Below the pieces are notes generated by a model, which was not told the DNA's origin, did not search any database, and was given only the letters and a program-made list of their open reading frames with translations. This document shows positions 1-64,000 of a stretch of 64,000 bases of DNA, one piece after another. The translations under genes were made by a program, and so were the position numbers. This stretch comes from a virus (Duplodnaviria > Caudoviricetes). Numbering within the stretch: position 1 is the first letter of the stretch; every line of letters begins with the position of its first letter. The stretch spans positions 32,001 through 96,000 of the IMG/VR virus record IMGVR_UViG_3300025986_000001. One strand, given 5' to 3'.

Positions 1-461
1 TCGTCGAAGAGCCTATACCCCGCCTTGGACTTCGCGACGGTGTCTTTCAGGAACTCCCACGGGTTTCGGACGGAACCGTCCGGCCGGTCCGGCTTGTCCC
101 CGTCACGGTTGTTGTCGATCCAGTCCCGCAGCCGCTGCCGGTGCTCCTCCAGCAGCGCCGAGCGGGCCTGCGCCCGCTGCTTGAGGTCCGCCAGCACCTG
201 CGCCGCGTCGGCGGCCAGCTGCTGGCGGCGTTCGGCCAGCTGCTCGGCGGTCAGCCGCGGCCGGCCCTCGAACCAGCCGGGCTTGTCCCAGCCGGACTTG
301 ATGAACGCCTGCTCGATGCCGACCGCCAGGGCGGCGATGATCCCGATCACCGGGCCGCCCAGCAGGAAACCCGCGCCGATCGTCAGCGCGGCCGCCTTCT
401 TCTCCTCGGGGGCCATCCCCGGCGAGCTGGTGCTCGCCGGGGGCGGCGCGGTAACGGTCAT
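1..461 (-). CDS. Membrane-anchored coiled-coil protein, runs off the window edge
   Basis: ATG at 461, open to position 1; TM segment ALTIGAGFLLGGPVIGIIAALAVGI; follows 466..1317. Confidence 0.7.
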   Translation of the reverse strand, partial: MTVTAPPPASTSSPGMAPEEKKAAALTIGAGFLLGGPVIGIIAALAVGIEQAFIKSGWDKPGWFEGRPRLTAEQLAERRQQLAADAAQVLADLKQRAQARSALLEEHRQRLRDWIDNNRDGDKPDRPDGSVRNPWEFLKDTVAKSKAGYRLFD

Positions 462-465
462 GGGA

Positions 466-1317
466 TCAGAACACTCCGTTCAGGACGTCGGCGCCGTCGG
501 CGGTGGCGCCGGTGATCGCCGCCAGCGCGATTCCGCCGAAGATGAACACGGCGCCGATGCCGAAGATCGCCGCGGTGCGGGCCAGCTTGTCCGGCACCTT
601 GTCGACCCAGATGTCGTAGGCGCCGGCGACGATGGCGCCCAGGCCGGCCACCCCGATGCCGGTCCGCACGATGGCGCGGATGCCCGAGGGCAGCTGGGAG
701 ATCAGCGCCGTGTCGGCGTAGGCGATCAGCGGGATGATCACCAGACCGGCCAGCAGCAGCACGCCGAACGAGAACCAGTTCCACTTGTTCTTGTGGTTGG
801 TCGCCGCGTCCGCCCGCTTGACGATCATGAAGGCGTAGATCAGGGTGACGATGCCCATCGCCGCGGCGGTCAGCCCCTGGCCGATGCCCTGCGGGTTCTG
901 CAGCAGGCCGACCACGGCGGTGCCGCCGATCGGCAGCAGCGTCGGCGTCCACAGCGCGGCGGTGCGCGCCTCGTGGTCGGGCTGCTTGTCCGCCAGGTCA
1001 CGGATCATGCTGATCAGCAGGGCGACACCGTGCCAGCCCAGCGCCAGCGTGACCACCGCGGTCAGGTTGCCGACGAGCGCGCCGACACCGGCGCGGCCGC
1101 CCAGGCCGATCAGCCAGTGGATGAAGGGGATCATCGCGACGGTCAGCGCGAGGCCACCGATCGCGTAGAGCACGAACGCGCCCCAGCGGGCGTGTGAGCC
1201 GCGGTCCTTGTCCCGCATCTTCGGCAGGATCTTCTTGGCGGTCGTGACGCAGAAGATCGCGATCAGCAACGCGATCAGTCCGGTCTGGTGGGCGTTGATC
1301 CAGCCCAGGATGTTCAT
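466..1317 (-). CDS. Multi-pass membrane protein, possibly transfer/spread related
   Basis: 283 aa, about 8 hydrophobic segments, AAGGAAA RBS. Confidence 0.8.
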   Translation of the reverse strand: MNILGWINAHQTGLIALLIAIFCVTTAKKILPKMRDKDRGSHARWGAFVLYAIGGLALTVAMIPFIHWLIGLGGRAGVGALVGNLTAVVTLALGWHGVALLISMIRDLADKQPDHEARTAALWTPTLLPIGGTAVVGLLQNPQGIGQGLTAAAMGIVTLIYAFMIVKRADAATNHKNKWNWFSFGVLLLAGLVIIPLIAYADTALISQLPSGIRAIVRTGIGVAGLGAIVAGAYDIWVDKVPDKLARTAAIFGIGAVFIFGGIALAAITGATADGADVLNGVF

Positions 1318-1376
1318 GATCAGACTCTTTTCCTTGATGGTTCAGGGGTTGGGGTTGTTCTTGCGACGCACGAAAC

Positions 1377-1895
1377 TCAGGCGCTGTGCCCGGCCAGGTA
1401 GGCCATGCCCAGCGCGATCAGCAGGACGCCGGTCGCGACGCCGGCCTTGATGCGGGTGTCGGTGCCCTTGACGATCAGGTAGCCGGCGCTGTTCCACAAC
1501 GCCCGGCACAGCCCGGCCGCGGTCATCACCGTCCAGATGATCCAGTTGGCGGCCTCGCCCTTGCCCGGCGCGAGCCGGGTCCAGGCCAGCACCGGCGTCA
1601 TCGCCTCGACCGCCCAGTCGCTGCCGGCCGCCGAAGCGGCCGCCTGCACCTGCGCGGCCCGCAGCTCCTCGGCCAGCGCCGCACCCAGCCCGCCTCGCGG
1701 CGGCGGGGGCGGCGCGTACGGCTCCGGATTCGGCGCCGTACCTTGATCTACGAGCCTCAGATGTGGTACTCGCGCGCCCGCGGGTGCCCCCGGGCACGCG
1801 GATTCCGCCCCTTTTCGGGCCTCGAATCCGTGTTCCCGGGCAAGATCTGGGCGATGCACATGCGCACGCACATCGTCAAAGGGCTGCGCGCTCAT
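1377..1895 (-). CDS. Membrane protein with two C-terminal TM segments
   Basis: 172 aa, same-strand operon. Confidence 0.7.
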   Translation of the reverse strand: MSAQPFDDVRAHVHRPDLAREHGFEARKGAESACPGAPAGARVPHLRLVDQGTAPNPEPYAPPPPPRGGLGAALAEELRAAQVQAAASAAGSDWAVEAMTPVLAWTRLAPGKGEAANWIIWTVMTAAGLCRALWNSAGYLIVKGTDTRIKAGVATGVLLIALGMAYLAGHSA

Positions 1896-2109
1896 CGGTC
1901 ACACCTGCCTCTCGGTCGGTCAGTTCGATCAGTTCCCGGGCCACCCGCTCGACCGTGTTGTCGTCCGCGCGGGCGAAGGTGGCGCGGTAGTAGCGGGCCA
2001 CCGCGGCGAGGATTTCGCGGCCGTTGCCGGCCTCCTCCAGGTCCTTGAGCAGCCGGGCCTGCCGGCCCCGCCGGCGGGACGCGGCCCCGCCGGCGGGGCG
2101 CTTGGTCAT
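1876..2109 (-). CDS. Hypothetical protein
   Basis: MTKRPAGG start overlapping upstream stop. Confidence 0.6.
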   Translation of the reverse strand: MTKRPAGGAASRRRGRQARLLKDLEEAGNGREILAAVARYYRATFARADDNTVERVARELIELTDREAGVTDERAAL

Positions 2110-2513
2110 TTCCGTTGCCACGCGTACTTCTCCTCGTGGTCGTCGTAGGCGACCGGAACCCACAGGAACGAACGTTTCCGCAGGTCAGGCCAGTCGTCGG
2201 GGATGTAGGGGGTACGGCCACCGGTGATCTGCTCATCCTGCTGCGCAGGTAGCGGAGTGACTAGCAGCGCGTGGTCGTCGATGTCGGTGCGGCGGATCCG
2301 GTAGGCCCGGATCAGCCAGTCGAAGGTCCTGGCCAGGCGGGCCGAGGTGGGCCGAGAGAACTCCCCGCCGCGCAGATCCAGGTGCATCAGCGCGGGGGTG
2401 ATGGTGCTCGGTGTCACGTTCGGGGCTGTCAGCGGCGCCCCGTCGATGCGGGCCAGCTGCACCAGATACGGCAGCGGCCGGTCCTCGTCGTATAGATGGT
2501 TTTCTCGGCGCAT
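2106..2513 (-). CDS. Hypothetical protein
   Basis: GAGGAG RBS before MRRENHLY. Confidence 0.65.
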   Translation of the reverse strand: MRRENHLYDEDRPLPYLVQLARIDGAPLTAPNVTPSTITPALMHLDLRGGEFSRPTSARLARTFDWLIRAYRIRRTDIDDHALLVTPLPAQQDEQITGGRTPYIPDDWPDLRKRSFLWVPVAYDDHEEKYAWQRK

Positions 2514-2541
2514 CCTTGGCTCTCCTCGACGTTTCCCCAGG

Positions 2542-2847
2542 TCAGGCCGCCTGGGGCAGTTCGGGTGTGCGACGCGTGTGCGTGCGCACATCGGGCAGCT
2601 GGGGCTGCTGTACATCGACGACTACGCCCTCGAGCACCGGGTCGACCACGTAAGTGGAGATGGCCGCGGCGGTGGCCAGAACGGCTACCGCGCCGCCGAG
2701 AACGATCAGGAAGACCGGGCTCATCTGCAGATTCGGGACGTGTTGGGCCTGAAAGTAGAGGCCGGCCAGCGCCGTAAGGACTCCCTGTAGCAGGGCGCCG
2801 TACACAGCGTGACGGACTCGGGTCAGGCGACGGATCAGCGACTTCAT
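2542..2847 (-). CDS. Small membrane protein
   Basis: Two hydrophobic segments, MKSLIRR start. Confidence 0.65.
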   Translation of the reverse strand: MKSLIRRLTRVRHAVYGALLQGVLTALAGLYFQAQHVPNLQMSPVFLIVLGGAVAVLATAAAISTYVVDPVLEGVVVDVQQPQLPDVRTHTRRTPELPQAA

Positions 2848-2936
2848 GGAGTTGTCTCGCAATCTTGGGGTTGTTGCACGGGGTTGTTGCTCTGGAGGGT
2901 GGGACCGGCGGGTCATGACTCCCGCCGGCCGGTGGG

Positions 2937-4256
2937 TCAGTTGGCGACCTGATCCGTCTCGTCGTCTCCGGGACGGATCAGGTTCTGGATACCGGCCTCG
3001 ACGCCGAGACGGCCGGCGTGCGCCTTGCTGATGCCGAGACGCTTACCGATCTCCGCGTAGGAGACGGGAGACGTCCCGGACCGCAGAGACGCGACCTGGT
3101 GCAGGAGACGGGCGTCTCCCGCTCCCGTCTCATTCGTCGTCTCTGCCAGCGGCCCAGGAGACGGGAGCCGGCGAGACGGAGACGGAGACGCGGTCAGTGC
3201 GGCCGTCTCGGAGGAGACGAGGGACGGGACGACGTGCAGGCGCTGCTGCACGCGAGGCGTCTCCGTCTCCAGCAGTTCGGCCTCGACCGTCTCCACTGCC
3301 GGCCAGACCTTCGGCTTGCCGGACATCTTCCAGAGACGACGATCCTCGACCGCCAGAATCGGAGACGAGAGACGGTAGCGGGTGGCGTGCTTGAGCGAGC
3401 ACCAGGTGTCCCACGGGCACAGGATCCAGCTCATCGCCGAAAACTTCGGTGCCCGGGCGTCGACCAGGCCCTTCTCCCGCAGCCGCGCACGGTGCTTGTA
3501 GGCGGCCTGCTTGCCCCAGATCAGCACGCCCATGGTGCTCATCAGGGCCACGATCATCGCTGGTGCCCACTTGGCCACCATGGCGGCGTCCACCTCGACG
3601 GTGTCCGTGCGGGCCAGGTCCTGCGTCAGCTCGAAGATCGAGTGAGAGAGGATGAAAGCCGCGTTGAGCAGGATCAACGCGGCCAGCAGGAGCCGATGGC
3701 CGGCGGTGGAGTCACCCTCGATGCGGGTCTTCTCGTAGAGGGTTGCGGTCTTCCAGATACCGCCCTCGAAGGCCAGGGCCAGGGCCAGGGCGACTCCGTC
3801 GGGCAGGCTCAACGGCTCAGCGACGCCCGACTTGATCGTGAAGATGGCAGACACGACCAGCGGCGCGGCCAGCGGCAGGGCGCCGAAGGTGCGGTTGAAC
3901 CAGACCCCGGCGACTCGCAGCCACATGGGCAACGGGGCGATGACGTCATCGCCGGGTTCCGTCTCCAAACCGCGAGACGAGCTGCGGCGCTTGGTCGCGG
4001 CGGCCTGAGACGCCCGCTCCTGCGTCTCACGCTGCTCCTGCTCTCGGCGGAGACGGACGAGACGCTCCTGCTCGGCGCGCGTCTCGGCGGAGACGACGCG
4101 TGCGCGCCGCCAGGCAGAGAGACGAGACGCCGTCCGTCCCATAGGAGACGGCGTTGCGTCTCCGGGGGACGCCATCGGCGTCTCCGACGAAGCGCTCGGA
4201 GAGACGCCGAGCGTCTCCTCGTCTCCGTCTCGGTCTTGGGTGGGGGCGTTGTTCAT
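2937..4256 (-). CDS. Membrane protein with about 4 TM segments and a C-terminal HTH (DUF2637/Spd-like)
   Basis: Coiled coil, TM block, C-terminal VSYAEIGKRLGISKAHAGRL helix-turn-helix. Confidence 0.75.
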   Translation of the reverse strand: MNNAPTQDRDGDEETLGVSPSASSETPMASPGDATPSPMGRTASRLSAWRRARVVSAETRAEQERLVRLRREQEQRETQERASQAAATKRRSSSRGLETEPGDDVIAPLPMWLRVAGVWFNRTFGALPLAAPLVVSAIFTIKSGVAEPLSLPDGVALALALAFEGGIWKTATLYEKTRIEGDSTAGHRLLLAALILLNAAFILSHSIFELTQDLARTDTVEVDAAMVAKWAPAMIVALMSTMGVLIWGKQAAYKHRARLREKGLVDARAPKFSAMSWILCPWDTWCSLKHATRYRLSSPILAVEDRRLWKMSGKPKVWPAVETVEAELLETETPRVQQRLHVVPSLVSSETAALTASPSPSRRLPSPGPLAETTNETGAGDARLLHQVASLRSGTSPVSYAEIGKRLGISKAHAGRLGVEAGIQNLIRPGDDETDQVAN

Positions 4257-4436
4257 GAGACGACCGTACAACACCGCCGAGAAAGTTTCTAGCAGGAGTC
4301 ACAAATTGCTCAACATTTCTGAGACGATGAGACGGGAGACGACGCCGTCTCATGAGACGGCCGAGGAGACGCCTTGCGTAGCATCACCGATCTACCCCAC
4401 TCGCCCTACCGACTCTGAGACGCCGGAACTCGTCTC
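2955..4436. repeat. Dense GAGACG/CGTCTC hexamer cluster, about 50 copies in both orientations
   Basis: Hand count; absent from the TM-coding part (about 3380-3955). Confidence 0.9.
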
Positions 4437-4444
4437 CTCTACTC

Positions 4445-4511
4445 GCCTGACCCACGGCACACGAAAGCCCCCGGCTACCAACCGGGGGCTTTCGTGTGCC
4501 GTGGGTCAGGC
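4445..4511. terminator. 30-bp perfect inverted repeat, terminator-like
   Basis: gcctgacccacggcacacgaaagcccccgg, 7-nt loop, complement. Confidence 0.8.
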
Positions 4512-5066
4512 AGCGCGGCGGGCGGTCGGCCGCGCCTGGGTCGCCAGCTCGTGGACCCAGTTCCACCATGAGACGCCGGCGAGCACGTCGGGGAGGCTGT
4601 CGTCGTATTCGACCTTGACGCGGTGGCCGGCGTCGTCCATGTGCATGATCACCAGTCGAGCATTGTCGATCATCCACCAGTCGGCGCGCGGCCCGAACGG
4701 GGCCTCCCCCAGGATGTTCAGCGCCGGCCGGGGGAGCGTGACGATCTGCTCGCCGGCGGCACGGTTCCACCGGTCGTTCCACTGCACGAACTTCTGGTAC
4801 TGCGTCGGAGGCTCGTCGACGACGCGGACCCGCTCGACGCGCACCCCGCGGGCGGTGAGCGCACGCACATTGGCGTACCACCGGACCAGCCAGGGCGAGT
4901 CGGTGGCCGGCCGCGGGGTGCCGGCGCAGAAGGCGGCGTACAGCAGGTCTTCTGCGCCGACGGCGTAGCCGGGCTGCTGTTCCCACCGCCAGGCGGTGGC
5001 GGTGGCGGCGGTGATCTGTTCGTCGAGGACGGTGCCGACGTCGTCGTCGGCCAGTTCGTAGCGCAC
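4506..5066 (-). CDS. DUF6879-like protein
   Basis: AWRWEQQPGY, RVRVVDEPPTQYQKF, DWWMID motifs; adjacent to XRE gene. Confidence 0.7.
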   Translation of the reverse strand: MRYELADDDVGTVLDEQITAATATAWRWEQQPGYAVGAEDLLYAAFCAGTPRPATDSPWLVRWYANVRALTARGVRVERVRVVDEPPTQYQKFVQWNDRWNRAAGEQIVTLPRPALNILGEAPFGPRADWWMIDNARLVIMHMDDAGHRVKVEYDDSLPDVLAGVSWWNWVHELATQARPTARRAA

Positions 5067-5083
5067 GATGACCTCCGGTTGGG

Positions 5084-5941
5084 CTAGTGGGGCACGGCGC
5101 GGCGGGCCGCGCCGATCAGTTCTGCGGCCGCGGTCCCGGTGACCGCATCGTTCCAGAGCCTGTCGGTGAGCAGGTGGTACTGGGCGACCCGGTCGTCCTG
5201 CAGTTCTTCGACGTCGCCGACGTGCAGCTCGATGTAGATCCGGTCGTCGACGATTTCGTAGGCATTCGCGGCGAAGGTATCCAGGAAGCGGTCCTGGGGC
5301 AGGATGCCGAGCCGGATGTTGGGAAGATCGATGACCGACTCCAGGCGGCTGAGCTGCCCGCGCATGATCTCAGGACTGAATCGCCAGGTCCGCAGCACCG
5401 CCTCGTCGAGCAGAACCTCGAACTGCCGGTGGGTGTCGTAGACCAGCAGGCCGCTGGACTGGCGTTCGGCCACGGCCGCGGCCAGGTCGATGCGGTACTG
5501 CTCGGTGTCCTGGTCGATGTCGGGGGTCGTGAGCGCGTCCATGTGCCGCAGCATCGCCGCGGAGTATGCCGGGGTCTGCAGGAAGCGCGGGACGAACACC
5601 TTCTCGTAGAAGCGGTAGCGGGTCGCGCTCGCCAGGACCTGGGTGTAGGACTTCTGCTGCTGCACGCGGCCGGAGAGCAGGTCGTCGTGGTAGCTGCGGC
5701 GCAGCGCGCGTGCCTGCTCGAGCATGGCCGTCCACTGCTGCAGAGACCCCGGCGGGGCGTCGACGATGCGCGCCCAGTCCCGCAGGTCGTCCTCGGTGGG
5801 CAGTTGCCGGCCGGTCTCGATCTTGCTGACCTTCGAGGGCGGCCAGCCGGCGTCGGCGGCCAGGCTCTTGCTCAGCATCGCGCCGCGCGCCGCGCGCAGC
5901 CGGTCGCCGAGTGGGTTGGCAGGGTTCGGGGTTGTCGTCAT
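5084..5941 (-). CDS. XRE-family HTH regulator with DUF5753-like domain
   Basis: LAADAGWPPSKVSKIETGRQLP HTH; LLDEAVLR...QLSRL C-terminal domain. Confidence 0.85.
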   Translation of the reverse strand: MTTTPNPANPLGDRLRAARGAMLSKSLAADAGWPPSKVSKIETGRQLPTEDDLRDWARIVDAPPGSLQQWTAMLEQARALRRSYHDDLLSGRVQQQKSYTQVLASATRYRFYEKVFVPRFLQTPAYSAAMLRHMDALTTPDIDQDTEQYRIDLAAAVAERQSSGLLVYDTHRQFEVLLDEAVLRTWRFSPEIMRGQLSRLESVIDLPNIRLGILPQDRFLDTFAANAYEIVDDRIYIELHVGDVEELQDDRVAQYHLLTDRLWNDAVTGTAAAELIGAARRAVPH

Positions 5942-6074
5942 CGGATGCTTTCTGTTCCTCGGGTTGATGGGTTGGTCGGCCAGGTCGCAGCCCGAGGGAG
6001 GGGTTTGGCTACGAAATGCGACCCGGCCGGTCTGCGCGCAGGGGCAGATCCGGCCGGGCGGTCGGTGCGGGCGC

Positions 6075-6290
6075 TCAGATCAGGCCGCGGCGCTGCGCCC
6101 ACCGCTGGCCGATGTAGTCCTCGACGTCGCGGGGGACCTCAACGACACCTTCACCGCCGGGCAGGTCGATGCCCGCGTTGCCGGGCATCAGCCAGCCCTG
6201 CACCGCAAGGGTGTCGCGGTCGGTGTCGTAGACGGCGGGGCAGCCGTTGCCCGAGCAGGTCGGGGTGACGTACAGCTGAGTGAGGTTCAC
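6075..6290 (-). CDS. Small partner protein of the XRE/DUF6879 module
   Basis: CSGNGCPAVY...VQGW...GEGVVEVP motif. Confidence 0.7.
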   Translation of the reverse strand: MNLTQLYVTPTCSGNGCPAVYDTDRDTLAVQGWLMPGNAGIDLPGGEGVVEVPRDVEDYIGQRWAQRRGLI

Positions 6291-6731
6291 GGAGAGGCGC
6301 CTTTCTCATCTGGGTTGAGCAATTGCTCCGATCGTCCCACCTGATTGCGCCTTTGCCCAGCCCAGGCGTCCGCTTTCCTGGCCCGGGCCGGGCAAAGGCG
6401 CACGGGGCGGCGACCTGGCCGGGACACAGCGTAGCAGTCTTTCTCGACGTTTCTCGATGTGAGATCAAGTTTCTTGACGAAATTTCTCGGCCCGGCTAGG
6501 GTTGTCCGCAGATGCCCGGCCGGGGTGGGATGCGGAGAGGCGCCCACTGCGGCCGGGACTCGAAAACTTCCGCCGCGTGCGGTAAGTGCAACAACCCCAC
6601 AAAGAACGGCCCACCCTCGATGCCCAGGGCGGGTCGTTCTTTGTGTGTGTGTGTGTTGGGGGGGGGCAGCCTGCGCAACGGTGTGATGAGCGTTTCGTTG
6701 GGCACGGCAGAGAGAGCAGCGATCCTTAGGG

Positions 6732-6785
6732 GATGAAAATCAGCAGGCCCGGACCGTAAGTGGTCCGGGCCTGCTGATTTTCATC
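6732..6785. terminator. 24-bp inverted repeat terminator
   Basis: gatgaaaatcagcaggcccggacc, 6-nt loop, complement; ends the long minus-strand gene run. Confidence 0.8.
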
Positions 6786-6810
6786 ATGTAGCCCCAGCGC
6801 AGGGGCGGGC

Positions 6811-7191
6811 TCAGGCCGAACGCTGCCGATCGCGGCGCAGCCGATCCAGATTCTCCTGGCCCATCCGGACGGTGGCCACGGCGAAATCCATCGCCGAGCC
6901 GTCCAGATCCGGACGGGAGTCCGGCTGGCTGATCAACCAGACCGATCCGTCCGGGCCCACGTAGTACAGCCCGTGCGGCAGTCGGCCCATCGAGCCGCCG
7001 GCGCGCCACGCTGGCATCGGGGGGATACTGTTCCGGTACGACATGGTCACCGAACTGCGGCCGCACATGCCACTGATGGCCTCCAGCTCCACCTCCGTCA
7101 GGTGGCCGGGAACCTCCAGCAGCTGGTTGAGGCCGATAGCCGTGCCGCCGTCGCGCGGCACGTAGTAGACGTCCTCGGCCACCCCTCTCAT
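6811..7191 (-). CDS. Hypothetical protein
   Basis: ATGA overlap with upstream gene. Confidence 0.6.
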   Translation of the reverse strand: MRGVAEDVYYVPRDGGTAIGLNQLLEVPGHLTEVELEAISGMCGRSSVTMSYRNSIPPMPAWRAGGSMGRLPHGLYYVGPDGSVWLISQPDSRPDLDGSAMDFAVATVRMGQENLDRLRRDRQRSA

Positions 7192-7511
7192 CCGTGCACC
7201 TGCACGTTCAGCGCGAGGATGTCTTTCAGGGTGACGTCGATGAAGAAGCCGACCTCCCCGATCTCGTAGCCCTGCATCAGCTGGATGCTGAAGTCAGGAC
7301 CACGACGGTGCGCCTGCTCCAGCAGAGCGATCAGGCTTTCTCGTTCGTTGTTGTTCAGCGGCCGCCAGCCGCTGACCTTGACACCGAAGTAGGTATCCCA
7401 GGTCAGCCAGATCTCCGACGGCACCGGTGCAGCCCGCAGCCGCTCGGCCTGCGCGGTCAGGTCACGAGCCACGGGGCTGACAATCTCGAATTCGTCGATC
7501 ACGTTGCTCAT
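7188..7511 (-). CDS. Hypothetical protein
   Basis: AAGGAGG RBS. Confidence 0.7.
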   Translation of the reverse strand: MSNVIDEFEIVSPVARDLTAQAERLRAAPVPSEIWLTWDTYFGVKVSGWRPLNNNERESLIALLEQAHRRGPDFSIQLMQGYEIGEVGFFIDVTLKDILALNVQVHG

Positions 7512-7523
7512 ATCGGGCCTCCT

Positions 7524-7739
7524 TCAGATCACGGTGACGAGGCAGCGGATCAGCAGCATCAGCTCGGCGTCACTCTCGCAGGCCATGGCGGCCTGCGAGA
7601 ACGCCTCCGCGATCAGCGGGTGCCCGGCCCGGTCGAGGGCGCCGGTCACCGTCTCGACCACGGCCAGCGCGTCGGGCTGGTTGTCCAAGTACACCTGCAC
7701 ATCGGGGTACTCGGGCTCGATGTCGACGACGTTGCTCAT
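7524..7739 (-). CDS. Hypothetical protein
   Basis: MSNVVDIEPEYPDV, coupled start. Confidence 0.65.
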   Translation of the reverse strand: MSNVVDIEPEYPDVQVYLDNQPDALAVVETVTGALDRAGHPLIAEAFSQAAMACESDAELMLLIRCLVTVI

Positions 7740-7972
7740 GCCGGCAGCCACTCGAGCGTGCACGTGCTGTCGTGCTGGTGGTTGTTGTCGCAGGTCACGT
7801 GCCGCAGCAGGCCGGCCTTCTCCAGGTGTGTCACGGCGACGCCGATCCAGCGCGGGTCGCCGTCGTCGGTCAGTCGCCACGCGTCGGCAATCAGTGCATC
7901 GATCGTCACCGGCTCGCCGGCTGCGGCCAGTCGCCGGGCCACCTGCTGCCTGGCATATTCGCTCACGAGCAT
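7736..7972 (-). CDS. Hypothetical protein
   Basis: AAGGAA RBS, MLVSEYARQQ. Confidence 0.65.
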   Translation of the reverse strand: MLVSEYARQQVARRLAAAGEPVTIDALIADAWRLTDDGDPRWIGVAVTHLEKAGLLRHVTCDNNHQHDSTCTLEWLPA

Positions 7973-8022
7973 CGGGGGTTCCTTTCGTGGTTCTCGCCCC
8001 GGGCCGGTTGGCCTGGGGAGTC

Positions 8023-8532
8023 TCAGCCGCGCGCGATGGTCCGCGTCGGTGCCGGCAGGGTCTTCGCGCCGCTGCCGGCCAGGATGTGCCGGGTGTGCAT
8101 CCGCCGGATCTCGTCCTCGCCGACCTGGTCGAGCACGTCGCGCTGGGCGTCGCGGGCCACGCACACCTCGACGTCGACGTCGCGCAGGTCGTAGACCTCG
8201 AAGTCGGCGTCCATCTCCGCGGCCACCCGGCTCCAGGCGTTGACGTCGCTCTCGCGCAGGTTGGTGTCGTCGACGAACACGCTGGTGCCGTTGGCCAGCG
8301 CGGTGCGCACGCCGGCGCCCTGCAGGCCGGAGACGATCGCCTCCTGCGCGCCGGTGCCCAGGTGGCTGCCGTGGCCCATCTCGCGCAGGTCCCGCCGGGT
8401 GATCCGCACCCGCCAGTCGGGGTCGGCGCGGACCCAGCTGAGCGCGACGACGTGCAGGCCGCAGCCGGGCAGGCCGCGCCCGGCGACCAGGACGGGCCGG
8501 TGCTTGCGGTGGGGGTTGACGGTGATGCTCAT
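8023..8532 (-). CDS. AAA_33/polynucleotide-kinase-like protein with degenerate Walker A
   Basis: GLPGCG, RRDLRE, VFVDDTNL, VEVCVARDAQR motifs; no Walker A Lys. Confidence 0.75.
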   Translation of the reverse strand: MSITVNPHRKHRPVLVAGRGLPGCGLHVVALSWVRADPDWRVRITRRDLREMGHGSHLGTGAQEAIVSGLQGAGVRTALANGTSVFVDDTNLRESDVNAWSRVAAEMDADFEVYDLRDVDVEVCVARDAQRDVLDQVGEDEIRRMHTRHILAGSGAKTLPAPTRTIARG

Positions 8533-8559
8533 GATCCCTCCTTGGATCTCGGCCCGGGC

Positions 8560-8943
8560 TCAGGCCCGGGAGTTCTGCGGCGGCCGTACCAGCTGGACCT
8601 GCAGGCCGTAGGCCCGGCCCAGCTCCAGCAGCGCGGCCAGCTGGTCAGGCGCCAGGCCGTGGTCGGCGCGCAGGTACTGCACGTGCGCGACCGGCGCGGT
8701 CACACGGTCGTCGTCGGCCAGCTGCAGCAGCCGGACCACCTCGATCAGCTCGCCGCCGGTCAGCGGTTCGCTCGCGTCCGGCTCGACGGCGAGCAGCTGG
8801 CCCGGTTCGACGTGACGCACCCCGATCTTCTTACGCCGCTCAGGGTCCATCAAGGCGAACTGCGCGCAGCAGTTGCCGTGCACGGTGCGTTCGGTGCGCC
8901 GGCCGAAGGTGACCGTCCCCGGGCAGCGGTAGACGACGCCCAT
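8560..8943 (-). CDS. Hypothetical protein
   Basis: Coupled start MGVVYRCPG. Confidence 0.6.
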   Translation of the reverse strand: MGVVYRCPGTVTFGRRTERTVHGNCCAQFALMDPERRKKIGVRHVEPGQLLAVEPDASEPLTGGELIEVVRLLQLADDDRVTAPVAHVQYLRADHGLAPDQLAALLELGRAYGLQVQLVRPPQNSRA

Positions 8944-9296
8944 CAGCCGTTCACCTCGATCATGTGCTGCGGGCAGAGCACCGCCTCGAAGTCGATCCGG
9001 CGCAGATGGCAGCCGCACGGCAGCACCGTGCCCGGCAGCGGATCGAAGGTGGGCTGCTCGTAGGTGGTGTCGAACCAGGCCGGTGCCACCTGCGCCGGGT
9101 TGTTGATCGCCCGGGTCAGGTCGCGGCACAGCACGGTACTGGTGCCGAGCCGGCCGCCGGGGATGACGTTGCGGATGATGGCGTCATTGGGGAACTGCAG
9201 ACGCTCCACCTGGAACAGCTCGTCACACCAGCTGCGGAACCACACGTAGTCGCCGGAGTGCAGCGCCTCGCCGAGGCTGTCGAAGTAGCCGCTCAC
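8943..9296 (-). CDS. Hypothetical protein, C-terminal Cys/His
   Basis: GTGA overlap. Confidence 0.6.
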   Translation of the reverse strand: MSGYFDSLGEALHSGDYVWFRSWCDELFQVERLQFPNDAIIRNVIPGGRLGTSTVLCRDLTRAINNPAQVAPAWFDTTYEQPTFDPLPGTVLPCGCHLRRIDFEAVLCPQHMIEVNG

Positions 9297-9676
9297 TCGT
9301 AGATCACCTGCCCGAACAGGCCGATCTGCACGATCTTCGCGCACATCACCGGCTCGAAGTCGTAAGGGCTGGCCGCTTGATGACCGAGCAGCTGGTCGAC
9401 CTGGTCGAGGAACTGTTCGGTGATGTTGAGTTGGTCCAGCGTGGCCGAACTCTGCAGGATGCGAATCGCGTTCGTCACCGTTTCGTCGGTCAGTCTTCGG
9501 GTGCCAGGGCTGTAGTCGATCGTCTGTGGGACGATCACCCAGCCGAAGGTCTCGCCGGGGATCTTCCGGTCGACGGCGGCCCACATGTCGACGCCACCGG
9601 GCTGCATGGCCCGTTCAAGGATGTGGGAACACAAAACGCGCTGTAACACCTTGTCCAGCTGGCTGTAGGTGGTCAT
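9293..9676 (-). CDS. Hypothetical protein, paralog family ending QxGLFGxVxY
   Basis: C-terminus VQIGLFGQVIYE. Confidence 0.7.
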   Translation of the reverse strand: MTTYSQLDKVLQRVLCSHILERAMQPGGVDMWAAVDRKIPGETFGWVIVPQTIDYSPGTRRLTDETVTNAIRILQSSATLDQLNITEQFLDQVDQLLGHQAASPYDFEPVMCAKIVQIGLFGQVIYE

Positions 9677-9873
9677 CGCACGCACACCCCGCCGGGGCAC
9701 TCGGTGCACGGCACCACGGCGCCTGTCGCCTCGTAGTCGTGGGAGTCCATGTGGTGGCAGCAGGCAGGGTAGCCGCAGAACTCCTCCTCCAGTGCGTCGG
9801 CGTGCTCCGGTCTGGTCCGGGCCGGAGCCCAGCCGGCGAACAATTCGTCGAGCGGGGTACGGGGCTCGTTCAT
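9673..9873 (-). CDS. Small Cys-rich protein
   Basis: AAGGAGG RBS. Confidence 0.6.
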   Translation of the reverse strand: MNEPRTPLDELFAGWAPARTRPEHADALEEEFCGYPACCHHMDSHDYEATGAVVPCTECPGGVCVR

Positions 9874-10157
9874 CGGCCGTCCACCTCCTTGGTGGCCAGT
9901 TCCAGCTGGGTTCGGAAGAAAAGCTTCTCCTCTTCGGGGAGATCTGTGGTTCCGGCGTTCTTGGCCAGCCAGGCGTTGATGCGCTGGCCGTCGCCGGGGC
10001 GCACCCGGGTGACACGCGCGACCATCATCCTGCTGAGCGCCCGCAGGATCTCGGCCTGGCGGTACTGCGCGCCACGCTCGTCGTCGGCGAAAACCTCACC
10101 AGCGGCGACCAGCACCGAGTAGCCGCCCGCGGCAGCGACAGCGACCAGTTCGATCAT
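9870..10157 (-). CDS. Hypothetical protein
   Basis: Coupled in operon. Confidence 0.55.
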   Translation of the reverse strand: MIELVAVAAAGGYSVLVAAGEVFADDERGAQYRQAEILRALSRMMVARVTRVRPGDGQRINAWLAKNAGTTDLPEEEKLFFRTQLELATKEVDGR

Positions 10158-10325
10158 CGGGCCACCACCGCCGGCAGGGATTCCAGGACGCGCTGCTTGT
10201 CGTTGGGCCACCAGGCCGGCGGTCTCGGGTAGTTGTCGGGCATGGGGTTGCCGTTCTGTGTGAGTCCAGGTCGCCGGTTGGCGACCTCCGCAACGTCCAG
10301 GTCCACCTGGGCGCCACGGGGGTCG

Positions 10326-10793
10326 TCAGCTCAGTTGCCTCCACAGCGCGCGCAGGTTGGTGCCGCTGGCGATGCCACCGGTTGCCGGGTCGTACAGATT
10401 CTCCACCGCGGGTACGACAATGCGTCCGGCTGCACGGTACTGGCGTATTTTGGCCCTGGTCCGCGTGCCGTCGACGGCGAACGGCTCCGCGCGGACCTGG
10501 TCGCCATCCTTGATCAAGCTCAGGTAGTGCGTGGGGCCGTAGCGTTGCAGCCACTGACTGGTGCCTTGAAACGCCCGGTCGGCCTGCCGGCCGATCTCGC
10601 GCAGCGAGACACCGTCGAGATAGTGCAGGTCGGCGACCGCGGCGGCGCGCCACTGCATGACGAACCGCTGCGGCACCCTCTCGATCTCTTCGAGCAGGTC
10701 GCAGGCCTCCCGCACGCGCTGCAGCGGCGGCATTTCCCGGGTCAGTTCGTAGAGCCGGTCCATGAAGTTGTAGATGTCGTCGGTCGTGAGCAT
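10326..10793 (-). CDS. Hypothetical protein, possible HTH
   Basis: GVSLREIGRQADRAFQGTSQWL. Confidence 0.7.
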   Translation of the reverse strand: MLTTDDIYNFMDRLYELTREMPPLQRVREACDLLEEIERVPQRFVMQWRAAAVADLHYLDGVSLREIGRQADRAFQGTSQWLQRYGPTHYLSLIKDGDQVRAEPFAVDGTRTRAKIRQYRAAGRIVVPAVENLYDPATGGIASGTNLRALWRQLS

Positions 10794-10933
10794 GGTGTGA
10801 TCACCTTCTTCCGTCAGGGTGCGGGAACAGCCCCGCCCCGCCGATCGAGATAGGCGTCTCGACCGGCGGGGCGGGTTCCCAGGAAAAACACTGCATGAGT
10901 CCGTCGCAGCCTACGACCCGACGAGCGTTTTGT

Positions 10934-11560
10934 CTAGCTTGACTTGACGTCCGGGTCCGGCCGGGCCGGCAACCGCCGGCGCCAGTCGGGCAACTTCACC
11001 CGGATGCCGTAAGTGCCCTCGGCCTCGGCGGTCAAGCCGTGCGCGCGCAGCACCGCAAGCACCCGCTCGGCGTTGGCCCGGTCCGCCTCGGCCTCACCGG
11101 GCGAGCCGCGAGGCACGAACGAGCCGTGCGCCATGACGATCTCGCCTTCGTCGAGGATCCGCTCGGCCGTCTGCGAGTTGAAGTACACGTACCCGGACAG
11201 CTGCGGCCGATTCGGCAGCTCGTTCTTCCACAGCGCCCAGCTGGCGCAGCTACCGCAGCACCAGAAGTTCATCCGAGCCAGCACCCCGGCCGCGTCCAGC
11301 TCCGCGAACGCGGCCTCCAACCGGTCGGCGTCACTGCGCCCGGTCCAGGTCTGCTGCTCGGCGACCCGCTCGTCCCAGACCCGCGCGGCGGCGGCCCGGA
11401 TTCCCCGCTCGCTGATCGCGTCGGGGTTGTCGAACGACTCCCAGGACCACATGACGAACTTCTCGTACTCGAGCAGGCCGAGCTGCAGCTGGTTGCCCAT
11501 CTGCGCGCGGATGCCGTCGGCCAGTTCGTCCTGGTCCAGCCGGGGCAGGTTGGCTTTCAC
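10934..11560 (-). CDS. DUF6891-like protein
   Basis: DRLEAAFAELDAAGVLARMNFWCCGSCA, GYVYFNSQ motifs. Confidence 0.7.
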   Translation of the reverse strand: MKANLPRLDQDELADGIRAQMGNQLQLGLLEYEKFVMWSWESFDNPDAISERGIRAAAARVWDERVAEQQTWTGRSDADRLEAAFAELDAAGVLARMNFWCCGSCASWALWKNELPNRPQLSGYVYFNSQTAERILDEGEIVMAHGSFVPRGSPGEAEADRANAERVLAVLRAHGLTAEAEGTYGIRVKLPDWRRRLPARPDPDVKSS

Positions 11561-11874
11561 ATGTTCTCCAGTCGGATCGTGACGTCGCCGCGGTCCGCGC
11601 CGGCGCGCCAGTCGATGGCGTACAGGTTGGTTGCCTCGTCAGCCGGTGCGTAATCGACGTGCGCGAAGTCCTGCTCGCGTTCCAGCACGCACCAGTCGAT
11701 GCCGGTGATGTCCCGGAACCCGTACCGCTGGCGCAGCATCGCCATCACAGCCTGGACGACCCCGCTGGGGGCATGCACGCTCAGGTGCATCCATTCAGAA
11801 CCGGTACTCAGCTCCGGCAGTTCGGCAGCGAGCTCGTCGAGCCGGCGCGTCTTGTCGTTCCCGACAGTTTCCAT
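11557..11874 (-). CDS. Hypothetical protein
   Basis: GAGGAG RBS. Confidence 0.65.
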   Translation of the reverse strand: METVGNDKTRRLDELAAELPELSTGSEWMHLSVHAPSGVVQAVMAMLRQRYGFRDITGIDWCVLEREQDFAHVDYAPADEATNLYAIDWRAGADRGDVTIRLENM

Positions 11875-11876
11875 GA

Positions 11877-12140
11877 TCAGTTCTCCTCGGTGTCTCGGAT
11901 GCCGGCGCCGGCAGGCAGCGACACGATGTTCTCGGCCAGGTGCAGCCGTCCGGCGCCGGCGAGGCGGCGCACCGCGGCCCGGACCACGCCGGGGGTTTCG
12001 ATCTCCAGGTGGTCGGCGAGCACCCGGACCAGTTCGCTCAGCGGCGCCGCGCCGAACTTCAGGTAGACGGCCGCGGCTGCGGCCGTCCGGTCGTCCTGCT
12101 CGGCCAGCGTCTCGATCACGCCGACGGTGGTTCCGATCAT
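11877..12140 (-). CDS. Hypothetical protein
   Basis: GAGGAGAG RBS. Confidence 0.6.
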   Translation of the reverse strand: MIGTTVGVIETLAEQDDRTAAAAAVYLKFGAAPLSELVRVLADHLEIETPGVVRAAVRRLAGAGRLHLAENIVSLPAGAGIRDTEEN

Positions 12141-12156
12141 TCTCTCTCCTCGATCA

Positions 12157-12585
12157 TCAGGGCATGCCGCTGGTGATGTCCCAGCAGCCCACCGTGGTAA
12201 CGACCCAGACCTGCGGATAGCGCCGGGTCAGGTCCAGCCCGGTTTCGTGGGCAAGCGTGGCGTCGGAGAACACACGCTCGTTCGGCAGCAGCTCGTCCAG
12301 CGGGCGCTCCAGCGGGCCGCCGTCGCCGTGACCGATCCACAGGTAGAACCGTCCGGAACGCAGATCGCCGCAGCGCAGCTGCCGGGCCACCTCGCGCCAC
12401 ATTTCCCGGCCCTGCTGCTCGAACGCGGCGACCGGGTTCTCGATGGTGAAGAACCCGGCGTCGCGGCGCAGTTCCAGCATGCAACGGGGGCAGTTGTCCG
12501 GCGCGGTGATCGCCGCGTACCGGCCGCAGTCGCGGCACTTGCCGTCGCTGAGCCGGTGCGGCAGCACCTTCCATCGATTGATCAC
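12157..12585 (-). CDS. Zinc-ribbon protein
   Basis: CRDCG...CPRC. Confidence 0.6.
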   Translation of the reverse strand: MINRWKVLPHRLSDGKCRDCGRYAAITAPDNCPRCMLELRRDAGFFTIENPVAAFEQQGREMWREVARQLRCGDLRSGRFYLWIGHGDGGPLERPLDELLPNERVFSDATLAHETGLDLTRRYPQVWVVTTVGCWDITSGMP

Positions 12586-12812
12586 TGCTCGCCTCGCGGT
12601 CGCAGCGAGCAGTCGACCTGGGTCTTGTTGTCGACGAGCAGCACCCACTCGTGGGCCAGGTACGCGTACGAGCACCGCCGGCACATCACACCCTCATACA
12701 TCGATGTCATCGGTTGCACGTTCGGCACGCCGAGATACCGCGTCGGCAACGGTTGATCGCGGGGGATGCGCTCCAGGTTGAGCAGCAGGTTCAACGTCTG
12801 ATTCAGGCTCAC
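12582..12812 (-). CDS. Hypothetical protein
   Basis: Coupled GTGA overlaps. Confidence 0.55.
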   Translation of the reverse strand: MSLNQTLNLLLNLERIPRDQPLPTRYLGVPNVQPMTSMYEGVMCRRCSYAYLAHEWVLLVDNKTQVDCSLRPRGEQ

Positions 12813-13186
12813 GGGTACAGCACCTCTCCGAACAGGCCGACTTGAATGACATGGTCCACGTCGCGGACGCTCAGACCGGCGACGGGCGCGCCGGTCAGCA
12901 CGGCCAGCAACGCCAGCTGGGTCGCGGCCGGCACACCGATCTCGGCGAGCCGGCCGTGCTGGGTCAACGCGACCTTGATCATGCCCTTGTGGGCCACGTA
13001 CGAGCTGACGCAGTAGCCGATGCCGGCGATCTCCCCCCGGTCACGCGGCCACAGCCTCGGGTCCCGGTCGGCCCCGCCGACGGCGTGCTTGACGTGTGCC
13101 CACGTGTCACAGGCGCCGGGCTCGCCGGCACGCTGCGCAATCTCGTACGCCAGCTGCGCCGTCGCGTCGATCTTCAAATCCGTCAT
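12809..13186 (-). CDS. Hypothetical protein, QxGLFGxVxY family
   Basis: C-terminus VIQVGLFGEVLYP. Confidence 0.7.
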   Translation of the reverse strand: MTDLKIDATAQLAYEIAQRAGEPGACDTWAHVKHAVGGADRDPRLWPRDRGEIAGIGYCVSSYVAHKGMIKVALTQHGRLAEIGVPAATQLALLAVLTGAPVAGLSVRDVDHVIQVGLFGEVLYP

Positions 13187-13287
13187 GGTCTCTCCATCTC
13201 CGCGCGGTACACAACGGTGGGATGAGGCCGAACGCCCGTTCGGCCTCATCCATCGATGGTCCACCACAGGTACGACAGAAACGCAGC

Positions 13288-13530
13288 TCAGGAGGCCAGC
13301 GGCAACAAGCGCAGGTTCCCGATTGCCAGGACCTGGAAGGCCCGGCCGTGCGGGCAGTCGACGGACGCGCCGTTCGGGCACTCGTTGCAGAAGGTCACCG
13401 TGTGGTTGGGGTCGGACGTGGTCTGCACCAACGTCTGCAACCGTTCGGCGTCGGCTCGGGTCATCTCCACCGAGTATTCGGTGAAGTCGGGGGCGACGTC
13501 GAAGGTCACCAGGGTGTCCAGCTTGCTCAT
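13288..13530 (-). CDS. Hypothetical protein
   Basis: GAGGAG RBS, MSKLDTLV. Confidence 0.65.
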   Translation of the reverse strand: MSKLDTLVTFDVAPDFTEYSVEMTRADAERLQTLVQTTSDPNHTVTFCNECPNGASVDCPHGRAFQVLAIGNLRLLPLAS

Positions 13531-13544
13531 GATCTTTCTCCTCG

Positions 13545-13616
13545 TCTCCGCGGGCAGGTCGCCCGGCGGCGGCACAGGACCGGCGGCATGTCCGGTCCCG
13601 ACCGTCACCCGGGCGG
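13545..13616 (-). ncRNA. Diverged copy of the intergenic structured element
   Basis: cgcccgg/ccgggcg and ggcgg/ccgtc stems, ggaccgg hairpin; between stop and RBS. Confidence 0.55.
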
Positions 13617-13617
13617 C

Positions 13618-13959
13618 TCACAGCCGGTCGACCTCGCCCGACCAGCGCAACAGCGTGGTGCCGATCTGGATGATGTCGCCGGGCATCAGCGTGATGAAGA
13701 TGCCCGGCCCGCATTTGAGTTTCAGGGCGCGCCGATGCACCCGGGTGCCGTTGGTCGAACCCAGGTCGGACAGTTCCGAGATGCCGGGGCACCCGTTGAC
13801 CGGGTTGCGCTGGACCGCGCGGACCACCTTGGCGTGCCGGCTAGATACGCAGGGGTCGCCGGTGATCTGGATGTCGCAGTCGTCGGCCGTCCCGATGACC
13901 ACCTCGTTGCGCGGGCGGTCGGACATGCGGGCCTGCACGCTGATGGACGCGGTTGTCAT
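13618..13959 (-). CDS. Stand-alone FHA domain protein
   Basis: VIGTADDCDI, VSSRHA, LSDLGSTNGT motifs. Confidence 0.85.
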   Translation of the reverse strand: MTTASISVQARMSDRPRNEVVIGTADDCDIQITGDPCVSSRHAKVVRAVQRNPVNGCPGISELSDLGSTNGTRVHRRALKLKCGPGIFITLMPGDIIQIGTTLLRWSGEVDRL

Positions 13960-14189
13960 GCTCGCTCCTTGATTTTTCCTGAGTGCCCCGGCAAGGGATC
14001 ACTGCGTACTTCGTCGTTGCACCTGACCTCGATGGCGCCGCGGATCACGTGCAGCGGGATCAAGTCACGGCTGGCTTGGCCGTAGTCGACGACCAGCACC
14101 TCACCGTGGACGGCGGCGCTCTGGCACGGTTTCCAGTCAGTCCAGGCCGAAAATTCCATCCAGCGAACCATCAGTGGAAAATCGTTCAT
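13956..14189 (-). CDS. Hypothetical protein
   Basis: Coupled start MNDFPL. Confidence 0.55.
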   Translation of the reverse strand: MNDFPLMVRWMEFSAWTDWKPCQSAAVHGEVLVVDYGQASRDLIPLHVIRGAIEVRCNDEVRSDPLPGHSGKIKERA

Positions 14190-14434
14190 CGCCCAAACCC
14201 GTACGTCTTCGGGTCGCAGGCGCGCTGCAACGCCTCCTCGGCCCCCGGGTTGGCGTCGCAGTAGCGCCGCCACGCAGCGGCACTCTCCTCGTCGGCCCAG
14301 GCGTCGTTGCACTGCACCTCGTCGTTGAGGAACCGCTCGTGGCAGCGCAGGGTGCACGGGTCGGCCAGCGGGCAACCGCGGACCTCGGCGCACGCGACGG
14401 CCGGGTCGAACGGTTCGGGCTCGATCATTGTCAT
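14186..14434 (-). CDS. Small Cys-rich protein
   Basis: AAAGGA RBS. Confidence 0.6.
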   Translation of the reverse strand: MTMIEPEPFDPAVACAEVRGCPLADPCTLRCHERFLNDEVQCNDAWADEESAAAWRRYCDANPGAEEALQRACDPKTYGFGR

Positions 14435-14447
14435 GAGGGATCCTTTC

Positions 14448-14972
14448 TCAGCCGGCTCGGCCGAGCCGGTGTGCGTTCAGACTGACTACGTTGCTGACCA
14501 ACTGGCCGGTCATCTCATACCGGGTCCAGGCTCTCCGCGTCATCTGGTCATGCCACCGGATGTCGTCGCTGCTCAGCGCGTTCAGCGCCACCAGGTCGGG
14601 GTCGGACACATTGCCGAACCAGCGTGCATATGCCATCAGCGTGCGCTCGCCCTGCTCCTTGGGAGCGCGGCCGTTGGAGGTCATCCGAATGCCGTAGAAG
14701 CGGCGCTCCTTCAGCTCCTTCAGCGCTCGTTTGATCCGGACCTCGCCGTAGGGCCGATAGCCCGAGCTGGTGCGCGCTTCAACGTCGCGGTGAAACTGCA
14801 GCAGCTCGTTGAGGCCCGGTACCTGGAACTCGGGGAAGGTCAGCGCGAGGTCAAGGACGGTGCGCGCCTCCTTGCTGAGCGGCCGAGGGCCGGCTACATC
14901 GCTGAGCGCGGTGGCGAACCAGGGTTCGCCCTGGGGAACGCGAAATTGACCTACCCCTCGGGTGGTCTTCAT
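14448..14972 (-). CDS. Hypothetical protein, possible winged-helix next to the origin-like region
   Basis: LSKEAR...RIKRALKELKERRFY. Confidence 0.6.
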   Translation of the reverse strand: MKTTRGVGQFRVPQGEPWFATALSDVAGPRPLSKEARTVLDLALTFPEFQVPGLNELLQFHRDVEARTSSGYRPYGEVRIKRALKELKERRFYGIRMTSNGRAPKEQGERTLMAYARWFGNVSDPDLVALNALSSDDIRWHDQMTRRAWTRYEMTGQLVSNVVSLNAHRLGRAG

Positions 14973-15132
14973 GACGCCACCGTGTTACAGAAGTGGAACA
15001 CGGCCATGATCTCCGGTAGCATGGGGGCTCGATTCGTTTGCCGCAGTCGTAAGAACAAGCTTCCAACTCTTGGCGTGAGCAGGAGCTTTCAGAAAACCCG
15101 GGCTGGCAGGCCCGGGTTTTCTGTTTTCCGAG

Positions 15133-15384
15133 CTAGGCAGCCCGGGACGTATGTGGATCTTGCTGGCGTAGCTCTTGCCGCCTCAACGCCTGGGCTCGAC
15201 GGTTGGTGACGGTCGACGGGATGACGCTGAGGCGCTCCGCGATTGTCGCGATGGGGCCGCCGGTAGAGACCGCGATGTACAGCTCGTCGATCTCGACGTC
15301 GAGACGATCTCGCTCTTCCTGCAGAGCGATCAGGCGCTCAACATTCTCGTCGAAGCCCTCGGGCTTGGGTCGTCGCAATGCCAT
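15133..15384 (-). CDS. Small HTH protein
   Basis: IATIAERLSVIPSTV. Confidence 0.6.
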   Translation of the reverse strand: MALRRPKPEGFDENVERLIALQEERDRLDVEIDELYIAVSTGGPIATIAERLSVIPSTVTNRRAQALRRQELRQQDPHTSRAA

Positions 15385-15562
15385 GCGAAGGACGATAGCA
15401 GGTCCTACGAGTAGCTCGTAGCGGCTCAAGAAACTCGGCGCGTTGAGCCCGACGTCCGAGCGGCGAATTTCCGCTCGGACAGAAGAGACGAAGTCTCTTA
15501 GGGTTTTGATTTTAAGTTCTTATATAAGTACTTCTTTCTAGTAGGTAGTTGTGGGGATCCGT

Positions 15563-15968
15563 GCGATACCTTCAATCTGACCTGCGGAAACTCCGTGTTT
15601 GCCCAGGTCAGATTGAAGGTATCGCGACAGCACCTTCCGACCCCTCTGGGTAGGTCTCTACGAGGGACCAGACTTGATCACGTTCCGTCGATGCCAACAG
15701 CTGTCTCACCTGCAGAGATAGATCGTTGAGGGGTTCCGCGAAAAATCCTGGAAAACCACGTGATGGCACTTGCCATCCACCTAGTTTCTAAAAAATCTTG
15801 GGATGGCAAGTGCCATCACGTGGTTTTGCGGAATTACCGAACAACCACTGACCTGCGAAGATGTAATAAACGGAAAACCCCAGCGATGGCAATTGCCATC
15901 CAATAGTTTTCCGTTTTGTCCGATTTAACCCAGCTATGGCAAACGCCATGCAGGGGGTTTTCCGTTTA
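15563..15968. promoter_or_regulatory. AT-rich origin/operator-like region with nested inverted repeats
   Basis: 22-bp IR at 15563-15584/15604-15625; 27-bp IR at 15752-15778/15801-15827; four ATGGCAnnYGCCAT palindromes. Confidence 0.6.
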
Positions 15969-16103
15969 TTCGTGCGGACGGGCCGGCTGGCGGAGAAACG
16001 TGATGCAGTCCACACTTCGAGTGCTTATTTCTGGGCAGATGCGAGCGCCGTTCATTGATGTACTGGGCGCAGCGACAACCCCACCTAGACGCTCTTGGAG
16101 TCC

Positions 16104-16574
16104 ATGATGAATGCCGCCCTGTCCCGCTTCCTGCTCGTCTCCGCCGCCCTGACCGCTATGCACGAGGTCGGCGACCACTGGGTGCAGACCGACCGCCAGG
16201 CCTGCACGAAGGGCGCACCGGGCTGGCCCGGCCGGCTGGCCTGCGCCGCGCACGTCGCGACCTACACCGCCACCGGCGCGCTCGCGGTGACGGCGGCCTC
16301 GCGGCGGCTGCGAGTGCCGATGTCCGGCGGCTGGCTGGCCGCCGGACTGGCGCTGAACGCGGCGAGCCACTACGTCGCGGACCGCCGCACGCCGCTGCGG
16401 CAGCTGGCCCGCCTGACCGGCCGAGCCGGCTACCTGCAGCACGCCACGGTGGTGCGCCGCCCGGACGGCGCGGCGCAGGACACCGGCCCGGGTACGGGCC
16501 TGTTCCACCTCGACCAGAGCTGGCACTACGGCTGGATCTTCGTCTCCGCGCTGCTGGCCGCCGGCCGCGACTGA
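16104..16574 (+). CDS. DUF3307-like membrane protein
   Basis: HEVGDHWVQT, HYVADR, LDQSWH motifs. Confidence 0.8.
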   Translation: MMNAALSRFLLVSAALTAMHEVGDHWVQTDRQACTKGAPGWPGRLACAAHVATYTATGALAVTAASRRLRVPMSGGWLAAGLALNAASHYVADRRTPLRQLARLTGRAGYLQHATVVRRPDGAAQDTGPGTGLFHLDQSWHYGWIFVSALLAAGRD

Positions 16575-16756
16575 TCCGCCTCGCCGGGCAACCGTCTGTG
16601 CTCGTCGAGGCCGAGCCGCTCGTAGAGCTGGCGCAGCCGCGCCTCGACGCCGCCGGTGCGCGCCAGGTACGCGTCCACCGCGGCGAGCAGTTCGTCGTTG
16701 AAGACGCTGAGCTCCGCGTCCAGTTCCTCGTCGGTCATCTCAGGCTCGTCGGTCAT
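16526..16756 (-). CDS. Small acidic hypothetical protein
   Basis: AAGGAGGAG RBS. Confidence 0.55.
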   Translation of the reverse strand: MTDEPEMTDEELDAELSVFNDELLAAVDAYLARTGGVEARLRQLYERLGLDEHRRLPGEADQSRPAASSAETKIQP

Positions 16757-17252
16757 GATCTCCTCCTTCGGGTTGGTCCCTCATCAGGTAGGGGCCGTCG
16801 GAGGGGCAAGCCGTGAAGTCGTTCAGCCGTGCAAAACTATGACGCGCGTCACATATATACGAAGGTCACTGGTTTTGGCCGGAAATCAAAACGCGTTCTG
16901 GGGAAAAAGGGAAATTTCAAAAGTTGAGGTGTGACCTGCGTCACATCTTCGCGCAGGCCGGGGGATGGGCGGGTTCATCGCACCTAGGGGATGGCATCAG
17001 AACAAGGACCCGCCGCAGACGGCGCTGAGAGCGTCCAGGACGACACGACAGGCGCTCCTGGTAGCTCGGTATACCCCAGGGTGCCGTCAGGAGCTCAGCG
17101 GGCCAGGTGGGGGCGTCCGGAAATACGGGCGGCCCCGTACCGGGGGCATGTCCGGTACGGGGCCGCTGATCGGGCAGGTTACGGGGTCAGTCGCCGGCGA
17201 TGTGTCTCGTGGCGCAGTAGCGCCGCGGTGATTGCAGGGGCCTGTGTGTCGT

Positions 17253-17993
17253 TCAGCGCGGGTAGAGCACGTCGCCGTTGTAGGTCTTCGGGCGCAGCCG
17301 CACGTTGTCGTCGAGGACGCTGATGTCGCCGTTGTAGGTTTCGGCCCATACCTGCGGGCGGGCATCACCGACGGCACCGACGGCGATGTTGCCGTTGTAG
17401 CTTTTGAGCTTGGATTCTTCGCCTACACCCAGCGCGCGGACATCGCCGTTGTAACTCTTCAGCCGTACCTGCGTGACGCCGACGCTGTGCACGTCGCCGT
17501 TGTAGCTTTTGCCCTTCGCGCTGCTGCCGGGCGGCAGGATGGCCCGCAGATGGATGACGGCGGGAGGGTCGCCGGCCGCGGCGCCGTTGTCGTCGCCCTC
17601 GACCAGTTTGCCGTTGATGTAGGTCTTACCGCCGCGGACCTGGATCCGTTTGCCGTTGATCATCATGTCGGCGTCACCTCGGCCGATCGCGATGGTCCCG
17701 CCGGACACCACGACGCCGCTGCTGATGTTCATGACGGAGGTGCCGCCGAAACTGCTGATCATGGTGCCACCGGTGGCCTCGGCCGGGAGGACGAGTTCGA
17801 CGCCTTCGCTGGATTCGCGCAGCGCCAGCCGGTCGATCGCTTCGACGGTGGGGCCGGAGTTGACCTCGGCGTATGCCTCGATCTGCGCCCGGCGGCAGCG
17901 GGAGTCGACCTCGAACGTGATGTTGGAGTTGTAACCCTCCAGGGTCAGGTGGATCGCCCCACCGCCGCGGGGCTCGAGAATCCGCGAGTACAT
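17253..17993 (-). CDS. DUF4097-like beta-strand repeat protein
   Basis: Five (S/T)YNG(D/N) repeats. Confidence 0.8.
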   Translation of the reverse strand: MYSRILEPRGGGAIHLTLEGYNSNITFEVDSRCRRAQIEAYAEVNSGPTVEAIDRLALRESSEGVELVLPAEATGGTMISSFGGTSVMNISSGVVVSGGTIAIGRGDADMMINGKRIQVRGGKTYINGKLVEGDDNGAAAGDPPAVIHLRAILPPGSSAKGKSYNGDVHSVGVTQVRLKSYNGDVRALGVGEESKLKSYNGNIAVGAVGDARPQVWAETYNGDISVLDDNVRLRPKTYNGDVLYPR

Positions 17994-18082
17994 GATTTGT
18001 TCCTTTCTTCATCGCGCGAACCGCCCTGCTGGCGGCCGCCGCGGACGCCCGGCCGTCGTCGGGCCGGGCGTCACGGGAGCCG

Positions 18083-18355
18083 TCAGCGACCGGCGCCGGC
18101 CTGCTGCATCACCAGCTCGGTCACCGCAACGGCAGCGGTGAGCTGGCCCGGCTGGTCCAGGTCTAGGCCCAGGCTCTGGCCGATGTTCAGGACGGTGGCC
18201 GCCCACACCTCGTCCGGGTCGCCGGGGCCGGCCAGCACCGCCCGCGCGGCGGCGACGGTGAACTCGATGACGGCCTGTACCGCCGGGCGTAGCTCGTCGG
18301 CGACCGCGCGCACCGTTTCGGTCTGCTCGGCGCGCTGAGCTTCCTGCTGATCCAT
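18083..18355 (-). CDS. Hypothetical protein
   Basis: AAGGGAG RBS. Confidence 0.6.
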   Translation of the reverse strand: MDQQEAQRAEQTETVRAVADELRPAVQAVIEFTVAAARAVLAGPGDPDEVWAATVLNIGQSLGLDLDQPGQLTAAVAVTELVMQQAGAGR

Positions 18356-18429
18356 GTCTCTCCCTTCACGTCTGCCGCTCTGGCAGCCGCCGCGCCCGGC
18401 CGGTACCTGCCCGGCCGGCACGGCGGCGG

Positions 18430-18870
18430 TCAGGTGAAGACGACCTGCCCGAAGATCGCCACCTGCAGCACGAGGTCAGCGTCGGTCGTCAGCAGTTCGT
18501 CGGCGTTGACGTGCTGCTCGGCCAGGCGAAGCCGGCGACGAACCGCCTCATCGCCGACATGGCCGCGCATCAGTGCCGGACCGTCGGCGCGCAGGATCGA
18601 CGCGTACGCGGCCTCCAGGCGCCGGGTGGTCGGCACCCAGCCGGGCAGCTGCACCGCACCGGCGTGTTCAGGCTGTTCCGGCAGGACCGGCCAGGCCATC
18701 AGTTGCCGTGGCGTCAGCAGCAGCTGAGGGCTCGGGACCAGGGCGATGACACCGGCCGGGCCGAGATGCTGCTCGGTGACCTCGTACCAGCGCCGGCCCT
18801 CGATGGCCAGCGCGCGTTGCCAGATCCTGTGGTAGAAGGTGCCGCGCACCTCGGAGGTGTACAGGGACAC
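18430..18870 (-). CDS. Hypothetical protein, QxGLFGxVxY family
   Basis: C-terminus VLQVAIFGQVVFT. Confidence 0.65.
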   Translation of the reverse strand: MSLYTSEVRGTFYHRIWQRALAIEGRRWYEVTEQHLGPAGVIALVPSPQLLLTPRQLMAWPVLPEQPEHAGAVQLPGWVPTTRRLEAAYASILRADGPALMRGHVGDEAVRRRLRLAEQHVNADELLTTDADLVLQVAIFGQVVFT

Positions 18871-19019
18871 GGTGGGGTTGTCCTCTCGTCACGATGCCGC
18901 ATCAGCATAGAGGCGCCGTGCGACTTCGCCGGTCTGAGCTGGACATTCGTCGTGTCCAGACAGAAAGGCCACGCGCCCCGGGCGAGTACCTGGGGCGCGT
19001 CGGCAGCGACCTGCGGGGC

Positions 19020-19298
19020 TCAGCCCTGCATCTGGTAGTACGAGATGATTGCCGCCGCGGCCATCCCGCCGGCCTTGTCGAGATCCAGCTCCAACGCCTC
19101 GGCGTTGGCCAGGACGATGGCTGCCCAGATCTCGGCCTCGGGCATCCCCATCTCCCGGCACATCCGGGCGGGAATCGCCAGCTTCCGCGCCAGCTCGGCG
19201 AACTCGGCGGCGCCTTCGGTGTACGCCTCGGCCAGCGCCGCCGTCTTCTCGGCCTTGGTCATGGCGGCGAAGTTCGGGTTCTTCAGGTTCTTGTGCAC
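19020..19298 (-). CDS. Hypothetical protein
   Basis: AGGAAAGG RBS, GTG start. Confidence 0.65.
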   Translation of the reverse strand: MHKNLKNPNFAAMTKAEKTAALAEAYTEGAAEFAELARKLAIPARMCREMGMPEAEIWAAIVLANAEALELDLDKAGGMAAAAIISYYQMQG

Positions 19299-19374
19299 GA
19301 TCACCTTTCCTGACGTCCGCCCTGGACGCCACCGCACCGCACCGGCCTTGCGGGCCGGTACGGCACGGAAGTGT

Positions 19375-19563
19375 TCAGGCGGGGGAGGTGCCGTCCGTGC
19401 GCGGCACGAAGGCCGCGGGACCGTCGGTTCGCAGCGTACGTGCCGCGCGCGAGGCTCGGGCGAAGGCGCCGCGGCGGGTGTTGCGCTGCGGCGGGGCCTC
19501 GTGGTAGGCCACGATGGCGGCCCTGATCAGTTCCGGATCGGTCTCCTTGCGGTACGTGAACAT
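19375..19563 (-). CDS. Small hypothetical protein
   Basis: AGGAG RBS, MFTYRKE. Confidence 0.55.
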   Translation of the reverse strand: MFTYRKETDPELIRAAIVAYHEAPPQRNTRRGAFARASRAARTLRTDGPAAFVPRTDGTSPA

Positions 19564-19687
19564 GGTGGACTCCTGAGGGGTTGTTGTCCGTGCTGTTTCC
19601 TGGCCGGGCGGCCACCGCACACGTCCGGATCCGGGGAGCCGGACGCGACGGCTGGTTGCCAGTCCAACGCGCAAGTTGCACCTCAGG

Positions 19688-20137
19688 TCAGCCCAGTGGT
19701 CCGTATTCCTGCCTGAGGGTGAAGATCAGCTGACCGGCGGCGGAATCCAGCACGTGGCGCAGGTCGTCGGCGCCGGCGCCGAACGCCGCGGACCGGTGAG
19801 CGCTGTAGAACAGGCCCAGGTCGACGAAGGCCTGCGCCACCTGCGACCCTGTCGCCTGACGGCGATGCCACGTCGCCTGCCCGGCGAGTTCATCGATCTC
19901 AGGGTCGGTGGGGAACCGGCCCTCGCGGGTCAGGAAGCGGGTGAAGTCCTGCGCGACCGCGCGCAGAAACTGCTCGCCGAACGAGCAGGCCAGCGGCACG
20001 GCCGCCTCGTCGTCGTACTCATGCGCGGCCAGCCGGGCCAGCTCCTCGACCGGCAGCATGCCGATCCGCTGGCCGGCCACCTCGATCAGTTCAGTTGACC
20101 CATCGTGCCGCGGCACATGAAGATCCTGGTCCTGCAT
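19688..20137 (-). CDS. Hypothetical protein
   Basis: AAGGAG RBS. Confidence 0.65.
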   Translation of the reverse strand: MQDQDLHVPRHDGSTELIEVAGQRIGMLPVEELARLAAHEYDDEAAVPLACSFGEQFLRAVAQDFTRFLTREGRFPTDPEIDELAGQATWHRRQATGSQVAQAFVDLGLFYSAHRSAAFGAGADDLRHVLDSAAGQLIFTLRQEYGPLG

Positions 20138-20154
20138 GATGCAATCTCCTTCTC

Positions 20155-20406
20155 TTATGGCACGCGAAGCAGGCCGGCGCGATGCAGGACGTTGAGCAGT
20201 TCGTCGGCGGAGAGCTCCGTCACCAGATCGTGGGGCGAAGACTTCTGGTCGCCCGGCTTGCGCAGGAACGCATCGAGCGCGTCCTCGACCTTGTCGATCG
20301 CGGCTTCCCTGGCCGCGACCGCGACCAGGTGATCTTCGTATGCCTCTTGCGTTCCGGTGTAACCTTCCATCCAGTCCGGCTCGATGGTGGTGTAGTCGTC
20401 AGCCAT
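20155..20406 (-). CDS. Hypothetical protein
   Basis: GAGGGAGG RBS. Confidence 0.6.
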   Translation of the reverse strand: MADDYTTIEPDWMEGYTGTQEAYEDHLVAVAAREAAIDKVEDALDAFLRKPGDQKSSPHDLVTELSADELLNVLHRAGLLRVP

Positions 20407-20442
20407 CAGGTTGCCCTCCCTCGGGTCCATGACGTCGTTGCG

Positions 20443-20814
20443 TCAACAGTCTTCGTCTGTGTGCCAACCGTCCGGGCAGTCATCGAAAAGCTTGACCGCG
20501 CGATTGTCGGATCCGCAGACGCCGCAATTGCCGGGCCATCGGCCGTGCTGGTTGGCGTGGTCCTCGGCGTCGTCGTGGCCGCCGGGCAGGATGCAGTCCC
20601 GGCCCTGCTCGTCGCGGGCGGTGCACTGCGGGTTCCCGGCATACCAGGGGAGCTGCGGTGCACCGTTCCTCATGCCGGGAAGGAGTGACGCGATGCGGTG
20701 CTGGCCGCTTCCGGTTACGCCGTCGATTCGCAGCACGTCGTCGCCGTCGAACAGGAAGGGGCCGGCAGCCATTTCCTTGCTGTACCGATCAACGGTTGAC
20801 TCGTTCTCAGTCAT
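20443..20814 (-). CDS. Cys/His-rich hypothetical protein
   Basis: GAGGAG RBS. Confidence 0.6.
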   Translation of the reverse strand: MTENESTVDRYSKEMAAGPFLFDGDDVLRIDGVTGSGQHRIASLLPGMRNGAPQLPWYAGNPQCTARDEQGRDCILPGGHDDAEDHANQHGRWPGNCGVCGSDNRAVKLFDDCPDGWHTDEDC

Positions 20815-20848
20815 GATCATCTCTCCTCGATCTTGATGTCGGCTTGCC

Positions 20849-21430
20849 TCAGCAGTCCTCGTCAACCGGGATGACCGGCTGCCCGGCGGGCAGCCGGTCG
20901 ATCTCCCCGATCCCGGTGACCAAGCTGATGCTCTCCTGGTCACCGCGGATCATCACCGACAGGCGGCGCACCCGGGCCGCCACGCACCCGGCGCCGTCCC
21001 GGTCGGCGATGTGCCAGGCCCCGGCACTGCGGACCGCCGCGTTACGCACGTCGCAGGTCAGCAGCACCAGCTCGCCGAGCTCCACCTCGTCCGCGCGGAT
21101 CTTGCTGATGACCGGCTGCGCCGACAGCCGCCCGGGCCGCCGCCGGCTGTTCCCGCGGCTCAACCCCCGATCGGCGATCGAGGCGCGGTACAGCGCCGGC
21201 GTGACCACGGCGTCGGGGGTTTCGCGATGCCACGCGCCGTTGCGGATGTTCGCCCACACCAGCAGCCGCCAGTCGTCACTGACCGGCGACGGGTGATGGT
21301 CGAACATCCATTCCGCACCGGCTACGACCGGGCTGTCTGCCCGGTCGTAGCCGGTGACGACCTCCGGCAGCCCGCGGTCGGTCCAGTCGCCGTCGCGGCC
21401 TACCTGCATCAGCACCAGGATGGTGTCCAC
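20849..21430 (-). CDS. Hypothetical protein
   Basis: 193-aa ORF in operon. Confidence 0.6.
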   Translation of the reverse strand: MDTILVLMQVGRDGDWTDRGLPEVVTGYDRADSPVVAGAEWMFDHHPSPVSDDWRLLVWANIRNGAWHRETPDAVVTPALYRASIADRGLSRGNSRRRPGRLSAQPVISKIRADEVELGELVLLTCDVRNAAVRSAGAWHIADRDGAGCVAARVRRLSVMIRGDQESISLVTGIGEIDRLPAGQPVIPVDEDC

Positions 21431-21454
21431 CAGGGATATTTCCTTCCAGCTCGG

Positions 21455-21727
21455 TTACTGCGTCTCCGCGGCGTCGTGGAGCTCGATGAATCCACGGTCG
21501 CTGATCGGGTAGAAGTACAGGGTCTGTGGGTCCTTCCAGACCCATTCGCCGACGCCAGCGTCGGATCGGTGGTAGGCGCAGGTGAAGGTGACCACCGGCC
21601 CGCGGTCGGAGGAATAGACCATCCCGGCGGGAACCCAGGCCGCCACCTCAACAGCATTCTCGGCGGTGACCTGCACCGCTTCGATGGTCACGCCGGTCAG
21701 GCGCTGCCGAAACAGGCCGGGCTTCAT
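21455..21727 (-). CDS. Hypothetical protein
   Basis: IEAVQVTAENAVEVAAW...VGEWV...FYP. Confidence 0.65.
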   Translation of the reverse strand: MKPGLFRQRLTGVTIEAVQVTAENAVEVAAWVPAGMVYSSDRGPVVTFTCAYHRSDAGVGEWVWKDPQTLYFYPISDRGFIELHDAAETQ

Positions 21728-22041
21728 CGCGTACTGGCCTGCATCGAGCGGTCGACGAGGGCCAGGGCGTCGCCGGGCTCCAGCCCGCACATCCGGTTGA
21801 TCTGCTCGACCCGCAGTTCGGCCACCGCTAGCAGCGAGCCGAAGTGCTGCGACACCTGCTCGCGCTGCGAGTCGGGGATCGGGTCGTAGCCACCGCGCTC
21901 CACCGCGATCACCGGCAGGAAGCGCACGACACCGTCCGCTCCCGTGCAGGTCATCTCGTCCTGCACGTACAGCGCCACGGCGCAGCCGGTGTGCTGTGCG
22001 ACCGCCGCCATCACGCCGACGATCAGGTCCTGAATGCTCAT
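21724..22041 (-). CDS. Hypothetical protein
   Basis: Directly downstream of a repeat copy and RBS. Confidence 0.65.
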   Translation of the reverse strand: MSIQDLIVGVMAAVAQHTGCAVALYVQDEMTCTGADGVVRFLPVIAVERGGYDPIPDSQREQVSQHFGSLLAVAELRVEQINRMCGLEPGDALALVDRSMQASTR

Positions 22042-22054
22042 GATCTCTCCCGTT

Positions 22055-22120
22055 TCTCCGTCGCCCGTGTGACGGTGGCGACCAGCCGGGTGGACCCCCG
22101 GCCGGTACCATCACTCACGC
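22055..22120 (-). ncRNA. Intergenic structured element, copy 1 (diverged)
   Basis: cgtg..ggtggc..hairpin..accatcac..cacg. Confidence 0.7.
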
Positions 22121-22411
22121 GTTCAACGCGGTAACCGCCGCGGCCGCTTCGGCCTTGCAGCCGTGGTCGCTGACCGGATCCCAGAAACCCAGCCGGCAGT
22201 CACCCACCGTCCACAACCCCGGCTCGGATTGCAGGTACGTGTAGCGGAACTCGATGCCATTCAGCTCCCACGCCCGTCGCTTGGCGTCACGCTCGATGTC
22301 GTGGTCACTCTCCGGGACCCACCGGCCGTCGCCGGGGTGGTCGAAGCCGACCGTCCACAGGCGGTCCTCGCCAGCACAGCGGCGCACGTAGAAGCCGTGG
22401 AACTCGGGCAT
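22115..22411 (-). CDS. Protein with internal duplication (LWTVG...W.P.SDH twice)
   Basis: Two copies of the motif. Confidence 0.7.
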   Translation of the reverse strand: MPEFHGFYVRRCAGEDRLWTVGFDHPGDGRWVPESDHDIERDAKRRAWELNGIEFRYTYLQSEPGLWTVGDCRLGFWDPVSDHGCKAEAAAAVTALNA

Positions 22412-22413
22412 GA

Positions 22414-22788
22414 TCAGCTGGCCCCCGTCTGGTCCTGGAAGAAGTCGTGCGCCTGGAATGCCAGGTAGGTGCCGTCGTCGCGGTAACTGCCCAGCGGCCC
22501 CTCGTAGTCGTAGGGGTGGTTGCCGGCCCGCATGGACAACCCGAATCCGTGCGACTCGCTGCGCCAGCCCAGTTCGGGGTCGTCGTAGCTGAGCGCCAGG
22601 CACTGCCCGACGCTTTCCGGGTGGTAGTGCCGCAGCACCGGGAAGAATCGCCGGATGAACGGCTCGATCAGCTCCTGGGACTGCTCGAAGAGCACAGCGT
22701 GGTCACCGTTGTCGCCCTTGTGCCGGTGGCTGCTGCTCCTGAACTGCTCCACCACCCGGCCGATGTAGTGGTTGCTCGGCTCATCCAT
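22414..22788 (-). CDS. Hypothetical protein
   Basis: Downstream of promoter and repeat. Confidence 0.65.
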   Translation of the reverse strand: MDEPSNHYIGRVVEQFRSSSHRHKGDNGDHAVLFEQSQELIEPFIRRFFPVLRHYHPESVGQCLALSYDDPELGWRSESHGFGLSMRAGNHPYDYEGPLGSYRDDGTYLAFQAHDFFQDQTGAS

Positions 22789-22804
22789 GGGGATGTTCTC
22801 GCTC

Positions 22805-22874
22805 TCTCCGGTGCTCGACTCGTGCGCCGGCGGCAGCAACCGGGAACCCCCGGGCATTCCCGTCGCGCGCACGG
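22805..22874 (-). ncRNA. Intergenic structured element, copy 2
   Basis: cgtgcgccggcggc..cccgtcgcgcgcacgg. Confidence 0.7.
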
Positions 22875-22881
22875 TTTCGGC

Positions 22882-22910
22882 AGCGTAACAGCGAGTATGC
22901 GACGCGTCAA
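22882..22910 (-). promoter_or_regulatory. Primary-sigma promoter TTGACG-17bp-TACGCT
   Basis: -35 at 22910-22905, -10 at 22887-22882. Confidence 0.75.
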
Positions 22911-22918
22911 TCTAGGAT

Positions 22919-22963
22919 AGACACGTAGGGGGCCAGGATTAGGTCCTGGCCCCCTACGTGTCT
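22919..22963. terminator. 20-bp inverted repeat terminator
   Basis: agacacgtagggggccagga / tcctggccccctacgtgtct. Confidence 0.8.
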
Positions 22964-22977
22964 GTGCCAACAGTAAA

Positions 22978-23142
22978 TCAGTAGTCGGGATCTCCGGGCC
23001 GCGCCTGATGCCAGCCGCGGTCGATCGGATCGCCCCGTCGCCGGGCGCGCCAGTCCCCGAACAGCGTCCCCGCCACGGCGCCGGACCACATCAGCAGGCC
23101 CATCGCGCTGCCCCACAACAGGTTCGCGATCACCTGTGTCAC
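22978..23142 (-). CDS. 54-aa membrane peptide, not in ORF track
   Basis: VTQVIANLLWGSAMGLLMWSGAVAGTLFGDWRARRR. Confidence 0.5.
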   Translation of the reverse strand: MTQVIANLLWGSAMGLLMWSGAVAGTLFGDWRARRRGDPIDRGWHQARPGDPDY

Positions 23143-23143
23143 G

Positions 23144-23545
23144 CTAGCCGATCGCGTCCCGGACCGCCCGGGGCAGCGGGTCCAGCCAGATGTGCCGGTT
23201 GTGGTTCAGCCGGCGGTGCCCCTGGTGCGAGATCGGTTCCTGGTGATGCTCGTGCGAGACCACTTTGAACCCGGAACACAGCGCCGGCACGATCCCCGAT
23301 CCGTCCCACGAGCCGTTGTCGGCGACCCAGCGGATCCGATGCACCTTGTCCATGATCGTGTCTAGCAGGCTGGAGCCGCGCAACACCCGCACCGTCCAGA
23401 TGTCGGCGATCTGCTCGTCGTAGAAGCCGCCCAGGTAGACGGCGATCGACGCGCCTCCGGCCTCCGGCCGGACCCACGCGGCCGCGGACCCGTAGTCGAG
23501 AACCCGGATCCAGTCACTGCTGCCCGGACTCCACCGCCCGCTCAT
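23144..23545 (-). CDS. Hypothetical protein
   Basis: ATGA overlap. Confidence 0.6.
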   Translation of the reverse strand: MSGRWSPGSSDWIRVLDYGSAAAWVRPEAGGASIAVYLGGFYDEQIADIWTVRVLRGSSLLDTIMDKVHRIRWVADNGSWDGSGIVPALCSGFKVVSHEHHQEPISHQGHRRLNHNRHIWLDPLPRAVRDAIG

Positions 23546-23757
23546 CGGGCGTTCAGTTTCGCCAGGACCTGCTGGGCGCTCAGCGCCCGCACGTAGTACT
23601 CACGCACCGGTGCGACGCAGTTGTTGACGTAGCGCACCCAGACGATGCCGGTGTCGGAGAAGGAATGCTCGGCCGGCGGCTCGACCACCACGGCGAAGAC
23701 GAACGCCGAGCCCATCTGGACCTCAACGAACGTGCCGGCATCGGGAAGCCCACTCAT
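23542..23757 (-). CDS. Hypothetical protein
   Basis: MSGLPDAG start. Confidence 0.55.
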   Translation of the reverse strand: MSGLPDAGTFVEVQMGSAFVFAVVVEPPAEHSFSDTGIVWVRYVNNCVAPVREYYVRALSAQQVLAKLNAR

Positions 23758-23789
23758 CGGTTGCTCACCTGTGACCCTTTCTAGCACTT

Positions 23790-24086
23790 TTACCCGATAC
23801 CGCACGGACCGATAAACCCATCCTGCAATCGGGCCGCAGCCGCATCGTCGCGCGCCGCGGACAACTCGTCACCGTCGGCCTCGTCGAGCAGCATGTGGAC
23901 CATCTGGTCGCAGGGCGGCCGCTCGACGCCACGGACCAGGTACCACGACCACACCAGGGCCGGGTCCTGGAAGAAGTCGCCGGCCTGCACGTCGGCGGCG
24001 ATCACCGGATTGTCGAAGCCGATGACGTTCAACCCCTGCTCGGGGTGGAACCGCGCGCAGTCGTCGTCAGCATGATGGGTGCTCAT
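23790..24086 (-). CDS. Hypothetical protein
   Basis: Coupled start. Confidence 0.55.
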   Translation of the reverse strand: MSTHHADDDCARFHPEQGLNVIGFDNPVIAADVQAGDFFQDPALVWSWYLVRGVERPPCDQMVHMLLDEADGDELSAARDDAAAARLQDGFIGPCGIG

Positions 24087-24634
24087 CGGCTGCCCACCCG
24101 CCCGTCCCACTCGATGTCGGCGGCCGTGAACTGCTCGGCCCACTTGCGCACCCCGGCCGTGGTGGGTTCCGGGTCGTAATTCTTCTCGAAATCGTCGGCC
24201 CACCACTCGTTACGGTCCAGGTCGTAAGGGTCGGCGAGGATCAGGTACTCGATCTGCTGCTCGACGACCTGCGCCACGGTGTCACCGGTGACCTCCACGC
24301 CCTCGGCGATGCCGTACCAGGAGTACGTGACCACCGCCCAGGTGCCGTCCGGCAGCACCTGCATGAACCGCCGGCCGTACGCCTCGGTCACCTGCACGTC
24401 GCCGCCGCAGGTGCCGTGCGGTTGCGCACCGACCGGCGCCACCTCCCGCCACCGGCCGTCGGCCAGCGTGACCGCTGGGTGCGCGCTCAACTGCGTCGAC
24501 TCCGCCGGTCGCTCATCGGCGAACCAGCGGCCCCGGCCGCCGTCGGCCAGCGTGACCGCGTGGATAATGCTGCCCGCCTCGACTGTGCCGTAGAAGACCT
24601 CGGCCTTCGGGTCGGTGATTACCCAGGTATCCAT
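24083..24634 (-). CDS. Hypothetical protein
   Basis: Repeat and RBS upstream. Confidence 0.7.
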   Translation of the reverse strand: MDTWVITDPKAEVFYGTVEAGSIIHAVTLADGGRGRWFADERPAESTQLSAHPAVTLADGRWREVAPVGAQPHGTCGGDVQVTEAYGRRFMQVLPDGTWAVVTYSWYGIAEGVEVTGDTVAQVVEQQIEYLILADPYDLDRNEWWADDFEKNYDPEPTTAGVRKWAEQFTAADIEWDGRVGSR

Positions 24635-24646
24635 GTCCCATCCTTC

Positions 24647-24715
24647 TCTCCGTACGCTCCGTGCGCCGGTGGCTGCCCGCCCGGCCGAGCCGGGCGGGCA
24701 CCATCACGCTCACGG
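24647..24715 (-). ncRNA. Intergenic structured element, copy 3
   Basis: Consensus match. Confidence 0.9.
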
Positions 24716-24717
24716 CG

Positions 24718-25056
24718 TCAGAAGATGTGCACCTTCTCGACTTTGCGCAGGTCCAGACGTAGGTAGCCGCCGTCAGCCGCGGATGTCTCCCAATCCACGG
24801 TTTCGCCGTGGATCGCGCCCAGCCCGACACCACGCACCCTGATCAGATCGCCCTCACCGGTACCGGGCTCGTCGGCGCGGTCCAGCAGCTCCACCACCCA
24901 GCCGCCCTGGGCGGCCTCATGCAGGATCTCCAGCGCCGCCTCGTCGGCCTCCGGCTGAATCAGCACCGTGTTGATGTCGACCTCACTGATGCCGGCGTTC
25001 TCCAGCAGCCGGTTCATCAGGTGCCCGGCGTCCGTCCCGAAACTCATGTACTGCAT
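24718..25056 (-). CDS. Acidic hypothetical protein
   Basis: Flanked by two repeats. Confidence 0.75.
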   Translation of the reverse strand: MQYMSFGTDAGHLMNRLLENAGISEVDINTVLIQPEADEAALEILHEAAQGGWVVELLDRADEPGTGEGDLIRVRGVGLGAIHGETVDWETSAADGGYLRLDLRKVEKVHIF

Positions 25057-25072
25057 GATCTTTTCTCCCTCA

Positions 25073-25146
25073 TCTCCGTGCGCCGCACTCGTGCGCCGGC
25101 GGCCACGACCGAAGAGTGCCTCTTCGGTCGCACCGTCACGCTCACG
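25073..25146 (-). ncRNA. Intergenic structured element, copy 4
   Basis: Compensatory tcgtg/cacga and ggcgg/ccgtc. Confidence 0.9.
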
Positions 25147-25399
25147 AACGATGCTGCGCCAGTATCTGTCTGCCCAGCCTGGTCGGCTCGCACAGCCGGC
25201 TGGGCGGCACCCGCGACCAGCCGCTGACGTCGACCAGCCGGACGAGCTGCTTGGTGCGCAACAACTGCACCGCCATACTGACGTCCGGGCTGCCGGGCTG
25301 CAGCTTCTTGAACTTCCCCCGGGTGTGCAGGATCTTTCCCGCGGCCACCTCGCGCAGCAACTGCAGCTCCTCGGGTGTCAGTTCCCATTCGTCCGGCAT
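25142..25399 (-). CDS. Hypothetical protein
   Basis: MPDEWEL; stop inside the repeat. Confidence 0.6.
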   Translation of the reverse strand: MPDEWELTPEELQLLREVAAGKILHTRGKFKKLQPGSPDVSMAVQLLRTKQLVRLVDVSGWSRVPPSRLCEPTRLGRQILAQHRS

Positions 25400-25409
25400 G
25401 TCCCCCCCC

Positions 25410-25652
25410 TCAGTGGTTGCAGACGTGCTGGCGATAGCGGGGCGCACCCGACGGGATGCCGGACGCGGCGTCGCCGTCATCGGCAACGCCGTACAGCGCC
25501 AGCACGAACTCACCGACGGGAATGTCCAGCGGATCCCCGCGCAGCACCAGCTCGCCATCGTCGCACGGCAGCGGGTCGATCCGGATCGGATTCCCGTCGA
25601 GCTCGTACACCAGAACGGACGGTTGTCCGCAGGTTACGCAGGTATCACTCAT
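25410..25652 (-). CDS. Small Cys protein
   Basis: CVTCG...HVC. Confidence 0.6.
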   Translation of the reverse strand: MSDTCVTCGQPSVLVYELDGNPIRIDPLPCDDGELVLRGDPLDIPVGEFVLALYGVADDGDAASGIPSGAPRYRQHVCNH

Positions 25653-25939
25653 CGGTCACCCCCGGCACTTTCCAGCGCCTGCGATTCACTGATCTCGGTG
25701 ATGTGTCGCGGAGACGCCCAGCCGCCGCCGGTCAGGAACAGCCACCTGCCCCAGCCGGCGTAGCGCGTGCCGATCTCGTACTTCGAGCGCAAGAGGTCCG
25801 TGCCCGTGATCCGGGCGACGTACGGCGGTTTCGGCTTGCGATAGGCGTTCGCCGACCAGGTCTTCGACTCGTCCACGATCACGTAGGTGCCCACGGCCAG
25901 CATCGGGCTGCCGTCACTCATCGTCTCCATGCTCACCAC
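25649..25939 (-). CDS. Hypothetical protein
   Basis: Coupled. Confidence 0.6.
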   Translation of the reverse strand: MVSMETMSDGSPMLAVGTYVIVDESKTWSANAYRKPKPPYVARITGTDLLRSKYEIGTRYAGWGRWLFLTGGGWASPRHITEISESQALESAGGDR

Positions 25940-26253
25940 GCCCGCCCGCGACCCATGATTCCCAGGACGATCATTCGCGCGTCGACCGTGGAGACGCCCA
26001 GGTGTTCGTTGACCTGATCGACGCGCACCTGCGCCTTGGTGTAAGCCGGGCCGAAGAACGCGGCCACCTCCCGGCGCGCCGACTCCGGGAACCGGTAGAA
26101 ACCGTTGTCGCCTTCGACGTTCATCACCGGCAGGTAGTTCTCGCCGTACAGCATCGTCGGATCGACATGCAGCACGACCCGGTTGTCGCCGTTGAACTGC
26201 GACAGCAGCCCGACGGCGGTCAGCAGCTCAACGGGGATCTGCTCGTTCATCAC
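25933..26253 (-). CDS. Hypothetical protein
   Basis: After repeat. Confidence 0.7.
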   Translation of the reverse strand: MMNEQIPVELLTAVGLLSQFNGDNRVVLHVDPTMLYGENYLPVMNVEGDNGFYRFPESARREVAAFFGPAYTKAQVRVDQVNEHLGVSTVDARMIVLGIMGRGRAW

Positions 26254-26262
26254 TCATCCTCA

Positions 26263-26332
26263 TCTCCGCACGCACCGTGCGCCGGCGGCCACCGGCCGGA
26301 GCTCGCCCCGGCCGGCACCGTCACGCTCACGG
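26263..26332 (-). ncRNA. Intergenic structured element, copy 5
   Basis: Consensus match. Confidence 0.9.
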
Positions 26333-26333
26333 T

Positions 26334-26669
26334 TCAGTCGCCCCAGTTGATCGACCCGAGGGCCGTGATCTTCGCGATGTCGGCGTGGACGGTCACCGTC
26401 AGCTCCGATCCCGCGATTGCGCGATGTTTCTCTGGATCCTGCTGGACGGCCAGCAGCGCGCACCGGACACACTCCATCGCGTAGAAGCGCCCCATCCGGC
26501 GCTGGGAATTGTCCCCCAGATTCGGCGTGTCGTCGCTGCACTTGCCGGGCCATCCGCCGGTGTGCTCGGCGAACATCGACTCCAGCAGCCCGCGCTCCAG
26601 CGCCTGCGCCACCGTCATCGTCCACGCGATCCTCGCCCCGACGCCAGGGTGATCGACGTGCGCGCTCAT
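26334..26669 (-). CDS. Hypothetical protein
   Basis: Stop abuts repeat. Confidence 0.65.
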   Translation of the reverse strand: MSAHVDHPGVGARIAWTMTVAQALERGLLESMFAEHTGGWPGKCSDDTPNLGDNSQRRMGRFYAMECVRCALLAVQQDPEKHRAIAGSELTVTVHADIAKITALGSINWGD

Positions 26670-27010
26670 CGCCGCACCACCGCGTACGCAACGCCAGGGT
26701 CATGCACCTGGTCGTCCCAGGCGTGATCACCCACGCCGGGCGTCGCTCCGACGATCACGCCGGTGCCGTCGGAGTTCAGCGGCCAGTCCTCGTGCGGGTT
26801 GCCGAACTCGCACTCGGTGGCCGCGTACTCCAGGTAGTCGACCGTCTCGGTGGCTTCCCCGATCGTCCACTCCGGGTGCCGCTCCTCCTGCTGCCAGCGG
26901 GCCAGCTTCAGCCATGCCCACGCCTGCCGGGCGTCGCCGAAGCTCGGTTCGTCGCCGCGCACAGCCGGCTGCGGCCGGTCGTTGGGGTAGACCAAGGCGA
27001 AGAACGTCAC
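26666..27010 (-). CDS. Acidic hypothetical protein
   Basis: GTGA overlap. Confidence 0.6.
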   Translation of the reverse strand: MTFFALVYPNDRPQPAVRGDEPSFGDARQAWAWLKLARWQQEERHPEWTIGEATETVDYLEYAATECEFGNPHEDWPLNSDGTGVIVGATPGVGDHAWDDQVHDPGVAYAVVRR

Positions 27011-27480
27011 TTGCTGATCCCCCTCAACGCGATCCACTCGGCCGCCGTCGCGTTCAACGCGTACGCATGCTTCCAGACCTCGGCCTCGCCGGGCGTGCCT
27101 ACGGAGTCCGGCCGTGCGGCCAGCATCCTGCGCGCCCAGTCCAGGTCTTTGTCGTCGGGTTCGGTGAGCACCAGGCTGTAGCAGATCTGCGCCCAGTCGA
27201 TGCTGTCCTCGTCGAGGGTGAAGTTCTGGAAGAGGCCGTAGACCGCGGCGGCGGCGCTGCCGGGACGGTTGTGCCAGTCGTCGGCCAGGATGTGCAGCAG
27301 CCGCAGCGCCAGCCGTTCCGGGCCGTTATGGACCGCGTAGTGCCGCGCCATCTTGATGTACTCGGCGTCGTTGTTGATCCACAGCCCGATCTGCATCGTC
27401 GCCGCGTTGTTGTAGCCGTCGAAATCGCCGGTCAGCTCCAGCGGCACACCGTCACAGCCGCCGCGAAGATTGATCTCCAT
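27007..27480 (-). CDS. Hypothetical protein (GYNNAATMQIGLWINND motif)
   Basis: After repeat. Confidence 0.7.
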   Translation of the reverse strand: MEINLRGGCDGVPLELTGDFDGYNNAATMQIGLWINNDAEYIKMARHYAVHNGPERLALRLLHILADDWHNRPGSAAAAVYGLFQNFTLDEDSIDWAQICYSLVLTEPDDKDLDWARRMLAARPDSVGTPGEAEVWKHAYALNATAAEWIALRGISK

Positions 27481-27490
27481 GGTTTTGCCT

Positions 27491-27560
27491 TTCCCCGCAC
27501 GCACCGTGCGCCGGCGGCCACCGGCCGGGGCTCGCCCCGGCCGGCACCGTCACGCTCACG
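27491..27560 (-). ncRNA. Intergenic structured element, copy 6
   Basis: Consensus match. Confidence 0.9.
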
Positions 27561-27822
27561 CCGCCACTTGCACCATCACAAGATCTTTCTCGTGATACAG
27601 CAGGAAGGTAGGCCCTTCGACGGGGGACATCACCTCCACTCGGACTCCCCCGGCGTAACTGGCCGGCTTCGCGGGCTCCTCGACCAGGAATGGGTAGCGC
27701 CACAGGCGAATCTCGTCATTCTCGATCCTTCCCCACACCAGCATTCCGTCGATCAGATTCCTTGCCACCACCGCGATCAGCGGCGGTAGCCGATCGCCGG
27801 CCTTCTCGACCTGATCCATCAC
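27556..27822 (-). CDS. Hypothetical protein
   Basis: Stop inside repeat. Confidence 0.6.
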   Translation of the reverse strand: MMDQVEKAGDRLPPLIAVVARNLIDGMLVWGRIENDEIRLWRYPFLVEEPAKPASYAGGVRVEVMSPVEGPTFLLYHEKDLVMVQVAA

Positions 27823-28148
27823 GCCGCCCCATCGATGCGGTAGTAGGCGAACTCCTCGTGCCCGTCCGGGAACGTGACGGTCACCTTCGGGTGCGCGAAG
27901 TAGTTCTCGTCGTACTCGCGGGCACCCTCCACCCGGAAGGTGCAGTCGGCCAGCCTGCCGTTCGGGCCGATCGCCTGAACCTGATCGATCTCGATCTCGA
28001 CCCCGCCGTAGCTGCGCTGCTCCAGCAGCGTGGCCAGGCGGACTACCGTGTCGGTGTCCGGGATGACACGGCCGTCGTAGCGGACCACCATGACCAGTTC
28101 GGTCGGCCCGTCGACCGCCGGGTCGTACTCCCGCGCCGTCGCCTTCAC
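27819..28148 (-). CDS. Hypothetical protein
   Basis: GAGGAG RBS, GTG start. Confidence 0.65.
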   Translation of the reverse strand: MKATAREYDPAVDGPTELVMVVRYDGRVIPDTDTVVRLATLLEQRSYGGVEIEIDQVQAIGPNGRLADCTFRVEGAREYDENYFAHPKVTVTFPDGHEEFAYYRIDGAA

Positions 28149-28160
28149 GATCTCCTCATC

Positions 28161-28227
28161 TCTCCGTACGCCTCGTGCGCCGGTGGCCGGCCGCCGGGCG
28201 AACCCGGCGGCCACCATCACGCTCACG
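28161..28227 (-). ncRNA. Intergenic structured element, copy 7 (UUCG loop)
   Basis: Consensus match. Confidence 0.9.
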
Positions 28228-28506
28228 ACTCGATTCGGGTCTCAGAGCTGCCAGTGGTGACGCTGCTGCGCCACCTGACGGTTGTAGGTCAAGCTTCCCG
28301 GCCGCAGGTAGTCAGCCTGCCGCCGCCTGCGGCCGATGTCTGCACTTCTGCGGGAATCGGCCACCCATATCAGCGGATACACGACCAGAATGTCGCGTAG
28401 CCGCAGCCTCCTGCGCATCCGCACCCTCCCGTTCCGCCCGGATCCGGAGCCCGAGCATGGATGCCGGTCGACCGGCGGCGGCGCATCGAGGACTTACAGG
28501 CGATCA

Positions 28507-28800
28507 TCATCGGTTCAGATACAGCTGCCCGTCCGCGGTGAACTCCCGCTCGTTGGCCAGCGCATCAGCTTCGGCCCGCTCTGGGCTGGTCAGATACGCC
28601 AGCCGGGCACGCCCGCACCCGCGCGCCACGTCGATGGCTGCCAGCACGGCGCTCCGGATGGCGGCGACCGCGGGCAGCAGTACCGGTGCGTCCTCGGTGG
28701 TCTCCGCCTCGACGGAGGTCTGCTTGTGCCACCGGCTGGCGTGCAGCTCCACTTCCGGCGGTAGCTCGTCGCCCAGCCGGTAGGTCCTGCTTTCCATCAT
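28507..28800 (-). CDS. Hypothetical protein
   Basis: MMESRTY start. Confidence 0.6.
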   Translation of the reverse strand: MMESRTYRLGDELPPEVELHASRWHKQTSVEAETTEDAPVLLPAVAAIRSAVLAAIDVARGCGRARLAYLTSPERAEADALANEREFTADGQLYLNR

Positions 28801-28817
28801 GCCCAGCCCCCTTTGTC

Positions 28818-29225
28818 TCACCAGTCGCGGCGGATCCGGATCGTGCAGTTGTCGAGCACCACACCGGCCCAGTCGCCGCGCAGGTCGCCCGCGTAGCGTG
28901 TCCAGTCGACGTAGTCGCCGACGTTGTCCGGCCCGATGCCGTGCTCCTGCTCGGCCTCGTAGCGGACGAACCGCTCGAAGTTGTCCTCGGCCACGAAGGT
29001 CAGACTGTCGTCGCAGCAGTCGAACCCCCGGTTCACATCGGCGACGAACGCGCGCAGCAGGCGCAGCTCCAGTGCCAGGTCGGCCTCCAGGTCACGGCCG
29101 TCGGCCTCGTACTCGTCGCGCCGCTCCAGCAGTTCGTCGATGCGCTCCAGCAGTTCGTCGATCTTCAGACGCCCCGTGTCCTCGTCGGCGTAGCTGTCGA
29201 GGTCGACCGTCGTCGTCATCGGCAT
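28818..29225 (-). CDS. Acidic ArdA-like putative antirestriction/DNA-mimic protein
   Basis: EDNFERFVRYEAEQ...YVDWTRYAGDL resembles the ArdA C-terminal motif. Confidence 0.55.
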   Translation of the reverse strand: MPMTTTVDLDSYADEDTGRLKIDELLERIDELLERRDEYEADGRDLEADLALELRLLRAFVADVNRGFDCCDDSLTFVAEDNFERFVRYEAEQEHGIGPDNVGDYVDWTRYAGDLRGDWAGVVLDNCTIRIRRDW

Positions 29226-29238
29226 GGTCTTGACTCCG

Positions 29239-29308
29239 TTCCCCGTACGCACCGTGCGCCGGTGGCCGGCCGCCGGGGCGAACCCGGCGGCCACCATCAC
29301 ACTCACGG
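29239..29308 (-). ncRNA. Intergenic structured element, copy 8
   Basis: Consensus match. Confidence 0.9.
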
Positions 29309-29311
29309 AAC

Positions 29312-29470
29312 TCAGTACTCCAGCTCGGCCAGCACGGCGCCGTCGGCCAGGATCTGACGGGTGCATTCCTCGCAGGTCACCTTGCTGGTATCCCGGCTGG
29401 ACGGACCAGCCTGGGCGCACCAGTTCCCGTGGTCCTCGGGCCGCTTGAAGTGCACATCGGCTGCGCTCAC
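29312..29470 (-). CDS. 52-aa His/Cys protein, not in ORF track
   Basis: VSAADVHFKR...KVTCEECTRQ; stop abuts repeat. Confidence 0.55.
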   Translation of the reverse strand: MSAADVHFKRPEDHGNWCAQAGPSSRDTSKVTCEECTRQILADGAVLAELEY

Positions 29471-29649
29471 CCGATCGCCACCGCCTCACTCTCGTCGGTG
29501 CCTTCGACGGCGAAGACATACCCGCCGCCGCTGGCGTCACTGTCCGCGCCGTTGATGTTGCCACTTTCGAAGCTGCGCCGGATCTCGTCCAGCGCGCACT
29601 CCAGGTCCAGTATCGTGCGGCCCTCGATCCGTACCCGCATGTTCAGCAT
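29467..29649 (-). CDS. Small hypothetical protein
   Basis: After repeat, AGGAG RBS. Confidence 0.65.
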   Translation of the reverse strand: MLNMRVRIEGRTILDLECALDEIRRSFESGNINGADSDASGGGYVFAVEGTDESEAVAIG

Positions 29650-29662
29650 GATCTTCTCCTGG

Positions 29663-29730
29663 TTCCCAGCGCCTCGTGCGCCGGCGGCAGCTCGCCCGAC
29701 CGTAGCCGGGCAAGCACCGTCGGCGCACGA
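29663..29730 (-). ncRNA. Intergenic structured element, copy 9 (cUACGg loop)
   Basis: tcgtgcgcc/ggcgcacga outer stem. Confidence 0.85.
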
Positions 29731-29731
29731 C

Positions 29732-30124
29732 TCAGGCCCGAACCCAGACCAGGTCGTCGCCGAAGTCGAGTCGGCGGTAGTCCGCCTTCAGGCTGTCCGC
29801 GAACTTGTCCCACTTGACGAACGGAACCAGGAAGTTGATGTCGGCCAGCGCCGCCTCCTCGGCGTATTCACGGGCGTAGTCCTCGAACTGCTCGTCCGGC
29901 ACGATCGTGGCCGTGTCGAAGTCGGCGCCGGTGGCCTGCTCGACCTCGGCGCGGAACGCGATCAGCTCGTCATACTCCTGAACGTCCTCGTCGAACGGTT
30001 CGTCACCGTCCTGCTGGGCTTCCCGGATCGTTTTCTTCAGGTACTCGATCCGCTCGTTGACGTCGGCCGGGAAGATCCCGGTCTGGCCGGTGGTGGTGAA
30101 GTCGTCGGCGGCGATGTACGCCAT
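29732..30124 (-). CDS. Acidic ArdA-like putative antirestriction protein, paralog of 28818..29225
   Basis: DEQFEDYAREYAEE...FVKWDKFADSL. Confidence 0.55.
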   Translation of the reverse strand: MAYIAADDFTTTGQTGIFPADVNERIEYLKKTIREAQQDGDEPFDEDVQEYDELIAFRAEVEQATGADFDTATIVPDEQFEDYAREYAEEAALADINFLVPFVKWDKFADSLKADYRRLDFGDDLVWVRA

Positions 30125-30224
30125 GATGATCTCGCTTTCAGGTGGGGTTGTTGCCCTGCTCAAGGCAACGTATCAGTCAGGTACGACAGCCTGGCACGCC
30201 GGGCTAGACACTATCGGGGCGGGC

Positions 30225-30434
30225 TTAGTTGCTCCAGGCCCGTTCGTAGCCGAACAGCTTGGCAACGCGGTCGGCCTGAGCAACGAGAATCTCGTGGAAC
30301 TGCTCATCGGTCAGGCCGAGTTCCTCGGCAACGCGGCCGTCCTGCTCCGACCAGTAGCCGAGCACGTTGCCCAAGCCGTGCATGAGCATCTCCTGCGCTT
30401 TCTGTTTCGCCTCGACCTTAGCCATCGAGGCCAC
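30225..30434 (-). CDS. Small hypothetical protein
   Basis: In operon. Confidence 0.6.
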   Translation of the reverse strand: MASMAKVEAKQKAQEMLMHGLGNVLGYWSEQDGRVAEELGLTDEQFHEILVAQADRVAKLFGYERAWSN

Positions 30435-30804
30435 CCAGAAGCTCTCGGAGGGCGGCAGTGTTTTCCTGGCACTGGTCGAACAGATCCGGCAGCACCGCAG
30501 TGGCTAGGTAGCGAGCCTCAGTGTCCGGCTCATTCAGACCTGACTCGACCGCCCATAGCTCGGTTGTGGCGTTGCTTTGGTTGTTGCCCACGGTCATCCG
30601 CAGGCCGATGTAACGCCAGTCGCGCGCCTCGAACCCGGCGATGTCCGCCGGCCCGTAGCAGTCGAAATCCCCCGGGACGGTTACGTGGTCGGGCAGCACT
30701 TCCAGGCCGATCGCGACGTTACCCACCTGCGCGGTGAGCACCCGATGCCCGTCGACCACACCCCTGGCCAACTGGCTGAGTGCAGCCCCCAGTTTTTCAT
30801 TCAC
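30418..30804 (-). CDS. Hypothetical protein
   Basis: After repeat, GTG start. Confidence 0.65.
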   Translation of the reverse strand: MNEKLGAALSQLARGVVDGHRVLTAQVGNVAIGLEVLPDHVTVPGDFDCYGPADIAGFEARDWRYIGLRMTVGNNQSNATTELWAVESGLNEPDTEARYLATAVLPDLFDQCQENTAALRELLGGLDG

Positions 30805-30818
30805 GATGATCTCCCTAT

Positions 30819-30885
30819 TCTCCGTGCGCACCGTGCGCCGGTGGCGTCCCGCCGGGCGTACCCGGCGAGCACCATCACGCTCACG
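30819..30885 (-). ncRNA. Intergenic structured element, copy 10 (UACG loop)
   Basis: Consensus match. Confidence 0.9.
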
Positions 30886-31141
30886 ACCTGCGCAGAGGTT
30901 CGATAAGCATCTGTCGCTCGTCGAACGACAGGACGCCGTCGCCGTGGTGCTTCTCCTGCATGTGCTGCACCCACCGGTAAATCAAGGCGTCGTGGGCCTC
31001 GGCCGATCCGTCGCGGCTGCGCTCCAGTTCCTGATGCTCCGAACACAGCAGGATCCAGATGTCCTGTCGGCTGTCGTAGTCCAGACAGCCGATCACATCA
31101 TCGTCCTCGACCTCTTCGGTCGGGTCGTACTCGATACCCAT
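30881..31141 (-). CDS. Hypothetical protein
   Basis: Single-gene unit between repeats. Confidence 0.7.
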   Translation of the reverse strand: MGIEYDPTEEVEDDDVIGCLDYDSRQDIWILLCSEHQELERSRDGSAEAHDALIYRWVQHMQEKHHGDGVLSFDERQMLIEPLRRS

Positions 31142-31151
31142 TGCCTGTCCC

Positions 31152-31221
31152 TCTCCCCGTGCGCACCGTGCGCCGGTGGCGTCCCGCCGGGCGTACCCGG
31201 CGAGCACCATCACGCCCACGG
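31152..31221 (-). ncRNA. Intergenic structured element, copy 11
   Basis: Near-identical to copy 10. Confidence 0.9.
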
Positions 31222-31223
31222 TC

Positions 31224-31520
31224 TCAGTACTGCTCGCCTATCTGCTCCAAGGCGGCCGTCAGCTTCAGCACCAGCCAGTCTCCCTCGACGTCGGCCGGGA
31301 CGACCTGAACCAGCAGCCGTACCGCTTCGCTCAGCTCGTCCCAGCGGGGGATCTGGGTGCTCACACCAGGCCCAGCGCTCCAGATGGCGCGCTTGCCTCG
31401 CAGCACCTGCCACAGGACGGTGTCACCGTCCGATCCGCTGCGGTGACCGTAGCGGATCCCGTCCGCCGTGGGGAATCGTCGCCGGACCAGCGCGGCAAGC
31501 TTGCTTGCCGCCGACATCAT
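31224..31520 (-). CDS. Hypothetical protein
   Basis: Coupled. Confidence 0.6.
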   Translation of the reverse strand: MMSAASKLAALVRRRFPTADGIRYGHRSGSDGDTVLWQVLRGKRAIWSAGPGVSTQIPRWDELSEAVRLLVQVVPADVEGDWLVLKLTAALEQIGEQY

Positions 31521-31969
31521 GCGTTCACCCACTCGCGCTTGCGGCAGAAGTCCCCGCAGTCCTCGTGACCCTGCGGGTCGTCCGGGTTGCAGCCGGCCCC
31601 CCACAGGGCGTGCCGAGTCTGGGCGCGCTCGAAGATTTCCCGCGCCTCGCCGACACTGCCGACCTTGCTGACCGAGACCTGCCCGGTGCTGGCTGTCCAG
31701 ACCAGGTAGTTACCCGCCGGGACGATCACCTCGCGCTCGTCGGCCTCGTCGGTCTGCCCGAGCCCGAAGACCTCGTCGGCGTAGACGATCACCACCGTAA
31801 GGTGGCCCTCGAAGTCGGTGTCACCGCACGAGTCCTCCGTTTGGTCGAGACTCCACGTGTACAGCGCCTCGTCGACGCAGCTGCCGAACTTGCCCAGGTG
31901 CCCCGGGCATTCGTACGGTTGCTCGTCGTCGCCGCGCTGCACGAACCGGCTGTTGCACTTCGGCAACAT
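31517..31969 (-). CDS. Acidic Cys-containing protein
   Basis: After repeat. Confidence 0.7.
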   Translation of the reverse strand: MLPKCNSRFVQRGDDEQPYECPGHLGKFGSCVDEALYTWSLDQTEDSCGDTDFEGHLTVVIVYADEVFGLGQTDEADEREVIVPAGNYLVWTASTGQVSVSKVGSVGEAREIFERAQTRHALWGAGCNPDDPQGHEDCGDFCRKREWVNA

Positions 31970-31982
31970 GATCACTCCTACT

Positions 31983-32050
31983 TCTCCGTACGCACCGTGC
32001 GCCGGTGGCGTGGACGCCGGGCCGATCGGCCCGGCGTCCCACCATCAGCC
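31983..32050 (-). ncRNA. Intergenic structured element, copy 12
   Basis: Consensus match. Confidence 0.85.
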
Positions 32051-32302
32051 CGCGGCGAGCAGGTCCCGCGCGAAGTCGGCGAACTCCTCGAAGTAGCGCT
32101 CCACCTCGACCAGACCCGCATAGTGCCCGTGGTCCCAGGCCAGGCTGTACACCCTGCCCAGCTGCTCGGTCGTCAGACCGTCACCGTAGGTCTCGTACAG
32201 CCACTGTGACCACTGGTCGTAGACGTTCGCCGTACTTACCATCTCACCACCGCCGCGCAGCAGCGCGCTGGCGCGGTCGCTGGTCATCTCCTCGGCGCTC
32301 AC
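32045..32302 (-). CDS. Hypothetical protein
   Basis: VYSLAWDHGHYAG motif; stop inside repeat. Confidence 0.7.
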   Translation of the reverse strand: MSAEEMTSDRASALLRGGGEMVSTANVYDQWSQWLYETYGDGLTTEQLGRVYSLAWDHGHYAGLVEVERYFEEFADFARDLLAAG

Positions 32303-32775
32303 GATGCCCTCCGCTCGTGCTTGCGGCAGCTGCCGTCACAGAACACCGTCTCGCTCATGTGCGCGCCGTCCAGCGACTCATGCCCCTCGCATTCCAGCTC
32401 CTCGGCCGCCCACTCCTCGGCTGCCCGCTCCTGCGCCGCCTCGGCCACCTTCTTGAGCTTGGCGGCGAACTGCCGCCTGGTCATCGGCGAGACGTTGGTG
32501 GTCAGGCCGATGCGCAGCTTGGCCTCCTCCAGCGTGTACGGCCGGTCGACGATCTCGCCCTCCCGCATCTGCTGCATCATCGTGCCGCCGCGTGCCGGTG
32601 CGATCTCGGCGGTCCGGCGGACGAACTCGGCGGCATCGTCCTCGCCGAGGATGCCGCGCATGCCGACATCCATCAGGCTGAAGATGATGCACTGGGTCAC
32701 CCGGTAGCCGTTCGGGTCCTCGCCGAGGATGAAGTCCTTCTCGGCGCACTTGGAGGCGTTCCAGTTCAGACTCAT
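32299..32775 (-). CDS. Hypothetical protein
   Basis: MSLNWNA start after repeat. Confidence 0.7.
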   Translation of the reverse strand: MSLNWNASKCAEKDFILGEDPNGYRVTQCIIFSLMDVGMRGILGEDDAAEFVRRTAEIAPARGGTMMQQMREGEIVDRPYTLEEAKLRIGLTTNVSPMTRRQFAAKLKKVAEAAQERAAEEWAAEELECEGHESLDGAHMSETVFCDGSCRKHERRAS

Positions 32776-32790
32776 GATCTCTTCTCTCGT

Positions 32791-32863
32791 CTTCCGTCGC
32801 GTCGTTCGCGCGGCGGTGGCGACGACGCCGGCCATCGGCCGGTGTCGCACCATCACCCGTGCG
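32791..32863 (-). ncRNA. Intergenic structured element, copy 13 (diverged)
   Basis: ggtggc..hairpin..caccatcac. Confidence 0.75.
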
Positions 32864-32864
32864 A

Positions 32865-33150
32865 TCAGTTCCAGCTCTCGTCCTCGATGTCCATCGTGAC
32901 CACCCCGCTGCACCCCTGGCACTCGTACCGCTCGTGTTCGAAGTCGGTCTGTCCCTCGCTCCACGGCGCGTACACGATCCGGCCGTCCTCGATCGTGAAG
33001 TTTTCGCAGGTGTTCCAGCGGATCGCGATGTCCACCTCGCGGAACTGGCCGATCGTGCCGCAATGCGGGCACCGGATCTGCCATTGCGGGGGTGTCATAG
33101 TCGTCGCTGTCGGCCGTCAACTCAATGATCACTGGCAGAGGGTTGTTCAT
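32865..33150 (-). pseudogene. Zinc-ribbon protein, apparently frameshifted near 33090
   Basis: ATG 33150 (MNNPLP) is out of frame with the CPHC...CQGC ORF 32865..33098; C-run at the junction. Confidence 0.5.
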
Positions 33151-33165
33151 GATCTCGTTCCTTGC

Positions 33166-33233
33166 CTCCGTCGCACCATGCGCCGGTGGCGACCCGCCCG
33201 ACCAGCGCCGGGCGAGCACCATCACGCTCACGG
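33166..33233 (-). ncRNA. Intergenic structured element, copy 14
   Basis: Consensus match. Confidence 0.9.
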
Positions 33234-33267
33234 TTTCAGTTGTTGAATGCGGCCGTCATCTCGGCCC

Positions 33268-33702
33268 TCATGCGTCCACCCACCGGCCGTCAGCGTCGCG
33301 GTACTGAACACCGATGGCCCGGTACATCCCGAAGTCGTCCAGCGGCGCCGTGGCCCACTCGCCGCTCGGGTCGATCAGCCGGCCCTCGAACGTCACCGCG
33401 TAGTCCTCGTGGCCCTCGGGGACTGCGCCGTTGCGGTTGTCGTTGACCTCGTCCAGGTCGCCCTCGTCGACCAGCCGGAACGGCACACCCTCACCAGCCT
33501 GCAGGCGGGCCTTGATCTCGTCCGGCACGCTGCTCGGCCCGATCGTGCCGACCTCGCTGGCATCGTCGTTCAGCGTTTCCTCGCCCGCCGCCCGATGCGC
33601 CTCGTTGATCTCGTAGTTGCGGTCCCGGGTGATGATCCACCCGTACGGCTCGGTCAGCGACCGTTCGTGCCGCTCCTGCTCGATCATCCATATCGCCACC
33701 AT
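33268..33702 (-). CDS. Acidic hypothetical protein
   Basis: AGGAGG RBS after repeat. Confidence 0.75.
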   Translation of the reverse strand: MVAIWMIEQERHERSLTEPYGWIITRDRNYEINEAHRAAGEETLNDDASEVGTIGPSSVPDEIKARLQAGEGVPFRLVDEGDLDEVNDNRNGAVPEGHEDYAVTFEGRLIDPSGEWATAPLDDFGMYRAIGVQYRDADGRWVDA

Positions 33703-33718
33703 GGTCTTGCCTCCTGTC

Positions 33719-33789
33719 CTCCGGTCACGCGCCGTGCGCCGGTGGCCAGCCGCCGGGGGCGAACCCGGCGGCCACCATCACGCTCACGG
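33719..33789 (-). ncRNA. Intergenic structured element, copy 15
   Basis: Consensus match. Confidence 0.9.
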
Positions 33790-33796
33790 CGATTGC

Positions 33797-34345
33797 TCAG
33801 CTGCTCAGCGTCACGACAACGTCGTACTTGAATTCGACATCGCGCCCCGTTTCCAGGTCGATGATGACGATCGGGTGGCGCGGGTACTCGTTGCCGCGCT
33901 GATCCATGATGTCGAACTGCACGCTGGCCGCCGCATCCTCGCGGGTGTCCACCACGTGGATCCAGCGGTAGGTCTCATCCCCGCTGACCACCACGTACCG
34001 GCCGACCGGCGTGGCCGAGTACAGCAGCTCGTAGTCGTCCTCGCGCGGATAGTCAGGCCCGGAAACGATCTTGTGGGCCGCCATGACATTGGCCAGGCGC
34101 AGCCGCCGAGGCCCGGAAACGATCTTGTGGGCCGCCATGACATTGGCCAGGCGCAGCCGCCGAGGCTCGGCCAGCGCCAGCAGCACCTCATCGGTCAACT
34201 GGTCCTCGTCCGGTAGGTCGATGTCGCGGGTCAGCGGCACCCGGGCTCCGCCGGTGGTCTCCGCGACACGGCAGCCGCCGCGCCAGTGGGGCTCCAACTC
34301 GAACGTCCGGCCTGCAACCTCCCGGACGATGTTCAATGCGGTCAT
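33797..34345 (-). CDS. Hypothetical protein with 18-aa tandem duplication
   Basis: PRRLRLANVMAAHKIVSG twice. Confidence 0.7.
   Translation of the reverse strand: MTALNIVREVAGRTFELEPHWRGGCRVAETTGGARVPLTRDIDLPDEDQLTDEVLLALAEPRRLRLANVMAAHKIVSGPRRLRLANVMAAHKIVSGPDYPREDDYELLYSATPVGRYVVVSGDETYRWIHVVDTREDAAASVQFDIMDQRGNEYPRHPIVIIDLETGRDVEFKYDVVVTLSS
34055..34166. repeat. Exact 54-bp tandem duplication
   Basis: Units start at 34055 and 34109. Confidence 0.95.
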
Positions 34346-34365
34346 CTTGTTCAGCTCCCTCTCTC

Positions 34366-34434
34366 GTCCCGCGCACCGTGCGCCGGTGGCCAGCGGCCGG
34401 AACTCACGCCCCGGCCGGACCATCACACCCACGG
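34366..34434 (-). ncRNA. Intergenic structured element, copy 16 (GUGA loop, two G-U pairs)
   Basis: Minus strand ccggggc-gtga-gttccgg. Confidence 0.9.
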
Positions 34435-34472
34435 TCAGCAGCCTAGCGGCTGGCTGTGACAACCCCCGCTGG

Positions 34473-34790
34473 TCAGATACGCAGATCCTCGTAGTTGCCG
34501 CAGCTGACGCCCTGGCCCGGCTCGGCCGGCTCGTAGATACTCAGCCAGGCGTCCGTCGTGGCCTCCTTCAGCTCGTACAGCCACTTCTTGACGGACTCGG
34601 CATCGTCGTAGTCGGGCTCGGGGTTCTGCTCGATCCACTGGGCGTCGATGTAATTGATGCTCTCGATCAGCGGCCACAGATAGCGGGCCGCAGCCGCGCA
34701 CGCCTGCTCGGCCGAGTCGGCCAGCCAGACACCGGGCTCTGCCCCGCTGTCGCTGTTCCACTCGACGATCGCGATAACCGGCTTGCTCAT
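34473..34790 (-). CDS. Acidic hypothetical protein
   Basis: GAGGAG RBS. Confidence 0.75.
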   Translation of the reverse strand: MSKPVIAIVEWNSDSGAEPGVWLADSAEQACAAAARYLWPLIESINYIDAQWIEQNPEPDYDDAESVKKWLYELKEATTDAWLSIYEPAEPGQGVSCGNYEDLRI

Positions 34791-34804
34791 GTCGATCTCC
34801 TCGT

Positions 34805-34874
34805 TCTCCGTACGCACCGTGCGCCGGTGGCGTCCCGCCCGGCCAGCGCCGGGCGAGCACCATCATGCCCACGG
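34805..34874 (-). ncRNA. Intergenic structured element, copy 17
   Basis: Consensus match. Confidence 0.9.
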
Positions 34875-35183
34875 TCAGATCAGGTCGCGAACGTGCGCCA
34901 TAGCCAGCCGGAACGGCTCGTCATCCTCGTCGTGACTGAAACCGGCATTGGGTTTCAGCAGCGCGCGGAAGATGTCGTGATGCACATCCTCGGGCTCGCC
35001 GTCGCCGTCGCCATGCATCATGATCACGTGTCCGGCGGCGTCCGTCCGTCCGGCGATCACGAACACTGCGGCGATGCTCTCGATCTCCTCGCAGGTCATT
35101 GCCGAGAAGGCGTTGCCCACCCTGATGGCCATCAGGGTGTCGGCCATGCCATCCACGGCCGACGCCAGCTGTGCTGAACTCAT
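34875..35183 (-). CDS. Hypothetical protein
   Basis: Single-gene unit. Confidence 0.75.
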   Translation of the reverse strand: MSSAQLASAVDGMADTLMAIRVGNAFSAMTCEEIESIAAVFVIAGRTDAAGHVIMMHGDGDGEPEDVHHDIFRALLKPNAGFSHDEDDEPFRLAMAHVRDLI

Positions 35184-35198
35184 ATGTATCCCTCTCTG

Positions 35199-35272
35199 TT
35201 CCCCGAACGCACCATGCGCCGGTGGCGAGCGACGCCGACCATCGACCGGCGTCGCCACCATCACGCGCAGGG
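35199..35272 (-). ncRNA. Intergenic structured element, copy 18
   Basis: Consensus match. Confidence 0.85.
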
Positions 35273-35276
35273 GGGG

Positions 35277-35540
35277 TCAGGTCAGGCCCGGCTCACGCGG
35301 GGCCACGGTGAACCCGCCCTCGTCCAACTTGTCGCCCAGGTCCCCGCAGTCGCTGTTTTTCCGCAACTCGTTACGGACCTTCTCCCATTCGACAATGGCG
35401 ATCTCCGGCACTCGCCATGCCGACACGTCGCCGCCGCCGTGCAGCGCCGCCAGTCCCAGCGACGCGGCTGCCTCGGTGTTCGGGCACGCCACCAGCAGCG
35501 CGGATTCGTTGTCGCTCAACAGCACGTAGACATTTCCCAT
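35277..35540 (-). CDS. Hypothetical protein
   Basis: Single-gene unit. Confidence 0.7.
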   Translation of the reverse strand: MGNVYVLLSDNESALLVACPNTEAAASLGLAALHGGGDVSAWRVPEIAIVEWEKVRNELRKNSDCGDLGDKLDEGGFTVAPREPGLT

Positions 35541-35557
35541 GATCTCTCCCTCACAGA

Positions 35558-35628
35558 TTCCCATCGCGCTCGCACGGCGATGGTGCGGGCACAGGCCTAG
35601 GCCTGTGCCCGCACCATCATCCGGACGC
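35558..35628 (-). ncRNA. Intergenic structured element, copy 19, with a 40-bp perfect palindrome
   Basis: 35579-35618 gatggtgcgggcacaggcct|aggcctgtgcccgcaccatc. Confidence 0.8.
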
Positions 35629-35725
35629 CTTGCCCAGATCTTCACGGGTCAGCCGTTCGACGCCCGGCCCGGCCGTCCAGTGGGTATCCGACCCGACTTG
35701 GAGACGACAACCTCGCGCACACCCA
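35629..35725 (-). pseudogene. Orphan 3' fragment of a paralog of 36120..36425
   Basis: Encodes WTAGPGVERLTREDLG; about 40 nt near-identical to 36131-36171. Confidence 0.7.
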
Positions 35726-36034
35726 CTACGCCTCCGCCCAGAACACGGCGACCCCGCCGACGGTGCGGGCCAGCGCCAGCGCCGCATCGAGGTCGCTGAC
35801 AAAAAGTGCGCACGAGCCGCAGGCCTGAATTCCCTCGTTAGTATTCATCGCCTCCAACGCCCCCGGCACCGGCGAGAACTCGCAGGTGTCGCAGTCGCCG
35901 TGCGGCACCGGCGACGGGAGCAGGGCCGGGCCGTTGAACCAGTCCACCGGCTGTCCGTCAACCTCGACCCACGGGTCGGTGCCGTCCGCGATCAGCGCCT
36001 CGGTCGGGGTGCCGTCATAGATCGTGCGTCGCAT
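35726..36034 (-). CDS. Cys-containing hypothetical protein
   Basis: CDTC...CGSC. Confidence 0.7.
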   Translation of the reverse strand: MRRTIYDGTPTEALIADGTDPWVEVDGQPVDWFNGPALLPSPVPHGDCDTCEFSPVPGALEAMNTNEGIQACGSCALFVSDLDAALALARTVGGVAVFWAEA

Positions 36035-36045
36035 GGGTGATCCTC

Positions 36046-36118
36046 TCTCCGGGCGCACCGTGCGCCGGTGGCGGACGACGCAGGACATCGACCTGCGTCG
36101 TCACCATCATCCGCGCGG
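36046..36118 (-). ncRNA. Intergenic structured element, copy 20
   Basis: Consensus match. Confidence 0.9.
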
Positions 36119-36119
36119 C

Positions 36120-36425
36120 TCAGCCCAGGCCTTCACGGGTCAGCCGTTCGACGCCCGGCCCAGCCGTCCAGCAGGTACCCGGCCCGGCCTGGTGGCTTTC
36201 CCGGATGTACACCACATCGGCGCGCGGGTCGGTCAGGAATCCCCGGGCGATCTCGCGCGCCTTGGCCAGTGCCTTGGCCTGTTCTTCGTCGCCGCCGTCG
36301 GCCGGTGTCGTATCGGCGTAGACATCCATGTCGCCGAACATCCCGCCTTCGGGCAGGTAGCGGCCTTGTTTGTCCACCGGATGAATGTGATAGCCGATCC
36401 GGTACGGCTTACTGACGTAGTTCAT
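36120..36425 (-). CDS. Hypothetical protein
   Basis: MNYVSKPY. Confidence 0.7.
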   Translation of the reverse strand: MNYVSKPYRIGYHIHPVDKQGRYLPEGGMFGDMDVYADTTPADGGDEEQAKALAKAREIARGFLTDPRADVVYIRESHQAGPGTCWTAGPGVERLTREGLG

Positions 36426-36658
36426 CCCGCCGGTTCCTCGTCGCGGTCCTCGCTCAGAATCGCCCGGATCGCCTCCAGGTCCGGGGTGTCCGTGCAGATC
36501 AACTCCCGGATGGCGCGCACCTGTGGCACCGTGACGTTGAGCCACTTCGAGCTTGCTTCGTCACCGGTGATCTTCAGAGTCAGCGCGTGCCGCTCCGGAT
36601 GACCGGCCAGCGCCCGCTGAATCTCGCCTCGGACATAGGTCTCGTGATACTCATCCAT
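36422..36658 (-). CDS. Hypothetical protein
   Basis: After repeat. Confidence 0.7.
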   Translation of the reverse strand: MDEYHETYVRGEIQRALAGHPERHALTLKITGDEASSKWLNVTVPQVRAIRELICTDTPDLEAIRAILSEDRDEEPAG

Positions 36659-36671
36659 GCCGAACTCTCCC

Positions 36672-36744
36672 TTCCCGTACGCACCGTGCGCCGGTGGCGA
36701 GCGGCGCCGGCCATCGACCGGCGTCGCCACCATCATCCGCGCGG
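36672..36744 (-). ncRNA. Intergenic structured element, copy 21
   Basis: Consensus match. Confidence 0.9.
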
Positions 36745-36745
36745 C

Positions 36746-36949
36746 TCAGTCCTCGTCGTCATCCTCGGCGACGGCTGCCCGCCAGAGCGCACAGACCTCT
36801 TCCACGACCTCTTGCTGCCGCAGGCTCAGATCCTCCGTGTGCCCGGCGTAGAGCACCTCCGCAAGGGTGTGTAGCGCGGTCTCGATGCTGGCTCCGCTCA
36901 TCTGTGCAGCGAGCGAGCCTTCGGGGAAGTCCTTGATTACGTAAGCCAT
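36746..36949 (-). CDS. Small acidic protein
   Basis: Single-gene unit. Confidence 0.7.
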   Translation of the reverse strand: MAYVIKDFPEGSLAAQMSGASIETALHTLAEVLYAGHTEDLSLRQQEVVEEVCALWRAAVAEDDDED

Positions 36950-36962
36950 GTCGCCGATCCCT

Positions 36963-37031
36963 TTCCCGAACGCACCGTGCGCCGGTGGCCAGCGGCCGGG
37001 CTCACACCCGGCCGGACCATCATCCGCGCGG
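36963..37031 (-). ncRNA. Intergenic structured element, copy 22 (GUGA loop)
   Basis: Consensus match. Confidence 0.9.
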
Positions 37032-37214
37032 TGTCCAGGCGGCAGGCGCGAACCTACCGCGAGACAGCCAGTCATCCAGGTCGCCGAACGCCTCGATCAC
37101 CTCATCACCGGCGTCCTTCACGTGCGTGATCGCGGTGACATCGGCGATAGCGATCACGTGTTCCAGCTCGGCAAGCGCCGCGCGCAGCCGGGCCAGGGCG
37201 GCATCAGGATCCAT
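37020..37214 (-). CDS. Small protein (MDPDAAL...LDDWLSRGRFAPAAW)
   Basis: Stop inside repeat. Confidence 0.75.
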   Translation of the reverse strand: MDPDAALARLRAALAELEHVIAIADVTAITHVKDAGDEVIEAFGDLDDWLSRGRFAPAAWTPRG

Positions 37215-37244
37215 GATCTTCTCTCTTCCTGCTCGTGCGCCGGA

Positions 37245-37541
37245 CTACGCCAGCGCTTCTCGGGCGATGTTCTGCTGTCGGGTGGTGGTTTTGCTGTACC
37301 GGGCTTCCGGCAGCCGGACACTCCCATCGACCAGTACCCACGCAATCGGCGTGGCGTAGGAGTACACCGTGTAGACGACCTCCCGCCGCGCCACGTCGGC
37401 CTCGTATCCGTCCCGATCGGCATTGCTCAGCTGATGATCGCTGGCCAGTCCACCACCGGCCCGGCCGGACATGCTGGCGGACAGGAACGCCCGCCGGTCG
37501 CGGATAGCGTCGACGATGTCGTCGCGGTTCATGCTCGGCAT
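37245..37541 (-). CDS. Hypothetical protein (YSYATPIAW...YSKTTTRQQ)
   Basis: After repeat. Confidence 0.75.
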   Translation of the reverse strand: MPSMNRDDIVDAIRDRRAFLSASMSGRAGGGLASDHQLSNADRDGYEADVARREVVYTVYSYATPIAWVLVDGSVRLPEARYSKTTTRQQNIAREALA

Positions 37542-37557
37542 ATTGATCTTTCTCGTC

Positions 37558-37626
37558 TCTCCGTACGCACCGTGCGCCGGTGGCCACCGGCCGGACCGAA
37601 GTCCGGCCGGACCATCACACCCACGG
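37558..37626 (-). ncRNA. Intergenic structured element, copy 23 (cUUCGg loop)
   Basis: Minus strand ccggac-ttcg-gtccgg. Confidence 0.9.
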
Positions 37627-37674
37627 TCAGCAGTCAGCGCCCAGCTTGCGATAGACCTGACCATCAGCTCAGGG

Positions 37675-38058
37675 TTACCGGCCAGATTCGGGCACACCCG
37701 CACCCTTGATCTCAGGGCAGTAATGCTTGGTCCGGCTTTTGCCGTCGACCACGCCCAGCGAATACCACTCATCGACTCGGACCGTCGCGCTTCCGCGCAC
37801 CTCCGACCGCACCTCGGCCACCTCCGGCGGGTAATCGGCCAGGATCACCCCGCGCGCATCGGCGAACGCGTCCACCTGGCCGATGTAGTACGCGGCGGCC
37901 TCGCGTGGCTGCCCCAGCCAGACCACCTGGCTGTTACCGTCCATGATCCGAGATCCGGCCCCGAGATCGGTCCCGAACTCGGCCTCGGCCACGTAGTTGT
38001 TGCTCAACGCGCGTGCATACGCGCTGACGGTGCGGACGTGCTCCTTGGTAATACGCAT
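37675..38058 (-). CDS. Hypothetical protein, paralog of 39143..39490
   Basis: VWLGQPREAAAYYIGQ. Confidence 0.75.
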   Translation of the reverse strand: MRITKEHVRTVSAYARALSNNYVAEAEFGTDLGAGSRIMDGNSQVVWLGQPREAAAYYIGQVDAFADARGVILADYPPEVAEVRSEVRGSATVRVDEWYSLGVVDGKSRTKHYCPEIKGAGVPESGR

Positions 38059-38071
38059 TCGAGTACCCCTT

Positions 38072-38147
38072 TCTCCGGCGCTCCGTGCGCCGATGGCATC
38101 AACCACGACCTATCCGGCCGGCCGCGGTCGCACCATCATCCGCGCGG
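38072..38147 (-). ncRNA. Intergenic structured element, copy 24
   Basis: gatgg/ccatc variant. Confidence 0.85.
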
Positions 38148-38546
38148 TCGCACCACCAGCACTGCCCCGAACCGGCCGACCAGCGGATGCACCGGCTCCG
38201 TACCCGGCCACATCAGCGGCCACGTCGCGCTCAGCGCGGCCTCGCCGACCCCGTCCAGGGTGTGATACTGCCGTGCGGTGAAATCCACGTTCACCGGCTC
38301 GCCGTCGACCACCACCCGTGTCCACACGTGATAGTCGGCCCACGGATGCTCGGCTTCGGTCGCCCGGACCACGCAGGCCGCCCCGCCGCGCTCGCCGACG
38401 TACGCGGCGAACCGGGCTCCCGCCTGATCACAAGCCCACGTGTCGGTGGCATCGTCCTCGTCCGCGCTGACATCCGGATAGCGGCGCCAGACATCGGCCA
38501 TCGGCTCCGCGCTCGCGAACCCGTCGATCAGCTCCTGCAGTTCCAT
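38136..38546 (-). CDS. Hypothetical protein with C...H...DFTARQY motifs (papain-like fold possible)
   Basis: WACDQ, HVWT, VDFTARQY. Confidence 0.65.
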   Translation of the reverse strand: MELQELIDGFASAEPMADVWRRYPDVSADEDDATDTWACDQAGARFAAYVGERGGAACVVRATEAEHPWADYHVWTRVVVDGEPVNVDFTARQYHTLDGVGEAALSATWPLMWPGTEPVHPLVGRFGAVLVVRPRG

Positions 38547-38559
38547 CCTCAACTACCTC

Positions 38560-38625
38560 TCTCGTCGCGTTGTGCGCCGGTGGCCGACGGCCGGGAGTGT
38601 GCCCGGCCGGACCATCATGCGAACA
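38560..38625 (-). ncRNA. Intergenic structured element, copy 25
   Basis: Compensatory ttgt/acaa. Confidence 0.85.
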
Positions 38626-38887
38626 AAGCATCCTGTTGCGGGTGAACAACCTGCGATTGGTAGACGACCACCGAGACGACGTGTGGCGTTTCATCATCGC
38701 CGACCAGCGTGTAAGTGGCCGTCCAGAAGTGGCCACCTCCGGTCATGTCACAGTGCTCGACCTCGATGGCAGGATTCCTGCATGCGCGCAGGAATCCTGC
38801 CTCCTGGCCACCGTCGGAGAAGGTGACCACCACCGGCTCCCCGATCATGCTGGCGTAACGGTCACTGCTGCTTTCGACGTCACTCAT
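38615..38887 (-). CDS. Hypothetical protein
   Basis: Single-gene unit. Confidence 0.65.
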   Translation of the reverse strand: MSDVESSSDRYASMIGEPVVVTFSDGGQEAGFLRACRNPAIEVEHCDMTGGGHFWTATYTLVGDDETPHVVSVVVYQSQVVHPQQDALFA

Positions 38888-38902
38888 GCCCGTAACCCGC
38901 TA

Positions 38903-38975
38903 TCTCCGTCGCACCGTGCGCCGGTGGCACCGACCCTGGCCCGTTCCGGCCAGGGTCGCACCATCATCCGAACGG
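38903..38975 (-). ncRNA. Intergenic structured element, copy 26
   Basis: Consensus match. Confidence 0.9.
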
Positions 38976-39143
38976 CCCGATACCGAACACGTCGGCCACC
39001 CGCTTGATCAGCTCGTAGCACTGGCGATCGGTCTCTCGCGCTGCCGACGCGTCGGCTACGTGGACCTCCGCCCACCCGAACACCGTCGCCAGGTCCTCGC
39101 GCAGCTGCGGCGTCACCTCTACCACACGGTTGCTTCCGTCCAT
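38964..39143 (-). CDS. Small hypothetical protein
   Basis: TGATG coupling. Confidence 0.6.
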   Translation of the reverse strand: MDGSNRVVEVTPQLREDLATVFGWAEVHVADASAARETDRQCYELIKRVADVFGIGPFG

Positions 39144-39490
39144 CAGCGTGCGCCGCCTCGGTATGCGCCGGTGCTCTTGCCCCGCGCGTACCACTTGGCG
39201 ATGGACGCCTTCCGGCCGATGTCCAGGTTGATTTCGTCCCGGGCCTCCTGCACGTGGGACGGCAGGGGAACGTCGCCCAGGCCCTTCACGTCGCGGTACC
39301 CCTCGATCTGCCCGAGGTAGTAGGCCGTCGCCTCGCGCGGCTGACCCAGCCAGACCAGCTGCTCATCGCCGTCGATGACCCGCGCGCCGTGCCCGAGGTC
39401 CGCGCCGACATTGCAGACGCTGATCCCCCCGTCGCTGATCTCGTTGGCGTAGCGGCTCATGTCCTGCGCGGTCGTGCCTGTGATGCGCAT
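39143..39490 (-). CDS. Hypothetical protein, paralog of 37675..38058
   Basis: VWLGQPREATAYYLGQ. Confidence 0.75.
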   Translation of the reverse strand: MRITGTTAQDMSRYANEISDGGISVCNVGADLGHGARVIDGDEQLVWLGQPREATAYYLGQIEGYRDVKGLGDVPLPSHVQEARDEINLDIGRKASIAKWYARGKSTGAYRGGAR

Positions 39491-39501
39491 CGAAATACCT
39501 C

Positions 39502-39577
39502 TCTCCGTGCCCGGCCTCGTGCCGTGCTCCGGCGGCAACCCGCCCGGCCTGCCGGGCGAGCACCGTCACGAGCACGG
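39502..39577 (-). ncRNA. Intergenic structured element, copy 27
   Basis: Compensatory ccgtgctc/gagcacgg. Confidence 0.85.
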
Positions 39578-39991
39578 TCAGCCCTCATCTCCGCGCAAGT
39601 CGAGCGCGGCCATGCTCAGCTCATCGGAGTTGAGGTACGCCCACTCGGCCACAGCGGCCGAGAACAGCCAGCCGTCGACCGGTTCGCTCGCGCCCATGGT
39701 GGCCTGATACGCCTCGGCTTCAGCGGTTAGGTATCCACACAGCACGGCAAGCGCCTCGCGGATGGTCTCGCCCGGTTCGAGGCGCGTGGCGCGCGGCGAC
39801 AGCGCCACGTCGTTGCCGTAATACTCCCCACCGGGGAAGTCGACGAAGTACGACACGCGCGCCTTGTCACCGTCGTACCCGGTGATCCAGGCACTGAGAC
39901 GGCCACCGGTCGCACGTTCCGGATCGATGGCGATCGAGGGGATCAGGCGCGGGCCGATGCTCAGCGGCGCGGTCAGAACGTAGCTGGTCAT
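39578..39991 (-). CDS. Hypothetical protein
   Basis: Single-gene unit. Confidence 0.75.
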   Translation of the reverse strand: MTSYVLTAPLSIGPRLIPSIAIDPERATGGRLSAWITGYDGDKARVSYFVDFPGGEYYGNDVALSPRATRLEPGETIREALAVLCGYLTAEAEAYQATMGASEPVDGWLFSAAVAEWAYLNSDELSMAALDLRGDEG

Positions 39992-40000
39992 GATTGCCTC

Positions 40001-40076
40001 TCTCCGGTCGGCGGTAGCGCCGTATGCCGGTGGCCAGCGGCCGGAATACTGCCCGGCCGGACCATCACACATACGG
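40001..40076 (-). ncRNA. Intergenic structured element, copy 28
   Basis: Compensatory ccgtatg/catacgg. Confidence 0.85.
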
Positions 40077-40082
40077 AACCGT

Positions 40083-40175
40083 TCAGATTTCCGCATCCCA
40101 GCCGTACAGCCATCCCTCACGGCGCACCCGACGTGCCCAGGACGCGAGGTTGTTGACGAGAATGTTGAGGAACAT
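40083..40175 (-). CDS. 30-aa microprotein MFLNILVNNLASWARRVRREGWLYGWDAEI
   Basis: Fills the interval between two repeats, GAAGGG RBS. Confidence 0.6.
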   Translation of the reverse strand: MFLNILVNNLASWARRVRREGWLYGWDAEI

Positions 40176-40190
40176 ATCTTTACCCTTCTA

Positions 40191-40255
40191 TCTCCGGCCG
40201 TGCGCCGGTGGCTCCCGGCCGGAGCATGCCCCGGCCGGAACCATCACACACACGG
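40191..40255 (-). ncRNA. Intergenic structured element, copy 29
   Basis: Consensus match. Confidence 0.9.
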
Positions 40256-40528
40256 TCAGGACAACCGGGCCGCCGACGGTGACCAGGCCGACAGCAGATG
40301 ATCGGCCGCATCGGCGCGCGTCTCGTAACCGACGGTCCACGCCTGCCTCCCCTCGTCACCGGCCAGGAGGTACCCCCACCCGTCGACCCGCTGTTCGGCC
40401 CGTGCCACGTGTCCGGCCAGCCGACCGTCGTACTTGACTGGCGCGGCCGTACGCGTCGTGCCGTCCGGGTTCGCCACCTCGACCGCCCGCCCGTAACTGA
40501 TCTTGTCGTGGTTCCATAGGAAACGCAT
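40256..40528 (-). CDS. Hypothetical protein
   Basis: GAGGGA RBS. Confidence 0.65.
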   Translation of the reverse strand: MRFLWNHDKISYGRAVEVANPDGTTRTAAPVKYDGRLAGHVARAEQRVDGWGYLLAGDEGRQAWTVGYETRADAADHLLSAWSPSAARLS

Positions 40529-40537
40529 GGCAATCCC

Positions 40538-40783
40538 TCAATTCCCGGTGGGAGCGCTCGGATCGTCAGCCCACCACAAACACCGTGTGTCGGCGTAGTA
40601 GCGCGTGCCGCCATCCCATGACACGGTGACGCCGTACGTGCAGTGCGCGGCGCCGGGAGTGACGACCCCGCGCTTACCATCGCAGTCGATCACCGCGCGC
40701 CCTTCGTTGGTCGTGTTGCCCTGGTCAACCCCGAACAGGAAATGCCCGCCGTGATCGGGCTTGTCGCCGAAGCTGTGCGCCAT
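40538..40783 (-). CDS. Hypothetical protein
   Basis: After repeat. Confidence 0.65.
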   Translation of the reverse strand: MAHSFGDKPDHGGHFLFGVDQGNTTNEGRAVIDCDGKRGVVTPGAAHCTYGVTVSWDGGTRYYADTRCLWWADDPSAPTGN

Positions 40784-40796
40784 GGCGCACCCGCCT

Positions 40797-40866
40797 TTCC
40801 CCGCACGCACCGTGCGCCGGTGGCCACCGGCCGGGCAAGCGCCCGGCCGGACCATCACACACACGG
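40797..40866 (-). ncRNA. Intergenic structured element, copy 30
   Basis: Consensus match. Confidence 0.9.
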
Positions 40867-40868
40867 TC

Positions 40869-41135
40869 TCACTGCACGTCCGAGTAGTCCTCGACGTCGT
40901 GTCGGTGCTCGACCCGCCCCTCGCGGTAGACGATTGTGCCCGGCTCGTCCAGCTCCTGCACCCGAATCGGGTGCATCCACACGTCCCGATGCGCGTTGTT
41001 CTCGCGCGTCGTGATCTCGTCTCGCAGGGCGCGCCGCGCCGCGATCAGCGGCGAGACACACTCAACAGGCACCCGAACGTGCCAGACGCCGGAACCGTTG
41101 GCCCAAGTGGTCACTCGCGGGTCATCCATGGTCAT
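40869..41135 (-). CDS. Hypothetical protein
   Basis: Single-gene unit. Confidence 0.7.
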   Translation of the reverse strand: MTMDDPRVTTWANGSGVWHVRVPVECVSPLIAARRALRDEITTRENNAHRDVWMHPIRVQELDEPGTIVYREGRVEHRHDVEDYSDVQ

Positions 41136-41142
41136 CCCTTCG

Positions 41143-41210
41143 CTCCGTACGCACCGTGCGCCGGTGGCCAGCGGCCGGAGCATGCTCCGGCCGGACCATC
41201 ACACACACGA
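41143..41210 (-). ncRNA. Intergenic structured element, copy 31
   Basis: Consensus match. Confidence 0.9.
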
Positions 41211-41603
41211 TCAGCGGTTGTCGATGTAACCCGGCCACGTTGGCGGGTGCGCCACGATCGTCAGCTCCCGGTGGTCGATCTTGCGTCGGCCGCACCGGCG
41301 GCACTCCAGCGGACGGCGGCTGTGCGCCTCGAACCCGGGCAGATCACACCGCCCGTACCCATCGGCGGGCCGGTCGTCGCCGCGCTCGTTCCAGTCCCAG
41401 CCGTGCGCCTCAGCGACCCTTTCCCGGCGCGCCTCGATGCCGTACCCCTTGAGCGAGGTGACATCAACGCCGTTGAGATCCAGCAACCTGTCGATCATGG
41501 TGCGGGTGCAGACACCCAAGATGTCGAACGCCCGCATGGTGGTCGTTGCCTGCGCGATGCGGTCATTGATCCCCGCCACGTGCTCATCGGTGATGTGACC
41601 CAT
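41211..41603 (-). CDS. Hypothetical protein, C-terminal Cys motif
   Basis: Single-gene unit. Confidence 0.7.
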   Translation of the reverse strand: MGHITDEHVAGINDRIAQATTTMRAFDILGVCTRTMIDRLLDLNGVDVTSLKGYGIEARRERVAEAHGWDWNERGDDRPADGYGRCDLPGFEAHSRRPLECRRCGRRKIDHRELTIVAHPPTWPGYIDNR

Positions 41604-41622
41604 GTAAATTCCTCGCTTTCCC

Positions 41623-41696
41623 TCTCCGATGCCCGTGCATCGGTGGCATCGACAGCGGCCGATTCGGCCGGCCGCTGTCGCACCATCCATGCGCGG
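41623..41696 (-). ncRNA. Intergenic structured element, copy 32
   Basis: Consensus match. Confidence 0.8.
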
Positions 41697-41703
41697 CGAT
41701 GGA

Positions 41704-42027
41704 TCAGACCTGCTCGACGATTACCCCGATCAAGTCCAGGTCCGAGCGGACCAGGGTGTACGCCTCATCCTCGGCGTACCAACCGGCCTCATGCGCGCCA
41801 TCGTGACGCAGGTGCTCGGCGTCACGAGCCTCGATCAACCCGGTGTAGGTGGTGTAAGCGCAGGTGCCGCAAGACAGCGGCACGCGGGTAGTGGCGACCG
41901 CGCGGGGCACCCGGCACTCTTCGTCGGTGTTGCCGTAGCGCAACCGGTCGAAGAGCTCGGCCAGGATGTCAGCGCGCACCGCGCCGGTCGATCCCTTGGC
42001 ATCGGCCAGCAGTCCATCGTTAACCAT
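41704..42027 (-). CDS. Hypothetical protein, C2H2-like motif
   Basis: CGTC...HLRHDGAH. Confidence 0.7.
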   Translation of the reverse strand: MVNDGLLADAKGSTGAVRADILAELFDRLRYGNTDEECRVPRAVATTRVPLSCGTCAYTTYTGLIEARDAEHLRHDGAHEAGWYAEDEAYTLVRSDLDLIGVIVEQV

Positions 42028-42042
42028 GTCGATCCCTGTCTC

Positions 42043-42106
42043 TCTCCGGCCTGTGTGCCGGTGGCCAGCGGCCGGAGCATGCTCCGGCCGGACCATCACA
42101 CCCACA
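42043..42106 (-). ncRNA. Intergenic structured element, copy 33
   Basis: Compensatory ctgtg/cacag. Confidence 0.9.
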
Positions 42107-42112
42107 GCCGTC

Positions 42113-42541
42113 TTACGCGCCCTGCGGCGGGAACGACGGACCGGTGTCGCGCGCCGACCCCACGCCGTTGCGAGACGCGCCGACCGTGCCGTTGACGCGC
42201 CCCACGTCGAACATGTTCGTCCGTGCGATCATGTCGTGCGCCCGTACGGTCATGCCGCGCACAGACTCGCCCCTCCATCGTCCGTCATGAGCGCGCACCT
42301 TCGTAGGCGTTTTCACATGCTTGGACGCGACCCCGCCCGCCGGAAGCGGATCCGCCCAACCGGCGGCATCGACATCCGTGCCCAGCTCGAAATGCGCCCG
42401 GCCGCCGTCGGCGAACGTGACGATCCGTGCCGGTGCCGACCACGTCGATTTGACCGCGGTGAACGTGCCGACTCCGTCGGTTGCCGTAGCGACTGTGCGC
42501 CCGCCGATGACCATGCCTCGGCGGATGGATGCTGCCTTCAT
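42113..42541 (-). CDS. Hypothetical protein
   Basis: AGGAG RBS, MKAASIRR. Confidence 0.65.
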   Translation of the reverse strand: MKAASIRRGMVIGGRTVATATDGVGTFTAVKSTWSAPARIVTFADGGRAHFELGTDVDAAGWADPLPAGGVASKHVKTPTKVRAHDGRWRGESVRGMTVRAHDMIARTNMFDVGRVNGTVGASRNGVGSARDTGPSFPPQGA

Positions 42542-42693
42542 CGAATTTCTCCTGTCCTGCCCAAGACCTAGGCAGAGCGATTGTCCGATCATATGGAGCG
42601 AGGACCGTCTATGACGGGGGTATCGCGATGATCAGACAATCACCCTTGCTCATGCCTTGCTCATACACTGCACCGTTGGGTTACGCATCGACT

Positions 42694-42779
42694 CTTGTCG
42701 TGTCCCCTAGCTATCTGCTAGCGCCGATCCCTGCGGGACCGTTCCGGGGGCGGGAGCCTGAACGCTGCCCCTCGTGCCA
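42694..42779. repeat. About 85-nt repeat, copy A
   Basis: Near-identical to 43023-43108. Confidence 0.9.
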
Positions 42780-43022
42780 CGTCGTGAACCGATGCCCGGA
42801 CCTTGCATCCGGTCGCGTTAATGTGCTGCGTGACGACTCCGGTTGCTGGCCGGGGGATCGTCCGCGAGATGAGCAGCTTAGACACAGAGCCTTGTATGAA
42901 TGCCTGCCCATATAGAGATGCAGCGTCGGGATTCGCACCGTTTCATCGCACGCCGTGACGTTTACGATCATCTACCTCTGCCCGCTCCGCCCGATTGTCC
43001 TGCGCCCACTGCTTGATCATCG

Positions 43023-43108
43023 CTTGTCTGTCCCCTAGCTATCTACTAGCGCCGATCCCGTGCGGGACCGTTCCGGGGGCGGGGACCTGAACGCTGTCCC
43101 TCATGCCA
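43023..43108. repeat. About 85-nt repeat, copy B
   Basis: Near-identical to 42694-42779. Confidence 0.9.
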
Positions 43109-43776
43109 GAAATATCGATGTCAGTTCAGATGGGTCTAGTACTGATCGATAGGAGAGAACGGGATCGCTGATCAGCGATGAACTTTCCGCCTTCTCTCAC
43201 ACGTCCGTACGCTTCACAGCGTTCGGGTGCCTCGGCGGAACCTCCCCCACGTGCAGGGGACACCTCCGCCTTATTCCAGAGCCAGCGCTGTGACCGGTCT
43301 CCCGTGGGATGTACGCCGCAGAGGGGCGCTTTCCTCAACCATCGGGACCGCATCGCCGCCCCGTTCAGATCGGGGACCGCGCTACGTGCTCTTGTGTTGT
43401 CAGGTGAACGGGACCGATTCCGCATCCCCCCGCTGCGCTAGCCGGAGGATGGGATTCCCGCTGCCGCCCTGCCTCGGCGACAGAACAAGTAGGCGCCTCC
43501 GACCCATACCGCGTCAAGTCGGACTAGACATTTTCTGGATTTTTCTTGTTTCCCCTGGTCAGCGACTTGCGCCATCGACACACCCGCTTTCACTTACGGG
43601 TGAACCAATCGGCGTTCAGCGATCATTTTGCCCTATATGGACGGTCATTTTCCGACCCTTTCTAGCACCTTTACCCGATGCCACACGAACCGATAAGCCG
43701 ATGACAAGCGACTAGTTTTTCCGTAATTCGAGAATCCTCGATTTCATCCGGGGAGACGGTTACTGGATCGCAGAGG

Positions 43777-44110
43777 AAGCCCCCTCTATAAGCCCCCTCT
43801 ATATAAGCCCTTCTATATATTACTGTTCTACAATAAATAAGATCAACTATGTATCACATGAATAAATAATAGGAACGCACACGCACGCGTTGCACATCAT
43901 GCGCTACATTGTCAAATCGACATGTCATGAGTGAGCGCAGCATCAATGCGTACTGATCTTAGATATGATTATATGCACATATTCGTGAATAGAATCATGG
44001 AAGAAAATCAGATCGCATATTTAAATAAATCCACATTCGAAAATTGAAGATCGTAGCGTGTGGAGCGATCGAGACCTTTAGGTGGTTGAATTTGAATTCG
44101 CAAATATTGA
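43777..44110. other. AT-rich non-coding island at the transcription divergence point, with three AAGCCCyTCTATA-type repeats
   Basis: Repeats at 43777, 43790, 43805; sharp drop in GC. Confidence 0.7.
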
Positions 44111-44262
44111 CGACCCCTGGGCGGGTACCCCGTGGGGGTGCCCGGCGCCGCCGGGCCGGGGCGTTCTGGTTGTCGCTGTGCCTACGATTTAGGGTACTTG
44201 GGAATTGCCCATACTGGGCACATGGGAGGCTCCCTTAAGGGGCGAAGTGGTATTGTCCACCT

Positions 44263-44466
44263 ATGGCAAAGTCCCGGAAGATGCTGGCTGTCGACGCGCG
44301 GGGGCGCATCACGCTTGGCTCGTTGGCAGGCGATCACGAAATCTTCCTGGCCAACGTGAGCGCCGACAACGTGATCACTCTGACGCCGGCGGAGCTGATC
44401 CCCGTCGTCAAGCCCAGACCGCGCCGGCGGACCAAGTCGATCCCCTCAGTCGAAGGAGATCAGTGA
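44263..44466 (+). CDS. Small AbrB/MazE-like DNA-binding protein
   Basis: VDARGRITLG motif. Confidence 0.55.
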   Translation: MAKSRKMLAVDARGRITLGSLAGDHEIFLANVSADNVITLTPAELIPVVKPRPRRRTKSIPSVEGDQ

Positions 44467-45128
44467 AGTCCGTAGAGGTCGTTCGCAGAACAAAGCCGTG
44501 TGGCTGCGCGTGCGGGTACAAGGTGAGCGGTCCGGGCGCATATCTGCCCGGACACTCGCCGCGGGCGCGTAAGCCAGCCCCGCGTTGCGCCTGCGGGTGC
44601 GGCGAATTCGTCGCGCTTCGCAAGAGCCTCTACCGAAAGGGGCATCGCCCTGTCGACCGAGATCCGCAGGAGTTTTGGACGCGTACGGAAGAGACGGCCT
44701 CCGGATGCCGGGTATGGACGGGGAGAGTGGATGACAAGGGCTACGGGGTAGTGAGCTGGGAAGGCAAGACCTGGGGCGCGCACCGCCTTGCTTGGACGCT
44801 GACCTTCGGCACGGTCTCGGACGGACAGTGGGTGCTGCATCACTGCGACAATCCGCCGTGTGTGAATGCTTCGGGCGGCTGCCTATACCTCGGAGATCAC
44901 GAGCAGAACGTGGCCGACAAGGTCGATCGTGGCCGACAGGTCGATGGTGAGCGTCACGGCCGAGCAAAACTGACCGCAGAGGAGGTTGAGGAGATCAGGC
45001 GCCGGTACATCTTTCCGTCCTGCGAGGGCGCGCATGACAGCAACGCTCGAACGCTGGCCAAGGAGTTTGGAGTCGACCGTAAACAAATCCAGCGGTTGGC
45101 TCGGGGTGAAGCCTGGAAGCGGCCCTAA
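44463..45128 (+). CDS. HNH homing endonuclease with CxCGCG zinc motifs
   Basis: CRVWTG, AHRLAW, VLHHCDNPPCVN, GDHEQNVAD. Confidence 0.9.
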   Translation: MKSVEVVRRTKPCGCACGYKVSGPGAYLPGHSPRARKPAPRCACGCGEFVALRKSLYRKGHRPVDRDPQEFWTRTEETASGCRVWTGRVDDKGYGVVSWEGKTWGAHRLAWTLTFGTVSDGQWVLHHCDNPPCVNASGGCLYLGDHEQNVADKVDRGRQVDGERHGRAKLTAEEVEEIRRRYIFPSCEGAHDSNARTLAKEFGVDRKQIQRLARGEAWKRP

Positions 45129-45185
45129 TATATTCCCCAGGCCGCGCCTCGGCCGCTGAATCATCACAGGAACAAGGAGAAGAAC

Positions 45186-45524
45186 ATGAGCTTTCGCGCC
45201 CGCGCCTTCACCATCGAGGGCTACCTCGACGTCGAAACCAACATCCCCCTCGAGCAACTGGCGGTCGGCGACGTCGTCCTCGGTCTCGCCGACGCCGACG
45301 CTCCCGATGAGCCGCGCACAGTGCACGCGGTCACCGCGGCTCTCGGCCGACACCACGTCCCGACCGAGGATCCGACCCGGATGGAGTCCTTCCTGATCAG
45401 CATCGGCCTCGAGCGGCTGGTCGCCACCGGCCCGGTCGAGGGGATCCTCGTTGATAGCGGGGTCGGCGACCCTGGTCTGTTCGCCCTGGAAATCACATCG
45501 GTCCTGGACCGGGTCATCTTCTGA
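45186..45524 (+). CDS. Hypothetical protein
   Basis: AAGGAG RBS. Confidence 0.7.
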   Translation: MSFRARAFTIEGYLDVETNIPLEQLAVGDVVLGLADADAPDEPRTVHAVTAALGRHHVPTEDPTRMESFLISIGLERLVATGPVEGILVDSGVGDPGLFALEITSVLDRVIF

Positions 45525-45592
45525 CCGTCGCCCGAAGGCCCCGCACCATAAGAAGGCCATCTCGGCCTCCCCGATCAGAGCAGGAGAAACCG

Positions 45593-45787
45593 GTGATCCA
45601 GATCGACTGCACCCATGGCATCTACATGGTGACCAACATCGACTACGACGACGCCGTGAAACTGGCGGCCCAGCCGGGCGCCTGGTTCGACGTCGAGTAC
45701 GAGGTCGCAACCGGCCGCGGAAGGATCACGGAGCGGAAGGCGTTCCCGGCCAGCACCGTAGTAGAGATCAAGAAGACAGGATTCTGA
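45593..45787 (+). CDS. Small hypothetical protein
   Basis: AGGAG RBS. Confidence 0.65.
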   Translation: MIQIDCTHGIYMVTNIDYDDAVKLAAQPGAWFDVEYEVATGRGRITERKAFPASTVVEIKKTGF

Positions 45788-45831
45788 CCGGCTCGCCGCA
45801 GCGAGCATCGAGATACCGGAAGCAGAAAACC

Positions 45832-46071
45832 ATGAAAGATCTGAACGAGAGCCAGCGCGCCCGGCTGGAAGCCGCCGTCGACGAGGTCGACCGGCTGATG
45901 GAGAAGCGCCAGCCGTCGATTCCGGACGAACTTGCCCTGACCGCAGTGATCGACACTTTCGGCATCATAGTGCGCCTGCTGGAGGCCGGTGAGATGATCC
46001 GCATCGAAGTCGTCGCCGAGAACGGCCGAGTGGTGGCCTCGGCCCCGCTCGCGCTCGAACCGGACGCCTGA
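45832..46071 (+). CDS. Hypothetical protein
   Basis: MKDLNESQ. Confidence 0.6.
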   Translation: MKDLNESQRARLEAAVDEVDRLMEKRQPSIPDELALTAVIDTFGIIVRLLEAGEMIRIEVVAENGRVVASAPLALEPDA

Positions 46072-46072
46072 G

Positions 46073-46555
46073 ATGGGCGAGACCCTCCGGTTCGGCTTCG
46101 CCAGCGACTTCCTCAGCAACTTCTATCCGTCGCCGATGAGCTGGTGCCCAGCCCCGGTGGTGGTCCACGAGGAGACGGGGGTCACCGGCATGCAGTACCG
46201 CACCAACGAGCACTTCTTCAACGCCCACAAGACCATCGACCTGAACAGCCGCTGGTATGTGGCCTCGGCTACGACGCCCGCGGAAGCCAAGCGCCGGGGC
46301 CGCGCGGTGCAACTGCGCCCCGGCTGGGACAACTCGGTGCGCTACGAGGTGATGCGGCAGGGGTTGGCGCTGAAGTTCGCCGACCCGGTACTGCGCCGGC
46401 TGCTGCTGGATACCGGCACCGCGGAGCTCGTCGAGCAGACCACCTGGCACGACACCCACTGGGGGATCTGCGTCTGTTCCGCACACGGCGGCCGCGGGCT
46501 GAACCATCTCGGCGCGATGCTGATGCAGTTGCGTGAGCAGCTGCGCGATACGTGA
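46073..46555 (+). CDS. NADAR (YbiA-like) family protein
   Basis: FLSNFYPSP, EHFFNAHK, AKRRGR, LLDTG, DTHWG, GLNHLGAMLMQLR. Confidence 0.9.
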   Translation: MGETLRFGFASDFLSNFYPSPMSWCPAPVVVHEETGVTGMQYRTNEHFFNAHKTIDLNSRWYVASATTPAEAKRRGRAVQLRPGWDNSVRYEVMRQGLALKFADPVLRRLLLDTGTAELVEQTTWHDTHWGICVCSAHGGRGLNHLGAMLMQLREQLRDT

Positions 46556-46595
46556 AAAGTTGCGTCCGGCGGGCCGGGCGGCGTTCCATGGACGA

Positions 46596-46763
46596 ATGGC
46601 TGATGATGCCGACCAGGTTTTGATCTTGCCGCTGGACTGGAACACTGACGAAATGCTGTTCTCCCACGTCGTACGCTGCGCGCGCTGCCGGTTGTCCCGG
46701 CTGCTGCGTTGCCGCCATCGGTACGGAAAGCGCCGGCCACGCGCCGGCGACCCGGGGGAGTAG
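46596..46763 (+). CDS. Small basic Cys protein
   Basis: CARC...CRHRY. Confidence 0.4.
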   Translation: MADDADQVLILPLDWNTDEMLFSHVVRCARCRLSRLLRCRHRYGKRRPRAGDPGE

Positions 46764-46929
46764 CCGCCGCCTCTAACCCCCGAACGCACAGCAGCCCCGG
46801 TCCATGCCGACCGGGGCTGCTGTGCGTTCGGGGGCCGACCGGGGCCGCTCGGACGAGTACCGGCCCAGGATGCACCTCGTTGAGCCCTTACGTTCCCCTG
46901 TCGCACCCTCAACTTCTCTGGGAGAAATC

Positions 46930-47400
46930 GTGAAGTTCACCAAGCGCACCATCGTCGGCGCAACCGCCGGCGCGGTGCTCGCGGCCGGCGCGGCCTACGC
47001 GTTCATTGCCCTGACCGCCCAGGGCACCGCCACCGCAGCGGCCGCCCAGGTGCAGAACCCCACGATCGCGAACATCACCGTGGTGCCGATGCTGCCGGGC
47101 ACGAGCTCGAAGGTCAGCTTCGAGATCAGCAACCCGAACTCGTTCAAGGTCAAGGTGCTGTCGATCAAGCGGACCGGCGCGTACGTCGCCGCCCCGGGCG
47201 CCTGCCAGACCGCCGAGATCAACGGTCCGCTGTCCGCCCTGGACGCCGCGGTCGCACTGCCCGCGCCCGTCACCCTCGACGCCGGCCAGACCAACGTGGC
47301 CATCGAGGTGCCGTCCGCGATCGGCCTGACCGAGGCCTCCACGCAGACCTGTGCGGTCTCCTTCCCGATCCAGGTCGACGCGCTGCAGCAGGGAAACTGA
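46930..47400 (+). CDS. Secreted protein
   Basis: Signal peptide ending AAYA; MLPG...ISNPNSF; Cys pair. Confidence 0.8.
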   Translation: MKFTKRTIVGATAGAVLAAGAAYAFIALTAQGTATAAAAQVQNPTIANITVVPMLPGTSSKVSFEISNPNSFKVKVLSIKRTGAYVAAPGACQTAEINGPLSALDAAVALPAPVTLDAGQTNVAIEVPSAIGLTEASTQTCAVSFPIQVDALQQGN

Positions 47401-47521
47401 TCGGCCGGCTCCTTCCTGGAACCGGCCTACCCGTTACCGCCTGGGCCGCCGCGGGGTTGGGACTGGTGGTATTCGGAACGATCGCCCGCCTACGGGCGCG
47501 GCGCAGATAGAGGGGCAGGGC

Positions 47522-48253
47522 GTGAGCAGCACTATCTACACCACCAAGGACGGCCGGCGAGCCCGCCGTCAGCGCAACTTCAAGCGCCGGTATCCCACCT
47601 GGGTGGTGCTCACGTTCACGCTCGGCGCGGTACTGGTGATCCTGGCGGGGGTCGCCAGTGCCGCCATCGTTCTGCACGGGCGCGGAGTTCTGCGCGCCGC
47701 GCCCGTGCAGAACTCCAGCCTGCAGGTCGGCAACGTGCGGCTCAGCCGAGCACTCCTCCCCGGGAGCACCGCCGACCTGCTGTTCAGCGTGCGGAACCCG
47801 AATGCGTTCGCTGCCCGAATCGACCGGGTAACCCTGGTCGGGGGCCTACGCAAGGCGGCGCCGGCCGGCTGCACCGGCAAGGTGAGGGGACTGGCCGTCA
47901 ACCCGGCCGGCTACCGCCTGCCGCACGCTGATCAGGTGCTCGTCGGTGCCGGCGCGAAGAAGAACGTGGCGGTGCATGCCGCGTTCACGCTGGCCGGTAC
48001 CGCAAAGACCGGTTGTGGTTTCGTCGCCGAGGTCGACGTCAGCGCCACGCAGTTGACGGCACCTATCAGCCCTACGGCGACCAAACCCACGACGGCACCG
48101 ACGAGCACCGGTATGCCGCGGAAGCCGACCACCGCGCCCACGACGACGAAGCCGCCGACCACGTCGCCGACGACGCAGGCGACACCTCCCACCGCCACCC
48201 CCTCAGCCGTCGACTGCGAACTGCAGGTCGACCCCGATTGTGTGACTGCCTAG
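47522..48253 (+). CDS. Membrane-anchored/secreted protein, paralogous to the previous gene, Pro/Thr tail
   Basis: LLPG...VRNPNAF; PTT repeats. Confidence 0.8.
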   Translation: MSSTIYTTKDGRRARRQRNFKRRYPTWVVLTFTLGAVLVILAGVASAAIVLHGRGVLRAAPVQNSSLQVGNVRLSRALLPGSTADLLFSVRNPNAFAARIDRVTLVGGLRKAAPAGCTGKVRGLAVNPAGYRLPHADQVLVGAGAKKNVAVHAAFTLAGTAKTGCGFVAEVDVSATQLTAPISPTATKPTTAPTSTGMPRKPTTAPTTTKPPTTSPTTQATPPTATPSAVDCELQVDPDCVTA

Positions 48254-48284
48254 CGTCGCGGTACGCAGCCGCTATCCTGGTCGG

Positions 48285-48360
48285 TGCGGAGTGGAGCAGC
48301 TCGGAGTGCTCGCTGGGCTCATAACCCAGAGGTCGCGCGGTTCAAATCCCGCCTCCGCCA
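48285..48360 (+). tRNA. Initiator tRNA-fMet (CAT)
   Basis: 1-72 mismatch, three G-C pairs in the anticodon stem. Confidence 0.9.
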
Positions 48361-48361
48361 C

Positions 48362-48400
48362 AAGCAGGGGACCCCACGTCGACGGTGGGGTCCCCTGCTT
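48362..48400 (+). terminator. Intrinsic terminator
   Basis: aagcaggggaccccac / gtggggtcccctgctt. Confidence 0.8.
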
Positions 48401-48529
48401 TCTGTCACACTGAGGCGATGACGGGCATCACGCTAATGCAGTGGATCTGGTACAGCCTTTTCGGACTCTTGTCCGTTGCCGGCGCCGGCGCGCTGGCATT
48501 TCGATCCAACCGCCGCTCGCGCTGAGCTC

Positions 48530-48881
48530 CTAGCTGCCGTCATGCCGCTGCCAGCACTCCAGCAGGGCCACGGCAGCCTGATCATCCTTGCGCAGCAGGG
48601 CCTCGGCGTACTCCACAAGACGTTCGCGCCGGATGTGGTACCAGCCGTCGGAAGGCGATCCCGCCATGACGAGCAGCGCCTCGTCGTCCCACCAGCCGAA
48701 GGCCATCGCACGATCGGAGGATCCGTTCTCGTCGGCCTCGGCATCCAGCTGCCATACCTGCTTGGCGTACTCCACCATGCAGGCGCGAATCGCCGCCGGC
48801 CACGGGGGCGTCAACGATTGACGACCATACAAGGTAAAGATCGTCTCGGTCTCGCGATGCCCGCACGATTGCCTGGCCCAT
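48530..48881 (-). pseudogene. Hypothetical gene apparently split by a frameshift near 48790
   Basis: RBS-led N-terminus (MGQAIV) and the likely C-terminus (ADENGSS...GWWDD) are in different frames. Confidence 0.5.
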
Positions 48882-48898
48882 GTTCTCCTCCTGGTTGA

Positions 48899-49384
48899 TT
48901 ACTTCAACTCGGCACGGATCAGCGCGAGGGCGTGTTCGACCGTAGCCACGAGCGTGTCACACACGGGTGCCCCGTGCCGCTTGGCGACCCAGATCAGGTA
49001 CCGGTTGCGCTCCGGATTCGGGCAATCCGCCGGGCAACCGAGAACGACCTTTCCGGATCGCACATACAGCCCGAACTCGACGTTGGTGGTGAAGCCGGGC
49101 AGCGTGGCAATGTCGCGGGGTATCCAGAATAGAATCGCCCAGGCACGGTCGAGGCCAGCGGTTTCCCAGTCGACCTGGTCGTGATACTCCGCGGCCCGCT
49201 TGCCGCCCCGCGACTCCGGGGTCAGCACGGCGAGTGGCTCCACCCTGGTCCAGGCCGTGGCGATCGTGGCGATAGCTCCGGCACGCCAGGACGGCATTGT
49301 CTCCGCGCGGGGAGTCGGTCCTGCGAGGAACACGGACGGCCCGGCGGGGATGGGCTCGCGAGCCCAGACAACGGTGACGGTCAC
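48899..49384 (-). CDS. Nucleoside 2-deoxyribosyltransferase-like protein
   Basis: VFLAGPTPR, QVDWE, ILFWIPR, GFTTNVEFG. Confidence 0.85.
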   Translation of the reverse strand: MTVTVVWAREPIPAGPSVFLAGPTPRAETMPSWRAGAIATIATAWTRVEPLAVLTPESRGGKRAAEYHDQVDWETAGLDRAWAILFWIPRDIATLPGFTTNVEFGLYVRSGKVVLGCPADCPNPERNRYLIWVAKRHGAPVCDTLVATVEHALALIRAELK

Positions 49385-49743
49385 GCCGCACCCCCGGCGA
49401 GCTGCTGCGGGGTCCAGGGGAGGCGCAGGCCATCGGCGGCGCGGCGGGGGACGACGTGGAGGTGAAGGTGGAAAACACTCTGGGTGGCTTCGGCACCCTT
49501 GGAGGTGATGACGTTCGCCGCGGGCATCTCCGCTACTAGCTCGGCGGCGCGGGCCATTGTCTGGGCGGACACCTCGGGACGCTCGCCAACGTCGGCCACG
49601 TGGGTGCGCGGGATGACTAGTATGTGGCCAGGGTTGACGCCTCCACGTGGCCTGATCGCAACGGTGTCGCCCCACTCCCGGATCACGGCCGCCGGTGCCC
49701 GGCCTTGCACAATCGCACAGAAAACGCAGTCCTCGGGGTTCAC
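49381..49743 (-). CDS. HIT family hydrolase
   Basis: CVFCAI, GHILVIPR, VFHLHLHVVPR. Confidence 0.9.
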   Translation of the reverse strand: MNPEDCVFCAIVQGRAPAAVIREWGDTVAIRPRGGVNPGHILVIPRTHVADVGERPEVSAQTMARAAELVAEMPAANVITSKGAEATQSVFHLHLHVVPRRAADGLRLPWTPQQLAGGAA

Positions 49744-49778
49744 TGGATGACCTTCCTGGGTCGATAACATCCGTTCGG

Positions 49779-50777
49779 TCAACTACGGTCGAACGCGCTC
49801 GGCTGTGCTACCGCGGCTGCGACCAGCAGCGACGGGTCGCTTTCCAAGGCCGAGTCGTTCTGGTCGTAGCGCCGGGTGGTTCGCGGGTCCTTGTGGCCCA
49901 TTGCCCACTGCCGGTCCTCCAGCTGCGCGCCGCGCCGGCGCGCCATCCCGTTCCAGGCGTGCCGGAAGCTGTGCGGCGTGATCTTGTTGGCGTTCGGCAG
50001 TCCTGCCTTGTGCGCGAGCCGGCGCACAAACCGGTAGACATCGTGCCGGTCCATCGTGAAACCCTCCTCGGTGACGAACAGCGGCCCGCGCAGATCCTCC
50101 ACGTCGCAGTCGTCGCAGGCGGCCCGCCACAGCAGATACCGCTCGATCAGCGGCACCAGTGGCGGCGGGATGACCCGGATCCGGTCCCGGCCACCCTTCA
50201 TTGCTCGCATCCGCACGATCCGGTAGCCGCGGTCCCAGCCCAGATCCTCCACCGTGACCTTCGTGGTCTCGCTGGCCCGCGTGCCCAGCTCCACCAGCCA
50301 CGTCGCCAGCGGCTCGGCCACCGGCCCGATCCAGCGGTCCCGCTCGCGGGCCGCCGCGAGCATCGCCGCGGCCTCCTCGTGCGTGAACGACACGGTGGGG
50401 GAGAAGTCCCGGTCCACCTTCGGCCGGTCCGCGGCCGCCGCCGGGTTCGCCGGCACCGCGGCCAGCTTCACCAGGAACGCGTACCAGCTGGAGACCGCCG
50501 ACATCTTCCGCGACACCGTGCTGGCCGACGCCGGCCGCCCTGAATCCGGCGCCTCCAGCGCCCGGCCCCAGTCGTTGACGTCCGGCCAGCCGGCCCGCAG
50601 CGGATCCACGCCGCGTTCGGCGCACCAGGCCAGCCACTGGTTGACGTCGCGCCGGTACGCCTCGCGGGTGTTCGCCGCGAAGCGGCGGTTGAGCAGCCAC
50701 CGCTCGGTGAACTCCACCAGCGGATCGTGCTCGACGAGCTCACCCTCGACGGGCTCGAGCATCTCGATCTCGGTCAC
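49779..50777 (-). CDS. Tyrosine recombinase, XerC/D-like
   Basis: SAM-like N-terminus; GTRASE, MKGG, HSFRH, MGH, RRY catalytic residues. Confidence 0.92.
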   Translation of the reverse strand: MTEIEMLEPVEGELVEHDPLVEFTERWLLNRRFAANTREAYRRDVNQWLAWCAERGVDPLRAGWPDVNDWGRALEAPDSGRPASASTVSRKMSAVSSWYAFLVKLAAVPANPAAAADRPKVDRDFSPTVSFTHEEAAAMLAAARERDRWIGPVAEPLATWLVELGTRASETTKVTVEDLGWDRGYRIVRMRAMKGGRDRIRVIPPPLVPLIERYLLWRAACDDCDVEDLRGPLFVTEEGFTMDRHDVYRFVRRLAHKAGLPNANKITPHSFRHAWNGMARRRGAQLEDRQWAMGHKDPRTTRRYDQNDSALESDPSLLVAAAVAQPSAFDRS

Positions 50778-50923
50778 GACAGCACCTCCAGCAGGAACAT
50801 CAGCGTGACGCCGGCCAGCATCCCCGCCAGGAAGATTTCCCACCGGCTGTACTCCTCGTCGAGCCAATCGAACTCGCGATCGCCGTGCTCGTAGACCTCT
50901 CGCGACTCGGGGACCTCAGTCAT
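50774..50923 (-). CDS. 49-aa membrane peptide
   Basis: Coupled on both sides, C-terminal TM. Confidence 0.5.
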   Translation of the reverse strand: MTEVPESREVYEHGDREFDWLDEEYSRWEIFLAGMLAGVTLMFLLEVLS

Positions 50924-51230
50924 CACAAGCACCTCTCAGCGGTGTGGGCCAACCTCTCTCCTGGCGCATCGCCGCCGTCATCTGAGCCGCGGCCATCTGG
51001 TCGGCGTCGATACCCAGGTGGCTGCAGTGCTCCAGCACGGCGCGCACCGCGCTGACCACCGCGAAGTTAGGCAGCTCGTCCGACTCGATGCAGGCCGAGC
51101 ACATGGTTACGCAGAAGACGCCGACCGGCGAACCGACCGTGCACACCCTCAGGCCCTGCTTGGCGGTCCCCCGGCAGCAGATGCAGCTCGAGTCGAGCGG
51201 GCAGCCGCTGACGTCATCAAGGTCGATCAC
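50916..51230 (-). CDS. Cys-rich hypothetical protein
   Basis: GGAGG RBS. Confidence 0.6.
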   Translation of the reverse strand: MIDLDDVSGCPLDSSCICCRGTAKQGLRVCTVGSPVGVFCVTMCSACIESDELPNFAVVSAVRAVLEHCSHLGIDADQMAAAQMTAAMRQERGWPTPLRGACDD

Positions 51231-51460
51231 GGTGTCACCTCCGGCCAGCGATTCGCGCAGCCCGGCCGGCGGCAGCGCACCGCGGGCGGGATGCGCTCGG
51301 CCTCGACCAGCCGCTCCTGCAGGATGATGTCGTTGTCGCACGCCGCGCGCTGGTCGTCCCCGGCGACGTGTACCTTCTTCGGCGCGTAGACGTCCGGCCG
51401 GTTGTAGGCGCTGGCATCGCGCCGGCCGGCCATCACGATGCGCGCGTTCGTTGTGTCCAC
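51227..51460 (-). CDS. Hypothetical protein
   Basis: AAGGAG RBS. Confidence 0.6.
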   Translation of the reverse strand: MDTTNARIVMAGRRDASAYNRPDVYAPKKVHVAGDDQRAACDNDIILQERLVEAERIPPAVRCRRPGCANRWPEVTP

Positions 51461-51867
51461 CGTTTCTCCTTGGCTGCTGTGAACAACGGTTCGAGCTGTT
51501 CGATCGTGAGCCCGCCGGCCATGCATCCCCTGTCCAGCCAGGGCTCACCACAGAAGCAGTTGTAGGCGCCGAACGCGTTGCCGACCTGCGAGCAGCCGTG
51601 CTCGAACAGCGGGATCCGACGAAACTGCCGGCACGTCGGGTCGCCATCGGCGTAGACGTAGGTATTGCGGACGTGTACGCCGAAGTGATCAAGGCAGGTG
51701 CCGACCACCGGCGACTCGGCCTCGATCAGCTCCCAGCACGGGTCGCAGCAGCCGCGCGCCATTTCACGCAGCACCTGCTTCCTGAGCAGCCTGAAGTCGC
51801 CCTCGCACCAGTAGTTGCAGACCCGGCAGGAATGCGCGGACTTGAAGAGCGGCTCCCCGGCGGTCAT
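51433..51867 (-). CDS. Cys-rich hypothetical protein
   Basis: Coupled start. Confidence 0.6.
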   Translation of the reverse strand: MTAGEPLFKSAHSCRVCNYWCEGDFRLLRKQVLREMARGCCDPCWELIEAESPVVGTCLDHFGVHVRNTYVYADGDPTCRQFRRIPLFEHGCSQVGNAFGAYNCFCGEPWLDRGCMAGGLTIEQLEPLFTAAKEKRWTQRTRAS

Positions 51868-52241
51868 GAGCCTTCCTCGACAAGCGGCCCGCGGTTGTAG
51901 ACCAGCCAGTCCCAGTGCGCCTCGCCGCCATATCCATCGCTCCACATGGAGTTGTCTGCGGTCATCGAACGCCACTCGCGGCCGTCCTTAGTCCGAACGG
52001 ACCGGATATGCGCGCCGGGTGGATCGGGCATGCTCCACCGCTCAGGCTGGCGCTCCCGCGAGCAGGCCAACACCGTGATCTCGCCCTTGACGGTCAGTAC
52101 CCAGTCGTGCCCACGAAACGGCACCCCGCACGGGCACGGGGTCATATCGACCTGAACGAGCCTCCTTCGCGATTCGATATGTGCGAACCGCGAGGGAACC
52201 TCGGCGTCGGGGTGAAGCAGTAACATTTCCGTGAACATCAT
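51864..52241 (-). CDS. Hypothetical protein
   Basis: GAGGAG RBS. Confidence 0.6.
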   Translation of the reverse strand: MMFTEMLLLHPDAEVPSRFAHIESRRRLVQVDMTPCPCGVPFRGHDWVLTVKGEITVLACSRERQPERWSMPDPPGAHIRSVRTKDGREWRSMTADNSMWSDGYGGEAHWDWLVYNRGPLVEEGS

Positions 52242-52528
52242 CACTCCTCGATCTGGCTGCAGGAACACTGGCCGCCGCAGCACTCGCCGCGACAGTCGTA
52301 CTCTTCGCAGCAGCACCAGCCGCGTGGCACCGAGTCGTCGGAGCGGCGGAAACAGCCGCGCCACAGGCACTGCGCGACGTCGCCGTCCCACTCGACAGTG
52401 CCGGCAGCGGGGAAGCGGTCCCACGGGTGCTTGACCGGACAGACCCAGAACTTGAGCTGGATCTTCCCGCTGCTGATCGCCTTGTCGATTTCCGCGATCG
52501 CCTCGTCGAACTCCCGGTCGCTCATCAT
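52241..52528 (-). CDS. Cys-rich hypothetical protein
   Basis: MMSDREF start. Confidence 0.6.
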   Translation of the reverse strand: MMSDREFDEAIAEIDKAISSGKIQLKFWVCPVKHPWDRFPAAGTVEWDGDVAQCLWRGCFRRSDDSVPRGWCCCEEYDCRGECCGGQCSCSQIEE

Positions 52529-52980
52529 CAAATCTCCTCGGCTGCGCGAATTATTACGAAGGAGCCGGGGACGAAAATCAGCTCAATCCTGCCTAGGTAG
52601 ACATGTACATGGCCGGAGGAGTCCGTTCCGGTACCAGTAATCAATTCCCACCCGCCGTCAACAATCGTCTCGTTTCCGACAGCAAGATTCTCGGCCGGGA
52701 TCGAGATCCAGGAGTCATCCCGATTCAACTCCTGGCCGAGCTTGCTGGCCTTTTCCCGAGCTGATATCCACAAGGCGCGAAACTCGTCAAGGTCTCCGCC
52801 GAGCGCCAAGACAATCTTGGCGGCGATCGGCCACGACGGGATGGTCCTCCCCTTGACAGTGCGGTTGACCGTGTCGTGACTGACTTGTCCGATGCGGCTC
52901 GCGACAGCCCTACTGCTGGGTGCGCCGGCCTTCAGGTGAAGCGCGGTGATTGCCTCGCCGAACTCCCGGTCGCTCATCAC
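52528..52980 (-). CDS. XRE-like HTH protein
   Basis: AGAPSSRAVA...VSHDTV...GRTIPSW. Confidence 0.7.
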   Translation of the reverse strand: MMSDREFGEAITALHLKAGAPSSRAVASRIGQVSHDTVNRTVKGRTIPSWPIAAKIVLALGGDLDEFRALWISAREKASKLGQELNRDDSWISIPAENLAVGNETIVDGGWELITGTGTDSSGHVHVYLGRIELIFVPGSFVIIRAAEEI

Positions 52981-53273
52981 TGGGGTCGGACCTCGAAGGA
53001 GACGCCGGCGGGAAGGCCCGGCGAGAGCCAGGAAACACCCTGCATGGCCACCCAGGACCTGACCTCCACGTAGCCCAGCTCGGCTAGCGCTTCCCGGACG
53101 GCGTCGACATCCTCACGGGCCAGTTCGCGACCGCGAGCGCCGATGTTGAAGACGCCGCCGGCGTACGCCTTGACGAGGAGATCGCCGTCGACGACCTCGG
53201 AGCATTGTTGGCCTTCCTGGAAGCTGCGCCGCAGCAGGCGCCGCAGGGCCTGAGTCAGCTCCTTGTCAGTCAT
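52977..53273 (-). CDS. Hypothetical protein
   Basis: Coupled. Confidence 0.6.
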   Translation of the reverse strand: MTDKELTQALRRLLRRSFQEGQQCSEVVDGDLLVKAYAGGVFNIGARGRELAREDVDAVREALAELGYVEVRSWVAMQGVSWLSPGLPAGVSFEVRPQ

Positions 53274-53494
53274 CGCTCCTCGATCCAAATTTTCTTGACG
53301 TCGGCCCAGCGCAGCGCCGACAAACTGCCGTCATTTGCGCGGAACCTCAGCCGCCCCTCCAAGGGCATATCGCCCTCGTCGAACCCGCGAATGTTGTCCT
53401 CGACCTGGTCGCGCAACCAGTCGGGGACCCCGGAAAGCCGCATCACTACCGCCTTTCCGTTTCTGCTCGTCTCGACCGCGACGACGAACGGCAT
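53270..53494 (-). CDS. Hypothetical protein
   Basis: GAGGAG RBS. Confidence 0.6.
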   Translation of the reverse strand: MPFVVAVETSRNGKAVVMRLSGVPDWLRDQVEDNIRGFDEGDMPLEGRLRFRANDGSLSALRWADVKKIWIEER

Positions 53495-53496
53495 GA

Positions 53497-53802
53497 TCAG
53501 CGCTCCTCCTCGATCCAGAGGCTGTCGATCTCGCTGAGTGCTTCGGACCAGGTCACGATCTTTCCGGCCTCGGTCCAGCTGCCGTACCGGATCGCCCGGC
53601 CGTTCTCGTCGAAGTCGACTCGGCGAATCAGGATCTCGATGTCGCGCTCACCGGAAGACCGTAGCTGCGCCGCCTTCGCCTTGGCTGACTCGCGAGTGAA
53701 TCCCTTAGTCGGGTCCCGCAGGTCGTCGCCGTCGGCCAGCTGAACTTCGCCGTCGATACCGGCGGCCCACAGAATTCGGGACTCGGCCACGCTCTGGGAC
53801 AT
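53497..53802 (-). CDS. Hypothetical protein
   Basis: In operon. Confidence 0.65.
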   Translation of the reverse strand: MSQSVAESRILWAAGIDGEVQLADGDDLRDPTKGFTRESAKAKAAQLRSSGERDIEILIRRVDFDENGRAIRYGSWTEAGKIVTWSEALSEIDSLWIEEER

Positions 53803-53804
53803 GA

Positions 53805-54023
53805 TCAGCCCTGCTTCTGGATCTCGGTGATGCGCTCGGAGATCGTCGCGAACTCCTTCGGCGAGTCGATCGAGATCGTCAGCTCCCAGCGCTTGTCGAA
53901 GCGCAGGTCGAGCTTGTTCAGCCGCGCGTCCATAGCCGACACTTCCAGCTTGTCCCGAAGCGCGATGAGTTCGTCACGTTCGGGGTGACGGATGACGATC
54001 TGGATGGCCCAGTCGGTCTTCAT
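53805..54023 (-). CDS. Hypothetical protein
   Basis: AAGGAA RBS, MKTDWAI. Confidence 0.65.
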   Translation of the reverse strand: MKTDWAIQIVIRHPERDELIALRDKLEVSAMDARLNKLDLRFDKRWELTISIDSPKEFATISERITEIQKQG

Positions 54024-54320
54024 GACGGTTTGGTTCCTTTCGTTGATCAGCCGTCGGCTGACGGCAAAAAGCACTCTACCACGTGCATAACCGGAATTAT
54101 GCGGCTCGTCTAGGCGGGTCTTACAGGGCTCGGCGTACGCTGCCGTCATGCCGTACTGGACACCTATCCATGACCTGATCTTCGCTGTGATGCCGCCAGT
54201 CGAGGTTCGCATTACGCCGACCGGCGCGCTCTGCGTCCTCCTCATCACCGTCGGGGTGATCGGCGAGCTGCTGCAGTGGCGCCGCCACTGAGTCGCACCA
54301 GACTGCTACGCTGCTGCACG

Positions 54321-54346
54321 ACCAAGCCCCGCCTCCGCGGGCATGA
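54321..54346 (+). promoter_or_regulatory. CCAAG-CCCGC-N4/5-GCGGG-CATGA motif; also at 54765, 55124, 58070, 58750
   Basis: Five copies, four directly upstream of plus-strand genes. Confidence 0.7.
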
Positions 54347-54371
54347 AAGATCGAAATCGAAAGGGAAAACG

Positions 54372-54755
54372 ATGACTCAGCAACACCTGCCCGCCGGCCG
54401 GATCAACCCGGTGACCTACGCACCCATGCCGGCCGAGACGAAGACCGTCTATCGGGTCGCCTTCTACGACGCCGACCACAAGTTGGTCAAGCACCAGGAG
54501 GGGTGGCCGTCGGAAGACAACCCGAACCTGCAGATGACCGCCGACATCAGCGCGGCATCCCACATGGGCTCCATGGGTGCCGGCACCGTCGTCGTCTGGG
54601 ACAACGTCGATATCGTGCCTCCGACTCGCCTCCCGGAACTGGCTGGGGCGAGCAAGGTTGCCTGGCGCGAATTCGGCCCGAACGCTCCGGCCGTACCGGA
54701 GTACCGCTGCGAGGTTGACTCGGAGAGTCGCACCGTCCTGATGTTCCCGAAGTAG
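54372..54755 (+). CDS. Hypothetical protein
   Basis: AAGGG RBS after motif. Confidence 0.7.
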   Translation: MTQQHLPAGRINPVTYAPMPAETKTVYRVAFYDADHKLVKHQEGWPSEDNPNLQMTADISAASHMGSMGAGTVVVWDNVDIVPPTRLPELAGASKVAWREFGPNAPAVPEYRCEVDSESRTVLMFPK

Positions 54756-54809
54756 TCCAGCCTGACCAAGTCCCGCAGCCGCGGGCATGAACCATGACAG
54801 GAGTAGCCC

Positions 54810-55070
54810 ATGATTACCCGAGGCCAGGTTCTCGACGCGTACGACCGGATAACCAAACGGCCAGGTGCAACCGTGCGGGTCTGGCATTTGCGCGAAGAGA
54901 TGGGCTGGCCGGCCCATCTCGACCAGGTGCTGGTAGAGATGCATAAGGTCGGCCTGATCGTCCTGTCGGACGACCAGTACGGCATGAGTGACGCTGAGCG
55001 TGACGCCGCGGTCAACCTGGACGGCCAGGACATGCACCTGATGCTCCTCGGTGTCCACGGCGATAAGTAG
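54810..55070 (+). CDS. Small winged-helix-like protein
   Basis: LREEMG...LDQVLVEM...ERDAAV. Confidence 0.7.
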   Translation: MITRGQVLDAYDRITKRPGATVRVWHLREEMGWPAHLDQVLVEMHKVGLIVLSDDQYGMSDAERDAAVNLDGQDMHLMLLGVHGDK

Positions 55071-55153
55071 GAACCCGGTTTTGAGCGCCCTGCCGGTTTA
55101 CCCGTACGAGGCCAGTAATCTGGCCCAAGACCCGCCGCGCGCGGGCATGATCA

Positions 55154-55753
55154 ATGAAGGAGAATACTGTGCCCGACATGACCGAGGTTCTCAGCCGATC
55201 CTGCCTCGGGCTCGACGAGCCCGTCCGTGACGCCCTCGAGCAGGGCCGCACGGTCCGCTCACGCAACCGCGACGGCGAGTACGCCGTCGTCCTCACCGAC
55301 GACCCCGTCTTCCGCGAGCCGGTAGATCACATTCGGGGGATCGCCGACCAGCGCGCTGACTGGACCATCGTCGTGCCCACCTTCACTCTCCACAACGTGG
55401 CCCAGGCCGAGGCCGATGGCGACCCTCATCTGAGTTTCTGGGCGCCGGTCCTTACCCGCAGCGGCAACCGAATCGGCTCCATGCGGGTCAGCGCCTCCCC
55501 GTACGCCAACACCATGACCGACCAGGGCATGGTGCAGACCCGGTTCGTCTTCCTCTCGACGCTGCGCACCGGCGACCTGTTCCGCGAGTCCGTCGGTGAC
55601 GACGCTGGCCGGGCCATCCTCCTGCGCGCCGTCACGGACGCCGATGACAGAGGCCGCCTCGAGGCTGAGACGGTCGGCGGCCGCGAGCAGTACGTGTTCG
55701 ACCTCGGCCTCGACTACCTCGCGTCCAAGGTCGTTGAGGGCCCCCGTCGATGA
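55154..55753 (+). CDS. Hypothetical protein
   Basis: AAGGAG RBS; true start possibly 55169. Confidence 0.7.
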   Translation: MKENTVPDMTEVLSRSCLGLDEPVRDALEQGRTVRSRNRDGEYAVVLTDDPVFREPVDHIRGIADQRADWTIVVPTFTLHNVAQAEADGDPHLSFWAPVLTRSGNRIGSMRVSASPYANTMTDQGMVQTRFVFLSTLRTGDLFRESVGDDAGRAILLRAVTDADDRGRLEAETVGGREQYVFDLGLDYLASKVVEGPRR

Positions 55754-55944
55754 GCGCCGCGGAGAACATCGCGCACTTCGCCAAGGGCGCCGCCGGTGCC
55801 GCAGCGATCATCACCGGCATCTGCATCCACCAGTCGCTCGCCGCCGACCATGCCCGCGCGAACGCCCCGGCGCCCGCCGAAACACTGATCCCCTGCGAGG
55901 TGCGCGACGGCATTCTCGTCTGCGACGGGCGGCCCACCCGATGA
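55750..55944 (+). CDS. Small protein
   Basis: Coupled. Confidence 0.55.
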   Translation: MSAAENIAHFAKGAAGAAAIITGICIHQSLAADHARANAPAPAETLIPCEVRDGILVCDGRPTR

Positions 55945-56174
55945 GCGCCGCTTTCGGCCTGGACTCGACCGGCGATCAACCGGCCATCTGGAGCCTGGTC
56001 CTCAATGCCGTCGCCACCGGGCAGCCTGACCTCGCCGGCTACCTCTTCTACGACCTGTCCATGTACGGCGAGGCCGACCGGCTGCAGGTGGCTTACCTCT
56101 GGGGCGGTGACCAGCTCCGCGGCCGGCTGGTTGCCCTGATGGATGAGCTCGAACCGCTGGTCAGCCCGATCTAA
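55941..56174 (+). CDS. Small protein
   Basis: Coupled. Confidence 0.55.
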   Translation: MSAAFGLDSTGDQPAIWSLVLNAVATGQPDLAGYLFYDLSMYGEADRLQVAYLWGGDQLRGRLVALMDELEPLVSPI

Positions 56175-56183
56175 CCAAGAGGA

Positions 56184-56393
56184 GTGACCATGAACCTGGT
56201 TGCAAGAGTGGGTGTAACTCCGGAGCAGTACGCGCTCGTGATGCGTCAGGAACGCGACGCGCTTATCAGCGCCTGGCACAACGGCATTATTGAAAAGTCG
56301 ATCGAGGGGGTGGTTGCGCTGCTTAACGCCCGGATCAAGGGCCTGGGCATCGAGACGACCAGCTTTGACGCGTTCGACGACCTGCATCGCTGA
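56184..56393 (+). CDS. Small protein
   Basis: GAGGAG RBS. Confidence 0.6.
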   Translation: MTMNLVARVGVTPEQYALVMRQERDALISAWHNGIIEKSIEGVVALLNARIKGLGIETTSFDAFDDLHR

Positions 56394-56441
56394 CCTGCGC
56401 AAACGCCCGCATCCTACCTTTGGAGCGGTGACCGGCTCCAG

Positions 56442-56491
56442 GGAAACAGAACAACCCGGGTTGCTGGTGGACCCCGGGTTGTTCTGTTTCC
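56442..56491. terminator. Inverted repeat terminator
   Basis: ggaaacagaacaacccggg / cccgggttgttctgtttcc. Confidence 0.75.
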
Positions 56492-56879
56492 TGCGCTACA
56501 TCACTGACTGGACACCGCGGCCTAGCCGCGCCTCAGGATACCGGCATCGCCGCCTGAGCCCGGCGCCAGAACGGGTTGTTCCGCCCTTCGGGATTCCAGG
56601 CTGGGTTGCAGATCTCGCAGCAACACCAGCAGCTGGAGACCGGCGGCGACCCGGCATCCACCACCGGTATCCGGAACCGGTTCGGCCGTAGCGGCTTACC
56701 CCGGTCCTGGCCGTGGTCGGTGTCGTGCCAGCGCTGCGCGCGCCCGGCTTGCATCCCCATGGCCGGGAAGGCTACGCGCCGAGCGGGTGACACCGCCTCC
56801 AAAATCGCGCGCTCGCGCCGGTGGCGGCCGGTAGGCTGGCCCGGCTTTCTCAAACTGAAGATCAGGAGTATCGGCTCGC

Positions 56880-57632
56880 ATGGCCTCACCCACCACTGCA
56901 CTGAACCAGATTCTCGCCGTCCGTGACGGCGTTCGCGAAGACACCCGGCGTGGCGTCACCGAACTGCACCGTGAGGTTGTCAAGGCGCCGCGATTGTCCG
57001 GGATCGCCCGCACCTACGAGAAGATCAACGACGCGGAACCCGACCTGCCCAGCGAGTCCACCCGCGTGCAGCTGGTCGCCGCCGACATCCTGCGCCAGAT
57101 CTGCACGAAGCTCGCCAGGCTGTTCGACGTGACCGCGGCGATGGACTGGACGAACCAGATCGCCAAGGCCGACATCGTCGTCGACGGCGAGGCCCTCGCC
57201 CGGGACGTGCCGGCCACCTACCTGCTGTTCCTGGCCAAGCAGCTCGAGGACGTCGAGACCATCGTGCGCAAGTTGCCGGTGCTCGACCCCTCCGAGACCT
57301 GGACCTGGAACGAGGCCGCCGGCGCCTGGGCGGCCGAGCCGGTCAAGACGACCCGCACCACGAAGGTCCCCCGCAACCATGTCCTGGCCGCGGCCACCGA
57401 CAAGCACGCCGCCCAGGTGCAGATGTACACCGAGGACGTCATCGTCGGCTACTGGCGGACCACGAAGTTCTCCGGCGCCATGCAGGCCGACCAGGTCGAC
57501 AGGCTGATCGAGCGGCTGACCAAGTTGTCCGACGCCGTGAAGTTCGCCCGCGAGCGCGCCAACATGACCGAGGTGATCGACCCGAAGCCCGGCGCCGCCC
57601 TGCTCGGTTACCTGCTTACCGACCTGCGGTAG
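56880..57632 (+). CDS. 250-aa protein of unknown function, candidate partner of the downstream ncRNA
   Basis: AGGAG RBS, strong GC3 bias; LNQILAV, LSGIARTY, VPATYLLFL, KFSGA. Confidence 0.85.
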   Translation: MASPTTALNQILAVRDGVREDTRRGVTELHREVVKAPRLSGIARTYEKINDAEPDLPSESTRVQLVAADILRQICTKLARLFDVTAAMDWTNQIAKADIVVDGEALARDVPATYLLFLAKQLEDVETIVRKLPVLDPSETWTWNEAAGAWAAEPVKTTRTTKVPRNHVLAAATDKHAAQVQMYTEDVIVGYWRTTKFSGAMQADQVDRLIERLTKLSDAVKFARERANMTEVIDPKPGAALLGYLLTDLR

Positions 57633-57671
57633 GGTCCCCAGATGTCCCGCCGCGCATGACGTGCGGCGGGC

Positions 57672-58043
57672 GAGCACAAAACTGAATATCAAGATCAGCC
57701 TGAAAGCACACCCCGTGACACAGTGCAGGTTCGATCCCTGCCCCCGGCTCCACCTGCCGGGGTAGCCCAATGGCAGAGGCGGCGGGGCGCGTCTTAAGAC
57801 TCAAGCTCGCGCTCAAAACTCAACACGAAGGGCCCCGGCGACCCGGTCTACCAGTCCAGGCAACCCCGCACGATGCTGGTTCGAGTCCAGCTCCGGCCTC
57901 CAAACATGGCCGGATAGGTTAATGGCAAACCCTGCGGACCTCAAGCTGACCTGCGACTTTAAACGTACGGGCGCTCGAGACGGGCCAACTCACATACCGT
58001 GATCACTTTAAGAGCCGGCCGGGAAGGGTATCCCGGCCGGCTC
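57672..58043 (+). ncRNA. Candidate ncRNA with two circularly permuted tRNA-like domains and hexamer tracts
   Basis: Order T-arm, 3' acceptor, UCCA, linker, 5' acceptor, D-arm at 57711-57787 and 57866-57937. Confidence 0.8.
58012..58043 (+). terminator. Hairpin closing the ncRNA
   Basis: gagccggccggga / tcccggccggctc; related hairpin at 58776-58808. Confidence 0.75.
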
Positions 58044-58113
58044 GCCTAATCATTTACGCTGCTATATAGACCAAAGTCCCGCCGCCGCGGGCGTGAGAGA
58101 CAAGAGGAACCTG

Positions 58114-58737
58114 ATGACAGAGATCAAGCACGATTTCCGGATGGCTTTTAGCGCCGACTGCGAATTGATCGCGCTGGGCTACTTCCTGCATCGCCGGGGC
58201 CTGCTCGCTACCGGTGCCATCGACGAGATCGATGAGATCCTGGACCGTCAACCCGGTGCGGTCGACGTGCACGCCTACTCCTTCAAGCTGATGCTCGGCC
58301 TGGGTTGCGAGCGCATCACCGTTTTCGACGGCCCACTGGTGACCGAGCCGGAACCGTACGGCAGCTGGCTGGAGGCCGTGACTCGTCGCAGCCCGGAGAG
58401 CGTACGCCAGGTCAACGAGGCGCAGCTGCAGGCACTGCATGCAGCTGCCTGTGTCAGTATGCAGGCCATCAGCGAGGTCTACCAGCGGCACCGTGAAAGC
58501 TTCATTCACCAGCATCGACCGGTAAGCCAGGCCGACATCGACACGATGCTGGCTGACGAGCGTCACATCTTTACTGTGCAGACCTGTGATGCAGACAACA
58601 TCGTGGGGGCGGTCAGCGGAACGATCGCCCCGCGCCGTTATCGGGCGTACGAGATGTTCAGGGGCGAGTTCGAGGCTGACCCGGACATCTTCCGGTCTCA
58701 CAATGGCCTGGCGCTGCTGGGTTGGCGCCTGCCATAA
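58114..58737 (+). CDS. Hypothetical protein
   Basis: GAGGA RBS after the CCCGC motif. Confidence 0.65.
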   Translation: MTEIKHDFRMAFSADCELIALGYFLHRRGLLATGAIDEIDEILDRQPGAVDVHAYSFKLMLGLGCERITVFDGPLVTEPEPYGSWLEAVTRRSPESVRQVNEAQLQALHAAACVSMQAISEVYQRHRESFIHQHRPVSQADIDTMLADERHIFTVQTCDADNIVGAVSGTIAPRRYRAYEMFRGEFEADPDIFRSHNGLALLGWRLP

Positions 58738-58822
58738 CCCCCCCCCACTCCCGCAAGCGCGGGCATGAAAGATCAGATCCGGCCGGGATAGGGTATCCCG
58801 GCCGGATCGCCTTATCGCTCGG

Positions 58823-58894
58823 TAGCGGCCCCCGGTCTCGAACCGGGCCAGGCGCCCGTATGAAAGGCGCTGAGCGCCGGTGCTCCCGGCCGCC
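58823..58894 (-). tRNA. tRNA (CAT), Met or Ile2, atypical D-arm
   Basis: Cloverleaf, anticodon loop TTCATAC. Confidence 0.6.
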
Positions 58895-58929
58895 GAGCAC
58901 ACACAGCGGAACGGCACGCAACTCGAAAG

Positions 58930-59002
58930 AAGCCTCGGGCGGACTCGAACCGCTACCACCCGCTTTGCAGGCGAGGCGCCGCACCAGCGACGAGCCGAGG
59001 CC
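58930..59002 (-). tRNA. tRNA-Cys (GCA)
   Basis: Loop CTGCAAA, U73. Confidence 0.75.
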
Positions 59003-59007
59003 ATGCG

Positions 59008-59080
59008 CGCCCTCAAGGGGGATCGAACCCCTGACCTTCCGCTCCGGAGGCGGACGCTCTATCCACTGAGCTACAAGGGC
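59008..59080 (-). tRNA. tRNA-Arg (CCG)
   Basis: Cloverleaf. Confidence 0.9.
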
Positions 59081-59418
59081 AACAACTGCCGCCGGCCACG
59101 GTCGTGCGGCCGCTCGGCATACCGCCGGCGCGCCGAACGCCGCCGGCCGAACTGCGACTTCGCATCCGCCAAGGTCCGCGGGCGCTGGCCGGGGCCGGAG
59201 CATCCGCAGGAGAAGAACAACAGGCCCGCAGCTGCCAGTATCTCCAGCTTGCGCCACTGCGCCAGATCGGCGTGTCGCGGCGCGTGGAAATCCCGACCCA
59301 TCCGGATCATCGGCTGCCGACACCGGCGGCAATCCTGCGGGAGGTAGTCCTTCACCGAACGCCGGCAGAGCAGACAAGCCCAGTGATCCCGATACCGGTC
59401 GAACATGTACCTGCACAT
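59071..59418 (-). CDS. Small zinc-binding protein
   Basis: ACLLCRRS...CRRC..PM..MGRDFHAPR...QWRKL; stop lies inside tRNA-Arg. Confidence 0.75.
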   Translation of the reverse strand: MCRYMFDRYRDHWACLLCRRSVKDYLPQDCRRCRQPMIRMGRDFHAPRHADLAQWRKLEILAAAGLLFFSCGCSGPGQRPRTLADAKSQFGRRRSARRRYAERPHDRGRRQLLPL

Positions 59419-59443
59419 CGCGGCCTCCGTGACCTCGTAGGCG

Positions 59444-59526
59444 TGCCCCTCCCCGGACTTGAACCAGGCATGCGCGCAGCGCGGCGGCTTTACAGGCCGC
59501 TGGACGACCACCCGTCCACGAGAGGC
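59444..59526 (-). tRNA. tRNA-Tyr (GTA)
   Basis: Long variable arm. Confidence 0.8.
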
Positions 59527-59527
59527 A

Positions 59528-59603
59528 TGGGGTGACTGGCGGGACTTGAACCCGCGACGACCGGTACCACAAACCGGCGCTCTACCAGCTGAGCTACAGC
59601 CAC
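59528..59603 (-). tRNA. tRNA-His (GTG)
   Basis: Cloverleaf with CCA. Confidence 0.9.
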
Positions 59604-59605
59604 AG

Positions 59606-59677
59606 TGCCCGAACCGGGGATCGAACCCGGTGCCTCCGCTGTGTGAAAGCGGCGCTCTCCCGATGAGCTATACGGGC
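59606..59677 (-). tRNA. tRNA-Val (CAC)
   Basis: Cloverleaf. Confidence 0.85.
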
Positions 59678-59916
59678 AAGGACGCGGAATCCGCGAGGTC
59701 CAAGATCCCAATCTCGTAGGCGACCTTCACCAGGTTGGCGCGGTTCAGCGCGCCGACCTTGGCCTTGATCCTGGCGATCTGCGTGCTGACGGTGCGCACC
59801 GTCGTCTCGAGCTGCGCGGCGATGTCCTCGTCACGCAGCCCGGCGGCGACCAGCCCGACGATCCGGGCCTCCCACGGCGTCACCACCGGTTTCCGGTAAC
59901 TGCCGTATCCGGTCAC
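59668..59916 (-). CDS. LuxR-type HTH protein
   Basis: TPWEARIVGLVAAG...IAAQL..TVRTV...KVGALNR. Confidence 0.85.
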   Translation of the reverse strand: MTGYGSYRKPVVTPWEARIVGLVAAGLRDEDIAAQLETTVRTVSTQIARIKAKVGALNRANLVKVAYEIGILDLADSASLPV

Positions 59917-59944
59917 TTTTTCAAGCCTCCTGATTTCGGATGCG

Positions 59945-60018
59945 CTCCCCCGGCTGGACTCGAACCAGCACCTCCCGGATTAACAATCCAGTGCTCTACC
60001 CAATTAAGCCACGAGGGA
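59945..60018 (-). tRNA. tRNA-Asn (GTT)
   Basis: Cloverleaf. Confidence 0.85.
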
Positions 60019-60028
60019 AAGTAAGCTG

Positions 60029-60101
60029 TAGGGCCGACGGGACTTGAACCCGCAATTCCCGGGTTGAAAGCCCGGTCGACTCTGCATTCGTCCACGACCC
60101 C
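60029..60101 (-). tRNA. tRNA-Glu (TTC)
   Basis: Loop CTTTCAA. Confidence 0.8.
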
Positions 60102-60110
60102 ATGAATACG

Positions 60111-60183
60111 TGTCTAGGGAGGGGTATCGAACCCCCGGCCTTCCGCTTGTCGAGCGGACGCTCTTCCACTGAGCTACCCGGAC
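60111..60183 (-). tRNA. tRNA-Val (GAC), irregular acceptor stem
   Basis: Loop TCGACAA. Confidence 0.65.
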
Positions 60184-60184
60184 C

Positions 60185-60260
60185 TGGTGGGCCGCCTGGG
60201 GCTCGAACCCAGAACCTACGGATTAAAAGTCCGCAGCTCTATCCATTGAGCTAGCGGCCC
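60185..60260 (-). tRNA. tRNA-Lys (TTT)
   Basis: Cloverleaf with CCA. Confidence 0.92.
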
Positions 60261-60264
60261 ATAG

Positions 60265-60338
60265 TGTCCCCGGGCGGACTCGAACCGCCAGCCTGCGGTT
60301 TAGGAAACCGCTGCTCTATCCGATTGAGCTACGAGGAC
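60265..60338 (-). tRNA. tRNA-Arg (CCT)
   Basis: Cloverleaf. Confidence 0.9.
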
Positions 60339-60550
60339 ACGTCTTTGACGCGTGTGAGACCGGCGATAATGTAGGCCCGACTGAGCTCGGAGGGGGTTGT
60401 CCCCTGTCGGACCGCCTCGGCCTCCAGGGCCTCGGACCATTCGGCGGGAAGCCTCACGGAGTGCACCACCTTGATGCTGGGGCGGTCGTAGACTACTTCC
60501 GCGCCGGCCCAATCCTGGCTCCTGAGTACGGCTTGAGCGTCATCGGTCAT
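60329..60550 (-). CDS. Ribbon-helix-helix-like protein
   Basis: VVHSVRLP...LEAEA..QGTTPSELSR; stop lies inside tRNA-Arg. Confidence 0.7.
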   Translation of the reverse strand: MTDDAQAVLRSQDWAGAEVVYDRPSIKVVHSVRLPAEWSEALEAEAVRQGTTPSELSRAYIIAGLTRVKDVSS

Positions 60551-60566
60551 GACCTGCGATGATACG

Positions 60567-60641
60567 TCCGCCGTGAGGGATTCGAACCCCCGACCCTCGC
60601 ATTAAGAGTGCGCAGCTCCGACCAGACTGAGCTAACGGCGG
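60567..60641 (-). tRNA. tRNA-Lys (CTT)
   Basis: Cloverleaf. Confidence 0.85.
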
Positions 60642-60642
60642 T

Positions 60643-60732
60643 TGGCGGAGAGTTGAGGAGTCGAACCCCCGCCGCTTACGCGACCCCACCGGTTTTCAAG
60701 ACCGGGCGCAGGCCATCCCCGCGGAACCCTCC
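60643..60732 (-). tRNA. tRNA-Ser (TGA)
   Basis: Long variable arm, CCA. Confidence 0.85.
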
Positions 60733-60737
60733 ATGAG

Positions 60738-60811
60738 TCGGGTATGCCGGATTTGAACCGGCGACCTCTCGCTCCCGAAGCGAGCGCGCTACCAAGCTGC
60801 GCTAATACCCG
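60738..60811 (-). tRNA. tRNA-Pro (CGG)
   Basis: Cloverleaf. Confidence 0.9.
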
Positions 60812-60905
60812 GGCGTGTCGCAACCCGCTGACTTCCCACCCGGGGCGCTATTCCCGGACTTCCGGTCCCATTTGTCCGGGCGTGCGCTTCTCACTCGTGG
60901 TACTG

Positions 60906-60978
60906 CGCCCCTGAGGGGACTCGAACCCCTAACATCCGGATCCGTAATCCGGCGCTCTATCCATTGAGCTACACGGGC
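60906..60978 (-). tRNA. tRNA-Arg (ACG)
   Basis: Cloverleaf. Confidence 0.9.
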
Positions 60979-60982
60979 AAGT

Positions 60983-61123
60983 TCAAAACGTTCCCAGCCT
61001 CGGTGGTCCCGCCCGCCGGGCCCATTCCTTGACAAGCATGCCGATCATGTAGCCGCCCCACCAGATGCCTACCGGCGAAGTTCCGAGAAGCAGGATGAAG
61101 TCGATGGTCGGGAAGGGGGCCAT
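60983..61123 (-). CDS. 46-aa membrane peptide
   Basis: MAPFPTIDFILLLG...; fills a tRNA spacer. Confidence 0.45.
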   Translation of the reverse strand: MAPFPTIDFILLLGTSPVGIWWGGYMIGMLVKEWARRAGPPRLGTF

Positions 61124-61148
61124 GAGACGGGAGCCTACCCTCAGGCTG

Positions 61149-61222
61149 TGTCGTCGAGTGGGGTCGAACCACTGACCTCAGAGTTATCAGCTCTGCGCTC
61201 TGACCGACTGAGCTACGACGAC
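61149..61222 (-). tRNA. tRNA-Ile (GAT)
   Basis: Cloverleaf. Confidence 0.9.
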
Positions 61223-61225
61223 ATG

Positions 61226-61311
61226 CGGAAGGAGCGGGATTCGAACCCACGCGAGTTTTACCTCTCCGGTTTAGCAAACCGGCGCCATTGACCAGACTAG
61301 GCGATCCTTCC
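61226..61311 (-). tRNA. tRNA-Ser (GCT)
   Basis: Long variable arm. Confidence 0.9.
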
Positions 61312-61315
61312 AGAG

Positions 61316-61389
61316 CGTCACCGACGGGACTCGAACCCGCGATCTCTTCCTTGACAGGGAAGCGAGCACTCCATCTGCTCTGCGGCGAC
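61316..61389 (-). tRNA. tRNA-Asp (GTC)
   Basis: Cloverleaf. Confidence 0.88.
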
Positions 61390-61390
61390 A

Positions 61391-61467
61391 TGGTGGAGGA
61401 AGGCGGATTTGAACCGCCGGCTTCCCGCTTGCGGAGCGGGCGCTCTGCCGGACTGAGCTATACCCCC
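61391..61467 (-). tRNA. tRNA-Ala (CGC)
   Basis: G3-U70, CCA. Confidence 0.85.
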
Positions 61468-61468
61468 A

Positions 61469-61540
61469 TGGTCGGGAGGCCGGAGTCGAACCGACGTTTC
61501 CGTGTTGCGCACGGCGCGGGTCCTCACCCGCCCTCTCCCG
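61469..61540 (-). tRNA. Aberrant tRNA-like RNA (5-nt anticodon loop, 6-bp D-stem, CCA)
   Basis: T-arm gtcgg-ttcgact-ccggc, ends ACCA. Confidence 0.5.
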
Positions 61541-61644
61541 ATCCCGGTCGCCGCGTGCGTCGCGTCGTTGCCGGGTTCCGCGGTTTCACCCACGCCGCAC
61601 CTCGCCAGGTGTCGAGTAGGGCCGGCCCCACGGCGGGGCATTCG

Positions 61645-61734
61645 TGCGCCTGGGGAGAGTCGAACTCCCACGCGGGTCACCCCGCACTGGTTCCTGAGAC
61701 CAGCGTGTCTACCTCCTGCTTCCACCACAGACGC
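61645..61734 (-). tRNA. tRNA-Leu (CAG)
   Basis: Long variable arm. Confidence 0.88.
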
Positions 61735-61861
61735 GTGCGGTTCTCGGCGAGGGTCAGGCGTACCAGATCGGCCGCGTGCTGCCTCTTCCCAAAGTTCGCG
61801 CTAGCGGTCGGGGACCGTCTGCGCTCTGCGACGCCGGGCCACGCTCCCGGACCGAGAACCG

Positions 61862-61934
61862 AGCCGAAGGGGCGACTTGAACGCCCTACCTGCCGCTTAC
61901 GAGGCGGCTGCTCTACCAGGTGAGCTACATCGGC
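61862..61934 (-). tRNA. tRNA-Thr (CGT)
   Basis: Cloverleaf. Confidence 0.85.
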
Positions 61935-61938
61935 ATGT

Positions 61939-62077
61939 TGGTGGCCGGGGCCGGATTCGAACCGGCGACCTCCTCCTGAGAACCTCACCGGTTGTACACC
62001 CGGGCTCAGCGCGTCCGGCCGGGACCGCGCAGCGAGCAAGAGGCGGAGGTGCTCTGGGCCGCTGAGCTACCTCGGCA
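61939..62077 (-). ncRNA. tRNA-like RNA with a 68-nt structured insert replacing the anticodon loop
   Basis: Intact D- and T-arms, CCA, cctcc/ggagg stem. Confidence 0.75.
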
Positions 62078-62136
62078 CGTTTGTGGACCCCGGCCCGGCT
62101 CTCGCGGGCTGGCAGCATGTCAGCGCAGGGTCAGCG

Positions 62137-62208
62137 CTCCCCGACCAGGATTCGAACCCAGCCCTGCGGAACCAGACTCCGCCGTCCTGCCAGCTAGACC
62201 ATCGGGGA
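62137..62208 (-). tRNA. tRNA-Gln (CTG)
   Basis: Cloverleaf. Confidence 0.85.
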
Positions 62209-62289
62209 TCGGCCTCGCGACGTTCCTGTATCGAGCGCCGCGAGGCAGGTGCCAGGCGCGCCCGCAGCGCTACGGGCGACCTGGGTGAT

Positions 62290-62730
62290 TCAGCGGGCCA
62301 GCGAGGCCCACGTCGGTGCGGCCGGCTTGACGAGCAGCACCATGCCGGCTTCGGCCGGCGTCCGGTCGGCCTTGTGCTGGTTGCACCGGTCGCATGAGGC
62401 GACGGTGTTCTTCCAGCTGTTGCGGCCGCCGCGGGAGCGGGGCTGGATGTGGTCGACCGTGGTGGCCGCGCCGCGGCAGTAGCCGCAGATCCTGCCGTCG
62501 CGCACCATGACGCCCTTGCGGGACCAGGTGGGGCCGGCGGTGTGCCGCCACTTCGTGTACACGTACTTGATCAGCCGCACGACCTTCGGCTTCGGGAAGA
62601 CGCCGATGAGCTTGTCGCTCTCGAACTCGTGCAGCTCGGCGACCTGGCGGACCAGCATCCTGATGGCGTGGCGCAGGCTCACGCGGTGCAGGGGTCCGAG
62701 GTCGGCGTTGACGACCAGAACATCACTCAC
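62290..62730 (-). CDS. HNH endonuclease
   Basis: VLVVNAD, RDGRICGYC, TVDHIQPRSRGG, SCDRCNQHK; AAGGAGG RBS. Confidence 0.92.
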   Translation of the reverse strand: MSDVLVVNADLGPLHRVSLRHAIRMLVRQVAELHEFESDKLIGVFPKPKVVRLIKYVYTKWRHTAGPTWSRKGVMVRDGRICGYCRGAATTVDHIQPRSRGGRNSWKNTVASCDRCNQHKADRTPAEAGMVLLVKPAAPTWASLAR

Positions 62731-62771
62731 CGGGTTCACCTCCTTTATGCGATCAAGATACCGGCGACGAG

Positions 62772-62844
62772 AGCGGCTGACCGGGATCGAACCGGTGACC
62801 TCCGCCTTGGCAAGGCGGCGCGCTACCAGCTGCGCTACAACCGC
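62772..62844 (-). tRNA. tRNA-Gly (GCC)
   Basis: Cloverleaf. Confidence 0.9.
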
Positions 62845-62864
62845 ATGAACTACGGCGGCAGGAG

Positions 62865-62938
62865 AGCCCCGCGGGGGACTCGAACCCCCACTGGACCGCA
62901 TGTTGAGTACGGCGCCTCTACCGTTGGGCTACCAGGGC
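62865..62938 (-). tRNA. tRNA-Leu (CAA), short variable region
   Basis: Loop CTCAACA. Confidence 0.75.
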
Positions 62939-62942
62939 GAAG

Positions 62943-63014
62943 AGCGGACGACGGGAATTGAACCCGCGCAACCAGTTTGGAAGACTGGGACTCTGCCGAT
63001 TGAGCTACATCCGC
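62943..63014 (-). tRNA. tRNA-Gly (TCC)
   Basis: Cloverleaf. Confidence 0.88.
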
Positions 63015-63147
63015 GAGCGTCACAGGGTTGGCGTCGGCCGGGAGTCAAATCCTCTGCGAGCAGGACGGCCGTCCTGGCATCGCTTTCTCGGACCTCGAGT
63101 CAAACGGGATCGCCTTGTGACTGGCGTCCCCGGCGCCGGGGACGTTG

Positions 63148-63223
63148 TAGGCCAGGCCGGATTTGAACCGGCGATCTCCGCCTTGAGAGGGCGGCGAGCA
63201 CTCCAGACTGCTGCCGCTGGCCC
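63148..63223 (-). tRNA. tRNA-Glu (CTC)
   Basis: Cloverleaf. Confidence 0.85.
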
Positions 63224-63276
63224 ATTCGAGCTGCCGCCGGCAGGGGAACACGCCCCTGGTGTTTCTGACGGCAACG

Positions 63277-63350
63277 TGCCCGCGGCCGGTTTCGATCCGG
63301 CGGCCTCTGCCTTTTCAGGGCAGCGCTCTCCCAAACTGAGCTACACGGGC
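63277..63350 (-). tRNA. tRNA-Phe (GAA)
   Basis: Cloverleaf. Confidence 0.88.
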
Positions 63351-63455
63351 GCGAGGTTTTAGCTGGTCGACTTACGCCCTGACGGCGCCCGGCTATCCGG
63401 GTGGACCGTCTGTGGGCCACCCAACGGAAGCCCGGACGGCTCGACCATCGCCAAG

Positions 63456-63528
63456 TGGAGCCTGCCGGAGTCGAACCGGCGACCTTCTCCCTGCCGAGGA
63501 GACGCGCTGCCAGCTGCGCCAAGGCCCC
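63456..63528 (-). tRNA. tRNA-Ala (GGC)
   Basis: G3-U70. Confidence 0.85.
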
Positions 63529-63632
63529 ATGGTGCCCCGGCCGGCGTACCGTCCGGGGCGATCTCATGCCATTCCACTGTGCAGTTCTCAAGTCATGCCA
63601 TGTCCGTGCCCGCCGCGGCGGGGGACCGTACG

Positions 63633-63705
63633 CGCGGGTGGCACGAATTGAACGCGCACCTGCCGGTTTTGGAGACCGGAGCTCTACCGGTTGAGCTACA
63701 CCCAC
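63633..63705 (-). tRNA. tRNA-Trp (CCA)
   Basis: Cloverleaf. Confidence 0.88.
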
Positions 63706-63733
63706 TTGACCTGCGTATTCAGTTGTCGGCCGA

Positions 63734-63769
63734 CGAAAAACGCCGCCTGCCGGGGTCCGGTGGCGGCGT
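63734..63769 (-). terminator. Intrinsic terminator/attenuator upstream of the tRNA array
   Basis: acgccgcc..ggcggcgt stem followed by a U-tract on the minus strand. Confidence 0.75.
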
Positions 63770-63793
63770 CAGCGTCTCGCTGGACTTCAGCGC

Positions 63794-63922
63794 TTACGTG
63801 CGCCGCCTGTGCGCGGGCTTGCTCTGCTCATCACGGCGGGCGAAGGGGATCGTCCCGCAGGCGCGGGCAGCCGAGCCCGGCAGCATGTGCTGCGGGTTGC
63901 TCGTGGCCTGCCACCGATACAT
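63794..63922 (-). CDS. 42-aa putative leader peptide MYRWQ...HRRRT
   Basis: GAGGAG 7 nt before ATG; ends 24 nt before the terminator. Confidence 0.55.
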   Translation of the reverse strand: MYRWQATSNPQHMLPGSAARACGTIPFARRDEQSKPAHRRRT

Positions 63923-63962
63923 CGTGGGACTCCTCATCCATGTCCAGCCGTGCTTGACACTC

Positions 63963-63991
63963 ACCGTAGGGGTCGGGCCCGTCCGGCGCAA
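63963..63991 (-). promoter_or_regulatory. Promoter TTGCGC-17bp-TACGGT
   Basis: Correct spacing, upstream of the leader. Confidence 0.6.
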
Positions 63992-64000
63992 GGACATTAC

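Follow-up and report, generated by a model that had tools for sequence, protein, structure and literature searches.

The locus examined here raises the question of whether a protein gene and the RNA encoded directly behind it belong together, and in what kind of system. It lies in a phage (Duplodnaviria; Caudoviricetes), in a window of 64,000 nucleotides, by which we mean the whole stretch of DNA that was analyzed. The original prediction, made from the sequence of this window, proposed a module composed of a protein and a noncoding RNA with two circularly permuted tRNA-like domains. A sequence check and a module finder located all the elements it had described, and the proposal was borne out: gene and RNA are co-inherited almost without exception. 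The gene (56880-57632, plus strand), which encodes a 250-aa protein matching Pfam family PF25283 (DUF7873), and the RNA downstream of it constitute one conserved two-part cassette. We found no earlier description of this cassette; our literature search found no paper that mentions DUF7873 and none that describes tandem permuted tRNA-like RNAs.

The protein belongs to a large family with no convincing structural match

The assignment to DUF7873 is based on a PF25283 score of 314.5 bits (E 7.3e-94) spanning profile positions 2-242 of 244, where the curated cut-off, over the full profile, is 27 bits. The family comprises more than 4000 homologues, which fall into 2207 clusters at 50% identity. 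The AlphaFold2 model of the protein has a pLDDT of 94.6, and neither fold searches (Foldseek against PDB and BFVD, VIA-align wide, and ESM Atlas) nor a PDB sequence profile search yielded a convincing match. The best fold match was 3kdq, an uncharacterised Corynebacterium protein (Z 7.8, rmsd 7.7). Matches to the Cas7 fold were weak (TM ~0.1) and were discarded as no evidence. PHROGs, PADLOC, and NCBIfam contained no match for DUF7873, and neither the window protein nor two bacterial homologues matched any HMM of known anti-phage defence proteins in PADLOC-DB 2.0. The protein has no recognisable RNA-binding domain, and its pI is ~6.

The downstream RNA contains two permuted tRNA-like modules

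Directly 3′ of the gene, on the same strand, lies a structured noncoding RNA of ~400 nt (~57633-58050) that carries two permuted tRNA-like modules. It begins right after the stop codon with hairpin P1 (57646-57670, plus strand), similar hairpins of which were found in homologues, often with a YUGAGCR loop; P1 was ruled out as an intrinsic terminator because the T-run is missing. A terminal GC-rich hairpin with the loop AAGGGUAU (58012-58043, plus strand; family loop consensus GGRUAU) is likely both the 3′ end of the RNA and its terminator.

Module 1 (57711-57787, plus strand) consists, in order, of a closing stem, a variable region, a T-arm, a 7-bp acceptor closed by UCCACCU, and a D-arm. Its T-arm (57725-57741) leads into the acceptor 3′ strand CCCCGGC (57742-57748), a U, and CCA (57750-57752); after the linker CCU follow the acceptor 5′ strand GCCGGGG (57756-57762), UA, and a class II, tRNA-Leu-like D-arm (57765-57780), and the module is closed by the pairing of ccccg (57711-57715) with cgggg (57783-57787). 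Module 2 (57866-57937, plus strand), supported by the module finder and by closing-stem statistics, has the same arrangement with a class-I-type D-arm: a T-arm (57875-57891), the acceptor 3′ strand UCCGGCC (57892-57898), U, CCA, the linker AACAU, the acceptor 5′ strand GGCCGGA (57908-57914), UA, and the D-arm (57917-57931). The loop that closes its UCCGGCC/GGCCGGA acceptor is UCCAAACAU, and its closing stem pairs ccgca (57866-57870) with tgcgg (57933-57937). The spacer between the two modules (57818-57865, plus strand) is conserved in length, and in most loci 90-99 nt separate the D-arm of module 1 from the T-arm of module 2.

Both modules, which are permuted and lack an anticodon loop, covary across 38 to 86 homologous loci. 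Pairing was retained at 98-99% in the T-arm, the 7-bp acceptor, and the D-arm, and 14 of 15 pairs showed changes on both sides. The closing stems covary as well (p = 9e-10 for module 1 and p = 8e-6 for module 2); they are 5-8 bp long and open into single-stranded tracts, such that the “anticodon stem” is left open. The covariance model R1 matched module 1 with 117.5 bits and module 2, partially, with 39.8 bits. Neither module was called as a tRNA by ARAGORN or by the Rfam tRNA model. The minimum free energy fold of the window RNA alone recovered module 2 and misfolded module 1, and was for this reason not used as evidence. The CCA predicted in the acceptor loops is present in both window modules, but an encoded NCCA is found in a minority of loci (41% in module 1 and 32% in module 2); many acceptor loops have no CCA, or contain hairpins or insertions of up to 120 nt.

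Periodic hexamer tracts flank the modules

The three tracts of 6-nt periodicity reported at 57682, 57794, and 57940 are all present. Tract A (57682-57705, plus strand; CTGAAT ATCAAG ATCAGC CTGAAA) follows the family consensus CUSARN, repeated four times, in which U2 and A4 are the most conserved positions and carry the highest information. Tract B (57794-57817, plus strand) is a conserved block with the consensus CUCAGR YUMUCG CUCYAG NCUYAGCA, and tract C (57940-57963, plus strand; CTCAAG CTGACC TGCGAC TTTAAA) has the consensus ..CUGAYC..N..CUUAAACG. The pattern TSARNNTSARNNTSAR matched the window four times, counting both strands, compared with 0.21 matches expected from shuffled sequences, and three of the four matches fall in the DUF7873-RNA locus. 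A hexamer match at 19713-19730 lies inside a minus-strand ORF and was taken as chance. The periodic U-N-A is retained in the versions carried by Vibrio, Ralstonia, and Klebsiella phages, the hexamer of proteobacterial phages having the form NUUAKN and the actinobacterial one the form CUSARN, and the tracts persist even where another fold replaces module 1.

How the tracts are read can be narrowed down from their conservation. RNAalifold found no consensus pairing in the columns of tract A. The freely varying positions between U2 and A4 fit reading by a protein better than base pairing, and a role of tract A as a base-pairing guide is unlikely, since U2 and A4 alone are fixed. For the center of tract B we do accept base pairing, with a partner inside the same RNA. 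There, GCUCGC (57805-57810, plus strand; consensus YCGCUCC) can pair with GCGAGC just 5′ of tract A (57670-57675, plus strand; family consensus GGAGCG), and an alternative register joins 57672-57675 with 57811-57814. As the GGAGCG/CGCUCC pairing shows compensatory variants across the family, the center of tract B appears, from these alignments, to form one side of a long-range helix that covaries. The hexamers predicted at 57794 are present, but they are not simply four free units. We also considered the tracts as coding sequence, either for an LK-type peptide or for a tmRNA tag, and rejected this, since a start is lacking and neither the frame nor a stop is conserved; the YAG of tract B alternates between UAG or UAA and CAG.

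The hexamers recur in some 5′ untranslated regions

The original prediction extended the periodic pattern to the ribosome-binding site of the gene itself, downstream of a −10 element. The proposed hexamer TAGGCT is present at 56832-56837 (plus strand), where it could serve as the −10 of a cassette promoter, but a sigma-70 promoter scan called no promoter at this position. Three in-phase hexamers (CTCAAA CTGAAG ATCAGG; 56849-56866, plus strand) run into the Shine-Dalgarno sequence AGGAG (56864-56868). At least two in-phase hexamers were found in 14 of 68 homologous 5′ UTRs, compared with 1.2% of control windows, a statistic that counts related loci as independent and that purine-rich Shine-Dalgarno regions may inflate. 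The UTR hexamers thus lie far above the control level, but they are missing from most loci. Bacterial homologues carry TAnnnT ~7 nt upstream of the start codon, and many of their mRNAs look leaderless by sequence. Since many bacterial copies look leaderless and UTR hexamers occur in about one-fifth of the loci, autoregulation cannot be a general feature of the DUF7873 family.

Gene and RNA are inherited together

Homologues were checked for the permuted modules, and in most loci the RNA was found right after the gene. Modules lie downstream of the gene in diverse phages, and our pattern finder detected them in 76 of 80 IMG/VR loci. The R1 covariance model gave full-length matches immediately 3′ of the gene for most of 80 viral loci and for at least 73 of 80 bacterial loci. 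Phages with DUF7873 include those of Gordonia, Arthrobacter, Rhodococcus, Pseudanabaena, Vibrio, Klebsiella/Serratia, Rhizobium, and Ralstonia; the cassette is thus found in phages of Actinomycetota, Cyanobacteria, and Pseudomonadota, and it is also present in bacterial chromosomes. Overall, the pair is common to hundreds of bacteria and many unrelated phages, with more than 578 bacterial species among the matches listed. An idea raised with the original prediction, that the RNA may be a decoy for tRNA-targeting nucleases, would also have to explain stand-alone chromosomal copies in more than 500 bacterial species.

The linkage was quantified in 121 genomes of one order. The RNA was detected in 24 of them, precisely those that have the gene (22 intact and two broken), and in none of the other 97; it was always located 45-110 nt downstream, in exactly one copy per genome. 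It is kept where the gene is frameshifted or fragmentary (G082 and G095), and there are some loci, such as L075, where the gene has no detectable RNA nearby. In Herpetosiphon, a distance of 1.8 Mb separates the gene from the RNA (at about 1,172,200-1,172,560, minus strand, in H. aurantiacus DSM 785), which is provided with a promoter-like −10 element (TACAAT) and a terminator-like hairpin of its own. Because the two are unlinked there, the DUF7873-associated RNA can act in trans. The phage cassette sits inside tRNA arrays, and in the two bacterial genomes examined it is isolated, with unrelated neighbors, close to the ends of very large contigs.

Alternative explanations

The RNA could be an ordinary YrlA-type Y RNA whose Ro60 protein is encoded elsewhere, with DUF7873 being a mere neighbor. 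Phages are known to carry Ro60 and YrlA (PMC4201824), and both modules match the Rfam YrlA model (RF02553), with 29.1 bits at 57867-57939 and 18.1 bits at 57724-57780. These matches cover model positions 23-88 only and, like the 22-38 bits scored by homologous loci, are far under the gathering score of 69 bits. The RNA belongs to no described Rfam family, the window yielding tRNAs alone at gathering thresholds. At permissive E-values, the YrlA matches were joined by a single PtaRNA1 match (33.6 bits against a gathering score of 47), which stems from the terminal GC-rich hairpin and was dismissed. The predicted lack of Ro60 and SmpB holds, as TROVE/Ro60 and SmpB are missing from the whole 130,757-bp virus record, a phage that is 93% complete. 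The Ro60-binding motif GNCGAAN0-1G is missing from 57633-58050, and although it occurs somewhere in 29 of 109 loci, its position is not conserved. Among the 121 genomes, 8 of the 24 RNA-bearing ones have no TROVE match and 32 TROVE-bearing ones have no RNA; TROVE is never adjacent to the RNA and shows no correlation with it, whereas the RNA tracks DUF7873 exactly. This explanation is close to refuted, and we regard it as extremely improbable. Hardly better placed is the view that the region has no function of its own, being either a 3′ UTR or terminator that acts in cis or two tRNA pseudogenes in decay, as its position directly after the gene on the same strand and the tRNA genes surrounding it in phages might suggest. 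It is already contradicted by covariation and by the unlinked Herpetosiphon case, in which the RNA forms an independent transcription unit; the deep conservation with compensatory changes across phyla, and the single copy restricted to gene-bearing genomes, make it very improbable.

More serious, yet in our assessment unlikely, is a toxin-antitoxin or enzyme-decoy pair, in which DUF7873 would act on tRNAs, the RNA modules would occupy its tRNA-binding sites as inhibitor or regulator, and the tracts would serve in structure or processing. Such a pair agrees with the tight linkage and strict co-inheritance, with the solitary cassettes of the two bacterial genomes, and with the RNA that outlasts a broken gene, as expected for an antitoxin outliving its toxin; the invariant polar residues of DUF7873 (N92, K120, K162, R224, and N228, and also H176 and D186) could form an active site. 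However, no PADLOC, NCBIfam, or toxin-family match was found, the distance in Herpetosiphon is unusual for such pairs, and the tracts are retained where a non-tRNA fold has taken the place of module 1. Type III (ToxIN-like) antitoxins precede the gene for an endoribonuclease toxin and consist of tandem repeats of at least ~30 nt, whereas here the RNA lies downstream and repeats every 6 nt. A tmRNA-like or ribosome-directed role, in which the RNA would act mainly with the translation or tRNA machinery of the host, be processed by RNase P and receive CCA, module 1 would be charged by LeuRS, the RNA would engage EF-Tu or ribosomes, and DUF7873 would be an SmpB-like helper, seems to us rather unlikely too. 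It would account for the 7-bp acceptors of both modules, the Leu-like class II D-arm, the NCCA encoded in 41% of module 1 loops, the CUS (Leu) triplets in which the tracts are rich, and the location of phage cassettes inside tRNA arrays. A73 is the main identity element of LeuRS, which does not read the anticodon, and the module 1 discriminator is A in 82 of 101 loci; in the window, however, it is U. The acceptor loops that lack CCA or contain hairpins or insertions also speak against this role, as does the lack of a conserved reading frame or stop. No tmRNA match above threshold was found in the window with the Rfam models or ARAGORN, although homologous loci gave partial beta_tmRNA matches (20-25 bits) to the acceptor and T-arm part only, and there is no G3:U70, acceptor pair 3:70 being C-G in both modules.

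A proposed ribonucleoprotein

In the reading that we prefer, the DUF7873 protein and the RNA would form a ribonucleoprotein. The protein, probably as an oligomer, would read U-N-A every 6 nt in the single-stranded tracts, by analogy with TRAP and CsrA, and the two tRNA-like elbows would be displayed to tRNA-recognising factors, as YrlA is in the Ro60 ribonucleoprotein. Candidate factors are RNase P, the CCA-adding enzyme, modification enzymes, and possibly LeuRS. Cleavage by RNase P, which had been proposed for the linkers, has a direct precedent in the YrlA of M. smegmatis, whose acceptor likewise has 7 bp and which receives CCA after RNase P has cut it (PMC4201824). In phage copies with a 5′ UTR, free protein may repress its own translation through the hexamers beside the Shine-Dalgarno sequence. 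We consider this reading as a whole, from the conserved cassette and its ribonucleoprotein to the tract-reading protein, the displayed elbows, and phage autoregulation, to be moderately probable. The gene-RNA pair is probably an undescribed protein-RNA machine, Ro60/Y-RNA-like in style, and its cellular role is most likely tRNA surveillance, processing, or protection.

We tentatively put forward a bolder version, which we think has a limited chance of being correct. Here, the cassette would represent a new class of ribonucleoprotein, in which an oligomeric DUF7873 of new fold reads a 6-nt U-N-A code on the single-stranded tracts and in this way holds a pair of split tRNA mimics; once processed by RNase P and supplied with CCA, one of the two could accept leucine. 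The particle would sense, buffer, or decoy tRNA-acting factors, for example nucleases or nucleotidyltransferases that target tRNA, processing enzymes, or synthetases. In bacteria it might be an accessory module for tRNA surveillance or immunity, and large phages that carry tRNAs might protect their own translation with it.

To our knowledge, few bacterial ribonucleoproteins are built on tRNA mimicry, namely Ro60/YrlA and SmpB/tmRNA. The cassette would be the third, set apart by its protein, by the twin modules of its RNA, and by a periodic sequence code. It provides a Pfam domain of unknown function with a function-relevant partner, and its RNA explains a recurrent unannotated gap of 350-700 bp in phage tRNA arrays. 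At 1.2 kb, it offers a compact system for studying tRNA mimicry, the processing of RNAs other than tRNA by RNase P, and periodic RNA recognition, with direct tests possible in culturable hosts and in SEA-PHAGES phages.

Comparison with known systems

The closest parallel in organization is Ro60/YrlA. In both, a noncoding RNA lies beside a dedicated protein gene, in bacteria and in phages, and the T-arm, the loop-closed acceptor, and the D-arm follow the same permuted order; the 7-bp acceptor is shared with M. smegmatis YrlA. However, the partner is DUF7873, a 250-aa protein of unmatched fold, rather than the TROVE ring protein, and the distribution of the RNA follows DUF7873 and not TROVE. The RNA itself is ~400 nt long, compared with 80-130 nt for YrlA, and has two tandem modules, the first of tRNA-Leu type. 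It lacks the long terminal stem and the Ro60-binding motif of YrlA, and contains conserved 6-nt periodic tracts and a long-range helix. Two-piece tmRNA is similar in that the T-arm and the acceptor 3′ strand with CCA precede the acceptor 5′ strand, and tmRNA/SmpB in having a small dedicated protein partner. Unlike tmRNA, the DUF7873 RNA has a full D-arm, no detected pseudoknots, and no SmpB.

For the tracts, TRAP, which binds (G/U)AG repeats, and CsrA, with its RNAs CsrB and RsmZ, serve as analogies only: their repeats, too, are single-stranded, have a fixed period of 5-6 nt, and are found on a regulatory RNA as well as across a Shine-Dalgarno sequence. DUF7873 showed no sequence or fold relation to these proteins, its repeats flank tRNA-like domains, and its binding to them is putative. 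Finally, the permuted tRNA genes of Cyanidioschyzon merolae likewise encode the 3′ half ahead of the 5′ half. Their tRNAs are complete after circularisation and have anticodon loops, whereas in the DUF7873 RNA the “anticodon stem” opens into flanking RNA and the loop is missing. An origin of the permuted modules from a tandem tRNA duplication is plausible.

A DUF7873 gene and a structured RNA beside a phage tRNA array

The virus record (130,757 bp, 93% complete; the window is its bases 32001–96000) carries a near-complete tRNA set. The window has an array of 29 tRNA genes on the minus strand (58821–63705) and a plus-strand tRNA-Met (48285–48361) upstream of the cassette. The cassette lies on the plus strand, opposite in orientation to the array and immediately upstream of it. 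A TAGGCT (56832–56837) precedes three in-phase hexamers, CTCAAA CTGAAG ATCAGG (56849–56866), which merge into an AGGAG Shine-Dalgarno 11 nt upstream of the ATG of a 250-codon ORF (56880–57632). Module 1 (57711–57787) and module 2 (57866–57937) follow, each encoding the 3' half of a tRNA ahead of its 5' half. Both have a canonical T-arm (GGTTCGAnnCC), a 7-bp acceptor, U8-A9 and a D-arm with GG. A short loop, UCCACCU in module 1 and UCCAAACAU in module 2, links the acceptor strands. Where a tRNA has its anticodon stem, each module has a 5-bp closing stem, and the anticodon loop is absent from both. Neither module was called by ARAGORN or the Rfam tRNA model. All sequence elements listed in the original prediction were recovered in place. 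The pattern TSARNNTSARNNTSAR matched four times on the two strands of the 64-kb window, compared with 0.21 expected from shuffles, and three of these matches fall within the cassette locus; the fourth, at 19714, is inside a minus-strand ORF and was taken as chance.

The ORF is a full-length Pfam DUF7873 protein (E 7e-94), from a family with more than 4000 matches in a 90% identity collection and 2207 clusters at 50% identity. It received no assignment from PHROG, PADLOC or NCBIfam, and DUF7873 is unmentioned in the literature searched. The AlphaFold2 model is confident (pLDDT 94.6) and consists of a beta-sheet with four long helices packed on it, for which fold and profile searches (Foldseek against PDB and BFVD, VIA-align, ESM Atlas and a PDB sequence profile) returned no convincing match. 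The pI is ~6, and thus RNA binding is not indicated by the sequence itself.

The RNA is inherited together with the DUF7873 gene

Using tblastn, we found the gene in phages of Gordonia, Arthrobacter, Rhodococcus, Pseudanabaena, Vibrio, Klebsiella/Serratia, Rhizobium and Ralstonia. Every phage record inspected had an unannotated gap of 350–700 bp 3' of the gene, mostly within a tRNA array, and on reading, these gaps contained the same permuted modules in diverse phages. A simple pattern finder detected modules downstream of the gene in 76 of 80 IMG/VR loci, with exactly two in 42 of them. We then built a covariance model, R1, spanning tract A, module 1 and tract B. Full-length R1 matches of 50–130 bits lie directly 3' of the gene in most viral loci. 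Of 80 bacterial chromosomal loci, drawn from Actinomycetota, Chloroflexota, Deinococcales and Armatimonadota, at least 73 have a full-length match in the same place. A partial match ~190 nt further on corresponds to module 2. The modules are conserved with the protein's homologues, a check that the original prediction had proposed. In the two bacterial genomes examined, the cassette is isolated among unrelated metabolic and regulatory genes, outside any prophage or tRNA array.

The RNA has no Rfam family, literature or annotation, and in phage records its region is blank or crossed by small called ORFs. For example, gene 151 of Gordonia phage GodonK (L001:4733-4861, minus) runs antisense to module 2 and tract C and was likely called in error, and Keelan gene 124 (L003:3468-3575) is a small hypothetical ORF annotated across or beside the RNA region.

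The presence of both partners was compared across 121 genomes of one actinobacterial order, of which 22 have an intact DUF7873 gene, one (G082) a frameshifted copy and two (G095 and G029) fragments. At E <= 1e-6, R1 matched exactly 24 genomes, namely the 22 with an intact gene, G082 and G095, each time in a single copy on the same strand, 45–110 nt 3' of the gene; the other 97 genomes gave zero matches. TROVE (Ro60) matches occurred in 48 of the 121 genomes, were missing from 8 of the 24 with the RNA and were never adjacent to it. Searches of the whole virus record found neither TROVE nor SmpB; the original prediction had said the same of the window. Because the RNA's presence tracks DUF7873 while TROVE's does not, and the virus lacks TROVE, its partner is DUF7873 rather than Ro60.

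Herpetosiphon aurantiacus has one DUF7873 gene, at 3.008 Mb, and carries the RNA at 1.172 Mb on the other strand, as a full-length R1 match (119 bits) within a 700-bp intergenic region, with TACAAT ahead and a hairpin and T-run behind. Since the two are both kept though unlinked, the RNA must be more than part of a 3' UTR; it is a gene in its own right. In two Herpetosiphon loci whose RNA is 1.8 Mb distant, short tandem repeats (CATAGAA/CATAGAG, GGGTCAGG) replace it 3' of DUF7873 (L106:4735-4900 and L110:4725-4900), and the ORF beyond them (GDALG...EF...GQWTDDT.M) looks ADP-ribosylglycohydrolase-like as read by eye alone.

Structure of the modules and tracts

When 38 loci were aligned with MAFFT, the T-arm, acceptor and D-arm proved to be 98–99% paired, and 14 of 15 pairs vary on both sides; no shuffle equalled the observed covariation, and slid registers were only 36–49% paired. 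RNAalifold recovered the same helices from 86 sequences, with the tract columns predicted unpaired. MAFFT cannot handle the length variation of the closing stems. The two strands of one locus nevertheless pair far better with each other than strands of different loci do (module 1, p = 9e-10; module 2, p = 8e-6).

The D-arm of module 1 is of class II, and its stem is 3 bp long; it reads GCCCAAnnGGYAGAGGC in actinobacterial versions and GGCGGAAUUGGUAGACGC in a Klebsiella phage, forms typical of tRNA-Leu. Among 101 distinct loci, the discriminator base of module 1 is A in 82; that of module 2, whose D-arm is of class I, is U in 72. An NCCA stands after the acceptor in 41% of the loops of module 1 and 32% of those of module 2. 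Most loops are 6–8 nt long, with hairpin-closed loops and insertions of up to 120 nt also found; an encoded CCA end is thus common, not required. Streptosporangium carries a ~118-nt insertion within the module 1 acceptor loop (L093:6860-6960), and Arthrobacter and Rhodococcus phages have smaller hairpin insertions in module 2 loops, indicating that the acceptor tip tolerates extra domains. In some lineages (L161, L013 and L071), module 1 is swapped for an unrelated fold while module 2 and all three tracts are kept. Tandem tRNA duplication yields a permuted unit, and such an origin is plausible for the modules. Weak partial R1 matches in the virus record (G000:C1:93905-93966 and 94910-94967; window 61905–61966 and ~62910–62967, minus) fall where neighbouring tRNA genes adjoin.

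In the tract A (57682–57705) consensus, CAAG CUGAAA CUGAAG CUCAAG CUGAAG, almost all the information is carried by the hexamers' U2 and A4. The more distant versions in phages of Vibrio (CUAAAA CUCAAA CUAAAA) and Klebsiella (CUUAUC UUUAUU GUUAGU) and in phiRSL1 (GUUAGC repeats) likewise keep U-N-A at a 6-nt period. The positions between vary freely, within and between genomes, a pattern less consistent with base pairing to a fixed target than with recognition by a protein surface that repeats. The tract C (57940–57963) consensus is ..CUGAYC..N..CUUAAACG, and the loop of the terminal hairpin (58012–58043), GGRUAU, is conserved.

The predicted hexamer tracts are thus present with their 6-nt period, except that the centre of tract B (57794–57817) is a candidate helix strand. 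Its sequence (YCGCUCC) is complementary to a stretch (GGAGCG) lying just upstream of tract A, and changes in one are matched in the other (GAAGUG/CACUUC, GAAGCG/CGCUUC, UGAGUA/UACUCA, GGAGUG/CACUCC, GGAGUA/UACUCC, GGACG/CGUCC and GGACA/UGUCC). In the fixed register, 63% of cells pair, compared with 42–50% in slid registers, and the pair count was reached by 0 of 2000 shuffles. Among non-consensus cores, 48% pair fully with the partner in the same sequence, versus 14.5% with partners from other loci. This covariation gives us moderate confidence in the helix. In the versions that have it, one domain is formed that holds tract A, module 1 and the first part of tract B; some phage versions lack it. 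The candidate pairs in the window are 57670–57675 with 57805–57810, or 57672–57675 with 57811–57814 (plus strand).

Hexamers upstream of the gene

Of 68 loci, 14 have at least two in-phase hexamers no more than 45 nt from the start codon; in control windows taken from these loci the frequency is 1.2% (binomial p ~1e-13). They usually merge into the Shine-Dalgarno, as in CUGAGGAG and CUGAAGGAA. Since the loci are related and the count may be inflated by purine-rich Shine-Dalgarno regions, we read the recurrence as real but lineage-limited. Many Streptosporangiaceae copies have TAnnnT ~7 nt ahead of GTG, which suggests that their mRNAs are probably leaderless. The leader hexamers of the original prediction therefore recur beyond this virus but are missing from most loci, and self-repression through the UTR cannot be a general property of the cassette. 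Eight loci (L094, L105, L107, L108, L112, L115, L123 and L125) share a motif, AAAT..(C/G)AGGTGTGA, ~45 nt upstream of the gene and ~25 nt ahead of a TAnnnT abutting the GTG start; this motif is a candidate promoter or regulator site for a leaderless Streptosporangiaceae mRNA.

Possible roles of the cassette

That a conserved structured ncRNA is co-inherited with DUF7873 is essentially certain. As to what the pair does, we lean, with modest confidence, towards a ribonucleoprotein: the protein would read the periodic tracts, displaying two tRNA mimics. We favour it because of the co-inheritance, the nature of the tract conservation and the UTR copies. A toxin or enzyme restrained by the tRNA-mimic RNA is unlikely in our judgement, and an RNA directed chiefly at the tRNA or translation machinery of the host, the protein being a helper, is a shade less probable. 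We give very little weight to a cis element or pseudogenes, against which the unlinked Herpetosiphon pair argues, and scarcely any to a Y RNA of the Ro60 type, given the distribution of TROVE and the absence of the Ro60-binding stem with its GNCGAAN0-1G motif.

Comparison with known systems

A sub-threshold PtaRNA1 match at 57975–58047 (33.6 bits; gathering score 47) stems from the GC-rich terminal hairpin, and we attach no meaning to it. The model searches proposed in the original prediction were run; the RNA matches no tmRNA model and has no tag frame, G3:U70 or SmpB. Elsewhere in GodonK, Rfam finds a full-length tmRNA (L001:1114-1642, 90 bits) that is absent from the GenBank record; the annotated 62-nt 'tRNA-His' (1193–1254) lies inside it and is therefore probably a misannotation. 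In Pseudanabaena phage PA-SR01, the permuted tmRNA model gives a sub-threshold match (L006:5293-5472, 31.9 bits; gathering score 47) ~2 kb 3' of the DUF7873 cassette.

The nearest described system is YrlA, a tRNA-like Y RNA bound by bacterial Ro60, a protein different from DUF7873. Both modules match the tRNA-like part of the YrlA model alone, with scores of 29 and 18 bits where the gathering score is 69. The YrlA of M. smegmatis, the sole one with a 7-bp acceptor, is an RNase P substrate both in vitro and in vivo and bears CCA after cleavage (PMC4201824); it is a direct precedent for the cutting at the acceptor loops that the original prediction proposed. The likeness to TRAP, and to CsrA with CsrB, is one of functional analogy only. 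A protein with a tRNA-mimicking ncRNA is itself a known kind of system; should the periodic code and a new mode of action be borne out, the cassette would deserve a class of its own.
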